The notes beneath the pieces were generated by a model. It was not told the DNA's origin. It did not search any database and saw nothing but the letters and a program-made list of their open reading frames with translations. Source: an uncultured bacterium (GTDB lineage Bacteria; Acidobacteriota; HRBIN11; JAKEFK01). From it: a stretch of DNA of 64,000 nt. Below are positions 1-64,000 of this stretch, one piece after another. Position 1 is the first letter of the stretch. Every line of letters starts with the position of its first letter. The stretch spans positions 224,001-288,000 of the forward strand of contig CAVZQN010000006.1 in assembly GCA_963777505.1 (NCBI GenBank). The letters are read 5' to 3'. A program made the position numbers and the translations under genes.

Positions 1-2
1 AT

Positions 3-731
3 TTTTCCTGGGGGCCTCCATATCAAGGAAACAATGAAATTCAAATTTGGGAGCAAAATCGTCATTTAAGAATCGCTGATAATTGGAGCGAGCATTCGCA
101 GGGTGAAAAAGTCCAGGAGACTGAAAAAGATATTCCAGCGCAAGTTGCAATGGACTTTGAATTGGAGAATGCCGGCAGTAAAACAATCCTGAGGCTCGTC
201 CATTCAGGCTTTGGAGCCGACACGGATTGGGAAGATGAGTTTGATGCAACCAGTCGTGGCTGGATTTTTGAGCTTAAGAATTTGAAGCACTATCTTGAAA
301 ACCACGAAGGAAGTACGCGTCAAGTAATTTGGGCGCGCACTCTTTTGATGAACACACGGGAAGAAGTTTGGATGCGCATTATGAGTCAAGAAGGCTTCTT
401 GCAGGAAGGCTCCATTGAAGGTTTACGCCAGGGTGACTCGTATTCGATTAAGACCGCTGGCGGGTTTGAGTTCAAAGGCAGAGTCATTTTGAACAAACCG
501 CCGGTCGAATTTTATGGAACCGTTGAAAGCTTCAATAATGCTATTTTTTGTTTCCGTATTGAACGAGGCACTGCTTGCGGAATTCCAAGGGATGCAGATC
601 TGGACTCTCTCAAAAAGCAGGTTCAGCCGAATTTATGGCTTTCATTGTGGGATCAACCGAACCACTTACAGGTTGATATTCAAGCTGCCTGGACACGCTA
701 TCTGACGAAACAGTTTCCCGATGCGAAATGA
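3..731 (+). CDS. SRPBCC/AHSA1-like domain protein (5' end outside window)
   Basis: Frame of ORF 150..731 is open back to position 3 (FSWGPPY...). Motif 'TILRLVHSGF...TSRGW...LKHYLE' is typical of SRPBCC/AHSA1. Confidence 0.7.
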   Translation, partial: FSWGPPYQGNNEIQIWEQNRHLRIADNWSEHSQGEKVQETEKDIPAQVAMDFELENAGSKTILRLVHSGFGADTDWEDEFDATSRGWIFELKNLKHYLENHEGSTRQVIWARTLLMNTREEVWMRIMSQEGFLQEGSIEGLRQGDSYSIKTAGGFEFKGRVILNKPPVEFYGTVESFNNAIFCFRIERGTACGIPRDADLDSLKKQVQPNLWLSLWDQPNHLQVDIQAAWTRYLTKQFPDAK

Positions 732-740
732 TTGGCGATA

Positions 741-774
741 GCAGGGTCGGGTCTAAGGCCCGCCCCACCCCTAC
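741..774 (-). repeat. GTAG-type REP-like palindrome
   Basis: Reverse complement GTAGGGGTGGGGCGGGCCTTAGACCCGACCC matches the element at 53238. Confidence 0.6.
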
Positions 775-807
775 CGAGAATGCCGGTTGCGATCTAATAT
801 TTGATGT

Positions 808-1683
808 ATGAAAAGAGCAACCGTATTGTCAGCATTTCTCTTATTCTTTTTTACCCTGACTGTTCATCCAGTTGAGGATTCATTCCGAAAATACTGGTAT
901 CAGGGGAAGGCAGAATTAACCCGGTACAATCTTCAACAAGCTCGCTATGGAGAGGTGCATCAAGGTGAAGCTGTTCTGGTTTTTGTCACCGAACCTTTCT
1001 TAAATGCCAAACAGGTGAAGTATGAGCATGGTGATAAAACCGGCTCGCAGTCTGTGTTGAAACTCAATTTCACTCGCAAATTTTATACAGGCATCTATCC
1101 CTATTCGATGATGACTTCAGTGTTTACGCCAGTTGATTATCAGAAGTCGCGTACGCTCAAAATCACTACATCAAGCCAGGAATGGTGCGGCCATACATTT
1201 ACGCAAATGAACCTGCGTGATAAAGGTTATGAAGTTTTGGTGCGTTCCTATTTTCAAGATGAAGCAGATCAGAATTTCAACATTTCGCAAGCGTGGTTAG
1301 AAGATGAACTCTGGACCCGCATTCGCCTCGCACCCGAAACTCTTCCAACAGGTGACGTCGAAATTGTTCCCGGCCTACAGTTTGTGCGTTTGTGGCACAA
1401 GAATGCAAAACCGGTGAAGGCCTCAGCCAAAATAACTCAAGAAGGAAAACTAAAACTGTACACGATCAACTACCCGGAAATTAACAGGCAATTAAAAATA
1501 CAATTTCAAAATGATTTTCCATATGAGATTGTCTATTGGGAAGAGACTCAGCCGGGTGGTTTTGGCGGGAGCGCTCCTTTAACAACCAAAGCTACAAAAA
1601 CGAAAAGTATTTTGCTTGATTACTGGAATCATAACGGAAATGAAGATGCTCACTATCGTAAGGAACTTGGTTTAACGCAATAG
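808..1683 (+). CDS. Secreted conserved hypothetical protein
   Basis: Signal peptide; YWYQGKAELTRY..QARYGE and SSQEWCGH motifs; 291 aa. Confidence 0.65.
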   Translation: MKRATVLSAFLLFFFTLTVHPVEDSFRKYWYQGKAELTRYNLQQARYGEVHQGEAVLVFVTEPFLNAKQVKYEHGDKTGSQSVLKLNFTRKFYTGIYPYSMMTSVFTPVDYQKSRTLKITTSSQEWCGHTFTQMNLRDKGYEVLVRSYFQDEADQNFNISQAWLEDELWTRIRLAPETLPTGDVEIVPGLQFVRLWHKNAKPVKASAKITQEGKLKLYTINYPEINRQLKIQFQNDFPYEIVYWEETQPGGFGGSAPLTTKATKTKSILLDYWNHNGNEDAHYRKELGLTQ

Positions 1684-1690
1684 TGAGAAA

Positions 1691-3544
1691 CTAACGGTTA
1701 ATCCGCACAAACATACGCCGCGTTTTTCCATAAATTTCTTTGTCTCCTTGCGACATTATGACTGCGACTTCTAGAATGAAATCTCCTTGACGATCCGGTG
1801 TTTCGGTTTGTGCAAGAAACGGATAAGACTCTCCGGGAAAAACGTTGAATCGCAGTCTTCTTCGCACTGTCAATCGCTCGAGCAGAAGTTCTTTTCGATA
1901 CCAGTTCAACGCAATACTTACATTTCCAGCCTTTCGAAGTCGACCATATTTCCAAACCGCATTGCCGGTGTTGATTGCTTCCATATGAAAAGAAAACTCT
2001 CTAGATGGTTTCATCTGAGTCCTTTCAGGTAGATCCACTCTGATATCGGAGCCAAACAATTCTGGATGCGTTTGAGTTGTCGGTTTATTCATCAAACGAA
2101 TCTGCATCGTATCGATTGACCGCCGTGGAGAGTTGACCAACTGATTGTCATTCCATATCCATGCATGTTGCGGATTGGAATCAATGTCAAAGTCTGCATT
2201 CCAAAACGGATCATTTGCGTATGCGCCGATTGCATGAGCGCTAAAAGAACAGAAAACCAGAAGAGCAAATACTGCTTTGACCCATCGCAGCTTAAGAAGT
2301 GGAATTACAAAGATAAGGAATGAACATAAGATGGGTGTTAGATCGGCCAGTAAACGAGGACCGTATGTAAATCCGCCCCACCACATAAAAAACTTGCTAT
2401 AAAGAATGAGATTCGCAATGACGCCGATACTTAAATAACGAAAAAACAAATCTCCATCTTTTCTCCATGTCAGAATGATTCCAATCAATGAAAAGATGAA
2501 AATAGGTGAGTAAATCAAAAGACCCCGAGCAGGGCTAAACAGAATACTGGCCAGGCCTTCGAAAAACGGAGTGGACCAGAAACTTGCATCCATCACATTC
2601 CATTGTGTACGAAAGAAATTATCAAAATAAACCTTGTTGTAGATGAGTTGGAATAAGACCGGCGGAATTCCAGTCAACATCAATTTCGGAAATTGGCGCG
2701 TACGATGAAATAAAACGTAAAGACCAACAGGTATGATCAGCAAAGCGTCTGTTGGACGGCACATAACGGCAAGGCTTGCTGGAAAGCCAGCAAGAGCCGT
2801 CCACAAATGTTGTTGTGAACCACGAACAATACAATACAAAACTGCGCTTAAACAAAGCTGACTTGCACCATGTTGCCAGAGTGCTTGACTGCTCACGCTA
2901 AATGAACTTGTCGCAAGGGCATAAATCGCTGCAATCATCAAAGCTATATTTCGCGATGAAAGACGCAGTATCGTGAAATACAAAACAATTACGGATAGCA
3001 CGACCGTGATTGAAGCTGCGAGTTTCTCTAGATCGGAAGAAATCCAGCTGTTTGGAGGAACATCGCCAACAGCGGAAAGAAAATAATATGGAAGCGCAAA
3101 AATCGCAGCGCCGACAGGATAGGAGGATAAGTAATGTGACCCTATTTTTATCAGGCCAGAACGATCCGCCCGTGGATGAAGATTGCGAAATTCATCAAGA
3201 TCAAAATCTCCCTCACGCAATATACTGAATGGTAAATAACGCGCAGGTGCTGTATCGCTTGCTGCAGCGGTCATGTAATTCCCTGAATACAGCATCACCA
3301 CAATACAAATCAGGAGAACAAGAGAATTTTCGCGTATGACTTCCTTAAATGAGTTTCCCTGTTTAAGAAGTGTGTATGTGAAAATCAGGACACATAAAAT
3401 GAGGATGACTGATGCAGGCCGCACACGCTCATTGAATCCAGCTAGCTGAAAATATCCGCCTTGATAAAGAATGATCAGCAAACCAAGAAACACAAACGCA
3501 ATTAAAAAAAGAAGTGAAACGCGAACGATATTTTTGAATCGCAT
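1691..3544 (-). CDS. Polytopic membrane glycosyltransferase (GT-C/ArnT-PMT-like) with C-terminal Ig-like domain
   Basis: Many TM helices; 'WWGGFTYGPRLL' and 'CRPTDALL' motifs; beta-rich C-terminus (AINTGNAVW). Confidence 0.65.
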   Translation of the reverse strand: MRFKNIVRVSLLFLIAFVFLGLLIILYQGGYFQLAGFNERVRPASVILILCVLIFTYTLLKQGNSFKEVIRENSLVLLICIVVMLYSGNYMTAAASDTAPARYLPFSILREGDFDLDEFRNLHPRADRSGLIKIGSHYLSSYPVGAAIFALPYYFLSAVGDVPPNSWISSDLEKLAASITVVLSVIVLYFTILRLSSRNIALMIAAIYALATSSFSVSSQALWQHGASQLCLSAVLYCIVRGSQQHLWTALAGFPASLAVMCRPTDALLIIPVGLYVLFHRTRQFPKLMLTGIPPVLFQLIYNKVYFDNFFRTQWNVMDASFWSTPFFEGLASILFSPARGLLIYSPIFIFSLIGIILTWRKDGDLFFRYLSIGVIANLILYSKFFMWWGGFTYGPRLLADLTPILCSFLIFVIPLLKLRWVKAVFALLVFCSFSAHAIGAYANDPFWNADFDIDSNPQHAWIWNDNQLVNSPRRSIDTMQIRLMNKPTTQTHPELFGSDIRVDLPERTQMKPSREFSFHMEAINTGNAVWKYGRLRKAGNVSIALNWYRKELLLERLTVRRRLRFNVFPGESYPFLAQTETPDRQGDFILEVAVIMSQGDKEIYGKTRRMFVRINR

Positions 3545-3624
3545 TGTTCAAATAACAGAGTCACAGATTGATTTTAAGATATTATTGCTGGATGAACCCA
3601 ATGAGCGTGAGTTTCAAATCATAC

Positions 3625-6054
3625 ATGAAGAACTCGATCCCAATCATCTTATTCTTCGCAATAGTGTTCTCGTTTACATCTTTTACGAACGCTTATGACT
3701 TGCGGAATGCGCGCGTGGAACGCCTTGAAAATGGGCTAACAGTCATGATTCTTGAAGACCGGACGCAGCCTCTAGTAAGCACACAAGTCTTATATAAAGC
3801 CGGCGGCCGCAATGAATGTACCGGTGCTACCGGCCTCGCTCATTTTCTTGAACATATGGCATTTCGTTCTACAAAAAATTTTCCAGACACTCAAGTCGTC
3901 AGCAAAATTTATGCTGAAGGTGGAGAGTGGCACGGGTATACATGGATCGATCAGACAACGTATTTTGAAACAGTTCCTATAGAAGATTTGGATTTAGTTT
4001 TGCAGATTCAAGCTGACAGAATGGCTAATACTCTTATCAACGCGCCGGATGTTGAAACTGAACGTGGATCTGTAATGACAGAATTGCGCGGTTATGAAAA
4101 TGATCCTTCCTCAGTTTTGAGTGACGCTGTAATAGCGACTTCATTTCAACAGCATCCTTATCGATACAATGTGATCGGATGGCCCAGTGATGTTGAAAAA
4201 ATATCTCACAAAGATCTGGTAGATTTTTATGCGCGTTTTTATAGCCCTTCCAATGCTGTGCTTGCGATTTGCGGAGATATCACAACAACAGAGGCACTGT
4301 TTAAAGCTCAAAAGTACTTTTCAAAAATTCCAGGTACTGTAGCGCAATCCGAACCTCGCACAGTAGAACCTCCACAGATTGGTGAACGCAGAGTCACATT
4401 ACGGGGTCCAGGTTCCGTTCACTATTTCCAGATGAGCTGGCGCGCGCCTGCCGCAAGCGATCCGGATTATCCATCATTTTTATTGCTTCAATCGCTTCTG
4501 AGCGGAGCTTATGGCGTTAATTTCCGTCAGCGCAGTGATGCTGATGTTCGCAAAGGAACCAGATTGTACGGAATAAAAGGGAACCTGAAAACATACTTGT
4601 TTTCAAGCGCAGATCCTTATGTCTTTACAATTACTGGTTACATCAATGCATCTGAATCAAGGGAAAATATTGAGAAAGAAATTGAATCGAAAATCCGGGA
4701 ACTTAGAGAAAATCTAGTCCCGAATCAAGAACTTGAACATATAAAAACAGACTTTTTTTCAGAACTGATATTCGACGTTGAGACCACTGAAGATGCTGCA
4801 CATCAGATGGCGTTTTTCGAAGGAGTAAACGCATTTAATGTTCTGCAAAAACTCCCCGATTTGATTTCGAGAATTTCCGCGGAAGACATTCAGCGCACAG
4901 CCGAAAAATACCTTCAACCGCATCTGTGTACGATTGGATGGTACATCGCAGACGGCAAAAATATTTCACAAAATAGCACAACACCAATCAGGTTTGCCAA
5001 AGGAAAATCGCTGGAATCACCAGAATCTAAGAATCCTCCGGGGATTTTCCAACCTCGCACACGGACTTTGAAGAATGGAATTACCTTGATTGTTCAAAAG
5101 ATATCGCGCACACCAACAGGTTTTCTCCGCGCGGTTGTTCCTTCAAATGAAATTGAACCCGATGGGGATTATTCAAAAGACAATCCATTATGGGGATATA
5201 CATCCATTAATTCTAAGTTCTTAAAACAGCATGTAAACATTGCGGTCGCTGACATGCGCAAACTTTTTGATAAACCGTTTGCGCGAACGGAGTCAGATCC
5301 CACTCAACAAGATGATCCGGAATTCAGGCTGAACTCGACTTTGGAGCAAATGCTGAATCTGCAAAAACGCACAGCAAAAAATTCGCCGATTGTAATCGTA
5401 ATGACAGGTGATATTGAAGAAGAGGATGCATTCACGTTGCTTTCAGATGCATTTTCTAATTTTAGAAATCCGGGTAAAGCTTCTAGCAGTGCTTTTAAGG
5501 TAACGGAGCGCGAAAAAATCATTCGAATTCCAGGGAAGGCTCAATCACAACTTGGATATGCTGTGCCTGCTGCTTCTCCTTCGGATCCGGCTGCCTCAGC
5601 CTGGAAAATGCTGCGTTACATCATGGCTCATGATTACGAAGGAAGATTGGGAAAAGAATTAATTGGGCGACAGGGACTTTTATACGGAATTGAAAGTGGA
5701 TACCGCTCTGATGGAGAAAAAGGTTGGATCTCTATAACTACTGGCGTGAATCCGGAGAAGCTTTCCGTTGTTAAGCAGCGTTTTCAGGAAATAATGCGCG
5801 GACTCATTTCAAATCCACCCTCTTCTTCCGAAATTGCAGAAGCAAAAAATCATTTAATTGGGCGCCGTAAAACTGCGTATCAGAGCAATGATGAGATTTC
5901 AAGATTCATTGCTGCGGAATGGATTGAAAACGGTAAATTATTATCCCAACAAGAATTCGAGCGGCGAATCAATTCTGTTAGTGAAGAACAAGTACGCAAC
6001 CTTGTGCCAGCATTTTTAGCGGGTGTTACCGCAATCATCGATTGCAGTTTGTAG
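3625..6054 (+). CDS. M16 family (pitrilysin-like) zinc peptidase
   Basis: TGLAHFLEHM inverted zinc motif HxxEH; signal peptide from ATG 3625 (start uncertain, 3568-3625). Confidence 0.9.
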   Translation: MKNSIPIILFFAIVFSFTSFTNAYDLRNARVERLENGLTVMILEDRTQPLVSTQVLYKAGGRNECTGATGLAHFLEHMAFRSTKNFPDTQVVSKIYAEGGEWHGYTWIDQTTYFETVPIEDLDLVLQIQADRMANTLINAPDVETERGSVMTELRGYENDPSSVLSDAVIATSFQQHPYRYNVIGWPSDVEKISHKDLVDFYARFYSPSNAVLAICGDITTTEALFKAQKYFSKIPGTVAQSEPRTVEPPQIGERRVTLRGPGSVHYFQMSWRAPAASDPDYPSFLLLQSLLSGAYGVNFRQRSDADVRKGTRLYGIKGNLKTYLFSSADPYVFTITGYINASESRENIEKEIESKIRELRENLVPNQELEHIKTDFFSELIFDVETTEDAAHQMAFFEGVNAFNVLQKLPDLISRISAEDIQRTAEKYLQPHLCTIGWYIADGKNISQNSTTPIRFAKGKSLESPESKNPPGIFQPRTRTLKNGITLIVQKISRTPTGFLRAVVPSNEIEPDGDYSKDNPLWGYTSINSKFLKQHVNIAVADMRKLFDKPFARTESDPTQQDDPEFRLNSTLEQMLNLQKRTAKNSPIVIVMTGDIEEEDAFTLLSDAFSNFRNPGKASSSAFKVTEREKIIRIPGKAQSQLGYAVPAASPSDPAASAWKMLRYIMAHDYEGRLGKELIGRQGLLYGIESGYRSDGEKGWISITTGVNPEKLSVVKQRFQEIMRGLISNPPSSSEIAEAKNHLIGRRKTAYQSNDEISRFIAAEWIENGKLLSQQEFERRINSVSEEQVRNLVPAFLAGVTAIIDCSL

Positions 6055-6150
6055 AAAGGCACGCCGCTGAAATCTGCCGAAGGCAGACGAAGCAGTGCCG
6101 TTAGAGTTCACGGCACTGCCTCGCATTCGCTCGGCTGCGTGCCTTACTAC
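6051..6150. repeat. GTAG-flanked long inverted repeat (REPIN-like) between convergent genes
   Basis: GTAGAAAGGCACGC...GCGTGCCTTACTAC ends, with nested hairpins TCTGCCGAAGGCAGA and GCAGTGCCGT/ACGGCACTGC. Confidence 0.65.
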
Positions 6151-6155
6151 AAACT

Positions 6156-7355
6156 CTATTCGGCACGCAGGGCTTCTAACGGATCAAGATTCGCAGCTCT
6201 GCGCGCTGGCATCACGCCGCTCACGAGTCCAACGATCACGCTCACGATGACTGAAAGAACAACATACATCGTTGGTACCTGGATCGGTAAAGCGGGAATC
6301 AATAATCCTAAAGTCAGTGCTACAAACAAACCGCCAAGGACGCCAATAACCCCTCCCGTGGTTGAAAGTACCGCTGCTTCAGCAAGAAACAGAGTCAGAA
6401 CCTGTTTTGGTTCTGCCCCGATCGCTTTTTGCAAACCAATTTCGCTAATTCGTTCATTCACAGAAATCCACATCATTGTTAAAATTCCAACCGCCCCTAC
6501 AAGCAAAGAAATTCCTGCTATCGCTCCCACAGCCATCGTAAGAATGTTTAGAATATTGCCGAGTGTATCTAACATTTCTGTTTGAGTAATCACTGTAAAG
6601 TCTTCTTCATCATCATGCTGCTCTTTCATGACCTCTTTTACACGTTTTGTTATCAAATCAACGGGCGTGTTCGTAGAGTACGTCAGATCAATTTCGTTGA
6701 GTCCTTCTTTGTTAAAGAGTTTCAATGCGAGTGACACAGGAATATAAGCGGAGTCATCAATATCAATTCCAAGCATTTGCCCTTTTGATTCCATCAACCC
6801 GATCACTTGAAATCGGCGTCCACCAATATCGATGTACTTACCCAATGCATTTTCATCGGCGAATAGTTCACGTTTCAAGCTGGGTCCAAGAATGGCAACT
6901 GGTGGTCCACGGCGTGGATCACCTGGTGGAATAAAGGATCCTTGCCGGATTTTGAATTTCCAGACTTCAAGAACATCAGAAGTAACGCCGTATACAAATA
7001 CAGACCTTCCCCGGTTTTTGTATTCAACGCGCCCTGATCCAAAAGAGACGGGCACAACTTTTTCTACACCTTGAATGCGCTTCAAACGTTCTGCATCTTC
7101 AAGAGTTAGATTCCGTGTGCTTGATGCGATGCCTGGTATACCAAAGGTTTCAGATTTGCCAGGGTGAATGGCCATTAAGTTTGTTCCAAATTGTGTAAAC
7201 TGCGTAAGCACAAATGTGCGTAAACCTTCACCGATTGAAGTGAGAAGAATGACTGATGCGGTGCCGATGGCGATTCCTAACATGGTGAGAATCGTACGCA
7301 ATCTGTGCGCACGGATCGTTCCGATTGTTAATCGAGCAACATCATCAAATTGCAT
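6156..7355 (-). CDS. ABC transporter permease (MacB/FtsX-like)
   Basis: RTILTMLGIAIG; ERISEIGLQKAIGA; PARRAANLDPLEALR. Confidence 0.9.
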   Translation of the reverse strand: MQFDDVARLTIGTIRAHRLRTILTMLGIAIGTASVILLTSIGEGLRTFVLTQFTQFGTNLMAIHPGKSETFGIPGIASSTRNLTLEDAERLKRIQGVEKVVPVSFGSGRVEYKNRGRSVFVYGVTSDVLEVWKFKIRQGSFIPPGDPRRGPPVAILGPSLKRELFADENALGKYIDIGGRRFQVIGLMESKGQMLGIDIDDSAYIPVSLALKLFNKEGLNEIDLTYSTNTPVDLITKRVKEVMKEQHDDEEDFTVITQTEMLDTLGNILNILTMAVGAIAGISLLVGAVGILTMMWISVNERISEIGLQKAIGAEPKQVLTLFLAEAAVLSTTGGVIGVLGGLFVALTLGLLIPALPIQVPTMYVVLSVIVSVIVGLVSGVMPARRAANLDPLEALRAE

Positions 7356-8560
7356 TATCGTTTCGCAAGTGCCTGAATCGGATCAAGTTTTGAAGCGCGC
7401 CTTGCTGGCCACACTCCAAAAATAATTCCAACTCCGAATGCCACCGCAAGCGCTGTCACTACAGCCCAATTTGGAACTTCAGCGGGAAGAGCAGGAAATA
7501 ATTTCATTGCAAGGTCAACTAAAAATGACGCAAGTATCAAGCCTGTAATTCCTCCCAGGAGCGAAAGCAATGCAGCTTCAGCAAGAAAGACAAGCACGAC
7601 TTGTGAAGGTTTGACTCCTACGGCTTTGAGCAGTCCAATCTCCGGAGTTCGTTCTGAAACTGAAACTAGCATGACGTTCATAATCCCGATTCCTGCAACT
7701 GTCAGCGAAATTGCAGCAATTCCAGCAAGAGCAAGAGTTAAGGCAGTAAAAATTTCGTTAAAAGAACTTAAAACCGAATCTTGAGTAATGAGAGTCACGT
7801 CTTCTTCATTGTTATGACGTTCTATAAGAATTTTCAAAACATCACGCTCAACAGCATCGAGTTCTGAATAGGAATTCGCTTCGATAAAAATTCGAAATAA
7901 AGATGTGAGATCAAACACTCTCATTGCGGATGCTACGGGAACCGCGACCATGTCATCGATATCGAATCCCATGCTTTGCCCTTTTGATTCCAACACTCCA
8001 ATGATTCGAAACCGGTGATCGCCAACATGAAGAATTCTTCCAAGCGGATTGACTCCTGGAAATAATTCTTTTTGGATCAACGTACCTATGACGCAGACAG
8101 TCGCTCCACGGCCGACATCTCCCTTTGGGATAAATGAACCACGTGAAACTTTCAGTTTTCGAATTTCAGCAAATTCATAAGTCGTACCCATGATGTTTGT
8201 ATTCCTACTTCTGGATTGGTAAGAAACAAGTGCCTGACCAAATGTCAAAGGTGCAACCCTTCGAACTCTTGGAACTCGCTTTTCGATAGCGGTCATATCT
8301 TCAAGTGTCAGATCGTTTGGTGTTCCACCCATGGCTGGAATTGCGCCCGTTGTTTCAACTTTGCCTGGCAGTACGATTACAAGATTGCTGCCTAGTGTTG
8401 CGAGTTCGCCTGTTACATATGTCCTGGCGCCTTCACCAAGAGCCGTAAGAAGCACAACAGAAGACACGCCGATTGCAACACCTATCATGCTGAGGATGCT
8501 GCGCAGTTTGTGTCCCTTTAACGCTTTCCACGCAAACAAAAAGGTATCAATCGGATTCAC
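7355..8560 (-). CDS. ABC transporter permease (MacB/FtsX-like)
   Basis: GIGIMNVMLVSVSERTPEIG; PARRASKLDPIQAL. Confidence 0.9.
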   Translation of the reverse strand: MNPIDTFLFAWKALKGHKLRSILSMIGVAIGVSSVVLLTALGEGARTYVTGELATLGSNLVIVLPGKVETTGAIPAMGGTPNDLTLEDMTAIEKRVPRVRRVAPLTFGQALVSYQSRSRNTNIMGTTYEFAEIRKLKVSRGSFIPKGDVGRGATVCVIGTLIQKELFPGVNPLGRILHVGDHRFRIIGVLESKGQSMGFDIDDMVAVPVASAMRVFDLTSLFRIFIEANSYSELDAVERDVLKILIERHNNEEDVTLITQDSVLSSFNEIFTALTLALAGIAAISLTVAGIGIMNVMLVSVSERTPEIGLLKAVGVKPSQVVLVFLAEAALLSLLGGITGLILASFLVDLAMKLFPALPAEVPNWAVVTALAVAFGVGIIFGVWPARRASKLDPIQALAKR

Positions 8561-9232
8561 TTGTGGATTTCCTCTACGATCGTTCCATCACGAAGCAAAA
8601 TTCGACGCTTCGCTCGTTCACCAATTGAAGGATCATGTGTTACAAGAATGACGCTCAAGCCGCCGCGATTCATTTCTTCGATTAATGCAATTATTTCTTG
8701 CCCGGAGTGAGTGTCCAGATTTCCAGTCGGCTCATCTGCCAGCAAAATTGTTGGATCCATAACGACTGCTCGCGCAATGGCAACACGCTGACGCTCACCT
8801 CCGGAAAGTTGATTCGGCCTGTGATTCATGCGATGCGATAACCCAACGCTAGTCAGAGCTTTTTCCACACGCTGACGTCTTTCTGCGCGGCTTATTCCTG
8901 CAAATATCATCGGTAATTCCACATTACCGGCAGCATCCAAGTCGCGAGACCAGATGAAAAAACTGAAAAACAAATCCAATATGAAATCTTCGAATCAATG
9001 CAAGTTCATTTTCGGATAAATTGGTGACATCTTTTCCATCTAATAAATATTTGCCACTGGTTGGATGATCCAAACATCCAATGACATTCAACAGTGTAGA
9101 TTTTCCTGATCCGGAAGGTCCCATAAGCGAAACATATTCGCCGTTTTGAATTTCGAGATTGATACTTTTGAGTGCATGAACAGTTTCTTCACCGACTTGA
9201 AACTGTCGGCTGATGTTGATGAGCTGAATCAT
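8557..9232 (-). CDS. ABC transporter ATP-binding protein (LolD/MacB-like), one apparent frameshift near 8935
   Basis: Walker A GPSGSGKS in ORF 8924..9232; LSGGERQRVAIARA and Walker B LLADEPTG in ORF 8557..8979. Confidence 0.88.
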
Positions 9233-9262
9233 AATGCGGCACTCCCCGGATCGGGATGAAGA

Positions 9263-10417
9263 TTACTTTCCTACTTCTTCAGTGGTTTTTACTTCGACAC
9301 CCTCTTTTACTTCAGCACGTTCCAGCGAAACCGTAATGACATCACCTTCTTTCAATCCTTCCGTAATTTCGATGTAATCCCAGTTTCGCAAACCAGTCTT
9401 TACATTTCGTGCGACGAGTGTGTTATCAACAACAAGTAAAACGCGACTTCCTTCCATCAAGGCATAAGCAGGGATGCGCAGAACGTTATCGCGTGCGCTC
9501 AGGATTACTTCAATATCGGCGGAAGTTCCCGGAAGAAGCTTTTTTGAGAATTGAACATCCTTAAATTCGGATTCAACATCTACAGTACGGTTTTGCCCTT
9601 CTACATCACGCACAAAGGGAGCAATCTTGGTAACTGTTCCTGGAAACGTTTGATCAGGATATGGATCCAGGCTCATTCGGACCGGGAGATCTAAACGTAA
9701 TTTAGCTGCATCCGTTTCATCAATCGGTGCTTCAACATAAATTCCAGACTCGTCCAGCATATCGATTACTGGCGGAATGGGAACGCCAGGCGGCGAAGGT
9801 GTAACCCATTCTCCAAGTTCAGTCGTTACTTCAACAACAACGCCATCAAAAGGTGCACGAAGTTCCGTTTTTTTCAAAGCAGCACGATAAACTTCGATAT
9901 TTGCTCTTGCACGGCTTGTATCGGCTTGAGCTGCTTCACAACGGGAACGCGCAGCTTCATATTGGTTGGAGGATTGATCGAGAACTGCATCCGATACAAT
10001 GCCTTGTTTATGCAATGCTTCACTCCGCTGCGACTCTTTTCGTGCAAGTTCTGCTGAGACACACGCTTCCTTTCTTGCAGCATCCGTTGACTCTGCCGCT
10101 TTTTGTGCGAGTTCAAGTGAAGCCTTGTATTCGGTGTCATCAAGACGCAACAAAAGCTGGCCTTTTTTCACACGCTGCGCTTCGCGCGCATCAATAAATA
10201 CAACTCTGCCACCAATTTCCGGACTTAGATTTGAGCGCTTCCGAACTTTGACAGTACCCGCTTTACTGTTCGTCACAGTTTGTTCAACTCTTCCGCGCTG
10301 AACACGATAGATAGAAACCTCAATCGGTTTTGGTGCAAACAACGTCATGCGCAGCAGAAAAATAATTCCAACAAGAAGGCCAAGAATGATTAAACGGTTT
10401 CGCCACTTCGAACTCAT
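9263..10417 (-). CDS. Efflux periplasmic adaptor (MacA/HlyD family)
   Basis: N-terminal TM anchor, lipoyl halves (VKKGQLLLRLD / LRAPFDGVV), coiled coil. Confidence 0.9.
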   Translation of the reverse strand: MSSKWRNRLIILGLLVGIIFLLRMTLFAPKPIEVSIYRVQRGRVEQTVTNSKAGTVKVRKRSNLSPEIGGRVVFIDAREAQRVKKGQLLLRLDDTEYKASLELAQKAAESTDAARKEACVSAELARKESQRSEALHKQGIVSDAVLDQSSNQYEAARSRCEAAQADTSRARANIEVYRAALKKTELRAPFDGVVVEVTTELGEWVTPSPPGVPIPPVIDMLDESGIYVEAPIDETDAAKLRLDLPVRMSLDPYPDQTFPGTVTKIAPFVRDVEGQNRTVDVESEFKDVQFSKKLLPGTSADIEVILSARDNVLRIPAYALMEGSRVLLVVDNTLVARNVKTGLRNWDYIEITEGLKEGDVITVSLERAEVKEGVEVKTTEEVGK

Positions 10418-10490
10418 CGTTGCACCAAAGGCAACAATTCAACCATAAAGTTTGGCTAGATGCTATTAACCGCAGAGACGCACAGTCAGA

Positions 10491-10835
10491 TTATCTCTGG
10501 GTAGTCAGCTCGGCATATTTGCCGTGGCCTTCCCAAATGCGTAGCGTAAATGAATAGGGAAGCCGGCTGGAAATTCTATTGGCGAGCAATTCACAGATGT
10601 TTTCAACAGAAGGGTAGTCAAGAAATTCATTAAACGAACGATGATCATATTCAGCAAGGATGTCTTTTACAGATCTTTTTAGATCAGCAAAATCCACAAT
10701 CATTCCGTTTTTTTTCTCACCTTCAATAATGATGTCTACAGTGTATGTATGTCCGTGGAGGCGTCCGCATTTTTCATGCTCGGGCAAATAATGAGCACAA
10801 TCAATGTATTCCGTGATTCCAAGCTTCATATTCAT
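10491..10835 (-). CDS. queD: 6-carboxytetrahydropterin synthase QueD
   Basis: AH...CGRLHGHTY, VDF..LK, DH..N, PSVEN motifs. Confidence 0.88.
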   Translation of the reverse strand: MNMKLGITEYIDCAHYLPEHEKCGRLHGHTYTVDIIIEGEKKNGMIVDFADLKRSVKDILAEYDHRSFNEFLDYPSVENICELLANRISSRLPYSFTLRIWEGHGKYAELTTQR

Positions 10836-11961
10836 TTCTCCAATCGCCTCCAGTAAAACGCTTCAACGTTCTTATTCTACTACTCTGACAAAACTCCGGA
10901 ATCATGTTACGTCCCGTTGTTAACAATTCATAAAGCCACCGTGCTCCTTCCATTGCGTAACTGTGTCCTAATCCGCAAAGTCCTGCCAAAATATAACAAC
11001 CAGGACGTTCCAGTTTTCCGATGAATGGAAATCCATCTACAGTAAATGCCATCGTGCTGCACCATGTTTTCAATGGTTGCATTGTGCTGAACAATTCCTG
11101 ATTCATAAAATTTCGAATCCATTCAATTTGAACATTTAAGATCGCCGGTGAGATTTCGGACGTAACTCCGATTTCATCTTCAGGTACGTGATATTCCAAT
11201 CCGCCAAACCTGAGTGCATCAGCACGAAAATTCCAATATATATCGCCATAGTTCATGATTACAGGTTTTTCTGTCGGTGCTATATTTTTCAAACTAAGCT
11301 CCAGCATTTGACCACGCAAGGGAATATACAAGCCGTCAAGCTCAGGAAGAAGCGGCGCAGAAAAAGCATTCAAACAAAAGATAATATTTTCAGCTTCAAA
11401 CAACCCTTTCGATGTTCGAAGCTGAATCGATGACGAACGTTCGATAATTTCCAACACTTCGCATTGCAGGCGCTTTGGAAGATCTTCCGCGAGACTGCTC
11501 CAGAATCTTACAGAATCGATTAAAGCATCGGAATGATTGATTAAAGCGGCAGTTTTTGCCTTCAGTCCTACATCCAAATCATCGACCCAATCAACATTAA
11601 ATTGATCTTCTTTCAATAAGTGATAGCTATCTTTTAAATCCTGAAATTCCGTTTCGTTGAAGGGAAGGGAGAGACTTCCTGTTTGGTTGTAGTCACAATT
11701 AAAATTCTTTGCGATTTCACGAATCCTGGAATGACTTTGGAGATGAATGTTCTGAATTTCGCGTGCGCGTTGGCGTCCAAGTCGCGCTACAGTCTTTACG
11801 TAATGTTCACCAAAGCCGGAAATTATGAAGCCAGCATTATTTTTTGTAGCACCAGAAAGTAGATTTTCGCGCTCTAGAATCAGAATATTTTTCTTGCGAA
11901 AAAAATGTCCGACTGAAATTCCGGACATTCCTCCGCCAACGATGAGGAGATCGTAGATCAT
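10801..11961 (-). CDS. FAD-dependent oxidoreductase (DAO/PuuB-like)
   Basis: IVGGGMSG dinucleotide motif; SGATKNNAGF; DGFPFIG; GLCGLG. Confidence 0.85.
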   Translation of the reverse strand: MIYDLLIVGGGMSGISVGHFFRKKNILILERENLLSGATKNNAGFIISGFGEHYVKTVARLGRQRAREIQNIHLQSHSRIREIAKNFNCDYNQTGSLSLPFNETEFQDLKDSYHLLKEDQFNVDWVDDLDVGLKAKTAALINHSDALIDSVRFWSSLAEDLPKRLQCEVLEIIERSSSIQLRTSKGLFEAENIIFCLNAFSAPLLPELDGLYIPLRGQMLELSLKNIAPTEKPVIMNYGDIYWNFRADALRFGGLEYHVPEDEIGVTSEISPAILNVQIEWIRNFMNQELFSTMQPLKTWCSTMAFTVDGFPFIGKLERPGCYILAGLCGLGHSYAMEGARWLYELLTTGRNMIPEFCQSSRIRTLKRFTGGDWRNEYEAWNHGIH

Positions 11962-12581
11962 GAATCTAATAGAAGAGGATCATGAATACCCAGTGCCTGA
12001 AATGCTTCCGCGCGTTCGATGCAGCTGACACACTTTTCACAAGGCCGGGATCCATCCCAGTAACAGCTCCATGTATATTCAAAAGGAACTTTCCATTCCA
12101 TCGCTTTTTTCATCACTTGTGTCTTTGTCATTTCTGCGAGCGGTAATTCAATCAGTACTTTTCGGGCAAGTAAAGCTTGATTGATCAATTGTGATAGCTG
12201 TTCAAAAAACTTTGTGGAAGCATCAGGAAACGATTCTGAGTCCACCTTGATATGACCTCCGATGATTGCATCACAAGAATGAATCTCAGCATAATGTGCG
12301 GCGATTGAATAAAAAATCATATTTCTATTCGGAACATATCCTTCTGGTACAGATTCAGTAAAAGTTTCGGTATCCGTCGCTTCCCGCAAAAATCCAATCG
12401 GCACTTCAATTAATGACGCTGGAAAAACTTGAAGCAGCCGGTACACCGCAAGACGTTCACGAAACGGGCGCAAGTGATAATCAAAAGTAATTGCCGCTAC
12501 TTCAGCGTAATTCTGTTTCGACCAGGCAAGAGTGGTTGCCGAATCGATTCCACCAGAAAGCATAACGAGTGCGCGACTCAT
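11958..12581 (-). CDS. queC: 7-cyano-7-deazaguanine synthase QueC
   Basis: Starts MSRALVMLSGGIDS at 12581; YVPNRNMIF; Zn motif TWSCY...PCEKCVSC. Confidence 0.88.
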   Translation of the reverse strand: MSRALVMLSGGIDSATTLAWSKQNYAEVAAITFDYHLRPFRERLAVYRLLQVFPASLIEVPIGFLREATDTETFTESVPEGYVPNRNMIFYSIAAHYAEIHSCDAIIGGHIKVDSESFPDASTKFFEQLSQLINQALLARKVLIELPLAEMTKTQVMKKAMEWKVPFEYTWSCYWDGSRPCEKCVSCIERAEAFQALGIHDPLLLDS

Positions 12582-12591
12582 AGATGAAAGA

Positions 12592-12659
12592 GAGAATAGA
12601 GGATAGAGGATTGAGAATGGCAGGAGCTCGCTATCTTCTATCCTCAATTCTCTATTCTC
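12592..12659. repeat. Inverted array of 7-bp units
   Basis: GAGAATA GAGGATA GAGGATT GAGAATG ... TATCTTC TATCCTC AATTCTC TATTCTC. Confidence 0.7.
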
Positions 12660-13413
12660 ATAAATTAAGGATGCCGCCATCGATCGCGATTGTTTGGCCT
12701 GTGATAAAAGTACAGGTTGGGGATGCAAGGAAGGCGACAAGCTCCGCGACTTCTTCCGGCGTGCCAATCCGTTTCAGCAATGATTCAGATGCAATCGCTT
12801 CGACATCTTGAGGCGTAAGCTTCCATTTTTCAATCCAATCCGTGCGAATAGATCCTGGCGCAACAGCATTCACTTGAACGTAGGGTGCAAAAGCATGCGC
12901 CAATGTGCGAGTCACACCAACGATCGCACTTTTTGCTGCTGTATATAGATAGGTAGGAACGTCGCCCCACAAAGCTGCACTTGAAGAGAAATTAATAATC
13001 TTTCCGAACTTTTGCGGTTCCATGATTTTGAAAGCTTCGTGACAACACAACATTGTCCCTTTCAAATCGACTTGAATTGTCTTTTCCCATTCTTCCCAAT
13101 TGAACTCTGTGGGTTTTACATTCCAACCTACAGGAGAAGAATAGGAGGCGTTATTGACAAGCACATCAAGCCGTCCAAATTCCTTTTTGCAAAGTTCAAA
13201 CAACTGGCGAACCTGATGCTCTTTACTAACATCAACATTCAATACAAACGCTCTTCCGCGCGCCGAAATTTCATCAGCAAGTTCAACGGCTGACTGTTTT
13301 GAGCGATTGTAGGTCAGTAACACATCGTAATTTATTTTCGAAAAATGCCTGACAATTGCAGCACCAATCCCGCGTGCTCCGCCGGTTACGATAACGACAG
13401 GTCGTCCAGGCAT
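12658..13413 (-). CDS. SDR family oxidoreductase (FabG-like)
   Basis: TGGARGIG, LVNNA, YTAAK, VNAVAPG. Confidence 0.9.
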   Translation of the reverse strand: MPGRPVVIVTGGARGIGAAIVRHFSKINYDVLLTYNRSKQSAVELADEISARGRAFVLNVDVSKEHQVRQLFELCKKEFGRLDVLVNNASYSSPVGWNVKPTEFNWEEWEKTIQVDLKGTMLCCHEAFKIMEPQKFGKIINFSSSAALWGDVPTYLYTAAKSAIVGVTRTLAHAFAPYVQVNAVAPGSIRTDWIEKWKLTPQDVEAIASESLLKRIGTPEEVAELVAFLASPTCTFITGQTIAIDGGILNL

Positions 13414-13433
13414 ATTTGAAAGTTACAGGGAAA

Positions 13434-14396
13434 TTACGAATGTGACAAGACTACAGACGTTTTCACAAGCTGTTCAGCAGCACGAATGACTTCTTGAGTT
13501 GAAATCGTTTCAATACAAAATGGCTTCTGATTCGATGATGGCTCACATTCGTGAAAAAAATTCTGATGGCACGGTGAACAAGGAAAGTTGTGATAAATAA
13601 CTTGCGAAGGGCTGATCTCCCGTGGTCCTGTAACACGAGGATCACCAGGTCCGTAAATACCAACTACGGATGCTCCGCACTGTTGCGCCAGATGCAGTGG
13701 CCCTGAATCATTTCCAATAAAAAGAGAGCAACGCTTCAAAAGTGCTGCTAGCTCAGTAAGAGGTGGACTCACGCGGGTTAAAAAACCGGAATCTGGCAGT
13801 TTTTCTCCAGAGACAATCACAATTTCCCAACCTTCTTTCTTGAAATGGTCAGCAACTTTGATGAAGCGATCCAAAGGCCAGGCTCGCTCCCGTTTTGAGG
13901 CGCCAGGATGAACGACTAGCAACGGCTCTCTTGCGGTTAAGGAAGGTTGAGGATATGTGCGGGCCGGAACATCAAAAAGCTCCAGAAGCCTCAAATAATA
14001 TTCACTTTGATGAATTCGGATGGACGGCGGCTTGAGGCTCTTTGAAAGCAAAAACCCCCTATGCTCCGTGTCATACCCGAACAATCGGTTCACACCGGCA
14101 TATTTAAATATGAGTGCTGAACCGATAGAATTCGGCAAAAGTAAGCCCTCTTGGTAGTGGCCGATCCGCAAAATAGATTCACGATTCAGGTAAGGCCATT
14201 CGCCTGCTTCATATTCAACGATTTCGGAATTGGAAATTGGAAAGATTTCGAATAGTTTTGCATGCTGGGAAGAGGTGCATAAGCCGATTCTCTTGTACCG
14301 AAATGACAAGGAATAAAGGAGATCAAAAGAGAATAGAATATCTCCCATCCAGTTCGGCAACTTTATGATTAGAGACGACATATTGGGCAGGGTCAT
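13434..14396 (-). CDS. Glycosyltransferase family 9 (LPS heptosyltransferase-like)
   Basis: PNWMGD; HPGAS..RAWP; FIGNDSGPLHLA. Confidence 0.88.
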   Translation of the reverse strand: MTLPNMSSLIIKLPNWMGDILFSFDLLYSLSFRYKRIGLCTSSQHAKLFEIFPISNSEIVEYEAGEWPYLNRESILRIGHYQEGLLLPNSIGSALIFKYAGVNRLFGYDTEHRGFLLSKSLKPPSIRIHQSEYYLRLLELFDVPARTYPQPSLTAREPLLVVHPGASKRERAWPLDRFIKVADHFKKEGWEIVIVSGEKLPDSGFLTRVSPPLTELAALLKRCSLFIGNDSGPLHLAQQCGASVVGIYGPGDPRVTGPREISPSQVIYHNFPCSPCHQNFFHECEPSSNQKPFCIETISTQEVIRAAEQLVKTSVVLSHS

Positions 14397-14409
14397 TATG
14401 ACACTGGTG

Positions 14410-14439
14410 TTGCAAAAAGTGGAACCAGCACTGTATAAT
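14410..14439 (+). promoter_or_regulatory. sigma70-type promoter of rpsO-pnp
   Basis: TTGCAA-N18-TATAAT upstream of RBS AAGGAG. Confidence 0.55.
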
Positions 14440-14476
14440 ACGGCTTCCCAAAAAGATTAAGGAGAATCGAACTGTC

Positions 14477-14743
14477 GTGTTGACGAAAGAAAGGAAAACT
14501 GAGATTATCACCTCGTTTAAAAGAGACGAGCGAGATACAGGCTCGCCGGAAGTGCAAATTGCGATCTTGACAGAGCGGATTAATTACCTGACTGAACATT
14601 TCAAGACCCACACTAAAGACCATCACTCCCGCCGTGGCCTTCTGAAGATGGTAAGCAAGCGTCGTCGTCTTCTGGATTTTCTAAAGGATGAAGACCATAC
14701 CCGTTATAGAGGCATCCTGAAGAAGCTCAATATCCGTAAATAA
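14477..14743 (+). CDS. rpsO: 30S ribosomal protein S15
   Basis: [13 protein letters not shown]...[13 protein letters not shown]; GTG start. Confidence 0.98.
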
Positions 14744-14799
14744 AAGTCACCTCGCATTTCACATACCCTAAGAATCAACAACAGCGGAGAATACTTTTT

Positions 14800-17055
14800 A
14801 TGGAACGACGTGTAGAAATTGAAGTGGGCGGTAAATCGCTCAAAATTGAAACCGGAAAATTAGCGAAACAAGCAGATGGTTCTGCATTAGTACAACTTGG
14901 CGACACGATAGTCCTCGTAACAGCTTGCTTCAACAGGAAGCCTACTGAAGGCCGCGATTTTTTGCCATTAACCTGTGATTATCGTGAAGCTACATATGCC
15001 GCAGGAAAAATTCCTGGAGGCTTTTTCAAACGTGAAGGAAAACCTACCGAAAAGGAGGTTTTGACGTCTCGTTTGATTGATCGCTCGATTCGCCCATTAT
15101 TTCCGGAAGGTTATTATCACGAAACTCAGGTCATCGCATCTGTTTTGTCAGCAGATCAGGAAAACGATCCTGATATGGCAGGATTTGTAGGAGCAAGCGT
15201 AGCTCTGTACCTCTCAGAATGTCCATTCAATAATCCGATCGGCGGCGTGCGCGTTGGATTAATCGATGATCAATTTGTAATCAATCCAACCAACTTGCAG
15301 CAAAAAGACAGCACGCTGGAGCTTGTTGTTGCCGGAACTGAAAGCGCAATTGTGATGGTTGAATGTTCGGCGAAGGAACTTTCTGAAGAGCGAATGATTG
15401 AAGCAATTTCATTCGGTCATGAAGCGATAAAGAAAATAATTGCTGGCATTCGTCAAATGTTTGCGACCCAGCCGTACGAAAAATTATCGGTTGTCCCGCC
15501 AGAATTGCCGGCGGATTTTGTTGCTTCCGTCAAATCACAATATGGTGCAAAAATAAGCGAAGCATTAAATACAAAAGGAAAGCTTGCTGGTTACAAAGCG
15601 ATTGGTGACTTGTTTGATAACGTGATCGAACAAATCCCTGAAGAAGAGGAAGAGCGCAGAACATTAACAAAGCGTGCACTTGAAAAAATAAAGGAAGAAC
15701 TCTTCCGCAACCAGGTAATTCATGAACGCAAACGTACCGATGGCCGCGGCTTTAAAGAAATCCGGCCGGTCACAATTGAAGTTGGATTGCTGCCCAGGAC
15801 TCATGGATCGGGGTTATTTACGCGCGGAGAAACTCAAGCACTTGCTACAGTAACTCTTGGTACTTCAGATGATGCACAAATCATCGATGAACTTGAAGGT
15901 GAATCTCTAAGAAGATTCATGCTTCATTACAATTTCCCGCCATTTTCAGTGGGTGAAGTCGGCTTTTTGCGCGCACCTTCACGCCGTGAAATTGGTCATG
16001 GCGCTCTTGCAGATAAAGCGCTGCGAGGCATGATCCCTTCTGCCGAAGAATTCCCTTACACAATCCGACTTGTTTCAGACATCCTTGAATCGAACGGATC
16101 TTCCTCAATGGCCACCGTATGCGGCGGAACCATGGCGCTTTTTGATGCAGGCGTTCCACTAAAAGCAGCTGTTGCAGGCGTTGCAATGGGACTTGTTATG
16201 GAAGGTTCGAATTACGCAATCCTAACCGATATACAAGGTGAAGAAGATCACACAGGCGATATGGATTTCAAAGTCGCCGGCACAAGCAATGGTCTTACAG
16301 CCTTACAAATGGATATAAAGATCGAAGGCATTTCGCGCGAGCTAATGTTGGAAGCATTATATCAAGCGAAGGAAGCAAGAGAATTTATTCTAGGCAAAAT
16401 GCAAGAAGTGCTTTCAGCACCGCGTCAAGAAATTTCAACATTTGCACCGCGTTTAATTTCATTGAAAATTCCTGTTTCAAAGATTCGCGATGTCATCGGA
16501 CCGGGTGGCAAAGTGATTCGCGGCATCATTGAACAAACCGGTGTAAAAATCGATGTTCAAGATGACGGCTCAGTAACAATTGCAAGTGTCGATGAATCAA
16601 TGGCGAAGAAGGCTCAGCAGATCGTTGAAAATCTAACTGCCGAAGCAGAACGCGGCCGTGAATATTTAGGAAAAGTTCAACGATTGGAAGAATACGGTGC
16701 ATTTGTTGAAATTCTTCCAGGTCAATCAGGCTTACTACATGTTTCTGAAATTGCACCATTCCGTGTTCGCGATGTGCGCGACTTCATTTCAGAAGGTCAG
16801 GAAATTATGGTACGTGTCATCGAAATTGCTGACAATGGAAAGATCCGATTAAGTCATAAAGAATTTGCATCGCCCACTCCACCGCCAGGATATTCAACAG
16901 ACCCAAGACCGCCACGCGAAGGCGGCGGTGAGAATCGTGGTGATTTCAGACGTGATGGCGAACGCCCACGGTATGGAGGTGGAGATCGTGATCGGATGCC
17001 TCGACGCTCAGCACCTGGCAGAAGTAGAGGACCTTCAAACCGTTTTGGTGAATAA
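14800..17055 (+). CDS. pnp: Polyribonucleotide nucleotidyltransferase
   Basis: Two RNase PH domains, KH (VIGPGGKVIR) and S1; follows rpsO. Confidence 0.98.
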   Translation: MERRVEIEVGGKSLKIETGKLAKQADGSALVQLGDTIVLVTACFNRKPTEGRDFLPLTCDYREATYAAGKIPGGFFKREGKPTEKEVLTSRLIDRSIRPLFPEGYYHETQVIASVLSADQENDPDMAGFVGASVALYLSECPFNNPIGGVRVGLIDDQFVINPTNLQQKDSTLELVVAGTESAIVMVECSAKELSEERMIEAISFGHEAIKKIIAGIRQMFATQPYEKLSVVPPELPADFVASVKSQYGAKISEALNTKGKLAGYKAIGDLFDNVIEQIPEEEEERRTLTKRALEKIKEELFRNQVIHERKRTDGRGFKEIRPVTIEVGLLPRTHGSGLFTRGETQALATVTLGTSDDAQIIDELEGESLRRFMLHYNFPPFSVGEVGFLRAPSRREIGHGALADKALRGMIPSAEEFPYTIRLVSDILESNGSSSMATVCGGTMALFDAGVPLKAAVAGVAMGLVMEGSNYAILTDIQGEEDHTGDMDFKVAGTSNGLTALQMDIKIEGISRELMLEALYQAKEAREFILGKMQEVLSAPRQEISTFAPRLISLKIPVSKIRDVIGPGGKVIRGIIEQTGVKIDVQDDGSVTIASVDESMAKKAQQIVENLTAEAERGREYLGKVQRLEEYGAFVEILPGQSGLLHVSEIAPFRVRDVRDFISEGQEIMVRVIEIADNGKIRLSHKEFASPTPPPGYSTDPRPPREGGGENRGDFRRDGERPRYGGGDRDRMPRRSAPGRSRGPSNRFGE

Positions 17056-17058
17056 ATA

Positions 17059-17078
17059 AGGGGAGTCATAACTCCCCT
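17059..17078 (+). terminator. Hairpin after pnp
   Basis: AGGGGAGT-CATA-ACTCCCCT. Confidence 0.5.
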
Positions 17079-17250
17079 ACAATCGCCGAATTTTTCCGCA
17101 TTTGGAACAATTTACGGTCATTCCTACAAGGACAATACTACCCTTATCCTACTATTTGACTTCCTGGCCCCTTCTCTGGTAGGCTGATTGGGGATTTTGG
17201 AGAGAGCTTTGGGGTCCTTAAAGCTCATCACAATCCAAAGAGGAGAGACT

Positions 17251-18660
17251 ATGAAAACGATTCTGGTATGCCTGGCGGCTGTCCTTGTTCTCGCCTCCGT
17301 ATCAAATATTTATGCTGTTACGGACGAGGAAATCTTTCGTGCATTCAGTTTGAATCTTTCTACACCCGGCGCTCGCGCGCGAGCTATGGGCGGTGCATTC
17401 ATAGGCCTTGCCGATGACGCAACGGCCGCTGAAACGAATCCAGCCGGACTCAGTCTGCTGGTTCGTCCAGAATTCTCACTGGAATACGGTTACGAAAATC
17501 CAAGATCTGTTACAAATAATATTGTTCAAATTCCAGTTTCTAACTTTGATCTGAATCCAACACCGATTACAAATCCGGATCCAGGTGGAGAGTTGGATTC
17601 TACAATCGCTGAATTTCATTCCAGTGACACATTAGATGCAGTGCATCAGATTGGTTTTATAAGTGTCGTTTATCCAATTGACTTTATCACTTTTGCTTTT
17701 TCGCGGCACGAATTGATCAAAACGGAAGCAAGTGTAGATGGCGGCGTTTCATCTAGCCCATTTCATTTTATCGAACCAAATAATTTTGTTGGCGAATCTG
17801 TAATCAAGCATACAAATTATGGATTTTCAATCGCAGCCAAACTGGGTGATCATTTGTCACTGGGTGGCAATATCAAAATCGCGGATTTTGAATTTAATTC
17901 AACAATTGCAGCGCGCCAAAAAGATCAACCTTTTCATGGCAACCATTTTGTGTCCACCATCAACTCCAATGAAACGAGTGTAGGATTTACAGCCGGAGTT
18001 CTGGTCCGCGCGAATTCAACAATTTCAATCGGAGCCGTGTACAGATACGAACCGGAATTCGAACTCGAAGCGTTTGTTGATAACGTAGATTTCGGCGGCA
18101 ACCCCCTTATCATTGCCCGAACAGGCGAATCGGAAAGCGATTTTGATGTGCCGGATTCATTCGGAGCCGGAGTATCGATTAAGCCAAATCCTAATTGGAA
18201 CATTAATTTCGACATCGTAAGGGTTTTGCATTCACAGTTGGAAAGCGTTGATACCGGCTATTCTCTTTTTACCCACCTGCTCCCGGTTATTGACAATGCA
18301 AACGAGATCGAATTTAACATCGAAGATGGAACTAACTTCCACGTAGGTGCAGAATATCTGCATACCGCCGATCAATGGATCGTAGCATTTCGCAGTGGAT
18401 ATTACCGCCAAGAGCCCAACAGATTCTTCCTGGCGCGTGCAACAAATCCCGAAATTGATACCTTCCTGCGCCCTATTTTTGGATCGGATCCTGGGAAAGA
18501 TCTTCATCATATTACTCTCGGAGCTGGTATGACCAAAGGGAATTTCCAGCTTGATTTCGCAGTTGATCTCAGCCCAAAGATCACCATAGATGAAAACACA
18601 ATTGAAAGTGCCGAGGATGGCACAGTAGATTTCATTCTTTCAACTGTCTTCAGATTCTAA
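17251..18660 (+). CDS. Outer-membrane beta-barrel, OmpP1/FadL family
   Basis: Signal peptide after AGGAG; GARARAMGGAFIGLADDATAAETNPAGL; C-terminal Phe. Confidence 0.85.
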   Translation: MKTILVCLAAVLVLASVSNIYAVTDEEIFRAFSLNLSTPGARARAMGGAFIGLADDATAAETNPAGLSLLVRPEFSLEYGYENPRSVTNNIVQIPVSNFDLNPTPITNPDPGGELDSTIAEFHSSDTLDAVHQIGFISVVYPIDFITFAFSRHELIKTEASVDGGVSSSPFHFIEPNNFVGESVIKHTNYGFSIAAKLGDHLSLGGNIKIADFEFNSTIAARQKDQPFHGNHFVSTINSNETSVGFTAGVLVRANSTISIGAVYRYEPEFELEAFVDNVDFGGNPLIIARTGESESDFDVPDSFGAGVSIKPNPNWNINFDIVRVLHSQLESVDTGYSLFTHLLPVIDNANEIEFNIEDGTNFHVGAEYLHTADQWIVAFRSGYYRQEPNRFFLARATNPEIDTFLRPIFGSDPGKDLHHITLGAGMTKGNFQLDFAVDLSPKITIDENTIESAEDGTVDFILSTVFRF

Positions 18661-18667
18661 AGCTGGA

Positions 18668-18692
18668 GGCGTCCGCCTCAAAGCGGACGCCT
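18668..18692 (+). terminator. Hairpin after FadL-like gene
   Basis: GGCGTCCGC-CTCAAA-GCGGACGCC. Confidence 0.55.
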
Positions 18693-18894
18693 TACTTGCT
18701 TCTCTTCCAGATGAAATAGATCATTCAAACCGTCTAGCCTCTCGTGGCAAACTTTTAGCTTCCTGACCCAGTTACAGCAATCTCTCCGAACCAGTGTATG
18801 TTCTCAGACTCTACCTTCATAGGGACATATCTCCGGTCACTCTGGCGCCTTGATCATGATATACTCACCGAGAAACTACATTAAAACGGAGCAT

Positions 18895-19164
18895 ATGATG
18901 GAATTAAAAGATTTCGAGGAATTTCTTGAGAGGAAAGGCCAATTAACGAGGATACAGGTCAACATTCTACGGAGCGACCTTGAGCTTCTGGCTAAGTATG
19001 CTGCCTATGTAACTAAGACTAAGAATAGTCGTCTAACCGTAGCTGATCTCTGCCAATTAGCGATCCGAGACTATGTTGATAAGCATAAGGACGATCTGAC
19101 TGACAAAATGATCGACTTCGAGTACGTTCCTCGAGGAAAAAGATCAAAGAAGGAACCTAAGTAA
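18895..19164 (+). CDS. Small ribbon-helix-helix-like DNA-binding protein
   Basis: Extended -10 (TGATATACT, about 18858), RBS GGAG; strand TRIQVNI followed by two helices (…TVADLCQLAIRDYVDKH). Confidence 0.5.
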   Translation: MMELKDFEEFLERKGQLTRIQVNILRSDLELLAKYAAYVTKTKNSRLTVADLCQLAIRDYVDKHKDDLTDKMIDFEYVPRGKRSKKEPK

Positions 19165-19675
19165 TCGACATAAGAGCCTGCTCTCTGCTGGCATTCACTG
19201 TATTCTCATATCAAATGTTGATCAAAAGTGTACATAAATTGAGTGTATTTGTGTACATATACTGAGAATTGCTTGATGTTTAGTGTTGTTGCTATTGCAT
19301 GAATTAAAGCATGATTGGAGAAATGTAAGTAGTCAGAATCGTCGACAAAGCTGGAAATCAGACTTACGAAATGTAGGTTTAATATTGTCCTCAATTTTCA
19401 AAATTCGCTTTTCCATCAAACACCATAATCACCAGTTTCGTCTTTTTGTCTCGAGTTATTACACCTCAAGGTCTAAGCAGCCTTGACACTATTAAAGGCG
19501 ATGAAATATGAGTTCTGTCATTACTGTGTTACCTCATTATTTGACCTTAGACGGCGATTTAATCCCATTCGGGAAATATCAATTGCGATTTTCAACGAAT
19601 GAGATTTAGACGATTGTGAAGCATCGATTTTGTAAAAGTTTAGCTTTCTTTAAGACGAAACACTATGAGGTTTTG

Positions 19676-22310
19676 TTATCTGACTGTGGCTTTTGGGGCG
19701 AGAAGCTCGGCGATGTAGCGGGCTGTGATGGATTTTTTTGATCTCGCAACGACTTCTGGACTTCCTTCGGCTACAATTTGTCCGCCACCGACACCTCCCT
19801 CAGGTCCAAGATCCAGAATGTAATCTGCGCACTTTACAATTTCGAGGTTGTGCTCGATCACAATGACTGTATTTCCGTTTTGGACTAATCGAAGGAGGAT
19901 TTCGAGGAGGTGTCTTACATCTTCGAAGTGAAGTCCTGTTGTTGGTTCATCGAGAATATAGAGCGTTTTTCCTGTGCTTCGTTTGCAGAGTTCTTTTCCT
20001 AGTTTGATCCGTTGCGCTTCTCCACCCGACAGGGTCGTTGCGGATTGTCCGAGGTGAATGTAGCCCAGTCCTACCTGTTCGAGGACTTCCAATTTGGCTT
20101 TCATCTGTGGATGATACTGAAAAAAATCGAGAGCTTCGGAGATTGTCATGTCCAAAACATCCGCAATATTTTTACCTTCGTAGGTTACTTCGAGAGTTTG
20201 CTGGTTGTATCGTTTTCCGCCACAAACGTCACAGCGCACAAAGACATCGGGCATGAAATGCATGATGATTCGGGTTTGGCCGTAGCCTCTGCATTCGGCA
20301 CATCTGCCTTCTGTGACATTAAAAGAAAACCTGCCTGGCAAATAGCCCCGAATTCTCGACTCCGGAAGTTGCGCAAAGAAGTCTCTGATGTGATTGAAAA
20401 GACCCACATAGGTTGCGGGATTTGACCGTGGGGTACGCCCGATTGGCGCCTGGTCAATATTGATTACTTTATCAATCTGATCGACCCCCTCAATGCGGCT
20501 GTGTTTACCAGGAATTGCTTTTGATTTGTACAGAACTTTGGATATGGCTTTATGCAAAATGTCCAGCACAAGTGTTGATTTACCTGAGCCGGATACTCCG
20601 GTCACTACTGTCAGGAGTCCGATAGGGAACTTTGCATTGATGTTTTTAAGGTTGTGTTCGGCGGCTCCCAGGACTTGAACAAACCCCCGGGAAGGAGTTC
20701 GGCGTGATGAAGGTACTTCTATCCTTTTCCTTCCTGTAAGATATGCTGCAGTTAAAGACTCATCGCTCTTTAGAACTGTTGCCAAGTCTCCGGCCGCAAT
20801 AACTGCCCCACCGTTCTTGCCTGCCCTGGGGCCAAGATCAACAACGTAATCAGCCGAGCGAATGGTTTGTTCATCATGCTCAACAACAAGCACGGTATTC
20901 CCAAGGTCCTTCATTGTCACCAGTGCATCAATGAGTCGTTGGTTGTCGCGAGGATGCAGGCCAATCGTCGGCTCATCCAGGACATATAAAATTCCGCGAA
21001 GTTTAGCTCCGATTTGACTGGCAAGTCGCACCCGTTGAGCTTCACCGCTGGAGAGAGTTGCGATCTTTCTATCAAGACTTACATAGTCCAAACCAACCCG
21101 GCCCAAAAATCCGAGTTTTTCGCGCATCTCACGCAGAATTGGCTTAGCAATCAGAAACTCTTGATCGCTAAATTTCCACGATTCAAACAAACGGTCTGCG
21201 TCACGTTACCGAAAGATTCATAACTTCAGCGATATTCCGGCCGCCAATTCGCACAGCCATCGCTTCCTCTCGAAGCCTTGCCCCGTTACAAACAGGACAA
21301 ACGACGCTTTCCTCTTCATCCAATTCATCTTCGGCAACCTGCCATTGATCGAGAGCATCTTTGGTGGGTGAGTAATATAATTCCCGCGCCGATGGAGTCG
21401 TTGTAATCAGAATGTCTTCCGCCTTTTTTTCTGCTATCCGATAAAGTTTTGAAGTAGAACCAACTTCACCGATTCCATCACATTCCGGACACGCTCCGAT
21501 GGGTGAATTGAAAGAAAAGAACCGTGGTTCAAGCTCAGGAAAATTAAATCCACATTTTGCGCATGCCCGATTAATGGAAAATAGTTTTTCTTTCGATCCA
21601 GAAAATACGACAAGATCCCCTTTGCCAAGTTTCAATGCATATTCTGCGGAATTCCTGATCCGGTCACGCTGAACATCCCCCAGCGGAAAACGATCAACTA
21701 CAAGTTCAATCGTGTGCATTTTATGACGTTCGAGTTTTGTAGGCTTATCGAGAAAAGTAAATGTTCCATCGATTCGTGCTCTCGAAAATCCTTTCTTTAA
21801 GAACTCTTCCAGTTCCTTTCGATATTCTCCTTTCCTTCCGCGAACAATTGGAGCGAGCAGCTGAATCTCTGATTGCTTATCATTTGCCAGAATCTGTTCG
21901 ACAATCTGATCGACCGTTTGCGATTGAATTGGGATATCGCAGTGCGGACAGAATGGCGTACCCAGCCGTGAGTAAAGCAGACGTAAATAATCCTGCACTT
22001 CTGTAACCGTCGCTACAGTTGATCTTGGATTCCGAGTAATCGTTTTTTGCTCAATGGAAATTGCAGGTGACAAGCCTTCTATCGAATCCACATCAGGCTT
22101 TTCCATCATTTGTAAGAATTGTCTTGCATACGCTGACAACGACTCAACGTATCTTCGCTGACCTTCACCAAAAATTGTGTCAAATGCAAGCGAAGATTTG
22201 CCGCTGCCGCTTAATCCTGTGATAACAATCAATCGATTTCTGGGCAGATCCAGGTCAATATTTTTCAGATTATGTTGTCTGGCTCCGCGAACGATAATTT
22301 CTGTGTACAT
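19676..22310 (-). CDS. uvrA: Excinuclease ABC subunit A (apparent frameshift near 21200)
   Basis: [24 protein letters not shown], second ABC module GVSGSGKS and LSGGEAQR; the two ORFs join in register. Confidence 0.93.
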
Positions 22311-22316
22311 AAATTC

Positions 22317-23273
22317 TTACTGCAAAGACTCAGAAGTCTTTTCTTTTTTCACCAGGTATAAAATTCCGCCGATGATTCCATAGGAAAATGTCAAAACATA
22401 ATCCCACAACGAAAATACTACAGCCTGCGCCTCAGACACTCCGAACGGCTGCAAAAGATAAATATATGAGAACTCACGCACCCCGATTCCATTCGGCGTA
22501 AGTGGTATTAGCTGAATGCAAATCAGGATCGGCATGACGATACAAGCCTCAAGGAAAGTAAGGCTCATGCCGATTCCTTGTGCTATGAAAAAATAATAGA
22601 GAATTACATTCGCTTGTAGCAACAATCCAAGCATGAAAGCGTAGAAGACAACCCCTTTTGCTCCGGAAAAAGCCCAAAATGCATCAACTAGCCCTATTAC
22701 TTTGCTTGAAATTCTCGCCGGCAGTTTCGAAGCCAGCTTTTTTAAGAAATTTGAAAACCGTTCACTTCCATAAAAGAGAAGTACAGCTAAAAAACCGATG
22801 ACTGCCAGACTTAATAAGGCAATCGCAAATCCTCTGACTTCGCTGAGTCTTGGATAAAACGCAAGCGCGGTTATTCCAATGAGCAAAAGCCCGTAAATAC
22901 CGGAAAGACGTTCAACGATGATTACCGCAAAAGGACGCAGCAGCGAGCCACTATACTTCTTAGAATCTACCATTCTGTAAACATCGCCGCCCACTCTTGT
23001 TGGAAGGAAGTTGTTGAAAAATCCGCCGATCAGATAGGATTGGATCAAATCCAGCAATGGAGCGCGAACTTCATGTACTGCTAGCAGGAGCTGCCACCGA
23101 TACGCGCTTAATAACAGTCCAATAATATGGAGAAACCCTGCAGCAATGATCCAGCGCAGATTGCTTTGTTTTAACTCGGCACCAAATTCGGAAAGATTGA
23201 CCTTAAATAAGAAGAGCAGTACTACGAGAATAATTCCGACAGCAAGCTTCAACCAGTATGAACGAAACTTCAT
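22317..23273 (-). CDS. Flippase-like / lysylphosphatidylglycerol synthase TM-domain protein (UPF0104)
   Basis: YRW..LL, FFNNFLPTRVGGDVYR, PLTPNGIGVRE. Confidence 0.85.
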   Translation of the reverse strand: MKFRSYWLKLAVGIILVVLLFLFKVNLSEFGAELKQSNLRWIIAAGFLHIIGLLLSAYRWQLLLAVHEVRAPLLDLIQSYLIGGFFNNFLPTRVGGDVYRMVDSKKYSGSLLRPFAVIIVERLSGIYGLLLIGITALAFYPRLSEVRGFAIALLSLAVIGFLAVLLFYGSERFSNFLKKLASKLPARISSKVIGLVDAFWAFSGAKGVVFYAFMLGLLLQANVILYYFFIAQGIGMSLTFLEACIVMPILICIQLIPLTPNGIGVREFSYIYLLQPFGVSEAQAVVFSLWDYVLTFSYGIIGGILYLVKKEKTSESLQ

Positions 23274-24010
23274 CGAGTTCGCCTGGCAAAAACGGTAACC
23301 GGAGAACCGAAATGTTTATTTAAAGTCAGGCCTGAAAAAAATCTTTCGGCGCCATTCATCAAACGTTTGCTATGAAACATTCGATACACTGCAATTGGCA
23401 AAAAGAATCCCGGATCCATGGATGTGATTTCAAAGCCATGCCCTCGAAGCTCCGAAAATACTTCTTCAGGATTTAGCGTCTTATAAGATTGAACGTTTTG
23501 TGAAACAAGTCCACGAATCGAATGCCACGCAGGAACCAAACGTAGAAATCCATGTTTAGCCGGAAAATCAATGACGACCCGGTCATCTGAAATCCGGCAG
23601 ATTTCACTTAACGCTTTTTTCCAATCAATGACATGCATCAACAATCGAAAACTTAACGAACACTGGAAGGTCCGATCTTCAAATGGGAGCGCTTGTGCAT
23701 CCACTACGCGCGTTTCTAAATGAGGGTTCTTCGACTTCTCCTGCAAAACTTCCAGCATCTGAGCCGACGCATCACATGCGGTTACTTTCGCGCCTTTTTC
23801 TAGCAATGGAATCGTTAATCGGCCTGTTCCAGCTCCGATATCAGCAATCTTCCATCCCTTTACGTCATGGAGTTCCCGGAAGACCATTTCTTCCTGTACC
23901 CATTTAATGTACTCACCAACCGATCCGCCAAATCGAAGCTGATCAAATGTACGAGCAACATTAGGATCGGCATAAACTCGGTAGCTGTAGTGATCTTTTG
24001 TTTGATCCAT
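23270..24010 (-). CDS. Class I SAM-dependent methyltransferase
   Basis: DIGAGTGR motif I; DAQALPFEDRTF. Confidence 0.88.
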   Translation of the reverse strand: MDQTKDHYSYRVYADPNVARTFDQLRFGGSVGEYIKWVQEEMVFRELHDVKGWKIADIGAGTGRLTIPLLEKGAKVTACDASAQMLEVLQEKSKNPHLETRVVDAQALPFEDRTFQCSLSFRLLMHVIDWKKALSEICRISDDRVVIDFPAKHGFLRLVPAWHSIRGLVSQNVQSYKTLNPEEVFSELRGHGFEITSMDPGFFLPIAVYRMFHSKRLMNGAERFFSGLTLNKHFGSPVTVFARRTR

Positions 24011-24017
24011 GAACTGC

Positions 24018-25226
24018 CTAAACCAATTTTTCGCTGATATTATTCTTCAAAAATGGCTCGTTATTTTTCAAGCTATTTACGTACGAATAAAGATTGGAAG
24101 TTTTAGCAAGATATTCACGGTAGCTATATTTTTCTAGTGCAACTTGATGCGCCCGCTCAACCATGCTGTTTATTTCTGGATTGCGAAGTGCTTTTAGAAT
24201 CCCTTCGGCAAAGGCTTTCGGCTCGGGTTCTGTTAGCACAGCGATCTCGGGATTCAAAACCTGCGTATGTGTAACGAGATTGGTAGCCACAATGGGCCGT
24301 CCGCTACGCAAATAAGAATAAATTTTTAACGGCGTATTGGTTCCTGATTTCCGCGGTGAAACCAGAACCGAAGAGAGCTCAAGATACTGAGCGACCTGAT
24401 CAACTGGAACCTTCTCTTTTAGAATTACATTGTTCTGCACACCAACTTCTTCGGCTCGCTTACGAATGAGTTCAATTGAATTTCGATCGCCGCCAACCAG
24501 CAAGAAAATAATTTCCGGATCCTGTTTCAACACAAAAGGAATGCTTTCCAATAAGAGATCAAGACCTTGATAATGTTCGAAGGTTCCAGCATACAGAACG
24601 ATGCGACGTCCCCTTAGTTTTTCATCCAGATCTGATTTCGCAGGCTTAGCCTGGAAAAATGTATCGGCTTCCGGTGTATTTTCTATAACAAAAACCTGGC
24701 GAGTTACTCCCGATTCACGCACATGATCACTGAGATACGGACAGATCGCAATGATTGCATCTGAAGAAAGCAATGCACGTTTTTCAAAGAAACGTAAAAA
24801 ACGATGAATCAACGGGGATTTCGTGACGTTAAAATTTGCAAACTGCTGTGCCAGCGAAGAATGCATGTCATAGACATGCGGGATGCGCCAGATCCGGCTC
24901 AAAACTCCGCCGAAAAAACAAGCCTCTTCGTGTGTGTGAATCACATCGTAGCGATTCTTCAACAACAATTTCAACGCTGAAAAAAATAGGAAAAAATCCA
25001 AAGGCAATTTTGTGAGCGAAGGCCCAACCTTTACCTTGCTGACAAATGGAACCTTCATTGATCTGAAAATCCGAAGCTTTGGAATTTCTACATCTTTGCC
25101 GATCGGATACGTTACAAGATCAACTTCATGACCCAGTTCCGAAAGGGCTTTGATCCGAAAATATTCGCTGAAAGGCGTGCCCCTGGGCTCAAAAAATGGT
25201 TCAGGGGCAATCATTAAGATTTTCAT
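24018..25226 (-). CDS. Glycosyltransferase family 4
   Basis: YAGTFEHYQGLDLL; PLKIYSYLRSGRPIVAT. Confidence 0.9.
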   Translation of the reverse strand: MKILMIAPEPFFEPRGTPFSEYFRIKALSELGHEVDLVTYPIGKDVEIPKLRIFRSMKVPFVSKVKVGPSLTKLPLDFFLFFSALKLLLKNRYDVIHTHEEACFFGGVLSRIWRIPHVYDMHSSLAQQFANFNVTKSPLIHRFLRFFEKRALLSSDAIIAICPYLSDHVRESGVTRQVFVIENTPEADTFFQAKPAKSDLDEKLRGRRIVLYAGTFEHYQGLDLLLESIPFVLKQDPEIIFLLVGGDRNSIELIRKRAEEVGVQNNVILKEKVPVDQVAQYLELSSVLVSPRKSGTNTPLKIYSYLRSGRPIVATNLVTHTQVLNPEIAVLTEPEPKAFAEGILKALRNPEINSMVERAHQVALEKYSYREYLAKTSNLYSYVNSLKNNEPFLKNNISEKLV

Positions 25227-25258
25227 AAAGGCTTGGATTATAGCAAAGTTTCTTCTTC

Positions 25259-25316
25259 CGGAGGGCAGGCGTCCCTGCCTGCCTCAACTCCGGCGAGCAG
25301 AGACGCTCGCCCTCCA
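25259..25316. repeat. GGAG-type REP-like inverted pair
   Basis: GGAGGGCAGGCGTCCCTGCCTGCC ... GGCGAGCAGAGACGCTCGCCCTCC. Confidence 0.65.
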
Positions 25317-25329
25317 GATGAATCTAATT

Positions 25330-25905
25330 TCAAATCTTCAGCCGTTCGTAGTCTTTGGGAGTGTTAATATTGCGGAATGAAAGTCCTGCCGCATCAAAAC
25401 GCCGGATTTCTTCCTCCGATATATATCGGATGTGTGAATCTCGAAATGAATCACTGATTTTGAATCGCATTTCATTCAGACTCTTCTGAAACTCATTCAA
25501 CAAATTGCGATCATAAACGGCATGAAGCACTTCCGGACGGCCTTTCCAGATAGGCACAACAGCATCGCAATCGGTAACCGAGCACTGATATTCGATTAAG
25601 TCCCGATTTAGAAATGGCATATCGCAGGCGACGCAGAAAATTCTCTTTTCCCCGGTCTCCAGAACTGAAGTGATTCCGCCAAGAGGCCCTGTTTCAGGAT
25701 AACGATCGACGACTTCGTTGAGAGCTATCTCTTCATATGTATTTGGAGAAGCCGTGCTGAGAATAATATGAGAAAAAATTTCTGCAAGCGTCAGACGGAC
25801 ACGTTCAATGAGCGGTACGCCTTCAAGTGGCAGAAAGGCTTTATTGCTGCCCATTCGGCTGCTTTTTCCACCCGCAAGAATGACAGCAGTCACTGAATCA
25901 ATCAT
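25330..25905 (-). CDS. mobA: Molybdenum cofactor guanylyltransferase
   Basis: ILAGGKSSRMGSNKA, GPLGGI, ACDMPF, NINTP. Confidence 0.92.
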   Translation of the reverse strand: MIDSVTAVILAGGKSSRMGSNKAFLPLEGVPLIERVRLTLAEIFSHIILSTASPNTYEEIALNEVVDRYPETGPLGGITSVLETGEKRIFCVACDMPFLNRDLIEYQCSVTDCDAVVPIWKGRPEVLHAVYDRNLLNEFQKSLNEMRFKISDSFRDSHIRYISEEEIRRFDAAGLSFRNINTPKDYERLKI

Positions 25906-25913
25906 TTCACAAA

Positions 25914-26981
25914 CTACACATTGAAACGAAACGTGATGATGTCGCCATCCTGCACGACATATTCTTTGCCTTCCAATCGAAACACACCTTGTTTTTTTGC
26001 TTCTGCAAAAGATCCTGTTTTCAGAAAATCTTCATAAGAAACAGTTTCTGCGCGTATAAAACCACGTTCCATATCTGAATGAACTGTACCTGCCGCCTTT
26101 TGTGCATTCATTCCACGTGGCAATGGCCAGGAACGCACTTCTTCAGGACCGGCTGTAAAAAACAAAAGTAAGTCCAACAGTTTGAAGGTTGTTCGAATCA
26201 CACGATCTCTTCCGCTTTCAGTGAAATGATATTGATCAAGAAATTCCTGGCGATCATCAGCTCCAAGTTCTCCGATCTGTTGTTCCAGCGTTCCGCAAAC
26301 GTACGTAATCTCCTGATCTTTCCGAAGTTCCTCTGAAATGTATTTGTCTCTCTCCGAAAGCCGGTCTTCACTTAAATTAATGATGTGAAGCAACGGTTTT
26401 TCACTTAGAAATGCAAAACTGCGCAGTCGTCTTTTTTCTTGAGCCTCAAACTCCAGTTCGCGAATTGGACGTTCATTTTCGAGTTGAACGATGCAACGCT
26501 CCAGCAATCCAAGTTCTTCCTCGTTTTCCTTGTTTTTCATTTTCTTTACTAAGAGTCGAAGCTTTTCCAACCTGTTTTGAATTACATCCATGTCGGCAAG
26601 TATCAATTCAAGATTGAATTCCTGAATATCATCGTGTGGATGAATGTCAGTTGCTGCCACTCCCATTTCAGGATCTTCAAAAGCCCGAACAACGTGAATT
26701 AAACAATCCACTGTGCGCAGGTTGGCTAAATATTCGCTGTTTTTGATTTCACCCCGGTTCACGCCTACAAGATCAACAAATTCAGTTGTGGCTAGAGTCT
26801 TCTTTTTTGGCGTGAACATTTCGTAAAGTTTCTCCAACCTTTGATCGGGGACCTCCGACACGCCAATATTGATACCTTTCTTCCCTTGCGTAAATCGGGA
26901 AGTCTCCGCATGGCCACTCGTCAATATATTAAATAAAGTAGTCTTTCCTACTTTGGGAAACCCTACAATTCCTGCTTTCAT
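25914..26981 (-). CDS. ychF: Redox-regulated ATPase YchF
   Basis: GIVGFPKVGKTTLFN; FFTAGPEEVRSW; HSDMERGFIRAE; EGKEYVVQDGD. Confidence 0.93.
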   Translation of the reverse strand: MKAGIVGFPKVGKTTLFNILTSGHAETSRFTQGKKGINIGVSEVPDQRLEKLYEMFTPKKKTLATTEFVDLVGVNRGEIKNSEYLANLRTVDCLIHVVRAFEDPEMGVAATDIHPHDDIQEFNLELILADMDVIQNRLEKLRLLVKKMKNKENEEELGLLERCIVQLENERPIRELEFEAQEKRRLRSFAFLSEKPLLHIINLSEDRLSERDKYISEELRKDQEITYVCGTLEQQIGELGADDRQEFLDQYHFTESGRDRVIRTTFKLLDLLLFFTAGPEEVRSWPLPRGMNAQKAAGTVHSDMERGFIRAETVSYEDFLKTGSFAEAKKQGVFRLEGKEYVVQDGDIITFRFNV

Positions 26982-27033
26982 GAATTCTCCAAGACTGGAC
27001 TCGAAAAGAAGGAAATATAATAATTCGATTCAT

Positions 27034-28013
27034 ATGAAATATCGACTCCTTGGCAAAACGGGGCTACAGTGTGTCTGAAATTGGCTTTGGCTCCTGGGCG
27101 ATTGGCGGTTCAATGGATGTCTCCGGCTTTCCGGTGGGATGGCGGGATGTCACCGACGCTGAATCGATCGCTGCAATCGAACGAGCGTTGGATCTTGGAA
27201 TCAACTTTTTCGATACCGCCGATATGTACGGAAGGGGCCACAGCGAAGAGCTTCTGGGAAAATCTTTAAAGGGGAAGGATGTAATCATCGCCACTAAAGT
27301 TGGAAATAGGATCGATGAACAAGGCGCTCGAAAAGATTTTTCCGCAACATATGTTCGTGAATCGATTGAAGGAAGTCTTCGCCGATTGAATCGTGAAGTC
27401 ATTGATGTTTATCAATTTCACAATCCTGAATCCAATGATTATAGAAGTCAGGACTTATTTGAAGTTTTGCAAGAGTTAAAAAACGAAGGCAAAATTCGTG
27501 CAGTTGGAGTTTCAATCAGTAATCCCGAAGAAGGTCTTGAGCTTTTGAAACAACATAAAGTTGATACGCTTCAAGTGTTGTTCAATGTCTTGAATCAAGA
27601 ACCTGCAAGGAAGTTGATTCCGCAGGCTGAATCAGATGGTGTAGGGATTATAGTTCGTGTTCCATTAGCTTCTGGATTATTAACGGGAAAGTTTCAGGAA
27701 ACAGATCGATTTTTTGCAAACGATAACAGAAGTAATTATCTAAACCCGCGGAGAATGAAAGAAACACTTACGGCCGTACGTCGAATCCAAGAAATCAACT
27801 GCTGAAATGGGAAAGCCACTTGCATCAATTTCGCTGGGATTTCTTCTTCATTTTTCAGGAGTGAGCTGCCTGATCCCTGGTGCAAAAAATCCGCATCAGG
27901 TGGAAGAAAATGCTTCGGCTTCAGACGTTCGTCTTCCTGAGGAAATGTTTAAGAAAATTCGCGAAGAGTTCTCGGAATATAATTTCTTTCTCCGAAACAA
28001 AATACGAGTCTAA
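27034..28013 (+). CDS. Aldo/keto reductase (apparent frameshifts near 27070 and 27800)
   Basis: MKYRLLGKTGL / VSEIGFGSW, FFDTADMYG, IPGAKNPHQVEEN spread over three frames. Confidence 0.85.
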
Positions 28014-28014
28014 T

Positions 28015-28347
28015 ATGTCAAATGAAATTGAATTTAGAAATCACGCTATTGAGGCAATTGAAGAACTTGAAGAGCGACTGATTCCTGTTTCAGAAGATCA
28101 TGATTTCGAAGTGGAATCAGGTGGTGGAATGCTGACTCTTATCTTCGAAGAACCTTCCGCAACGCGATTTATCATCAGCCCGAATGCAGCAGCCAGACAA
28201 ATTTGGGTTTCTGCACTTTCAACAAGTTTTAAGTTTGATTGGGATAATGAGGTACGGACCTTTGTTCTGGATAAAACCCATGAATCGATGATCAAAGTCA
28301 TCGGAGATCTAATCTCACGTCACCTGGGTAAGACAATAGTGTTGTAA
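28015..28347 (+). CDS. cyaY: Frataxin/CyaY-like iron donor
   Basis: GGMLTLIF...FIISPNAAARQIWVS; acidic N-terminal helix. Confidence 0.8.
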   Translation: MSNEIEFRNHAIEAIEELEERLIPVSEDHDFEVESGGGMLTLIFEEPSATRFIISPNAAARQIWVSALSTSFKFDWDNEVRTFVLDKTHESMIKVIGDLISRHLGKTIVL

Positions 28348-28349
28348 GG

Positions 28350-28847
28350 ATGAAACCTGAACAGATCGTTCAAAAACTCGGACTTCAGCCGCATCCGCGT
28401 GAGAAAGGATATTTCGCCGAAACGTATCGTGCTCACGAAAAACTAACCGGGGAATCTCTTCCGGTTCGTTATGAAGGTGCTCGATCTTATAGTTCTGCCA
28501 TTTATTTCCTTTTGACCAAAGATGGTTTTTCGGAATTGCACCGCTTGAAATCCGACGAAATTTTTCACTTCTATTCAGGCGCACCGGCTGAGTTGATAGT
28601 TTTGTCGGCAGATGGCAAAGGTGAGATCATCATGCTTGGTTCAGATCTAGAAAAAGGTGAGCGTCCCCAGATCATTGTCCCAGCTGGATGCTGGCAAGGG
28701 ATACATACAACTGGTGAGTACACATTATTTGGATGCACTGTTTCTCCTGGCTTTGAGTACCAGGATTACGAACAAGGCATCCGTGAACTTCTTTTAAAAC
28801 AATATCCCCAATTTTCTGACAAGATCATTCAACTGACGGAAAAATAA
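28350..28847 (+). CDS. Cupin_5 (DUF985) family protein
   Basis: LQPHP.E.GYF.ETYR, AIYFLL, HRLKSDEIFHFY, CTVSPGFE. Confidence 0.88.
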   Translation: MKPEQIVQKLGLQPHPREKGYFAETYRAHEKLTGESLPVRYEGARSYSSAIYFLLTKDGFSELHRLKSDEIFHFYSGAPAELIVLSADGKGEIIMLGSDLEKGERPQIIVPAGCWQGIHTTGEYTLFGCTVSPGFEYQDYEQGIRELLLKQYPQFSDKIIQLTEK

Positions 28848-28862
28848 ACACGGACTCAATTA

Positions 28863-31308
28863 ATGAAGGTTTTAAAATTTGGCGGCTCTTCTGTCGGAAA
28901 TCCTGAAAGGATCAAAAATGTAGTTGATCTATTTCTGGAGACTTCAAAGGAAGAATCTTTAGTAGTCGTTGTATCTGCTTTTCAAGGCGTTACAGATCAA
29001 CTTATACAATTAGGACGATCGGCTTCAAAAGGCGACGATTCGTACCTTCAGAATTTCTCTGCTCTTAAAGGATCGACATGAAGATGCGATTCGAAAGCTA
29101 GTCGAATCTGCGTCTGAAACGTTTCGAAAAGAAATTGATTTACGCTGGAAAGAATTGAACGACGCATTGCATGGAGTATTTCTAATTCGTGAACTTTCAC
29201 TAAGGACACTCGATGTAATTATGAGTTTCGGCGAACTTTTATCCGCACGGATTATTGCTGAAGCTGCTCGCGACAAAAAGTGCATCGGTGAAGTTTCTTG
29301 GATACACGTTCGATTATTAAAACTGATTCTCGTTTCGGCTCTGCGCGAGTTTTGTTTGATGTAAGTGATCCATTCATTCAAAGACAATTTGAAAATGATC
29401 CTTTTTGCGGAGTTGCGACGGGTTTATTGCTTCAGCAGCAACGGGTGAAACAACAACTTTGGGGCGAGGGTGGTTCGGATTATACGGCCTCCATTCTCGC
29501 GGCTGCTTTAAATGCGTCTGAAATTCAAATCTGGACGGATGTTGATGGCGTAATGACAAGCGATCCGAATAAGGTTCCAACCGCATTTTCGATTCATTCA
29601 ATGACTTATGAAGAAGCGATGGAAATGTCGCATTTTGGTGCAAAGATCATTCATCCGCCTACGATGCAGCCAGCACTGGATCGCGGAATTCCCATCCGAA
29701 TCAAAAATACTTTTGCGCCAGAATTTCCTGGCACTATAATCAGTGAATCTGCACCTCAGAGCAATTATCCGATTAAAGGGCTGTCATCGATTCCAATGTT
29801 TCGCTTATGACTATTCAGGGAAGCGGAATGATCGGCATTGCGGGAATTTCCAGTCGTCTTGTTTGGCGCTTTAGCTCGAAAAGGAATCAGTGTAGTTTTG
29901 ATTACTCAAGCATCGTCGGAACATTCGATCTGTATTGCCGTTGATCCGAAGCAGGATGAAGAGGCGACGGAAGTGATTGAGGAAGAATTTTCGCTGGAAA
30001 TTCTTGCACATCAGGTGGACCCGCTCGTTCTGGAAAAGAATCTGTCGATCATGGCTGTAGTTGGCGATAACATGCGTCACACTCCTGGAATTTCCGGACG
30101 TCTTTTTCAAGCTCTCGGAAATGATGGAGTAAATGTTGTTGCCAGTCGCACAAGGATCGTCCGAGCGAAATATTTCTGTCGTCATTTCCGATCACGATGA
30201 AGCAAAAGCACTTCGGGCTGTGCACGATACTTTCTTCTTTCCAACTTCACATAGGATCAGCATTTTTGTTGCGGGAACAGGCTTAATTGGAAGTACATTG
30301 TTGAACTTAATTCAACAACAGGAAACTTTTTTGCGAAAGGAGAATTCAATCGATCTCAGAGTGGTTGGCATATCAAACAGCACGCGTATGATTCGTGATA
30401 CAGCGGGAATTCAACTTCAGGACTGGCATGAATCGCTGATGCAATCAATTGCGCCTCCACAGCCTGACATTTTTGCACAACTTTTTCATAGCTGCCGGCG
30501 GCAGCTCCGGTTTTCGTAGATTGCACTGCGAGCGAGACTATTCGAAATATTTATTCGCCGCTGCTTGCTTCAGGTGTCTCTATTATTACAGCCAACAAAA
30601 AAGCACTTACTGGCTCTTATCCGGAGTTCGTCAACTTGATCGATGCTTTGAAAACATCCGGCGCGCGGCTGCTTTATGAAACGACCGCAGGAGCGGCCCT
30701 GCCTGTGATTGGCACTTTAAAAGATTTAATTTTGAGCGGCGATCGAATCCTTAAAATCGAAGCAATTCTATCCGGAACTTTGAGTTATTTATTCAATCGT
30801 TTTAGTTCAGATATTTCATTCAGCAAGATTGTTCGTGAAGCAAAAGAACTTGGATATACAGAACCAGATCCGCGTGAGGATTTAAATGGTCTCGATGTTG
30901 CGCGAAAATTGCTGATACTCGCACGTACAATCGGTTTACCAATGGAAATGGCATGACATTGAAGTTCAAAGTTTGGTTCCTGAAAGCTGTAAGAGATGCT
31001 GAAAACGTTGAAGTGTTTATGCAGAAGCTTGAAGAAGAGGATGCTTCATTCGAACGTTGGCGATCAACAGCAGCAGCTGAAGGCAAAGTTCTGCGTCACA
31101 TTGCTACACTTGCAGATGGCAAAGGTAAAGTGGGAGTGCAAGCTTGTGTCGAATTCACATCCTTTTTATTCGGTTAGCTGGAAGTGATAATGTTATTGCT
31201 TTTACAACGGAGCGTTATTCACAAAACCCTCTGGTAGTGCGGGGTCCGGGGGCAGGTCCCGCGGTTACAGCCGCAGGAGTTCTTGCTGATATCTTACGAG
31301 TGATTTAG
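28863..31308 (+). CDS. thrA: Bifunctional aspartokinase/homoserine dehydrogenase (multiple apparent frameshifts)
   Basis: MKVLKFGGSSV, GGSDYTAS, WTDVDGV, ACT domains, YETTAGAALPVI, GYTEPDPREDL, GPGAG..VTAAGV across fragments. Confidence 0.88.
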
Positions 31309-31333
31309 ATTTGTTCTCTAGCGGTAAAAAATC

Positions 31334-32367
31334 ATGATTCCAGTTGGAATACTTGGCGCAACTGGCAGTGTTGGCCAAAGGTTTGTGCAACTGCTGACAA
31401 GCCATCCATTGTTTGAAATTACTGCACTTGCTGCGTCTGAACGTTCAGCCGGACGGACTTACAAAGAAGTCGTTCATTGGTTTCAATCCACACCTCTGGA
31501 TCCGAAAATTGGCGGTATGACTGTTACCGAATGTTTGCCTACACTTCCTTGCCGCGTTGTTTTTTCTGCGCTTGATTCAAGCATTGCAGGTGAAGTTGAG
31601 GAGCAATTTGCGCGCAGCGGTTATTTCGTTTTTTCCAACAGCCGAAATCATCGAATGGATTCAGATGTTCCGTTGCTGATTCCAGAAGTAAATCCCGATC
31701 ACCTTCAACTCATTGCGACTCAACAATTCGGCAAAGGAGCAATCGTTACAAATCCAAATTGTTCAGCGATTGGTTTGACAATGACGCTCAAGCCGCTTGT
31801 GGATCGCTTTGGAGTCAGTCAAGTCAATGTTGTAACTCTTCAGGCCTTATCAGGCGCGGGCTATCCGGGCGTTGCGAGTCTCGACATTGTGGATAATATC
31901 GTTCCATTCATTTCGGGTGAGGAAGAAAAAATGGAAACGGAACCATTGAAAATTCTTGGGAAATACACAGGGAAGGCGATCGAATTCGCCAAAATTGCGA
32001 TTAGTGCTTCATGTAATCGAGTTGCGGTTCAGGATGGTCATTCAGAATGCGTTTCAATCAAGCTTGCATCAAAAGCAACTTTTGAAGAAGTGAAATCAGG
32101 CCTGGAATGAATTTTCTGCTGAACCTCAGCAATCTGAAACTTCCAACTGCACCTTTGCGTCCGATTTATTATTTTGATGAACCTAATTATCCGCAGCCGA
32201 AACTTCATCGAAATCTGGATAAAGGAATGGCTGTCAGTATTGGACGGCTACGGAAGTGTCCTTTGTTAGATTACAAATTTGTTTTACTGTCACATAATAC
32301 AATCCGTGGTGCAGCAGGGGGTGCAATTTTAAATGCAGAACTGGCACTTCAAAAGGGACTTCTCTAA
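31334..32367 (+). CDS. asd: Aspartate-semialdehyde dehydrogenase (archaeal/fungal-type; apparent frameshift near 32100)
   Basis: [38 protein letters not shown]. Confidence 0.9.
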
Positions 32368-32393
32368 ATCAAGACCTAAAAACGGGAGATCAA

Positions 32394-33258
32394 ATGCGAA
32401 AAGTTCTTTTCTTAGTTCTATCACTCTTGCCTTTTTTGCTTAGCAGGCTGTTTTGAATCAAAAGAAGAATATGTGTTGAATCCGGATGGCTCTGGAAAAG
32501 TAATCATCGTTGGTTCATTTGAAACCGGAATGCCAGGAGCGCCTCCAAGTACTGACCCAAAAGATGCTTCCAAGACAGGTGAAGGAGCTGCTGGAAAAAT
32601 CGAAGGGAATCGATGCATGGACAAATGTGACCTACGAACAAACCAAAGAAGGACGCATCGCGTTTAAAGGTACAGCTTACTTTCCGAAAATTTCCAGTTT
32701 GGATTTAGAAACTTTTGGTAAGGAGGCCACATTCACAAAAGAAGGAAATAGTTTAATGCTGCAAATTGAAGATAGGGAGGACGGTGACGAACCTCCTACA
32801 AAGCCGACCCAGGCTGAAATTAAGAGCTCAGATCGAGCAGTGCAAAACAAGAGTGGAAGCAAATGAAAGCGATGATGGGTCCAATTCTTGAAAAAATAAA
32901 ACAGGAATTAATTTACAAACTGCCATCGGCTGTGGAGTCTTCGACGAACATGAAAAAAATCGACGCAACAACAGTTAGCGTTCAAATGGATGGAGCTAAG
33001 TTGATTGCTGCGATGGATTCAATGATGGGTGATGATGCATGGCTCAAAAAACAAGCAGAAGAAGGAAGATTCGCACCAGGCGGAAGCGGTCCTGCAATGG
33101 ATGAGGAAGTGAATGCAAGAATGTTTGGAGAACGAGGACCGATTATGGTCAAAATTTCAGCAGCAGCGAAGCCACAATTTGATTACAAAAAAGAAGTGGA
33201 TGCCGCGAAAGCTGGCTACGCAAAATTTCTGGAAAAACTCACAAGCGATTCACAATAA
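32394..33258 (+). CDS. Putative lipoprotein (apparent frameshifts)
   Basis: RBS GGAG; lipobox LAGC followed by ...LNPDGSGK; continues through ORFs 32510 and 32863. Confidence 0.55.
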
Positions 33259-33371
33259 GTAATTTCGTTCGATTAAAGTACCCGTTTGTTCGTAAAAAAT
33301 AGACTTTCATGTCGAACAAACTTTATTCTTCTACTTCAATGCAATAATTGTAAAAGCTTTTGGTGTCCTGC

Positions 33372-34658
33372 ATGAGAAAGTTTTGTTTATTGATTCTGCT
33401 TTTTTCAGTAACTCTTTTTGCGACACCACTTCCTGTAAAAAGAACTATTTTTGCAGCCAGACAATCGGTCCAATTTAAAGTTCATCCAGACTTTTCAATG
33501 AATACCAGAACAAATCAGGCTCTTGCCGTTTGGGAGCGTCACCCTGGCAATCATCCCGGCCATAGCACATGGGGGCGTCTGATTAGTCGCCCAGGGAAAT
33601 GCAGTAGGTTCAGAATTTCAAATTGTGTCAGGCCCAAATACCTACTACCCTTCAGCAGATTACAATTCTGCGTTAAATGAATTTGGCCTGACATTTTCAA
33701 ACGAGCCACGAGCTCATTTCGTTGTTTACGTTCAAAGACTCAAAGCGAATGGACGTCCCATTGGAACGCCAATACAGGTATCAACTGATGATCCAGGATC
33801 CGCCTTTATCAATGATTTTCCTAATATTGTTTTTAATAGCGGAACAGGGAACTATACAGTCTTCTGGCTTCGCAATGGTTCGGAAGCAGGACTGTATGGA
33901 GCCGTCTTGCGTGGCGATTTAAGTTTTGTAAACCGGGGCATTTTTATTCGAAGAACTGAAGATGCAGAAAGTCTTCCACGTGCACCGATCATTTTAGATC
34001 TCGCTTATCATCCACTGACAGGTAAGATTGTGATTTTGTTTTTTCAATATCGTCCGGGATTTGGAACGACTTCAACCCCGGATTTAGATTATTTTCTTGG
34101 TGTGTTTAACCAGGATCTTTCCGGAATTCAGCCTTCAAATTTTCAAAAAATAAATCCGAAACGTTGTCAAAGGAAATGGTATCGGGCAGATCGATTTTTT
34201 ACCAGATGGAACAGGGATCGTTGCGTATGGAGATTCTTCTAATATCAAACTTCGAAAAATTTCGCCCGCGTTGAAATTAATTGGCCCTGCTTATCCCGCT
34301 TTTAAATCTCCATTAACAAACCAGAAGTTATTTCATCCCGTGATTACCTTCTCAAATGGTGCTTCAGGAATTCAGGGAATCATCCTCGCCGCGCAAGATC
34401 CACTTAACAATGAAGGGAATGGAACGATTTGGGCTCAGATGTTAAATGCACAAGGCCGGCCTTTGGGATCCCCTTTTTCGATCGAAAAAGAATTTTGATC
34501 GAATGGGTGGACAAGATTTGATTCCATTACGGTTAAGTCCAACATCGACCACTTATCGTTTTGTGTCAGTTTACGTGCAAGGTGTGCAGCAAAATCTTCC
34601 GCCAGCTCAGAATGAATCCTCAGGTTTGGTTCTTTTGAACTTCGGTTTTACAAACTGA
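33372..34658 (+). CDS. Secreted hypothetical protein (apparent frameshifts)
   Basis: Signal peptide MRKFCLLILLFSVTLFA; overlapping beta-rich fragments in changing frames. Confidence 0.5.
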
Positions 34659-34866
34659 TTCCTGGGCGTCTTTGCGGTAAATCTTTTCGGATAGACCAGC
34701 ACAATCGCTTAGCTCAACGACGTTGCCACTTCTGATTGTGAAAAGCTTCACTCTCGTCGAGAAATCCTTACGACACCGTTACTGGCATGATCGATTGCTC
34801 AGCCCTGGCTGAGGCAACTTTATGACAAGAACCACCGAAAATGATAAAGACGTCCGGGAGGACACT

Positions 34867-35028
34867 ATGAGTAATCGTCGAACATTGCGTAAAGCGATCG
34901 CTGATGTTTTGAAGCAGGCTTCTGTATCTGAAACAAAAAAGCAAAATGAGGCGTTAGAACAGGACCATACAGGTTCTGAACGCACTTCAAAAGTTGCGCG
35001 GCCTCTTCGTTACGACCGCGGAGAATGA
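34867..35028 (+). CDS. Small hypothetical protein (53 aa)
   Basis: Strong RBS GGGAGGA before ATG 34867. Confidence 0.4.
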   Translation: MSNRRTLRKAIADVLKQASVSETKKQNEALEQDHTGSERTSKVARPLRYDRGE

Positions 35029-35119
35029 CAGTGAAAATGTTACTCGGCATTTCAGGACTCTGTATCTCGATTGAAACTCTGCAGTAACTTTTGTATTGCT
35101 AATCCAGCCCTTTAATCCT

Positions 35120-35175
35120 CTCCCCTTGACAATCTACAGGAGCGAGATTATTCTTCTGTAGAACGTCTAGGGGAG
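35120..35175 (+). promoter_or_regulatory. sigma70 promoter overlapped by a 23-bp inverted repeat (putative PadR operator)
   Basis: TTGACA(35126)-N17-TATTCT; arms CTCCCCTTGACAATCTACAGGAG / CTTCTGTAGAACGTCTAGGGGAG match 19/23. Confidence 0.7.
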
Positions 35176-35178
35176 TCA

Positions 35179-35514
35179 ATGAGTGAAACAAAAACTGAAT
35201 TGCTGCAAGGCACATTAGACATGTTGATTCTGAAAACTATTGCCCTGGAGCCGATGCATGGCTATGGGATAGCGGTAAGGATTCAGCAAATCTCAAAGGA
35301 AGTTCTTCGCGTGAATCAGGGTTCGCTTTATCCCGCGTTACGTCGTCTCGAAAAGCGGGCATTGATTGAAGCGGAATGGGGTGAATCAGAAAATAATCGC
35401 CGCGCAAGATTTTACAAGCTGACGAAAGCGGGACGCAAACATCTTTCCCAGGAGACGCAAGAATGGGAAAAGCTTGTGGAAGCTGTTTCTCGAATTTTGC
35501 AGACACAAAGCTAG
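35179..35514 (+). CDS. PadR family transcriptional regulator (acidobacterial type)
   Basis: [17 protein letters not shown]...[12 protein letters not shown]...[13 protein letters not shown]. Confidence 0.93.
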
Positions 35515-35520
35515 TACGCT

Positions 35521-38190
35521 ATGCAATTACTTTCTCGCCTCAAACAATATTGGAACGATTTATTTTCGCGAAAGCGCAATGAAGCGGAATTAGATGAGGA
35601 ATTTGCCTTCCATCTTGAGATGCAAGAAAAAGAAAATCTTCGCGCAGGAATGTCATCCGAAAGTGCATCACGCGCGGCCTTGATCGAATTTGGTGGAGTT
35701 GAGCAAATCAAGGAAGAAGTTCGTGGTCAGCGTCTGGGGTTTTGGTTAGAAACAATTTTTAAAGATGGAGTCTTCGGAGTTCGAATGCTACGCAAGACTC
35801 CCGCTTTGACGTTTGTTTCTTTAATTACATTGTCTCTTGCAATTGGTGCCTGTACGGCTCTATTCAGCATTTATAACGCAATCCTGTTGCGCCCTTTGCC
35901 GTATCCGGAGCCGCAAGAGTTGGTGCAGATCTGGGATACAAACAAATCAAAAGGCATTACAAAAATTGGTATAAGCGCTGGAAACGTTGAAGATTGGAAA
36001 GAACGTTCACGAGGCTTGAATGGAATTGCTGCCTACTACACGATGGGCCGCACTCTAACAGATGCGAATCAATCTGAAGTCGTTTTGACAACTCAAGTCA
36101 GCGCAGATTTCTTTCGCGTTTTTCGCACGGATCCATTTTTAGGCCGTACATTTTCGGAAAAGGAATCACAGGAAGCCAAATACAATAACGCGCTTGGCGC
36201 AATGAATTCTGATCCGGTTGTTGTGTTAAGCCACAGTTTATGGCAGCGACGCTTCGGAAGTGACCCTCAAATTCTTGGCAAAAATATCGTTCTTGATCGC
36301 CGAATGTGGAAAGTCATCGGTGTGATGCCGGAACATTTTGCAATGCCACAACCCGGAATTCAGTTATGGATCCCATGGGGGCTGCGTCATGATTTAGCTC
36401 GCGATCAGCATTACGCAGGCGGAGTTGCTCGTTTAGCTTCTGGAATGACTCTTTCCCAGGCGGAAGATCAAATGAATCGCATCGCACAACAGCTTGCATC
36501 TGAATTTCCTGAATCGAATTCTGGATGGGGTGTTCGACTGATTCCATTACATGAGTCGATGATTGGCGATGTGAAGCAAACATTGTGGGTGTTGATGTCG
36601 GCAGTCGGTCTGGTGATGTTAATTGCATGCGTTAATGTTGCGATTTTGCAGCTTAGCAGAGCAAGTGCTCGCATTCATGAAAGCTCAGTAAGGCTTGCGC
36701 TTGGCGCATCGCGCGGACGTTTAATCCGACAATTCATGATCGAAAGTTTGATTCTTGCAATTGCAGGCGGACTCCTGGGACTTACGATTGCGTATGTCTG
36801 CATCGATTGGCTTCAGAAAATTCAGCCGAGTCTTCCAAGACTTTCAGAGGCCTCAATCGATGGTTCTGTTCTTTTCATTTCTTTTGCAATTACAACTCTC
36901 GCAGCACTGTTGTTTGGCCTGGTGCCAGCTTTTGTTGGTGCCGGAAATAAGAAACAGCAAGTCATTCAGGCTGATGGATTGCGTTCTACATCGCGGGCTT
37001 CTACGCAGCGTTTGCGCAGCATTCTTGTTGCGATTGAAGTCGCACTTGCAGTGGTTTTACTTGCATCATCCGGAATGTTGATCCGCAGTTTTATTCGATT
37101 GCAGGCTGTTGATCCAGGATTTAATCCCAACAATGTTCTTGTAGTTCCAATTTTTCTGGACATGGAAAAATATGGTTCGGGTGAAAAATCTCGCGGATAT
37201 TACAAGCGTTTGATCGCTGATCTGCAAGCGTTGCCTGGAGTGACTTCGGTTGGTGGAGCTACTGCGCTGCCTGCGAGTCCGCTTGGGCCGGACTTTGAAC
37301 GTCCAGTGTGGAGTCATGAGAGTCTGCCAGTAGAACAAAATAAGAAAAGTGCAGATGTCAGAATGGTAACCACAGATTATTTCCGCACATTACAAATTCC
37401 CATCGTGAAAGGTCGCCCTTTTTCAACGCTTGATGGTCCTGAGGCGCCATCGGTTGTGGTCATCAATGAATCTCTTGCGCGCCAAATCTGGCCTGGTGGT
37501 GATGCGATCGGCAGGAAAATCGTCGTTGATTATAGCTCCGCAGGCACGTATCCATACGAAGTTGTCGGAATCGTAAATGATGTTCGTTTTTACGGATTAC
37601 GGAGTCAGCCGCGACCTGAAATTTATTTCCATCATCCTCAACGTCCCTATCTGATTTTGAACATCGCAGTTCGTACAAAAAATGATCCACGTTTATTGAT
37701 CGGACCAGTTCGCAAAGTCCTTCAAATGATTGATCCTCAAAAGCCGCCGCACAACATCACGCCATTGGAGGATCTGGTGGATGCGACTGTTGTGCGCGAT
37801 CGATATGCAATGATGCTTGTATCAAGTTTTGCAATCGTTGCATTAATGCTTGCGTTGCTTGGAATTTATGGAGTGCTTGCATTTTATGTGCGTCAAAGGA
37901 TTCAGGAAATAGGAATTCGATTAGCACTCGGCGCAAGTCAAAACCAGATTGTGAGTTGGATAGCATTGCAAAGTGCGCGCTTGATTCTTTTTGGAGTTGC
38001 TGCAGGACTGTTTGCAGCAATCTTGTTTACGCGATTGCTAACCGGAATGTTGTACGAAGTCAGCCCTTTTGATGTTTCATCGCTTGTTGCTGCCGCTTTC
38101 GCATTAATCGTCGCAGCATTTGCAGCAACATGGATCCCCGCCCGCCGTGCATCCCGAATCGATCCTTCCATTGCCCTGCGATACGAATAA
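35521..38190 (+). CDS. ADOP-type duplicated ABC permease
   Basis: ELDEEFAFHLEM N-terminus; two MacB_PCD/FtsX halves; PARRASRIDPSIALRYE; directly follows PadR. Confidence 0.9.
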   Translation: MQLLSRLKQYWNDLFSRKRNEAELDEEFAFHLEMQEKENLRAGMSSESASRAALIEFGGVEQIKEEVRGQRLGFWLETIFKDGVFGVRMLRKTPALTFVSLITLSLAIGACTALFSIYNAILLRPLPYPEPQELVQIWDTNKSKGITKIGISAGNVEDWKERSRGLNGIAAYYTMGRTLTDANQSEVVLTTQVSADFFRVFRTDPFLGRTFSEKESQEAKYNNALGAMNSDPVVVLSHSLWQRRFGSDPQILGKNIVLDRRMWKVIGVMPEHFAMPQPGIQLWIPWGLRHDLARDQHYAGGVARLASGMTLSQAEDQMNRIAQQLASEFPESNSGWGVRLIPLHESMIGDVKQTLWVLMSAVGLVMLIACVNVAILQLSRASARIHESSVRLALGASRGRLIRQFMIESLILAIAGGLLGLTIAYVCIDWLQKIQPSLPRLSEASIDGSVLFISFAITTLAALLFGLVPAFVGAGNKKQQVIQADGLRSTSRASTQRLRSILVAIEVALAVVLLASSGMLIRSFIRLQAVDPGFNPNNVLVVPIFLDMEKYGSGEKSRGYYKRLIADLQALPGVTSVGGATALPASPLGPDFERPVWSHESLPVEQNKKSADVRMVTTDYFRTLQIPIVKGRPFSTLDGPEAPSVVVINESLARQIWPGGDAIGRKIVVDYSSAGTYPYEVVGIVNDVRFYGLRSQPRPEIYFHHPQRPYLILNIAVRTKNDPRLLIGPVRKVLQMIDPQKPPHNITPLEDLVDATVVRDRYAMMLVSSFAIVALMLALLGIYGVLAFYVRQRIQEIGIRLALGASQNQIVSWIALQSARLILFGVAAGLFAAILFTRLLTGMLYEVSPFDVSSLVAAAFALIVAAFAATWIPARRASRIDPSIALRYE

Positions 38191-38239
38191 AATTAACCAC
38201 AAAGACACAAATATAATTGTCGTGTTATGTGGTGATTTA

Positions 38240-40554
38240 ATGCGATATAGCGCCGGAATTTTTTGTATAGCTGCCTCGACGTTATTGCTTGAGGTCACTT
38301 TGTCCCGCATTTTTTCCGTTTTGTTCTTTCATCATTTTGCATTCTTAATCATCAGTACCGCATTGTTCGGATTCGGATTCAGTGGAGTTTATTTATTCTT
38401 TCGAAAACCCTCACCTAAGAAACTCAATTTCCATCTCGCACTTTCATCGTTGTTGTTTGCTTTGAGTACACTCATTGTTTACCGGATCATCCTGTATGTT
38501 CCAGGTGGAACCAGCGCAGTCTTGCAACAGCCTGAACAGATAATACGGTTGTTGGCACACTATGCTCTGCTCGCAATTCCCTTTTATTTTTCCGGATATG
38601 TTGTCGGGTCAATATTGAGTTCATTTCCACAAGAATCAGGGAAGCTGTATGGATTTGATTTGATTGGAGCTTCTCTAGGAAGTCTTTCCGTTCTGTGGCT
38701 TGTGCCAGCAGCTGGCGGATCGGGTGCAGTGGTTATAGGGTCACTGATTGCTGGACTTGCTGCCTTAATTTTTTCATATAAGCATAAGATTCTCTTCTCA
38801 TTTTCTTTAGTTTTTGTTGCTGCTGGAATATTTGTTCTCTTGCAAGTGGAAAAAATTTTCCCATTTCCAATTCAACGGATCGTAGAAAGCAAATATGGCG
38901 GACGTCACGCGAGAGCTGAAATACCAGAATATTCTTCATGGAGTCCCGTTTCACGAATTGATGTTTATCCAGCAACGGGCCGCAACAAAATCATGTTGTT
39001 AGATGGCGGATCGAATGTCTCGTTTCTGGTGCCTTTTGATGGCAAAGAACTTCAGCCGCGTTACAACTTTAGGGTCGTTCCATTTGCAATCGATCATCGT
39101 TCCAGTGCTTGCATTATCGGTCCTGGAGGCGGTGAAGATGTTCTAAACGCGCTGTCATACAAAGTTGAATCCATTGACGCTGTTGAAATGGATCCTCTAA
39201 TCGTTGATCTCGTTCAAGGTCATTATCGTGAGTTCATCGGAGGCATCTTTAATTATCCTGGCGTCAGGACAGTCAATGATGAAGGAAGAAGTTATCTTGC
39301 GAAGATCCGGACGGCAATTCGATCTTATTCAGCAGGTACATAACATCTCTCCCATGGCTCTTGCATCGGGAGCGCTAAATTTATCGGAAAGTTATCTTCT
39401 TACAAAAGAAGCCTTCCACGAATACTGGGATCATCTAAAACCTGACGGCATGCTGGCAATTAACCGCTGGGGTGTTGTACGTGCTGCTTCAACTGTTTCT
39501 GTTGTTTTGCAAGAAGAAGGAATTCAAGATCCGGAAAATTATGTCGTTGTAACTTCCCGGAAGAAAAGTGGGGCCGACACGAGTTTTTATTTGAAGAAAG
39601 GAAAACTCAGCAATGAGGATTTGAACGCATTAATAAAATCTCTAGATAATTCTTGGTCTACAAATTGACTATGCTCCTTTGCCAAGGTGGCAGAAAAAAC
39701 AAAATGTTTACTATCGTTTGCTGGCCATTAACAGCCGCGATGAATTCATACGTCAATCAGATCTAGATTTATCGCCTCCCACAGATGACCGTCCGTTCTT
39801 TGATCATTTTCAAAGGTTCGGCAGCTTTCAGAAAAGCACTTCCATACTTCCCAATGAGCTGAATCGTGCTCTTCAGTTTGTAAACATCGGTGATCTTGCG
39901 CTGGTGACTTTGTTGGGAGAGGCTGCTGTCCTTTCATTTCTATTTATTCTTGTTCCTGTTATCCGTTTTGGAAAACGTCCCGCCGCGATTTCTCGCTGGA
40001 GCGTACTTGCATACTTTTTGGCGCTGGGATTCGGTTTCATCCTGATTGAGATCTCGTTGATTCAAAAACACATTTTGTTTTTAGGACAGCCTGTATATTC
40101 AATTACTTCGGTTTTGTGTTCGATCCTCCTTTCTGCGGGCATAGGAAGTTATCTATTTCAACGGATTTTTCGTGAGGGATCTGAATCGCGATGGCTCACA
40201 ATGCTGCCAATTGCTCTTGGCCTTCTATTGACGTTTGAACTTGTATTAATGCCCATTGTGTTTCGAACGTTTTTAGGAGCAGAAAAAGTGTTGCGATTTT
40301 GCATTTCGGGATTGCTAGTTGCTCCGATGGGACTCATCCTTGGAATACCGTTTCCGCTGGGTATCCGAATTCTTGGAAATAAAGCGCCTGAAGCAATCCC
40401 ATGGGGCTGGGCACTCAACGCATATGCTACTGTAATCGGGTCGATTCTATCTGTAATTCTTGCGATTACATTTGGATTCCGGATGAATTTTATTCTTGCG
40501 TTCGTTGTTTACGGAATTGGATTTCTTACGTTCCGTGTTTCAGTAAAGAAATAA
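38240..40554 (+). CDS. Membrane protein with spermidine-synthase-like SAM-binding domain (two apparent frameshifts)
   Basis: N- and C-terminal TM blocks; IIGPGGGEDV, AVEMDP, DEGRSY, PTDDRPFF. Confidence 0.78.
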
Positions 40555-40589
40555 ATTCTTAGTTAAATTGAGGTTCTGTGTGCTCAAAT

Positions 40590-41901
40590 TCAATTGAGAA
40601 GCCGCATAATTTCACGGAATCCTTTTTCAACTGCATAGTCCATTGCGGTTTTTCCCTCAGAATTGATTGGTTTTTTGTCGGCACCCGCACGAATGAGCAT
40701 TTCTGAAATCAATTGATCTCCGTTTTTAGCCGCCTGTATGAGCGCTGTATTTCCGCAATTATCAACGATGTTAAGATCTGCACCTGCTTCGATGAGCTCC
40801 ATGGCAATTCTTTGATGTTTGTTTGATATTGCCGACATCAAAGCTGTGTTTCCTCCGTGATCTCTTCGATCCAGGTCAGCTCCAGCATTAATTAATTGTT
40901 TGACAACCAGCTCAAAATCACCTGGTGTTGCGCCAATGATCTCCAGAGCTTCGTCAGGATAATCTGTTGCAGCAATTAATGGAGTTTGCTCATAGACAGA
41001 TCCCTCATTTATATCGGCTCCTCTTTGTATCATCAGACGGACAACCGATGATTTTCCAATCGATGCAGCACTGTATATCGGTAGGCCATGCAAAATCATT
41101 TTTGGATGTTTATCCAAAATCAATTCAAGTAGTTCCAAGTTACCAAGGCCGACCGCATGACCCCATGACTGTTCACCGTCATCGGTGAAAAATTCAGGAT
41201 TAGCACCTTGTTTAACAAATTGGATGGCTCTAGCACTCTGTTTCTTTTGCAAAGCATCATATAAGTCATAATCAATCTTGTTGAAGCCGTACACGATGTT
41301 GCGAAGATCATGAACGATCCGTAAAATATCTTCATCGCCTTCGGTGCAACCAAGAACGAAATCAGTCTTCCTTGACTCCATTTGCAAAGAAACTTCATAC
41401 CCTGTGCCGTCAAGACAAATTAAGTCTCTTGGTTGGGGAGGCAGCTCAAAGTCCCAAATAAATCGAATCTTACTTTCGAGGCTGTTACTTGGCGGTAAAG
41501 AGATCTGCCACCGCTTGACCTTCAACATACCAATGGCGCTATTCAACTCAAGGTTAGGGTATGTTTCCTTCAATTTCCTCTAACTGACTCGAAATCTTTC
41601 CATGAGTTGGTGCGACAGCAAACACCTTCACGGTACGATCAGGATTTCTAATAAACGTAAATTGCAATTCATCAAAAAACGATGGAGTGATCCTTACACT
41701 TAATATCCACTGTTTATTTTGCGCTGATTGAGCGTCTAACAATGGCATGACAGCATCCAATGCTATGTCATAGTTTTGTCCGGCCCAGTTCAGAGGAACA
41801 TCGAAGTAAGGCGGGCATTTTTGAAAATGAGGTGTTGAAGGTGAGGCCAGTCTTGCAGTGCTGATCATTAACAGCAAAACGACGATTACTATCTTGCTCA
41901 T
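40590..41901 (-). CDS. Secreted ankyrin-repeat protein (apparent frameshift near 41573)
   Basis: Signal peptide MSKIVIVVLLLMIS at 41901; joins ORF 40590..41573 at an A-run; GNTALMSA, GNTALIQA and GKTAMDYA ankyrin motifs. Confidence 0.75.
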
Positions 41902-41920
41902 TCGAGAAATTATCTTATAA

Positions 41921-42128
41921 CTTTGCGTCTCTGCGGTTAAATGCGAAAGGGGAGACTCGAACTCCCACCCCTTACGGGACTGGATCCTAAGTCCAGCGCG
42001 TCTGCCAATTCCGCCACTTTCGCGAGTGAATAATCTTAAACCACTAAGACGCAAAGAGTAAGCACCAAAAGAAAAACCGCAGAGAAGGCTGAACTCATAG
42101 AATGAATTTTCTGCGTTCTCTGCGGTTG
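41921..42128. repeat. Cluster of AACCGCAGAGACGCA-type dispersed repeats around tRNA-Leu
   Basis: Copies at 41921(-), 42039(+), 42075(+), 42109(-); further copies elsewhere in the window. Confidence 0.7.
41942..42023 (-). tRNA. tRNA-Leu (TAG)
   Basis: GCGAAAGTGGCGGAATTGGCAGACGCGCTGGAC-TTAGGA-TCCAG...GTTCGAGTC...CTTTCGCA; long variable arm. Confidence 0.95.
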
Positions 42129-42131
42129 AGC

Positions 42132-42667
42132 TTAACGACGCCGGATGCCACCTCTGTAGCCGCTGCCACCTCTGTAGCCGCTGCCACCTCTGTAGCCGCT
42201 GCCACCTCTGTAGCCGCTGCCACCTCTGTAGCCGCTGCTACCTCTGCCGTGTTTCCGCTGTATCCTCTGTATCCAGAATGTTGTTTCTGAATCGGCCGGT
42301 TGTAGCGACTTCCGTAATATCCGTTTCGATACCCGTGACCATAGTTTCTGTAGCCATGGTTTCGATAACCATAACCATAGTTTCGATAGCCATAACCGTA
42401 GTTACTATAACCATAGTACGGTCGGTAGTAACCATACGGATTATATCCATATCCATACCCATATCCGTAATAAGGCGGATAATAGTTATAGTACGGAGCG
42501 TAATAGCCTGGAGAGCCATAAGAAAATCCGAAACCAAAGGATGGGTAATACCCGCCGCAATAGCCCGAATTGTATCCGTAGTAACCTGAAGCAGACGAAG
42601 ACTCAACGGAGCACAACAAAATAGCTGCAACAAAAAAGGCAGCAACTCCGAACTTCTTCATACTCAC
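42132..42667 (-). CDS. Secreted Tyr/Gly-rich low-complexity protein with C-terminal SGYRGG repeats (apparent frameshift near 42252)
   Basis: RBS GGAGG, signal peptide, GY-rich body; the repeat frame reads SGYRGG x5 then IRRR* (stop at 42132). Confidence 0.65.
42147..42236. repeat. Five perfect 18-bp tandem repeats
   Basis: GCCACCTCTGTAGCCGCT x5 plus a degenerate sixth copy. Confidence 0.95.
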
Positions 42668-42793
42668 ACCTCCTGGTTCATATTATAGATCTCAAACCGC
42701 AGGTATTCCCAATGTTTCACCACCGGACACGAGGAATCCCGAAAATGAACGTGTCGGGGCGAATCCTCCCAAGCTCATCCTCGACAAAACTGT

Positions 42794-42809
42794 TGGCAAA
42801 TCTCTTGCT
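42794..42809 (+). promoter_or_regulatory. sigma54 (-24/-12) promoter
   Basis: TGGCAAATCTCTTGCT, GG-N10-GC spacing. Confidence 0.55.
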
Positions 42810-42824
42810 ATAGAGTCGTTTGTT

Positions 42825-43106
42825 ATGAGAGACAAAATGGTATTAATTACTGCACTGCTCCTGGCGATGATGCTTTTTGCACTGCAGAACTTCTTAAAAC
42901 AGAACCTATTGTCTCCTTCCAACTTGGAAACAGTAGGAAAGTTCCAGCGGATGTTCCAGGTCAGCGGAATTGTTAGCCCTTTTGAATTTGTACCTCAAGT
43001 TCATCCGATCGCAAATAAGAAGAATCCTGCACGAAAAAATCCAGTTGTTGCGTGTCCAAAGCATCGTGAAGTTTTGCCTTGCGCTAGCATGCGAACCGCT
43101 ACCTAA
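42825..43106 (+). CDS. Small membrane-anchored hypothetical protein
   Basis: N-terminal hydrophobic helix; lies just downstream of a sigma54-type promoter. Confidence 0.4.
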   Translation: MRDKMVLITALLLAMMLFALQNFLKQNLLSPSNLETVGKFQRMFQVSGIVSPFEFVPQVHPIANKKNPARKNPVVACPKHREVLPCASMRTAT

Positions 43107-43188
43107 ATTTTTGCAAGTTTGCAAAATAAATTTACTATTCAGCAAAATCGCCCCCTGATTTTTCTACCGTACCGTCGTGCCGCCAGAT

Positions 43189-43204
43189 TGGCATAACGGT
43201 TGCT
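43189..43204 (+). promoter_or_regulatory. sigma54 (-24/-12) promoter of annexin gene
   Basis: TGGCATAACGGTTGCT, GG-N10-GC; RBS AGGAGG at about 43227. Confidence 0.7.
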
Positions 43205-43237
43205 ATCTCCATTCACGAAATCAAACAGGAGGAAACA

Positions 43238-44203
43238 ATGGTAGGAAGAGTATCAGGTGATCAGATTCGTCCAGTTCAATCTTCGGAAGTCGAAGAGATT
43301 CATCAAGAAGGTTTTGTAGAAGGGCAGGTAGTTCATCAGGATCTGGAACGGCCGTCTCGTTCTGATGGCGCAATGCGTAAAAGTGAAACCAATCTTGAAG
43401 GCCAATCGAAACAAGCAGAATTGGACAAACAACTACTGCAAGGCCGTGCTGATGCAATTTTCAAGGCATGTGAAGGTGTTGGAACAGATGAGAATACAGT
43501 TTTTCGAAGTCTGAGCGGATTAAGTCAAAAACAGCGGACTGAGTTAAACGAAATGTATCAACAAAAATTTGGAATGAGTTTGGAGGATCAACTGCGTAGT
43601 GAAATGAGTGGTCCGGAGCTTGATAAAGCTCTTGGTCTACTTCATGGAAATGGCGGGAGTCCGGTAAAGCCATCCATTGAAAGTCGCGCGGATTCAATTC
43701 ATAAGGCATGCGAAGGACTCGGTACGGATGAGCAAACTGTTTTTCGAAATCTTTCTGGAATGTCAGCAGACGAACGCCGGGAGCTGAATGAAGTTTACAA
43801 ACAAAAATTCGGAATGAGTCTTGAAGAACAATTAAAGAGCGAAATGAGCGGTCCGGAGTTACAAAGAGGTTTGGATTTATTAAATGGAAAAGGCCAATCT
43901 CAGGATTTGGAACGTTCTTCGAGCAAGAGTTCCGGTGCCGAAAATGTTAATGGATCCGCAAATGTTCAAGCAGGGCAAAACTTGAAAATGGGAAGCCGCG
44001 GTCCGGAAGTAGAGGAATTTCAAAAGCAGATGAACCAATGGAGAGCCTCAAAGGGATTACCTCCAATTGCTGTAGATGGAATTTTTGGAAAAGGAAGTGC
44101 CGAAGCAGTCAAGCAGTTTCAGCTTGCAACAGGACTCAGCTCTGACGGAATCGCTGGACCCAATACAAAATCGCAGCTGAATCGAGAGCTATCAATCATC
44201 TAA
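43238..44203 (+). CDS. Annexin-repeat protein with C-terminal peptidoglycan-binding domain
   Basis: Two repeats KACEG[V/L]GTDE...SLE.QL.SEMSG; C-terminus LKMGSRGPEV..Q...VDGIFG....AVKQFQ...GLSSDGIAGPNT. Confidence 0.85.
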   Translation: MVGRVSGDQIRPVQSSEVEEIHQEGFVEGQVVHQDLERPSRSDGAMRKSETNLEGQSKQAELDKQLLQGRADAIFKACEGVGTDENTVFRSLSGLSQKQRTELNEMYQQKFGMSLEDQLRSEMSGPELDKALGLLHGNGGSPVKPSIESRADSIHKACEGLGTDEQTVFRNLSGMSADERRELNEVYKQKFGMSLEEQLKSEMSGPELQRGLDLLNGKGQSQDLERSSSKSSGAENVNGSANVQAGQNLKMGSRGPEVEEFQKQMNQWRASKGLPPIAVDGIFGKGSAEAVKQFQLATGLSSDGIAGPNTKSQLNRELSII

Positions 44204-44231
44204 TTGCCTGATAATTTAACTACCTATGTGA

Positions 44232-44262
44232 AGGGCTGGCGCTATAAAAAGCGTGCAGCCCT
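44232..44262 (+). terminator. Hairpin after annexin gene
   Basis: AGGGCTGGCGCT-ATAAAA-AGCGTGCAGCCCT. Confidence 0.45.
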
Positions 44263-44308
44263 ATTTACAGTTACAAAAGTTTTTTCGTGATGTCGTACAA
44301 TTGGTGTC

Positions 44309-44875
44309 ATGGAATGGGAGGGTTGGCGCGATGATGCGCTCGAATGGTGCCAGGGGAAGCGCTGGGAATGGCGAGCACCGCTGCTAGCGTATTTGGGATA
44401 CGCAGGATTTCGTACTCTAACGAATCACGAATATAGCAGCTTGTTTTCAGGAATCAATTTCGGCATCCATGAACTTGGCCATGTTCTAATTTCATTCGCC
44501 GGGGAATTCTTAATGATGGCGGGTGGCAGCATCTTTCAAGTTGTTGTACCACTGGCGGCTGCATTGATTTTTCTCCGTCAGCGCGATTACTTTGGAATTG
44601 CAGTTGCCTTTTCCTGGTTCAGTTTAAGTTTATTTGAGCTCGCCCGATACATCGGAGATGCACGCGCCCAGCAGATTCCATTACTAGGCTTGACCTCTGA
44701 TCCACAACACGATTGGCACTATTTGCTTTCGAAATTAGGAATGCTTCAATCGGATCTGTTATTCGCGGGTCTCACTCGTCTTGTTGGAGTAATAATTTTG
44801 ATCGTTTCTCTACTTATGGGTGTGTGGCTTTGTTTGCAGATGAGTCAACTGGCTCGCTACGGAAAAAGAGCATGA
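44309..44875 (+). CDS. Membrane protein with HExxH motif (M50-like putative zinc peptidase)
   Basis: IHELGH, GGSIFQ, YIGDA, HDW within TM segments. Confidence 0.65.
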   Translation: MEWEGWRDDALEWCQGKRWEWRAPLLAYLGYAGFRTLTNHEYSSLFSGINFGIHELGHVLISFAGEFLMMAGGSIFQVVVPLAAALIFLRQRDYFGIAVAFSWFSLSLFELARYIGDARAQQIPLLGLTSDPQHDWHYLLSKLGMLQSDLLFAGLTRLVGVIILIVSLLMGVWLCLQMSQLARYGKRA

Positions 44876-46548
44876 TTTCAAAACTGAGAATACGTTGCGC
44901 AATTTTCATGATGTTTCTATCAACGATTGTGTTTGATTGTTTTGCCACTCAACTTCCTGGAGGCTTCCGCGAAGAACTACTTACGTATGGATTGAATCTT
45001 CCAACGACAGCAGAGTTTTCACCAGATGGACGTCTCTTCATTCTAGAAAAAAACGGCACGATTCGGATATTTAAAAATGGTGCTTTGCTTTCAAGGCCCT
45101 TTCTGAGAGTTCCTGCAAGCACACTCGGAGAGCAAGGCTTGCTTGGAATTGCTTTTCATCCGCAATTTCAAAGGAATGGCTATTTCTACCTTTATCGTAC
45201 GACGCGCGCAACTCCAGCTACGAATATAGTAGAGCGATATCAAGCATTTGGGGATCGGGCATCTTTTGAGAGCAGAGTCCCAATCATTCAAGGCATTCGT
45301 GCTGATGGACTGAACCATAATGGGGGATGTGTAAGGTTTGGTCCCGACGGAAAACTGTATGTCTCAACAGGGGATTCAACGCAGGGGCATCTTTCTCAAT
45401 TGCTCACCAGTTTGAATGCGAAGATTTTGCGCGTTAATCCCGATGGAACCATTCCAGCAGACAATCCTTTTGCAAATCGAACCGATGCCCGCCCTGAAAT
45501 TTTTTGTTATGGCCTTCGCAATCCATGGAGATTTGTATTTCATCCGATTTCGAAGTTGATGGTCATCGGCGATGTCGGTGATGCGCGGTTTGAAGAAATC
45601 AACATTGGAATTCCCGGCGCCAATTATGGATGGCCGACAGCCGAGGGTCCTTCAAATGACCCTAATTTCATCAATCCTTCGTACTCATATGATCACTCCG
45701 AAGGTGGAGCCGCTGTAACACCAGGATTCTTTTATACCGGCAGAAAATTTCCAGGACGCTATTCAAACAAGTTATTCTTTTCCGATTTTGCGCGAAACTT
45801 TATTAAGACAGTAAAGCTGGATCCGCTAGGAACGGCAGCTCCGATCGTTGAATTTTTTGCAACAGATGTTGATACTCCGGTTCATTTAACACAAGCGCCT
45901 GATGGTTCATTCATCTATGTAAGTATTTACACGGGTGAAATTCGGAGAGTTCGATTTGCGGGTGGAACGAACAGACAACCTTCTGCAAAAGCTGGCGTCT
46001 CAAAACGGGCAGGCCCTGTTCCACTTACAGTTAAATTTCACTCGCGAGGTTCATCAGATCCTGATGGAGATCCATTAACATACTCATGGGATTTTGGAGA
46101 TGGCAGTTCATCCTCACTTCCGGAACCGCTTCATATATATAACAAGAAGGGCAACTTTTTTTCTGTTCTGACTGTGCGTGACAGTAAAGGCGCGACCAGT
46201 CAGGCGCGATCTTTAAAAATTGTTGCAGGAAATAATGCGCCTCTTGCAACCATTCTTGCGCCAACTGCCGGAAAGAAAGTTCGTTTCGGAGAGATTGTTC
46301 AATTGCGGGGAAGAGCGGTTGATTCTGAAGATGGTCCATTAACAGGTGAAAGTTTGATCTGGAATATTAAACTCTTGCATAACGAACATTCCCACCCTTA
46401 TGGAGCGCCTACCGGAAATCCACAATCGTTTGTTGTCCGATATCCGCAGAATGAAGAAGGCAATTTCGGATTCAGAATTCAACTTCGCGCAGTTGATTCT
46501 GGCGGCCTAAGCCAATCGGATTTCGTTGTGATTTCGATCGAACGATAA
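44872..46548 (+). CDS. PQQ-dependent sugar dehydrogenase (GSDH-like) with PKD domain
   Basis: EQGLLGIAFHP, HNGG..FGPDGKLY, YGLRNPWRF; PKD SSDPDGDPLTYSWDFGDG; ATGA overlap with the upstream gene. Confidence 0.88.
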   Translation: MISKLRIRCAIFMMFLSTIVFDCFATQLPGGFREELLTYGLNLPTTAEFSPDGRLFILEKNGTIRIFKNGALLSRPFLRVPASTLGEQGLLGIAFHPQFQRNGYFYLYRTTRATPATNIVERYQAFGDRASFESRVPIIQGIRADGLNHNGGCVRFGPDGKLYVSTGDSTQGHLSQLLTSLNAKILRVNPDGTIPADNPFANRTDARPEIFCYGLRNPWRFVFHPISKLMVIGDVGDARFEEINIGIPGANYGWPTAEGPSNDPNFINPSYSYDHSEGGAAVTPGFFYTGRKFPGRYSNKLFFSDFARNFIKTVKLDPLGTAAPIVEFFATDVDTPVHLTQAPDGSFIYVSIYTGEIRRVRFAGGTNRQPSAKAGVSKRAGPVPLTVKFHSRGSSDPDGDPLTYSWDFGDGSSSSLPEPLHIYNKKGNFFSVLTVRDSKGATSQARSLKIVAGNNAPLATILAPTAGKKVRFGEIVQLRGRAVDSEDGPLTGESLIWNIKLLHNEHSHPYGAPTGNPQSFVVRYPQNEEGNFGFRIQLRAVDSGGLSQSDFVVISIER

Positions 46549-46573
46549 AGTCGAACCGCAAAGACGCAAAGAG

Positions 46574-48826
46574 TCAAACAGTGGCTGCGGGTAAATCCAA
46601 TTCCGCCACGTTCTTGCGAAATTCAATGGCAGGAATTAACAAGGACGCAACCATGCCGCCTTCGGGCGCATTGTGAATCGTAAATTCGTGAGATGTACCA
46701 TACAACGAATCGAGAATTGCGCGGATCGTGGTTAATCCAACTCCTTGTCTAAGCTTATGCAGTTGCGGAAGGCCTGGTCCATTATCTCGAACTTCCATCA
46801 ATAAGCGGTCCTCATCGCGCTTGCAGACAATTTCAATCACGCCCGGACCATTCATTCGTGAAATTCCATGACGAATCGCATTTTCGACCACAGGCTGCCA
46901 AAGAAGATGAGGGACGAGGTTGTTCATAGTTTGCGGCTCAATACTCATTTTGACATGCAGTTTGTCCTGAAATCTCATGTGTTGAATTTCCAAATAACAC
47001 TTCATGTATTCCAGTTCATCTTTCAGCCTTGTTTCCTGGATCGACGTATTTTCCAGAGTTAGCTTCAAAAACTCCTTCAGTCGAAGAAGCATTTCTTCAG
47101 CCGTTTGAACATTTTCATGAAGAAGCTGAGAAATTGAATTCAGGGCATTAAACAAAAAATGTGGGTGCAGTTGCATTCGTAATACATCGATTTGAGCCTG
47201 GAATAACCCACTCTGCAACCGGATCGTATTGAGTTCTTCAGATTTATATTTCCGATAATGATCAATTGCCGCACCGGCTGCCACCATGATCCAGTAAACA
47301 AAAAAGCTAAATGCGAACCGTGACTGGGAAATATTTTGAAACAGGTATTCAAAGTAACCAACGTTAGAAGTGAAAAGCCAGAGTACAAATAGATGGATTG
47401 ATGAAATCGTAAACCAGATTGCTGTACTCAGTGCAAAATGACCTCCAAGAGATTGCAGCAACACTTTACGTTCTATTGGGAACCACCTGGCTGTTCGTAA
47501 AATCAATGGAGTGACTGCCGCCCAACAAATCCACGTGGTTGCTTGGATCATTTGAGTTGTCCAGCTTACGGGATTCGCAAGGTTGTGTGCTTCTCTACCT
47601 GCAAAATAAAATCCCATTAATGTCCAGAATGCGGGAATCCATACCCAGTTCCAAACCGAGTGAATCTTCTTTTTCTTTGGTTGCTCCTGCAATTCAAAAT
47701 ATTTGAAACAGCTTTCGATATCTTTTTCAGGTTGGCGCTGGGACTCTGGTTCAGCACAACGAACTGAAAATGTGAGCATGACGCACCCTGATTGAAAATC
47801 GGATGTTGCTCTCATGTCATAGAACTCTTGCAGGGTTGATCCAATTGTCTCAAAGACCCTGTTATATGCCTCTGGAGAAAGTGCGGAACTGTCAGGCTGA
47901 AAAGAAATTTCAAAATTCAATTTCTTATCTTCCTGTCTGGCTTGAATCTGAATCGATAGGTCTTGCAATGTTGGATTACTGGCTGAAGAAAAGCAGTCAA
48001 TAAAAATTTGCACTGGATGAAAAAGAACAAGAACCGGAACCATTTGATTGTTTAATGGAGAATCGGAGTGGACTTTGAGAGAGATGCTTCTGTTTTTCAG
48101 AATGTTTTCAAGTTCCAGGTATGTCTTAACAAACTCTAATTCCTGTTTTAATGGAACAAACAGAGTCCCTGAGTTTTCAAGGCTGAATCGAAGGAAATTT
48201 CCAAGCCGTGCTATGGCTCGTTCCGCTCTTAATGAATTTTCATGGATCAGTTTCACAATGAAATCAAGAGTTCCATATAAGAATTGCGGATTTAGTTGTT
48301 TCTTGATTTTGTCTAATTTGGTTTGTTTCAACAGCGATTCAAGCCGTGAAGACTTGAGTTCTTCATTCCCATATTTTTTTCTGTATTCAACTGCATGACA
48401 TAACACCAGAATGCCGACATAAATCAACATCCGCCACGAAATATAGTAGATGCAAAACCAATGTTCATTAAGAAGATCTTTCAACAGTGTGTTGGAGGAC
48501 TCAAATTTCCAGCTGATGGTCATTTGAGTAAGCAAATGCAAAATCGAAAATCCGAAAGAAAGTGGCAGGTGGATGGCTGCAAGCAGTTTCCATGAGATGG
48601 CTCCTGCAGGAAAGCGACGTGCCAGCTTTTGGATTGGAATTAAGAAGATCAACCACAAATACCAACCTGAAAGTTCCCAGGCGAACAATTTTGTCCATGG
48701 AAATGGATCAGTTTCGGATCCAAATCTTGAATAAGCTTGAAGCACAAAAATGACAGCAAGGACTGTTGCGATGATGAATGCTAGAGAAACACGTCTGATG
48801 TCCTGAGTCTTGAATCGGAGATGCAT
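46574..48826 (-). CDS. LytS/YehU-family sensor histidine kinase, internally duplicated
   Basis: Two TM + His_kinase units; C-terminal QLHPHFLFNALN, QPVVENAIRHG, DNGPG; N-terminal copy reads QLNPQFLYGTL. Confidence 0.85.
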   Translation of the reverse strand: MHLRFKTQDIRRVSLAFIIATVLAVIFVLQAYSRFGSETDPFPWTKLFAWELSGWYLWLIFLIPIQKLARRFPAGAISWKLLAAIHLPLSFGFSILHLLTQMTISWKFESSNTLLKDLLNEHWFCIYYISWRMLIYVGILVLCHAVEYRKKYGNEELKSSRLESLLKQTKLDKIKKQLNPQFLYGTLDFIVKLIHENSLRAERAIARLGNFLRFSLENSGTLFVPLKQELEFVKTYLELENILKNRSISLKVHSDSPLNNQMVPVLVLFHPVQIFIDCFSSASNPTLQDLSIQIQARQEDKKLNFEISFQPDSSALSPEAYNRVFETIGSTLQEFYDMRATSDFQSGCVMLTFSVRCAEPESQRQPEKDIESCFKYFELQEQPKKKKIHSVWNWVWIPAFWTLMGFYFAGREAHNLANPVSWTTQMIQATTWICWAAVTPLILRTARWFPIERKVLLQSLGGHFALSTAIWFTISSIHLFVLWLFTSNVGYFEYLFQNISQSRFAFSFFVYWIMVAAGAAIDHYRKYKSEELNTIRLQSGLFQAQIDVLRMQLHPHFLFNALNSISQLLHENVQTAEEMLLRLKEFLKLTLENTSIQETRLKDELEYMKCYLEIQHMRFQDKLHVKMSIEPQTMNNLVPHLLWQPVVENAIRHGISRMNGPGVIEIVCKRDEDRLLMEVRDNGPGLPQLHKLRQGVGLTTIRAILDSLYGTSHEFTIHNAPEGGMVASLLIPAIEFRKNVAELDLPAATV

Positions 48827-48971
48827 GGCAGGCCAATATCATACAAAAATATCTCGATAAAAATTTGGAAGAATACTCAAGCGGGACGATTTTGGCGTCA
48901 GAGGGAACTATTGCGACTCTGGACGGAACTCTTTAACGCAAAGTACGCCGAGTTGGATTTAAAAGAAACTA

Positions 48972-49000
48972 TTGACGCCTTCATCACACTTCACTATACT
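48972..49000 (+). promoter_or_regulatory. sigma70 promoter of Cys leader / sat-like operon
   Basis: TTGACG-N17-TATACT. Confidence 0.75.
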
Positions 49001-49009
49001 AAAGTGCGT

Positions 49010-49093
49010 ATGAAGCTTTCCAGACAATATCAGATTTGTAGGTGCTGCTTTTATTGCATCTGTACAAGCCTGGTAGCAGGGTCTGGAGGCTGA
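49010..49093 (+). CDS. Cysteine-rich leader peptide MKLSRQYQICRCCFYCICTSLVAGSGG
   Basis: 27 codons, 5 Cys within codons 10-18; ATG lies 10 nt after the -10 box; overlaps the antiterminator arm. Confidence 0.75.
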   Translation: MKLSRQYQICRCCFYCICTSLVAGSGG

Positions 49094-49197
49094 ACCGGCA
49101 GTCTTAACTAAAAAATCCTGACCCACTATCAGGCGATCCTGATGGTGGGTTTTTTATTTTAGCCCGCTATCGAAAATAAATCGGTAGCGGTTTTTTT
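49069..49197 (+). promoter_or_regulatory. Transcription attenuator: antiterminator plus two tandem intrinsic terminators
   Basis: T1 ACCCACTATCAGG-CGAT-CCTGATGGTGGGT + T-run; T2 CCGCTATCGA-N7-TCGGTAGCGG + T7; 49069-49087 is complementary to 49116-49133. Confidence 0.75.
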
Positions 49198-49209
49198 ATT
49201 GGAGGCACA

Positions 49210-50133
49210 ATGATCTCCCCGCATGGTGGAAACTTAGTCAATCGGATTCCCAATTCTACGGAAGTTGTTCGATGGCACGAATACGCAATATTTCAGCACA
49301 AAATTTTAATCGATGAATTTAGTGCAATGGAACTGGAATTGCTTGCAACCGGTGCATACAGTCCATTAACAGGCTTTATGCAGATTCAGGATTACAGAAG
49401 GGTTCTTCTTGAAGGCCGGTTGAGTTCAGGACTTCAGTGGACTCTTCCGGTGACGTTGTCTGTATCGCGAAGTGAAGCATCGAAGTTGAAGATCGGTGAA
49501 GACATAACGTTGCAGAATCAACAGGGCATCAATCTCGCTGTGATGCGAGTTGACGAAATTTTTCCTGCAGACAAACAGCTCGAAGTTGAAGCGCTATATA
49601 AAGGTGCAGGCCTGTCGCATCCTGGTGTTCTTCATGTTCATCAACAAGAAGAGATATTGCTTGCTGGTCCGATTATTTATCTTGGAACTCGCAAGCCGCA
49701 GGATCGATTTGCCGATTATTATCTCAGTCCTGCTGACACACGATCACATTTTCAGGAGCTTGGATGGAACAGAATTCTTGCATTCGAGCCGCGCAATCCC
49801 AGCATTCCCGGCAATCATTTGCTTTCAAACGCAGCAGATCATTATGATGGCGTGTTTCTTCATACATTGGCCGGCGATTTTTCCGGAAAAGACTTACCGG
49901 CAGATGTGAAAATCCGATGCAGTGAAATCCTTCTTCAAGAATATTATCCGCCACATAAGACTTTACTCGCTGTTTCGCCTTTGATTCTTAGAGGCGCTGG
50001 TTCGCGAGATGTTATTCATGAAGCAATCGTTAGAAAAAATTTTGGCGCAACTCACATGATTGCAGGCGGTGAACATTTGGATCTTGCTGAACAAACTGAA
50101 GTTGATTTCACGCGGCTCGTGGCAACAGCTTAA
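49210..50133 (+). CDS. sat: Sulfate adenylyltransferase homolog, degenerate and C-terminally short
   Basis: PHGGNLV, GAYSPLTGFM, WTLPVTL, HPGV, RKNFGATH are present, but QTRNPxHxxH reads EPRNPSIPGN and GRDH reads GGEH. Confidence 0.75.
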   Translation: MISPHGGNLVNRIPNSTEVVRWHEYAIFQHKILIDEFSAMELELLATGAYSPLTGFMQIQDYRRVLLEGRLSSGLQWTLPVTLSVSRSEASKLKIGEDITLQNQQGINLAVMRVDEIFPADKQLEVEALYKGAGLSHPGVLHVHQQEEILLAGPIIYLGTRKPQDRFADYYLSPADTRSHFQELGWNRILAFEPRNPSIPGNHLLSNAADHYDGVFLHTLAGDFSGKDLPADVKIRCSEILLQEYYPPHKTLLAVSPLILRGAGSRDVIHEAIVRKNFGATHMIAGGEHLDLAEQTEVDFTRLVATA

Positions 50134-50179
50134 CGAACTGAAATCTCATAATGGAATTAGAAGTCATTTCGTTAAAACT

Positions 50180-50250
50180 GCCGCTGTGACTGAGTGGTTA
50201 AGTAGCGGTCTGCAAAACCGCGTACGTCGGTTCAATTCCGGCCAGCGGTT
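50180..50250 (+). tRNA. tRNA-Cys (GCA)
   Basis: GCCGCTG...GCGGT-CTGCAAA-ACCGC...GTCGG-TTCAATT-CCGGC-CAGCGGT-T (U73). Confidence 0.9.
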
Positions 50251-50458
50251 CTTACATCTTAGCGACAACACCCGCGCGTCTCAGCTAGCGCATGCCGCTT
50301 GCATTCAGCTAAGATTTGTTTGTGGCAGGAAATACTCTAATCCGTAGAAGGCTGAGTGCTGGGCAAGTCGCTAGCAAGCGGCACGATTCGCGCGTTGCCG
50401 TTGAATTCCAGCTATAGGCCGCAATGATTGGCGAACACCATAGCCATATTTAGGAACT

Positions 50459-50992
50459 ATGAAAGCTGACGACCTCGAATTCAGATCGAGCCAGAGCCCG
50501 GTCGTGCGGATTTTCTTTTTCGTTTTCGGTCTTTTGCCGCTTTTAGCGCCTTATGAACTTCTCCTTAAACCCAAGTGGAACACGTTTTTCTCTCCGTTCT
50601 TTTTTCTTGCTTTGGTTATTTCGATTGGGGCGGTCGGTGTTACTGTTTTTTTTCTCTCAGCGGCGCTCTTGGGATTAAATAAAGTTGTTCGATTCAATGC
50701 GGCGCAGCGAGAGGTGGTCTATGGTTTCGGAGCGCCGCTTCTCAAGTGGCGAAGGAAACTCGTCCCTTTTGCTCAGATCGTCGATTTACGAGTTGAGACC
50801 CAAACCTGGGATAGTGGCCCAGATACCTATGACCTTAGTCTTGATACGGTGGACGGTCACTCAATCCGGTTTGGAAAATTCGTAACCAGGGATGATGCTG
50901 AGAAGACGCGGACAGCTATACGGACGATCTTGGGGACCGGAATGCCTGTTACGGACATTTTCGATGTTGGAGCTACAAAAGAATCGGATTAA
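50459..50992 (+). CDS. Hypothetical membrane protein (2 TM + soluble beta domain)
   Basis: RBS AGGA; two hydrophobic helices; 177 aa. Confidence 0.6.
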   Translation: MKADDLEFRSSQSPVVRIFFFVFGLLPLLAPYELLLKPKWNTFFSPFFFLALVISIGAVGVTVFFLSAALLGLNKVVRFNAAQREVVYGFGAPLLKWRRKLVPFAQIVDLRVETQTWDSGPDTYDLSLDTVDGHSIRFGKFVTRDDAEKTRTAIRTILGTGMPVTDIFDVGATKESD

Positions 50993-51001
50993 GAAGTGAG
51001 C

Positions 51002-51475
51002 TTAACGAGCCAACAAAGCGTTGATGAGATAAACGAAGAACAAGACGATTCCTAATACAACCAACCCAAAAAAACCGGCGACGACTGCAAGGAAAATCCA
51101 GTGTCGTATTGTGCTTTGTGCTGGTTGTTCTGCGTATTGACGAAACATTGTCATGTTCCGTGTATTTGCTTTAAAGATAAAATCGAAGACATCACCAACG
51201 AACGGAATCGCCCCGATTGTAATATCCAGAAGAGTATTCACAATCATTCGGAGAATGACTATCTTGGGCAGTTTGAATTGAAAGGCGCGAAATAAGAGCA
51301 TCAGACCCATCGCTCCGCTGATGATGTCGCCGGCTCCGGGAATCAGGCCGATTAATGCCTCGGCTCCAAAACGCCAATTCACACCTGGAATCTTAAAAGC
51401 ATTGTCGAGAAACCAGGCAATTTGGTCTAATTGGTTCTTGACCTTTTCTAATTCAAGGTCTTTTTGTTTGTTCAT
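51002..51475 (-). CDS. DUF4112 family membrane protein
   Basis: LDNAFKIPG...RFG...IGLIPGAGD; GAIPFVGDVFD..FKANTRN. Confidence 0.88.
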   Translation of the reverse strand: MNKQKDLELEKVKNQLDQIAWFLDNAFKIPGVNWRFGAEALIGLIPGAGDIISGAMGLMLLFRAFQFKLPKIVILRMIVNTLLDITIGAIPFVGDVFDFIFKANTRNMTMFRQYAEQPAQSTIRHWIFLAVVAGFFGLVVLGIVLFFVYLINALLAR

Positions 51476-51621
51476 GTAGAATTACAGAATAAGACTCATC
51501 CGGGAAGCAACTCTCGCACGTAACACTATAGAGGTGGCTTCCTGCGGTAGCAATGCCCTGAGACTGTTTTCGGACAGTTTCTCCTAACGCATTCCTGCCG
51601 TTCAGAGTTAATTTATGTCTT

Positions 51622-53241
51622 ATGGATGCGTATTACGATGATCTAATTGAATATGTTCTTGAAGAACTTCCGGAGGACCGTTATCTTCAACTTCGCACAC
51701 ATCTAGATTCAGGATGCGTCGAGTGTAATAAGGAAGTTCGGCAGCTTCAAGAAGCATTCCATTTTCTACCTGGCGCTCTTCCTGCCTATAAGATGAAGGC
51801 AGAACTGAAGACAAAATTACTGGATGCAATCAATTCAGAAAGTGTTCAGGGAGTTGGTTTGCAATCCAGAATGCAGCATTCTTTAAAAGTTGCAACTGAT
51901 TTGCGAGTTGTTCGCACAACGGAAACGATGGATTCAGAAAAACCATTTGAACAATCTTCAATTCGTAACATCCGGATAGCGGTTTTGTATTTTGAAAATC
52001 TGAGTGAGGAAAAAGAAAACGATTATTTTCGTGCTGGTATGACTGAAGACATTATTACAGAACTGTCTAAAGTGCGCGCTTGGGAAGTTCGGCCTCGAAC
52101 TCAGGTTGTTCAGTTTAAGGATCAGTCGATTGACATCCGTAATATTGGCCAAGATCTCGGAGTGACGCATGTTCTTCATGGAAGTATCCGTAAGTCAGGG
52201 AATAGGCTGCGGATTTCGTCACATCTTGTCGACGCATCGAGCGCATCTTCAGTTTGGAGCGAACGCTACGATAGAGATTTAAGCGATGTTTTTGAAATAC
52301 AAGCTGAAATTGCTCAGAAAATTGCGGCCGCTTTAAAGGTGCATCTTACTCAAGCAGAACAAAAACAAATTCAAACGCCACAGACTAAAAGCTTGCAAGC
52401 ATATGATCAATATCTTCGTGGCCGCGAAAGCATCTTTCTGCTTACCCGCGAAGGCATCGATACCGCGATTACATATTTTGATAATGCAATAAGAATCGAT
52501 GCGCGGTACGCGATGGCTTATGCAGGTTTGGCCCAGGCTTATGCATTAAAGCTCAGTTTTTTTGGAGGCTCTGAAGAACTTGCCGACCGTGCGATTGAAA
52601 GCGCGAAACGAGCTTTAAATCTGGATCCTGATCAAGCCCAGGCTGAAGCCGCGCTGGGCCTTTCCTATTTATTAAAACGCATGAGTGCCGAAGCCACTGA
52701 AGCCTGCAAACGCGCAATCGAACTGAATCCGTTGGACTCGCTTGCACAATGGATTTCAGGAAGGCTTTTTTACCGTTTGAATCAATATGAAGAAGCCATC
52801 GAACGATTTCAAAAAACTGTTGAACTTGTTCCCGATTTCTATACGGCCTATTCCGATTTAGCTCAAGCTTATGAAAACCTTGGTAATAAGGAATCCGCAC
52901 AGGAAATGCGAAAGAGAACTATTGAAGCCTGCAAAAGTTATTTGAAAACGGATCCAAATGAAGCGCGTGCTCATATATTTCTGGCCACAGCAAGCGCATG
53001 GCTTGGAGATAAAGAGTCAGCATTAAAAGCAGGAAAGAATGCGGAGGAATTAAGTCCGGATGATCCGGTAATGATGTACAATCTTGCCTGCCTTTATAGC
53101 CTTCTCAATGAGGGCGATCTTGCGGTTGAATGGCTAAAAAAATCGGTACAGCACGGCAGAAGAGATTTTGAGTGGATGAAGCGTGATCCTGCTTTAATGA
53201 ATATCCGCAATCATCCCGTTTATCTTGAATTGATTCAGTAG
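51622..53241 (+). CDS. Zinc-finger anti-sigma-like N-terminus + TolB-like domain + TPR protein
   Basis: HLDSGCVEC; IAVLYFENLS...YFRAGMTEDIITEL; WSERYDR; multiple TPRs. Confidence 0.75.
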   Translation: MDAYYDDLIEYVLEELPEDRYLQLRTHLDSGCVECNKEVRQLQEAFHFLPGALPAYKMKAELKTKLLDAINSESVQGVGLQSRMQHSLKVATDLRVVRTTETMDSEKPFEQSSIRNIRIAVLYFENLSEEKENDYFRAGMTEDIITELSKVRAWEVRPRTQVVQFKDQSIDIRNIGQDLGVTHVLHGSIRKSGNRLRISSHLVDASSASSVWSERYDRDLSDVFEIQAEIAQKIAAALKVHLTQAEQKQIQTPQTKSLQAYDQYLRGRESIFLLTREGIDTAITYFDNAIRIDARYAMAYAGLAQAYALKLSFFGGSEELADRAIESAKRALNLDPDQAQAEAALGLSYLLKRMSAEATEACKRAIELNPLDSLAQWISGRLFYRLNQYEEAIERFQKTVELVPDFYTAYSDLAQAYENLGNKESAQEMRKRTIEACKSYLKTDPNEARAHIFLATASAWLGDKESALKAGKNAEELSPDDPVMMYNLACLYSLLNEGDLAVEWLKKSVQHGRRDFEWMKRDPALMNIRNHPVYLELIQ

Positions 53242-53309
53242 GGGCGGGCCTTAGACCCGCCCGCGATAAACAAGATAGAAAAACGGGCAGGTTTAAGACC
53301 CGCCCCTAC
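53238..53309. repeat. GTAG-type REP inverted doublet (REPIN-like)
   Basis: GTAGGGGCGGGCCTTAGACCCGCCCG ... CGGGCAGGTTTAAGACCCGCCCCTAC. Confidence 0.75.
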
Positions 53310-53332
53310 CGACTTGTGGTTAAATAATACAT

Positions 53333-54712
53333 ATGTACTTCAAACAATTTTATCTTGGTTGTCTTGCACATGCTTCCTACTTAATTGGTGATGAAGGACA
53401 AGCCGTTGTTGTGGATCCTCAAAGAGATGTAGATGAATATATTGAGGAAGCGTCAAAACAAGGTTTGAAAATTTCACATGTAATTGAAACGCACTTACAT
53501 GCAGATTTTGTTTCCGGACATCGCGAATTGGCCAAGCGAACGGGAGCCCAAATTTACTTTGGTGCGCGAGCAAATGCTGAATTCGAACACATCGCAGTGA
53601 AAGAAGGTGATGAAGTGCGGATCGGCAAAGTTGTGCTTCGATTTCTTGAAACTCCAGGACATACTCCGGAATCTATTTCAATACTTGTAATCGATGAAAA
53701 TGAATCGAAAGATCCGGCCGCCGTATTAACAGGAGATACACTCTTTATTGGAGATGTAGGTAGACCCGATTTGCTGGGTGCGCGCATGAGCGCTGCTGAA
53801 TTAGCGGGCATGCTTTATGATTCATTGCACAACAAACTTTTGAAATTGCCAGACTCAGTGAAAGTGTTTCCTGCTCATGGCGCTGGTTCGATGTGCGGTC
53901 GAAATATTTCAAGTGAGCGGAGTTCAACAATCGGCGAACAGCGGAAAGTGAACTATGCGCTTCAACCGATGGCGCGTGATGAATTCATCCGCATTATGAC
54001 AACCGATTTACCCGAGGCTCCAGCATACTTCAGTGAAGATGTGCAGTTGAATCGTAAAGGTCCAGCAATCCTGGAAGAACTTCCGCCGGTTGAAGCGCTT
54101 TCACCACAGCAAGTTAATGAAAAGCGAAATGAATGTTTAATTTTAGATACACGCCCTTCTGATCAGTTCGGTGTCGGTCATATTCCCGGATCGCTGAACA
54201 TTGGTTTAGGTGGACAATTTGCAACATGGGCTGGAACTCTGATTCCAATTAATACTCCATTTATTATTGTTGCGGAAACGGAGGAGCATGTTAAAGAAAG
54301 CAGGATCCGTTTAGCGCGAGTCGGACATGAAAATGTGATCGGCTATCTGGCTGGTGGAATTTTAGCGTGGTATCAAGCTGGATTTCCAATTGCAAGCACC
54401 GAACAAATCACGGTTCAGGAATTACAGCAAAGAATTGCAGAAGGTTCGGTGGATCAAGTGGTTGATGTTAGACGAGTGGGAGAATGGAATTCAGGTCACA
54501 TTTCAAAAGCGACTCATATTCCATTGAATACCCTGGCCAAGGAAGTTGTATCCAAATTGGATCCTGACAAAAAAACAGTCGCAATCTGCGCAGGTGGATA
54601 CCGTTCGTCAATGGCAACCAGTATTCTCGAGCAGCTCGGATATACCCGCATCTCGAACGTCATTGGCGGTATGAATGCATGGAGCACCTCCAAGCTGGAA
54701 GTGGTAAACTAA
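53333..54712 (+). CDS. MBL-fold hydrolase with rhodanese domains (persulfide dioxygenase/sulfurtransferase-like)
   Basis: ETHLHADFVSG, TPGHTPES, GDTLFIGDVGRPDL, C-terminal CAGGYRS. Confidence 0.9.
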   Translation: MYFKQFYLGCLAHASYLIGDEGQAVVVDPQRDVDEYIEEASKQGLKISHVIETHLHADFVSGHRELAKRTGAQIYFGARANAEFEHIAVKEGDEVRIGKVVLRFLETPGHTPESISILVIDENESKDPAAVLTGDTLFIGDVGRPDLLGARMSAAELAGMLYDSLHNKLLKLPDSVKVFPAHGAGSMCGRNISSERSSTIGEQRKVNYALQPMARDEFIRIMTTDLPEAPAYFSEDVQLNRKGPAILEELPPVEALSPQQVNEKRNECLILDTRPSDQFGVGHIPGSLNIGLGGQFATWAGTLIPINTPFIIVAETEEHVKESRIRLARVGHENVIGYLAGGILAWYQAGFPIASTEQITVQELQQRIAEGSVDQVVDVRRVGEWNSGHISKATHIPLNTLAKEVVSKLDPDKKTVAICAGGYRSSMATSILEQLGYTRISNVIGGMNAWSTSKLEVVN

Positions 54713-54739
54713 CCATCTCCCCCTTAAATTAAGACATTC

Positions 54740-56845
54740 ATGAATCAAAAGGATTCCGAGTCGAGCTCCGGTTCTGCAACCTCGACAAACAATAGTTCTG
54801 AAGAAACTTCCGAAGTTCCCTCTTCTACGAATTCTGCAAAAGGTGTATCCGAATCAATACCGGCAAAGGCAGCATCGGAGACAAACAAGACTCCTGAAGA
54901 TAGTTCGGCAAAGAATGCAACTCCTGCCGATGTTATTTCTCAGACAGTAGCTGACGTTGTTCCGTCCGAACACGACAAGGAGCCTCACGGAAAATATTTA
55001 GCATTTCTTTGTTTAGGAGCGCTTGGTGTTGTTTATGGTGATATAGGCACAAGTCCTTTGTACGCACTGCGTGAATGCTTTCATGGGCCGCATGCAGTAG
55101 CCCCAACAATAGCAAACACATTGGGAGTTTTGTCGCTCATTACATGGTCTCTCATTATCGTGATTTCGATTAAGTATCTTGTATATGTAATGCGAGCCGA
55201 TAACAAAGGTGAAGGCGGGATTCTAGCACTGATGGCATTAGTTCGGCCTGAACGGAGTCATCCAATGAAGCGCTGGATTCTAACCGCGATCGGGTTGTTT
55301 GGAGCTGCGCTTTTATACGGTGATGGAATTATTACTCCGGCGATTACAGTGCTCAGTGCGGTAGAAGGTCTCGCTATTGCGACACCTTTCTTCAAAGATA
55401 AAGTCATTTACATCACATGCTTTGTACTGGTTGTACTTTTTTGGCTTCAGAAACATGGAAGCGCCAGAGTAGGTTCTTTCTTTGGGCCACTAATGATGGT
55501 CTGGTTCGGTTCTTTGATCTTTCTTGGGATTTATCAGATTTCAAGAAACCCTGGTGTTTTTGTTGCATTAAATCCCGTCTACGGCTACCAGTTTTTTTTG
55601 CAAAATGGCTGGCATGGATTTCTGGTGCTTGGTACAGTCTTTCTTGTTGTTACAGGAGGCGAAGCATTATATGCCGATATGGGCCATTTCGGCAGAAAAC
55701 CGATACGGATTGCTTGGTTTTCGCTTGTCATGCCAGCACTACTGTTGAACTATTTCGGACAGGGTGCGTTATTGATTGAAAATCCTTCAGCCGCACCAAA
55801 TCCTTTTTATTTAATGCCACCTGCTTGGGCATTGTTGCCCATGGTTGTTCTTGCAACCCTTGCAAGCTGTATTGCGTCTCAGGCAGTTATAACTGGCGCA
55901 TTTTCATTGACAAGACAAGCTGTTCAACTTGGTTATTCCCCGCGCGTACAAATCCGGCATACTTCGGCTAAAGAGATTGGCCAGATTTACATTCCTGGAG
56001 TTAATTGGGCATTAATGATTGCAACTATATGGCTTGTTTTAGAATTCAAAACTTCCAGTGATCTTGCAGGTGCATATGGAGTTGCTGTAACAACTACAAT
56101 GGTTCTGACCACAGTTTTGCTTTATTTTGTCGAACGCTATGTTTGGAAATGGAAAGTTCTACCTTCATTACTATTGACCTCAGGCTTTCTGGTTATTGAT
56201 TTAGCATTTTTTGGCGCGAATATTATCAAATTTTTCGCAGGAGGTTGGTTCCCTCTTGCAGTAGGTGCATTGATTTTTACAATCATGACAACATGGCGCC
56301 GCGGCCGGATGATTTTAAATCAACGACTCAGTGAAATCGCACTTCCAGATCATTTGTTTATCGATAGTTTGAAAGCTGAAAAACCGTCGCGTGTTGCAGG
56401 CACAGCGGTGTTTATGGATCGAACACCCGATGCAACCCCGCATGCACTTCTTCACAACATTAAGCACAACAAAGTTTTGCACGAGCAGGTAATCCTTTTA
56501 ACAATTGTGACTGAGGATGCACCTCATGTTAAAGAAGAGAAACGAGTAAAAATTGTTCCGCGAGGGGAACGGATCTTTAGAATGGTGATTAAGTTTGGAT
56601 TTATGGAAGATCCTGATGTTTCCAGGGTGCTAAGAAACGTTGAACTCGATGGGAAGAAATTAGTTCCGCAACATATGTCGTTTTTCTTAGGACGTGAAAA
56701 ATTGATCGCCACTGATCGACCAGGAATGGCGGTCTGGCGGGAAAAATTGTTTGCATGGATGTCGCAAAACGCGACCGGTGCTGCGTACTTCTTTAATCTC
56801 CCACCCGATCGAATCGTGGAACTCGGCGCATCAATCGAACTCTAA
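54740..56845 (+). CDS. kup: Potassium uptake protein Kup
   Basis: GVVYGDIGTSPLY, DNKGEGGILAL, TGGEALYADMGHFG. Confidence 0.95.
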   Translation: MNQKDSESSSGSATSTNNSSEETSEVPSSTNSAKGVSESIPAKAASETNKTPEDSSAKNATPADVISQTVADVVPSEHDKEPHGKYLAFLCLGALGVVYGDIGTSPLYALRECFHGPHAVAPTIANTLGVLSLITWSLIIVISIKYLVYVMRADNKGEGGILALMALVRPERSHPMKRWILTAIGLFGAALLYGDGIITPAITVLSAVEGLAIATPFFKDKVIYITCFVLVVLFWLQKHGSARVGSFFGPLMMVWFGSLIFLGIYQISRNPGVFVALNPVYGYQFFLQNGWHGFLVLGTVFLVVTGGEALYADMGHFGRKPIRIAWFSLVMPALLLNYFGQGALLIENPSAAPNPFYLMPPAWALLPMVVLATLASCIASQAVITGAFSLTRQAVQLGYSPRVQIRHTSAKEIGQIYIPGVNWALMIATIWLVLEFKTSSDLAGAYGVAVTTTMVLTTVLLYFVERYVWKWKVLPSLLLTSGFLVIDLAFFGANIIKFFAGGWFPLAVGALIFTIMTTWRRGRMILNQRLSEIALPDHLFIDSLKAEKPSRVAGTAVFMDRTPDATPHALLHNIKHNKVLHEQVILLTIVTEDAPHVKEEKRVKIVPRGERIFRMVIKFGFMEDPDVSRVLRNVELDGKKLVPQHMSFFLGREKLIATDRPGMAVWREKLFAWMSQNATGAAYFFNLPPDRIVELGASIEL

Positions 56846-56862
56846 CCGCTGAGGCGCAAATT

Positions 56863-59688
56863 TTACTTCGCTAATTGGCGCAAGACGTATTGGAGAATTC
56901 CGCCGTGCTGGTAGTAGTCAATCTCAATTGGAGTATCAATCCGGAGGGTCACTGCAATGCGGTCAGTTTGCCCAGTCTTTCGATAGATCACAAGTGTTAA
57001 ATCTTGTTGCGGTTTGATTTCTTTTCCCAACCCTTCGAGAGCATAAATTTCTGATCCATCCAATTGCAATGTTGTTGGACTCACTCCTTCTTTAAACTGA
57101 CATGGAAGGACTCCCATTCCAACAAGATTACTGCGATGAATTCTTTCAAAGCTCGCTGCAACAACTACGTTAACACCAAGAAGTCGCGTTCCTTTTGCAG
57201 CCCAATCCCGTGAGCTACCGGTACCGTATTCCTGACCGGCGAAAATCATCAAAGGTGCATTCGACTCTTTATAACGCATCGCTGCATCGTAGATTGTCAT
57301 TACTTCACCGCTTGGATAATGAACGGTATATCCGCCTTCTTTGCCGGGCACCATAAGATTTCTGATGCGCACATTTGCAAAAGTACCACGAGTCATCACG
57401 CGATCATTGCCGCGTCTTGATCCATAGCTATTGAAATCATTTTTGCTGACGCCATTTTCAATCAAGTATTTTCCTGCTGGAGAATCTTCTTTGATTGAAC
57501 CCGCAGGACTGATGTGATCGGTGGTTACTGAATCACCAAAAATAGCCAGAGGTCTTGCACCCTTAATCTCTGAAATTTGACCTGTTGCCATTGTAAAGTC
57601 TTCAAAGAATGGAGGTTCTTGAATGTAGGTTGAGTTCGGATCCCAGTTGTAAACGACTCCTTTGCTTGTTGGAATATCATTCCACATAGGATTTTGTTCT
57701 GCGAAGCTGCTGTAAAGTCTCCGATAGGTTTCAGGATCCATCGCATGCTTCATGCATTCATTGACTTCTTCCACCGTTGGCCAAATGTCACGAAGGAATA
57801 CAGCGTTTCCATTTTTTCCGGTACCGAGCGGTTCAGAAGTCATATCAATAGGAACGCGCCCTGCAAGGGCGAACGCTACAACAAGTGGCGGGCTCATCAG
57901 AAAATTCGCTTTGATACTTTGATGAACGCGTGCTTCAAAATTACGATTTCCACTTAGAACACTTGCTCCGATTAAATCTTTTGTCGTAACCACTTCTTCA
58001 ATCTGAGGATCGAGTGGTCCGGAATTTCCGATACAAGTAGTACATCCGTAACCAACAAGGTTGAAACCCAGTTCATCTAAATATGGTTGAAGTGCTGTTT
58101 TGGCCAAATAATCGGTGACGACGCGTGAACCTGGTGCAAGCGAAGTTTTTACTGCAGAATTTACAGTTAAACCCTGCTCGACTGCTTTTTTCGCGAGTAA
58201 TCCTGCAGCAATCATGACACTGGGATTCGAGGTATTCGTGCAAGAAGTGATCGCTGCAATCAAAACACTACCATGACCGATCTCAGCAATGCCCTCAGGA
58301 AACGAGCCTTTACGAACACGATCGGGTGTCGGCCGATTGTTAATCATTTCGGTTTCAGTCCACAGACTTGTATCTTTCGATTTTCCGTCCGGTGGAAGAA
58401 CCTGTTGATCCCCTCCGCCTTTCGCAACTGGATGATCGCCTGTCTTTACAAGAAATCTGTCATCCAAATTGCTTTTGTTATATCCGTTTTCAGCAACGGG
58501 TTTTTGCAGCAGATCTGTGAATTTCTGTTTGAGCTCTGAAAGTGTGATGCGATCTTGCGGACGTTTAGGTCCTGCAACACTCGCTTCAACATCATTAAGA
58601 TCCAGTGTCAGTACTGTGGAATAGTCACATTCTCCGGAGCGCGGAATTCCAAACATATTTTGTGCTTTGAAGTAGTTCCGCATCGTATCCACAAGTTCTT
58701 TGGAGCGTCCGGTTGCAAGCATGTATTTACATGTTTCTTCATCGATAGGAAAGTAGCCCATCGTTGCTCCATATTCAGGAGCCATATTTGCAATCGTGGC
58801 ACGATCTGTTAGAGCGAGTGATGCAGCGCCTTCTCCATAAAATTCGACGAATTTTCCTACAACCTTTGCTTTTCTTAGCATCTCTGTTACATGCAGCACC
58901 AGATCAGTCGCTGTGATTCCTTCCTTCAGGCGGCCACTCATATCAACACCAACTACATCCGGAGTTAAGAAATAAACCGGTTGTCCAAGCATCCCTGCTT
59001 CAGCTTCAATACCTCCAACTCCCCAGCCAACAATTCCAAGACCATTAATCATGGTTGTATGTGAATCGGTTCCAACAAGTGTGTCCGGATAATACGTTCC
59101 ATCTTTTTCCAGTACACCTTTTGCGAGAAATTCAAGATTCACTTGATGAACGATTCCAATGCCCGGAGGTACAACACCAAATCCGCGGAAAGCCTGTGTT
59201 CCCCATTTTAGAAATTCATATCTTGAACGATTTCGATGAAATTCCATCTCCATATTTTTCTTAAATGCTTCCGCAAATCCTGCAAAATCTACCTGCACTG
59301 AATGATCAATAACAAGATCTACCGGCACCAAAGGTTCAATAATCGCTGGATTTTTTCCCATCCGGCCAACTGCTGATCTCATTGCTGCGAGATCTACAAG
59401 CAGTGGGACTCCTGTAAAATCCTGGAGAACAATTCTGGCAACTACAAAAGGAATTTCGTCCGTTCGAATCGCATTAGGCTTCCACCTCGCAAGTGCCATC
59501 ACATCGTCTTCTTTAATTTTTTTACCGTCGAAATTGCGAAGCACTGACTCCAAAACAATTCGAATACTCACCGGAAGTCTCGATATTTCGCCGCTTACTT
59601 TCTGTAACTGAGGTAATGAATAGAATTGTGCTTTTTTGCCAAAACCTGTATCAAAACTTTGATATGTATCGAAGAGAGAATGCGGCAT
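56863..59688 (-). CDS. acnA: Aconitate hydratase A
   Basis: [46 protein letters not shown]. Confidence 0.96.
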
Positions 59689-59731
59689 TTTCTGAACTCC
59701 TTTTATAAATTATAAACCGCAGAGAGGCTAA

Positions 59732-60445
59732 GTGAATACAATAGAGACCCAAAGGAAGGTTGTCATCACGCGAGTCTCTGTAATCATCCCCGTATTGAAC
59801 GAAGAGAAATCGATTGCCGCCGTTATCAACGACATTCCTCCTGATTTAGCCAATGAAATTATCGTTGTTGACAATGGATCGACCGATGGAACTGCCGAGC
59901 TTGCGTCAAATTTGGGATGCAAGGTTTTGCATGAACCCAGGCGTGGATATGGCTTTGCATGTCTGAAAGGGATCGAAGCCCTGAATCAGCCTGACATTGT
60001 TGTATTTTTAGATGGTGATTACAGTGACTTTCCATCCGAAATGGTTCAACTGACGGATCCCATTAATCAGGATCGGGCTGATCTTGTGATAGGGTCACGA
60101 ACGCTCGGTAATTCGGACAAACATGCGCATCCACCTCATGCAAGATTTGGAAACTGGCTGGCTACATCAATGATCAGAGTTTTTTTCAACCATCGATATA
60201 CAGATCTTGGCCCGTTTCGAGCGATCCGATATCCTTCATTACAATTGCTGAACATGGAGGATAAAACCTGGGGTTGGACTGTTGAAATGCAAATCAAAGC
60301 GCTTCAAAAAGGTCTCAGGGTCATCGAAGTTCCGGTTTCGTATCGCCGGAGAATCGGAAAATCTAAAATCAGCGGTACAATTTCAGGCTCAATTAAGGCA
60401 GGAGCTAAAATCATCTCGACGATCCTTAAATACTCGATTCATTGA
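59732..60445 (+). CDS. Glycosyltransferase family 2
   Basis: VIIPVLNEE, VVDNGSTD, FLDGD, DLGPFRAIR. Confidence 0.9.
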   Translation: MNTIETQRKVVITRVSVIIPVLNEEKSIAAVINDIPPDLANEIIVVDNGSTDGTAELASNLGCKVLHEPRRGYGFACLKGIEALNQPDIVVFLDGDYSDFPSEMVQLTDPINQDRADLVIGSRTLGNSDKHAHPPHARFGNWLATSMIRVFFNHRYTDLGPFRAIRYPSLQLLNMEDKTWGWTVEMQIKALQKGLRVIEVPVSYRRRIGKSKISGTISGSIKAGAKIISTILKYSIH

Positions 60446-60572
60446 CGTGTCCTTGCTACGGACGTTCCTTATAGTTTATTATCCTCAAGTCAGATACTGT
60501 CCGAAAACAGGGACTCCCTGCCAATTCGCCAGCATTACAAAGCGTTTTCATACATTCACCAGGAGGACTTAG

Positions 60573-60833
60573 ATGTCAGATGTTGTTATTAAAGTGCTTA
60601 AAAATGGACCCCTTCGCATCGAAGGTAGGGTTCAAATGATTGATTGCAACGGCAATGTAATGGCTTTTGAAAAGGATAAGTTCTCATTGTGCCGTTGTGG
60701 ACATTCTTCGAAGAAGCCTTTTTGTGATGGTACCCATAACAAAGTTGGTTTTATTCATGAAGATTGTTTTGTCCCAGAACCTACTCCTCCAGCACCAGTG
60801 CCAACACCAATAGCGCCCCCTAAATCAGAATGA
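60573..60833 (+). CDS. CDGSH iron-sulfur domain protein
   Basis: NGPL; [17 protein letters not shown]; RBS AGGAGG. Confidence 0.92.
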
Positions 60834-62636
60834 CTGAACGTATGAAAGTTCGTGAAGATATTCGTAATCTAGCGATCATCGCGCACGTAGATCACGGAAA
60901 AACTACGCTTGTAGATGCCATGCTCTGGCAAAGCGGCATCTTTCGTTCGAATCAAAAAGTAAATGAACGCGTAATGGACAATATTGACCTTGAGCGCGAA
61001 AAGGGCATCACCATTATGGCCAAGAATTTGGCTGTATGGTTCAACAGTGTAAAGCTCAACATTGTAGACACTCCAGGCCATGCTGATTTCGGCGGTGAAG
61101 TTGAACGAACTCTCAACATGGTTGATGGTGTCATGCTTCTTGTTGACGCCTCCGAAGGTCCGCTTCCACAAACACGTTTCGTTCTGAAGAAAGCTTTGGA
61201 AATGAATCTCCCTGCAATCGTTGTTATTAACAAGATTGATCGGAATGATGCTCGCATTCCCGAAGTTCGAAACGAAATTTACGATCTGTTTATTGATCTT
61301 GATGCGAATGAACAGCAAATCGAATTTCCAATTTTGTATACAAATGCCCGGGCAGGTCTAGCAAAATTGAAAATGGAAGAGGAATCACGCAGCTTAATTC
61401 CGTTATTTGAAACAATTCTGAAAACAATTCCAGCTCCGACCCACAATTCGGCTCAGGAGCTTCAATTACTTGTTACGAATGTTGATTACGACGAATATGT
61501 TGGACGTCTTGCGATTGGCCGCATTGTAAATGGCACAATCCGCGCTGGAGAAAATGTCACCGCATGTAAGCTGGATGGAAGTTTTGAAAATTTCAAAGTG
61601 ACGAAGCTGCATGTTTTTGATGGACTTCAACTTGCTCAGGCTGAAGAAGCCTCCGCAGGCGATATTGTTGCAGTTGCAGGAAATGAAAATTTTACAATCG
61701 GTGAAACGATCGCTTTTGCAGCCAACCCAAAAGCGCTGCCTGCTTTTCAAGTTGATGAACCCACGATTTCGATGAATTTTTCCGCAAACATTTCACCATT
61801 TTCCGGACGTGAAGGAAAATACGTTACAGCCCGTCATCTAAAAGAACGACTCGAACGGGAATTGTTAAAGAATGTAAGTCTGAGAATGGAAGTCATTGAA
61901 GGCGCAACTGAAACGTTTCGTGTAATGGGTCGTGGAGAGCTTGCAAATGGCAATCCTAATCGAAATGATGCGCCGTGAAGATTACGAATTTGAAGTTTCA
62001 AAACCTGAAATCATTACCAAAACTGAAGATGGAATTCTATTGGAGCCTGTGGAACGATTGATTATTGATTGTCCTGAAGAATTCATTGGAGTTTCCACAC
62101 AGAAAGTCGGAATGCGCCGCGGAAAATTATTAAACATGGTGAATCACGGCAAGGGACGCGTTCGTCTTGAATTCAGAATTCCAACACGTGGTTTAATCGG
62201 TTTCAGATCAGAATTTCTGACGGATACGCGCGGTACAGGAATTATGAACCATTTATTCGAAGAATATGAACCCTGGTCGGGGGATATTACAACCCGATCG
62301 AATGGTGTACTCGTTTCGGATCGAGATGGCCGTGTGACGGCGTATGCATTAAACAATCTTCAGGATCGCGGTGATCTGTTTGTGAAGCCGGGTCAGGATG
62401 TCTATCGCGGTCAAATTTGTGGAAAGAACTCCCGTTCTGCTGATCTTTATGTGAACGTGACAAAAGAAAAAAAGCTGACTAATATGAGGGCTTCCACTTC
62501 CGATGATGCAATCCGGTTGATCCCATATCAAGAAATGGGATTGGAAAAGGGCCTGGAGTTCATTAACCTAGATGAACTTGTAGAAATTACGCCCGATTCA
62601 ATCAGGATGAGGAAGAAAAATATCGTTCGATCATAA
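60830..62636 (+). CDS. typA: Translational GTPase TypA/BipA (apparent frameshift near 61940)
   Basis: [31 protein letters not shown]|[14 protein letters not shown]. Confidence 0.93.
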
Positions 62637-62641
62637 GCGGC

Positions 62642-63745
62642 ATGGAAAAACGGCGAATTCAGATTAAGCATCTCGGGTTCCCCGTGGGCCGCTTTCCTAC
62701 CGGTCCTAAAAACTCCATCACAGATGTATCAGGTGTACGAGTTGGCCACAGCACCATCGTTCGTGGTTCAGGCTCTCGTGTTCCTGGAAAAGGTCCTGTC
62801 CGGACAGGTGTGACTGCGATTGTTCCTGATGGCAACATCTATATGGAACGTGTTATTTCCGGCGCGTACATTCTCCATGGCGCAGGAGAAGTGAGCGGAC
62901 TGATTCAAATTCAAGAATGGGGAATTATCGAAACACCTATCCTCCTTACGAATACTTTGAGTGTCGGACGTGTAAGCGATGCTTGTGTGAAATGGATGTC
63001 AGACAAATATCCGCAAATGGGAAACGATTACGAAGTTGTAATTCCAGTTGTTGGGGAATGTGATGATAGCTTTTTAAATGATGCTGTTGGACGTCATATC
63101 AAGGCAAGACATGTCTTTGATGCATTAAACGGTGCTTCTGATGCAACCGTTCCTGAAGGCTCTGTTGGAGCCGGAACCGGAATGGTGTGCTGTGATTTCA
63201 AAGGAGGAATCGGAAGCAGCTCCAGAATCATTATGATGGCAGATCATCCCTACAATATAGGTGTACTTGTTCTTACAAACTTTGGAAGGATAGGCGACCT
63301 TCGTATTCTAGGAATTCCGGTTGGACAAAAATTGCTGAATTCTTTTTCCGCAATCAAGAAACGGTCCGATAATTTTGGTTCCATTATCGCCATCGTTGCA
63401 ACTGACCTACCGTTGAACAAGACTCAACTTGATTGGCTTTGCAAACGTTCAGCACTCGGTATCGGACGCTGCGGAAGTTATGCATCCTATACAAGTGGTG
63501 AAATCATTGTAGGCTTTGCAACCGCAAACAAGATTCTTCGTGAACCGGAATCTGCGATTATGCAGCAGGATTTTTTGTATTCACAATTTATGGATGATCC
63601 GTTTGAAGCTACGATTGAAGCTACAGAAGAAGCAATCATTAACAGTCTTATTAATAATCACGACATGGTTGGAGCCGATGAAAATTTTGTTCCAGCTTTG
63701 CCTGTCGATAAATTAACCTCAATGCTTCGACGCGCAATAGGCTAA
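62642..63745 (+). CDS. P1/S58 family peptidase (DmpA-like)
   Basis: NSITDVSGVRVGH, GSVGAGTGM...FKGGIGSSSR. Confidence 0.9.
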   Translation: MEKRRIQIKHLGFPVGRFPTGPKNSITDVSGVRVGHSTIVRGSGSRVPGKGPVRTGVTAIVPDGNIYMERVISGAYILHGAGEVSGLIQIQEWGIIETPILLTNTLSVGRVSDACVKWMSDKYPQMGNDYEVVIPVVGECDDSFLNDAVGRHIKARHVFDALNGASDATVPEGSVGAGTGMVCCDFKGGIGSSSRIIMMADHPYNIGVLVLTNFGRIGDLRILGIPVGQKLLNSFSAIKKRSDNFGSIIAIVATDLPLNKTQLDWLCKRSALGIGRCGSYASYTSGEIIVGFATANKILREPESAIMQQDFLYSQFMDDPFEATIEATEEAIINSLINNHDMVGADENFVPALPVDKLTSMLRRAIG

Positions 63746-63779
63746 CTCAGTGTCTTTGCGGTTCTAAATTCGGAGGGAT

Positions 63780-64000
63780 ATGCGAACTCTATTTCTGATG
63801 CTGTTGATTTTTCAATCTGTATTTGTCTTTGCTGAAACTGATAAGAAACCGATCACTGTTGAAGATGTTTGGAATGTAAAGCGCATCGGCGCTCCATCGC
63901 TTTCACCAGACGGAGGATGGATTGCTGTCGATGTAACGTCTTTTGACATGAAGGAAAACAATTCAACATCGGATATCTGGTTGATTCCAACATCTTCCTC
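63780..64000 (+). CDS. Probable S9 family peptidase, N-terminus (runs off window)
   Basis: Signal peptide, then KPITVEDVWNVKRIGAPSLSPDGGWIA. Confidence 0.6.
   Translation, partial: MRTLFLMLLIFQSVFVFAETDKKPITVEDVWNVKRIGAPSLSPDGGWIAVDVTSFDMKENNSTSDIWLIPTSS

Follow-up and report, generated by a model that had tools for sequence, protein, structure and literature searches.

The leader that precedes a short ATP-sulfurylase-like gene in the window (the whole 64,000-nucleotide stretch of DNA that was analysed, from a soil member of the Acidobacteriota) is probably a transcription attenuator of the leader-peptide type, in which a translating ribosome serves as the sensor of Cys-tRNA(Cys), as judged from its sequence and from modelled RNA folds. 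In the resulting model, the downstream gene is most likely to be switched on when Cys-charged tRNA is short. The parts of the device, their mutually exclusive pairings and the conservation of both were established by computation, as was a counterpart before the trp genes of this genome. The parts of the leader, the gene behind it and the tRNA-Cys gene that follows all lie on the + strand.

A sigma-70-type promoter, TTGACG-17-TATACT, spans positions 48972-49000 (−35 hexamer at 48972-48977, −10 hexamer at 48995-49000) and matches the consensus at ten of 12 positions. Alone it is not significant, since two matches this good occur in an 800-nt region compared with 1.7 expected from shuffles; the promoter scan of 48600-49400 gave no second + strand site. 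In G001, a genome of the same genus and the only close relative genome, the −35 hexamer reads TTGACT, and the 9 nt that follow the −10 hexamer up to the ATG are identical. TTGACG is also present at the loose end of a soil-metagenome contig (run X9), where the spacer is 17 nt long but diverged. The promoter with an ATG close behind, as described in the original prediction, is indeed there: the start codon (49010-49012) lies 9 nt past the −10 hexamer, and the 5′ UTR predicted from this promoter is about 2-4 nt, which would make the transcript nearly leaderless. The leader ORF (49010-49093) has 27 codons followed by TGA, lacks a Shine-Dalgarno sequence and encodes MKLSRQYQICRCCFYCICTSLVAGSGG. The putative regulatory Cys codons are codons 10, 12, 13, 16 and 18 (TGT, TGC, TGC, TGC and TGT; 49037-49063), which gives the expected density of five Cys in nine codons. 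Among the short ORFs (10-60 aa) of crudely defined intergenic DNA in this 5.2-Mb genome, only the leader ORF has at least five Cys in nine codons; its Cys richness is therefore beyond chance. A genome-wide scan for an amino-acid-cluster ORF with a terminator behind it returned four matches, two of which are this Cys leader and a Trp leader before trpEGD.

The RNA that follows can form several helices that exclude one another. Segment 1 (49019-49033), the 5′ strand of an anti-antiterminator composed of TCCAGAC and TATCAG, pairs with segment 2 (49069-49087) in the minimum-free-energy fold of the free leader RNA, which also contains terminators 1 and 2 (−74.7 kcal/mol). The alternative partner of segment 2 is the 5′ arm of terminator 1 (49116-49159; stem 49120-49133/49138-49151, −23.4 kcal/mol, U tract). 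This U-tailed hairpin had been given 13 bp; it is present at 49120-49151, but with 14 pairs when G-U is counted. The pairing that had been proposed between 49069-49087 and 49116-49133, here antiterminator 1, is confirmed at −27.8 kcal/mol, with a contribution from the 5′ flank of the terminator (49116-49119); against the same arm, none of 20000 random genomic 25-mers (0/20000) reached this energy. The original prediction was also right about terminator 1 but took it to be the only one, overlooking a second U-tailed terminator at 49164-49190. Terminator 2 (49164-49197) has a stem of ten pairs (49164-49173/49181-49190, −15.5 kcal/mol) and a U tract. A further helix, antiterminator 2 (49140-49172), joins the 3′ arm of terminator 1 (49140-49151) to the 5′ arm of terminator 2 (49161-49172) through 12 pairs, and in this genome its energy is −18.0 compared with −15.5 kcal/mol for terminator 2; 19 of 20000 random genomic 19-mers pair equally well with the 3′ arm of terminator 1. 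Altogether, the stretch 49007-49209 is far more stable than its shuffles (z = −6.6).

We then placed a ribosome mask on these folds. When the transcript ends at the 5′ arm of terminator 1 and the A site of the mask is at Cys codon 10, 12, 13 or 16, antiterminator 1 is the minimum-free-energy fold, and a mask at the stop codon abolishes it; folding with and without masking, the check that accompanied the original prediction, thus came out in its favour. With antiterminator 1 forced, antiterminator 2 displaces terminator 2 in the minimum-free-energy fold. As soon as the 3′ arm of terminator 1 is included, the minimum-free-energy fold contains terminator 1 wherever the ribosome is stalled, so the antiterminator must act kinetically. 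Stalls at codons 12-18 leave TCCAGAC exposed, and at codon 18 the ribosome also hides a portion of segment 2; in both genomes the masking fits best at the first Cys codons and more poorly at the last ones.

These folds suggest the following course of events. Transcription would begin a few nucleotides upstream of the start codon (49010), with a ribosome then translating the 27-codon leader. If Cys-tRNA is ample, the ribosome would reach the TGA (49091-49093) and cover the 3′ half of segment 2, terminators 1 and 2 would form and transcription would stop; in the absence of a ribosome, segment 1 would hold segment 2, with termination likewise. If Cys-tRNA is scarce, the ribosome would stall at the first Cys codons (49037-49048) and cover segment 1, and segment 2 would be free for the terminator arm because such a stall mainly covers the anti-antiterminator strand (49019-49033). 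As the 5′ arm of terminator 1 emerges, it would be taken up by segment 2; the 3′ arm, left without its partner, could in this genome capture the 5′ arm of terminator 2. In the end, RNA polymerase would move on into the ATP-sulfurylase-like gene and perhaps also into the tRNA-Cys gene that follows. Within this scheme we infer the transcription start, the translation of the ORF, the stalling and the cysteine-dependent read-through. It had been proposed that a stall frees the antiterminator and that complete translation masks it; the masked folds agree with this, but the main action would be the covering of the overlooked strand 49019-49033.

The comparison with G001 argues for such an RNA-level function. 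This genome retains the promoter hexamers and their spacing, the ORF and both terminators. The ORF stays open across an in-frame indel and has 28 codons (MKYSRQDQVHCYCICCCIRLRLVARSGD), again with five Cys codons, at shifted positions (11, 13, 15, 16 and 17); the distance from the first Cys codon to segment 2 is 32 nt in both genomes. Identity between the two genomes is 80% for the leader, compared with 63% for the downstream gene and 58% for its protein, and within the leader the paired segments reach 80-100%, whereas the Cys region and the linker stand at 50% and 46%. Over all helices, 61 of the 65 base pairs are retained: 12/13 for segment 1:2, 14/16 for antiterminator 1, 14/14 (identical) for terminator 1 and 10/10 for terminator 2. 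Four pairs have a change on one side and still pair, four are broken at helix ends and none has changed on both sides, so that with two full orthologous leaders the support is conservation and not covariation. Under the same masks, G001 shows the same fold logic. The soil-metagenome contigs point the same way: four of 315 leader bases differ, compared with 17 of 260 gene bases (Fisher p = 0.001). One contig of a metatranscriptome (X20) spans 49054-49160; the loose letters at its 5′ end, taken in frame, give S-C-C-C-I-C, a third arrangement of Cys. This is the sole contig from an RNA library and may be DNA carry-over, and the contigs reveal neither transcript ends nor expression. Finally, among 18 relatives of the downstream protein, three have a miscalled extension at the N terminus, which is the translated 3′ arm of terminator 1, its U tract and the 5′ arm of terminator 2 as in G001.

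We may wonder at this stage whether the stretch from 49007 to about 49155 is instead a small RNA or a small-protein gene whose Cys-rich 27-aa peptide is itself functional (metal- or redox-active, for example), the downstream gene being served by an unseen promoter or by leaky read-through. A strong promoter with two strong terminators, an ORF that an in-frame indel in G001 leaves open and a very stable RNA are what such a gene would display. Yet the conservation of the peptide is confined to codons within the RNA pairing segments, the Cys positions differ among this genome, G001 and the X20 variant, and the 3′ end of the ORF is complementary to the terminator arm far above chance. Moreover, a separate promoter has no room, because only 9 nt lie between the U tract of terminator 2 and the GGAGG of the downstream gene, and the promoter scan found no other + site. 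We therefore regard a small-RNA or small-protein gene as rather improbable.

The same RNA structures might also be switched by a protein, a small molecule or uncharged tRNA, with the Cys-rich frame being incidental. The strong conservation of the helices, the lack of a Shine-Dalgarno sequence and the fact that translation of the ORF is only predicted would all fit, but no Rfam family, including the T-box, comes near its threshold: a search of 48600-49500 at E ≤ 10 listed eight matches, with the T-box not among the matches listed and the best at 24.7 bits compared with a threshold of 59, and at the gathering score the whole window contains two tRNAs only. A switch of this kind would also leave unexplained the five in-frame Cys codons found in both species, at differing positions and in the least conserved stretch (50%), the Cys richness unmatched in the genome and the 32-nt distance common to both genomes. 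This alternative appears to us quite unlikely.

Beyond G001 the leader was not encountered again in the genomes of the class. BLAST with the 251-nt leader against all 13 of these genomes matched this genome and G001 only, the rest having E ≥ 0.02. A Cys-rich short ORF (CRCCHFYC) in G005 (L046, 1466-1582) has neither a terminator nor a sulfur gene behind it and was taken as chance because its Cys richness follows from matching the Cys-codon stretch of the query; another, in L044, is also a chance occurrence, lying out of frame within a 246-aa gene. Upstream of sat/cys genes, where conserved Cys codons and stems had been suggested as a test, both are kept in G001, but none of the 45 canonical sat loci (0/45) is preceded by a Cys-cluster short ORF; upstream of the sbp genes of the phylum sample there are two in 30, both weak and chance-like. 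That the Cys-rich frame lies beside ordinary terminators by pure coincidence is hardly credible: the promoter match is at chance level when taken alone, but this genome has no second ORF of the kind, the sister species retains it and 45 other sat genes lack it upstream; moreover, none of the random 25-mers reached the pairing, and the leader is better conserved than the gene.

A ribosome-mediated attenuator, the reading that we prefer, has well known relatives. The classical leader-peptide attenuators comprise trpL and hisL of Escherichia coli and Salmonella and the thr, leu, ilv and pheA leaders. The Cys leader resembles them in its clustered sensed codons, its 1:2, 2:3 and 3:4 pairings, its intrinsic terminator, its three-state logic and a stop codon at which a ribosome that completes the leader would obstruct the antiterminator; the trp/his-type geometry claimed at the outset is supported by the masked folds, the chance controls, the conservation in G001 and the trp leader. 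It differs from them in its predicted sensing of Cys, in an ORF without a Shine-Dalgarno sequence whose distance from the predicted 5′ end is about 2-4 nt, in its phylum, in two consecutive terminators with similar arms and in a target that is not a recognisable biosynthetic enzyme.

Closer parallels are found among Cys-rich leaders. The mycobacterial 'Cys ribulon' consists of polycysteine leaderless short-ORF attenuators that act at the translational level (Canestrari et al., 2020; bioRxiv 10.1101/834739). Like them, the present ORF is packed with Cys and located ahead of a sulfur/cysteine-related gene, it is predicted to be (nearly) leaderless, and a paused ribosome would remodel the downstream RNA; by contrast, two U-tailed terminators intervene here, the GGAGG is weakly paired and there is no sequence relationship. 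This GGAGG (49201-49205) is the Shine-Dalgarno sequence of the downstream gene, and in the 203-nt fold it takes part in a 6-bp pairing with 49015-49020; in G001, inspection by eye gives at most about four complementary bases at the matching place. The original prediction knew of no terminator-type Cys attenuator in this lineage, and none was found for Acidobacteria in the literature searched, but one, uORFC-8-2, has been predicted before cysS in Rhodobacterales as a ribosome-mediated attenuator (Brewer et al., 2021; PMC8632094). In both, Cys codons fall within the first stem, and the U run at the end is of the kind found in intrinsic terminators; uORFC-8-2 has a tandem pair of Cys codons around position 14-15, one terminator and a cysS target, and is confined to one alphaproteobacterial order, whereas here there are five Cys codons (10, 12, 13, 16 and 18), two terminators and an ATP-sulfurylase-like target in Acidobacteriota. 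Leader-peptide attenuators have also been surveyed comparatively (PMC1262725; PMC2965389). In the 2005 survey (PMC1262725), short ORFs with runs of Cys codons precede sulfur amino-acid genes with no conserved terminator hairpin, and Rho is suggested, unlike here, where the terminators are the best-conserved part; according to the 2010 survey (PMC2965389), almost none of the attenuators predicted for Acidobacteriota had an assigned function.

The downstream gene (49210-50133) encodes a 307-aa short homologue of ATP sulfurylase, with a PUA_2 domain and the first 125 of the 212 positions of PF01747. It had been called a sulfate-assimilation homolog; the homology to ATP sulfurylase stands, but the protein is short and degenerate. 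In ATP sulfurylase the QxRNPxHxxH and GRDHAG active-site motifs are essential. The downstream protein has neither HxxH nor GRD and lacks the C-terminal third (the last ~90 residues), and with an NCBIfam score of 256.9 against a cut-off of 387 it fails as an ATP sulfurylase (Sat). In an alignment of 12 members of the short family with four canonical enzymes, RNP is kept, the HxxH site reads [ILM]PG[NT] or ISGN and GRD is variable. Judging from the sequence, the product is probably not a working sulfate-assimilation enzyme. Searches for cysH/cysD, cysC and sulfite reductase found none in this genome, which is 95.9% complete, and in G001 nothing matched sulfite reductase, while the match to PF01507 was marginal.

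Short homologues without the active-site motifs form 18 sequence clusters (P0001-P0018). A scan of genome contigs for the short form returned G001 and four canonical sat genes only, and a scan of metagenomes gave 18 loci that are all at most 41% identical and were for this reason assigned to the canonical form; the JGI contigs encoding P0002, P0005 and others evidently escaped the peptide patterns of the latter scan. The short form was not seen again in a phylum sample of 401 genomes (a tally that includes G058, which contributes one canonical match), and an ESM Atlas look-up of the downstream protein returned generic ATP-sulfurylase clusters only. If the attenuator operates as proposed, it would mark these 18 clusters as proteins wanted under cysteine shortage, and so offer a handle for experiments. 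The pairing of a Cys-rich ORF with an enzyme-like gene directly behind it, conserved in two species, might also evoke the precursor of a ribosomally made, modified Cys-rich peptide and its modifying enzyme, with the terminators setting their ratio. This is very improbable, since the putative core is not conserved, the pair has no conserved protease, transporter or other maturation gene next to it, the nucleotide-binding HxxH motif is missing from the enzyme-like protein and the complementarity between ORF and terminator would be left without a role. Next to the pair, G001 has a DUF4112 gene in convergent orientation and also an MBL-rhodanese gene.

Returning to the attenuator itself, the arms of the two terminators resemble each other, and one switch may therefore flip both. 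These look-alike terminators suggest that a single sensing event could be relayed through the second terminator, possibly a new design, which if true would mean very low leakage. We know of no description of such a relay for leader-peptide attenuators, although no literature search was aimed at it. In G001 the predicted energies favour terminator 2 (−19.5) over antiterminator 2 (−17.4), so that the two-terminator relay is without energy support there. A tRNA-Cys (GCA) gene (50180-50251) lies 47 nt beyond the downstream gene; it is absent from that place in G001 and present in this genome, where it could be co-transcribed with the gene because no promoter or terminator is predicted in between. 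In its most extended form, the proposal would be a domino in which a single stall sets off four helix exchanges among six RNA segments, disarms two terminators and turns on a catalytically dead relative of ATP sulfurylase with a new role in cysteine starvation and, in this genome, an extra divergent tRNA-Cys gene. We offer this complete chain only tentatively and consider it on the whole doubtful; if it were true, the sensor would boost the supply of the very tRNA that it reads.

The Cys leader would be a predicted control device in Acidobacteriota, a phylum that is abundant in soil and whose genetics have hardly been studied, and the trp leader points in the same direction. This second leader, which matches no Rfam family, is predicted to be a classical leader-peptide attenuator before trpEGD of the same genome, and under the same ribosome masks it displays the same three-state behaviour.

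The leader has a forward-strand promoter, TTGACG and TATACT spaced by 17 nt (48972-49000 in the promoter scan), and nine bases separate the -10 hexamer from the ATG (49010) of an ORF of 27 codons that ends with TGA at 49091-49093. Its product, MKLSRQYQICRCCFYCICTSLVAGSGG, has Cys at codons 10, 12, 13, 16 and 18. On the same strand, the terminator scan identified two hairpins, each with a U tract, one of 14 pairs (terminator 1, 49120-49151) and one of 10 pairs (terminator 2, 49164-49190), followed by GGAGG (49201-49205) and the ATG (49210) of a 307-aa gene (49210-50133). The sequence thus contains the promoter, near-leaderless ATG, five-Cys ORF, pairing and U-tailed terminator of the original prediction, the stem having 14 pairs and not the 13 bp first counted. 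No Rfam family accounts for the region. Because the upstream neighbour is a divergent histidine kinase, neither hairpin marks the end of a preceding gene. Read on the minus strand, the terminator 1 5′ arm together with an A run (49117-49133) scores weakly as a terminator (six pairs), and no minus-strand gene ends there.

Taken by itself, the promoter lacks significance, matches of its grade being as frequent as expected (two versus 1.7); an 800-nt scan gave four terminator-like sites versus 0.5 expected. The Cys richness of the leader ORF exceeds chance: with intergenic DNA crudely defined, it is the sole case of at least five Cys in nine codons among the intergenic ORFs of 10-60 aa in this 5.2 Mb genome, twelve of which reach at least four. 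The leader 3′ end (segment 2, 49069-49087) pairs with the terminator 1 5′ arm (49116-49133) to form antiterminator 1 at -27.8 kcal/mol, a value that no 25-mer reached among 20000 drawn at random from the genome and that one of 5000 shuffles did, and segment 2 is the best partner of this arm among all leader windows. In antiterminator 2 the terminator 1 3′ arm is joined to the 5′ arm of terminator 2, and only 19 of 20000 19-mers taken at random from the genome do as well against that 3′ arm.

In the free leader RNA (49007-49198, -74.7 kcal/mol), segment 2 is paired to an upstream segment 1 made up of TCCAGAC (49019-49025) and TATCAG (49028-49033), and terminators 1 and 2 are each present; the longer stretch 49007-49209 has z = -6.6 relative to shuffles. 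We mimicked the ribosome by a 30-nt mask, on a transcript that stops where the terminator 1 5′ arm ends. As the original prediction proposed, antiterminator 1 becomes the minimum-free-energy fold when the ribosome stalls with its A site at Cys codon 10, 12, 13 or 16, and is absent when a ribosome sits at the stop codon; with a stall at codon 18 it forms in part. Once the terminator 1 3′ arm is included, terminator 1 is the minimum-free-energy fold at every ribosome position, and antiterminator 1 must therefore win by forming first. The same precedence in formation is accepted for the antiterminator of the Escherichia coli trp leader. When antiterminator 1 is forced, 49140-49151 pairs with 49161-49172 (12 pairs) in place of terminator 2; with the ribosome mask unchanged, the ON state lies at -55.1 kcal/mol and the OFF state at -58.6 kcal/mol. 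Since the arms of the two terminators look alike, a relay between them is possible: during a stall at early Cys codons segment 2 would take the terminator 1 5′ arm before that hairpin completes, and the 3′ arm thus set free would take the terminator 2 5′ arm and disarm the second terminator. The isolated helices of terminator 1, antiterminator 2 and terminator 2 amount to -23.4, -18.0 and -15.5 kcal/mol, respectively.

Among the 13 species genomes of the class, the short gene with its leader occurs only in the window's own genome and in a same-genus relative, G001, whose gene product is 58% identical. The G001 promoter reads TTGACT-17-TATACT, the nine nt preceding the ATG are identical and the ORF of 28 codons, MKYSRQDQVHCYCICCCIRLRLVARSGD, has five Cys at codons 11, 13, 15, 16 and 17. 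Identity is 80-100% in segments 1 and 2 and in the two terminators, compared with 50% in the Cys stretch and 46% in the post-stop linker, which both contain indels, and the first Cys codon lies 32 nt upstream of segment 2 in both genomes. The conserved peptide residues, SRQ and L-V-A-x-S-G, are exactly those encoded within the pairing segments. Overall, 167 of 210 aligned bases of the leader are identical (80%), compared with 576 of 909 for the gene (63%) and about 55% for the flanks. The Cys codons and stems, on whose conservation the original prediction depended, are thus retained: 61 of the 65 pairs in six helices are kept, four of them changed on one side and still paired, and the four lost pairs all lie at helix ends. 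There is no two-sided change among the 65, and on this alignment the comparative support for the helices is strong conservation, not covariation. G001 obeys the same masking logic, and inclusion of the complete terminator 1 does not displace its antiterminator 1 as the minimum-free-energy fold. Its terminator 2 (-19.5 kcal/mol) is, however, more stable than antiterminator 2 (-17.4 kcal/mol), so that the relay is without energy support there.

Related sequence occurs in 20 public sequencing runs from 15 studies, mostly of soil, four of which (X1, X9, X17 and X20) were compared, through short contigs throughout. Leader and gene differ at 2/151 and 10/151 positions in X17 and at 2/164 and 7/109 in X9; the X1 contig has 1/217 leader differences and does not extend over the gene. 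Pooling X17 and X9 gives 4/315 for the leader versus 17/260 for the gene (Fisher p = 0.001), although contigs of one run may come from different strains. The X9 contig diverges upstream, yet retains TTGACG and the 17-nt spacer ahead of TATACT. The X20 contig, from an RNA library, covers 49054-49160 and runs on into a 5′ arm resembling that of terminator 2. Its ten letters ahead of 49054 read in frame S-C-C-C-I-C, a third Cys-codon arrangement, provided that there is no indel and that the nine letters before them are adapter. This contig is at most a weak hint of transcription, as RNA libraries can contain DNA and contigs show no ends.

Protein records extend the comparison. Clustered at 90%, the relatives of the downstream protein number 18 (301-326 aa, 58-97% identity), beyond which identity falls sharply, to at most 44% for canonical enzymes of at least 376 aa. 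Three of the clusters (P0008, P0011 and P0012) were called from an upstream start, and their N-terminus, (M)VGFLFCPLSK, is what G001 gives on translation from the 3′ arm of terminator 1 through the U tract to the 5′ arm of terminator 2; that of P0010 and P0018, MAGFLFGGDK, fits a stretch from the 3′ arm of terminator 2 through the U tract to GGAGG. From these extensions, five or more additional relatives seem to retain the tandem terminators. The N-terminal extensions of these five gene calls, started inside the leader, are translated terminator RNA, and public protein records can thereby leak upstream regulatory sequence.

A genome-wide scan that looked for amino-acid-clustered short ORFs having a terminator no more than 170 nt away gave four matches: the Cys leader, two sites resembling gene 3′ ends and one leader outside the window (contig C8, locus L084, 604-740), directly upstream of trpE, trpG and trpD. 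Its ORF, MIYCSTINHYYWWYRY, has two tandem Trp codons; an antiterminator and a U-tailed terminator of 13 pairs lie downstream of it, and this leader has no Rfam match. Under the same masks, the free RNA forms the segment 1:2 pairing and the terminator; the antiterminator appears when the ribosome stalls at the two Trp codons, and the terminator when it stands at the stop codon. By this modelled fold behaviour it is a classical leader-peptide attenuator, a type of control that the lineage would then use.

The gene predicted to be under control is indeed an ATP-sulfurylase homologue, but probably does not encode a working enzyme of this kind. The 307-aa protein comprises a PUA_2 domain and an ATP-sulfurylase domain truncated after position 125 of 212, and falls below the NCBIfam cut-off (256.9 versus 387). 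We aligned 12 short-family members with solved enzymes and four canonical sequences; one protein of the family is named as from an Acidobacteriota MAG. All 12 keep RNP, read [ILM]PG[NT] or ISGN at the HxxH site, replace GRD by a variable triplet and end about 90 residues early, the C-terminal third being absent. The remainder is highly conserved, which argues for a maintained protein that is probably no ATP sulfurylase. The genome that contains the window (95.9% complete) has no other PF01747 and no PF01507 (cysH/cysD), APS kinase, NIR_SIR sulfite reductase or cysE match above cut-off; two cysK/M-like genes lie just below it. G001 has a marginal PF01507 match and no NIR_SIR match, and G003, a genome of a sister genus, has both PF01507 and NIR_SIR. 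A sulfate/thiosulfate-binding protein is present in both congeners, and the genus may live on thiosulfate or on reduced or organic sulfur.

We searched 500 nt ahead of 47 sat-family genes from the phylum for short ORFs with at least three Cys in nine codons. The proposed search of relatives recovered the leader in G001, besides the window's own genome, but none of the 45 canonical sat genes has such an ORF; two of 30 sbp genes have a weak, chance-like one. Given this restriction, the leader appears to have arisen within this genus, in association with the degenerate gene.

We regard ribosome-mediated attenuation at the Cys codons as the best-supported mechanism and as fairly probable; the original prediction of it lacked the anti-antiterminator, the second terminator with its possible relay and the pseudo-enzyme target. 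The relay, the near-leaderless translation start and the dependence on cysteine we infer from modelling. Related systems differ. Mycobacterial polycysteine leaderless ORFs work through unmasking of a ribosome-binding site (Canestrari et al., 2020, 10.1101/834739), regulatory Cys codons of Mycobacterium tuberculosis are cited as translation attenuation (PMC13236596) and Cys leader peptides of Actinobacteria appear without terminators (Seliverstov et al., 2005, PMC1262725), whereas our leader has two U-tailed terminators. The predicted Rhodobacterales cysS uORF attenuator has two Cys codons and an intrinsic terminator (Brewer et al., 2021, PMC8632094), compared with five Cys codons, two terminators and an ATP-sulfurylase-like target here. 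A full-text literature search found no description of a Cys leader attenuator in Acidobacteria; the leader would be a non-homologous version of a textbook mechanism in a phylum for which that search found no such control described.

A tRNA-Cys (GCA) gene lies 47 nt past the 307-aa gene on the same strand (50180-50251). Prediction yields neither a promoter nor a terminator for 49900-50500, which spans the gap, and co-transcription of gene and tRNA is possible in this genome. This tRNA is an extra copy: a second, housekeeping-like copy (C11:85572-85644) and the sole tRNA-Cys of G001 (C4:130478-130529) are each 81% identical to it. No tRNA lies near the G001 leader, where a convergent DUF4112 gene follows the gene instead, and co-transcription with the tRNA-Cys cannot belong to the ancestral design. 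Together with the next ORF (177 aa, 50459-50992, no Pfam or NCBIfam match), also missing from G001, the tRNA-Cys may be an insertion.

Two minor observations concern the relatives. A chance-level BLAST match (E = 0.58) in another genus of the family (G005, locus L046, 1466-1582) is a short ORF, MKQYVDHNVVHHCRCCHFYCSLG..., that begins 3 nt past TATAGT and has a similar Cys run, with neither terminator nor sulfur gene downstream. Lastly, the order of the DUF4112 gene (51002-51475, minus strand), convergent to the regulated gene, and a persulfide-dioxygenase-like MBL-fold/rhodanese fusion (53333-54712, plus strand) is common to both congeners (G001 locus L002, 2384-2920, minus, and 3127-3888, plus), with a TPR gene (51622-53241) inserted between them in the window.
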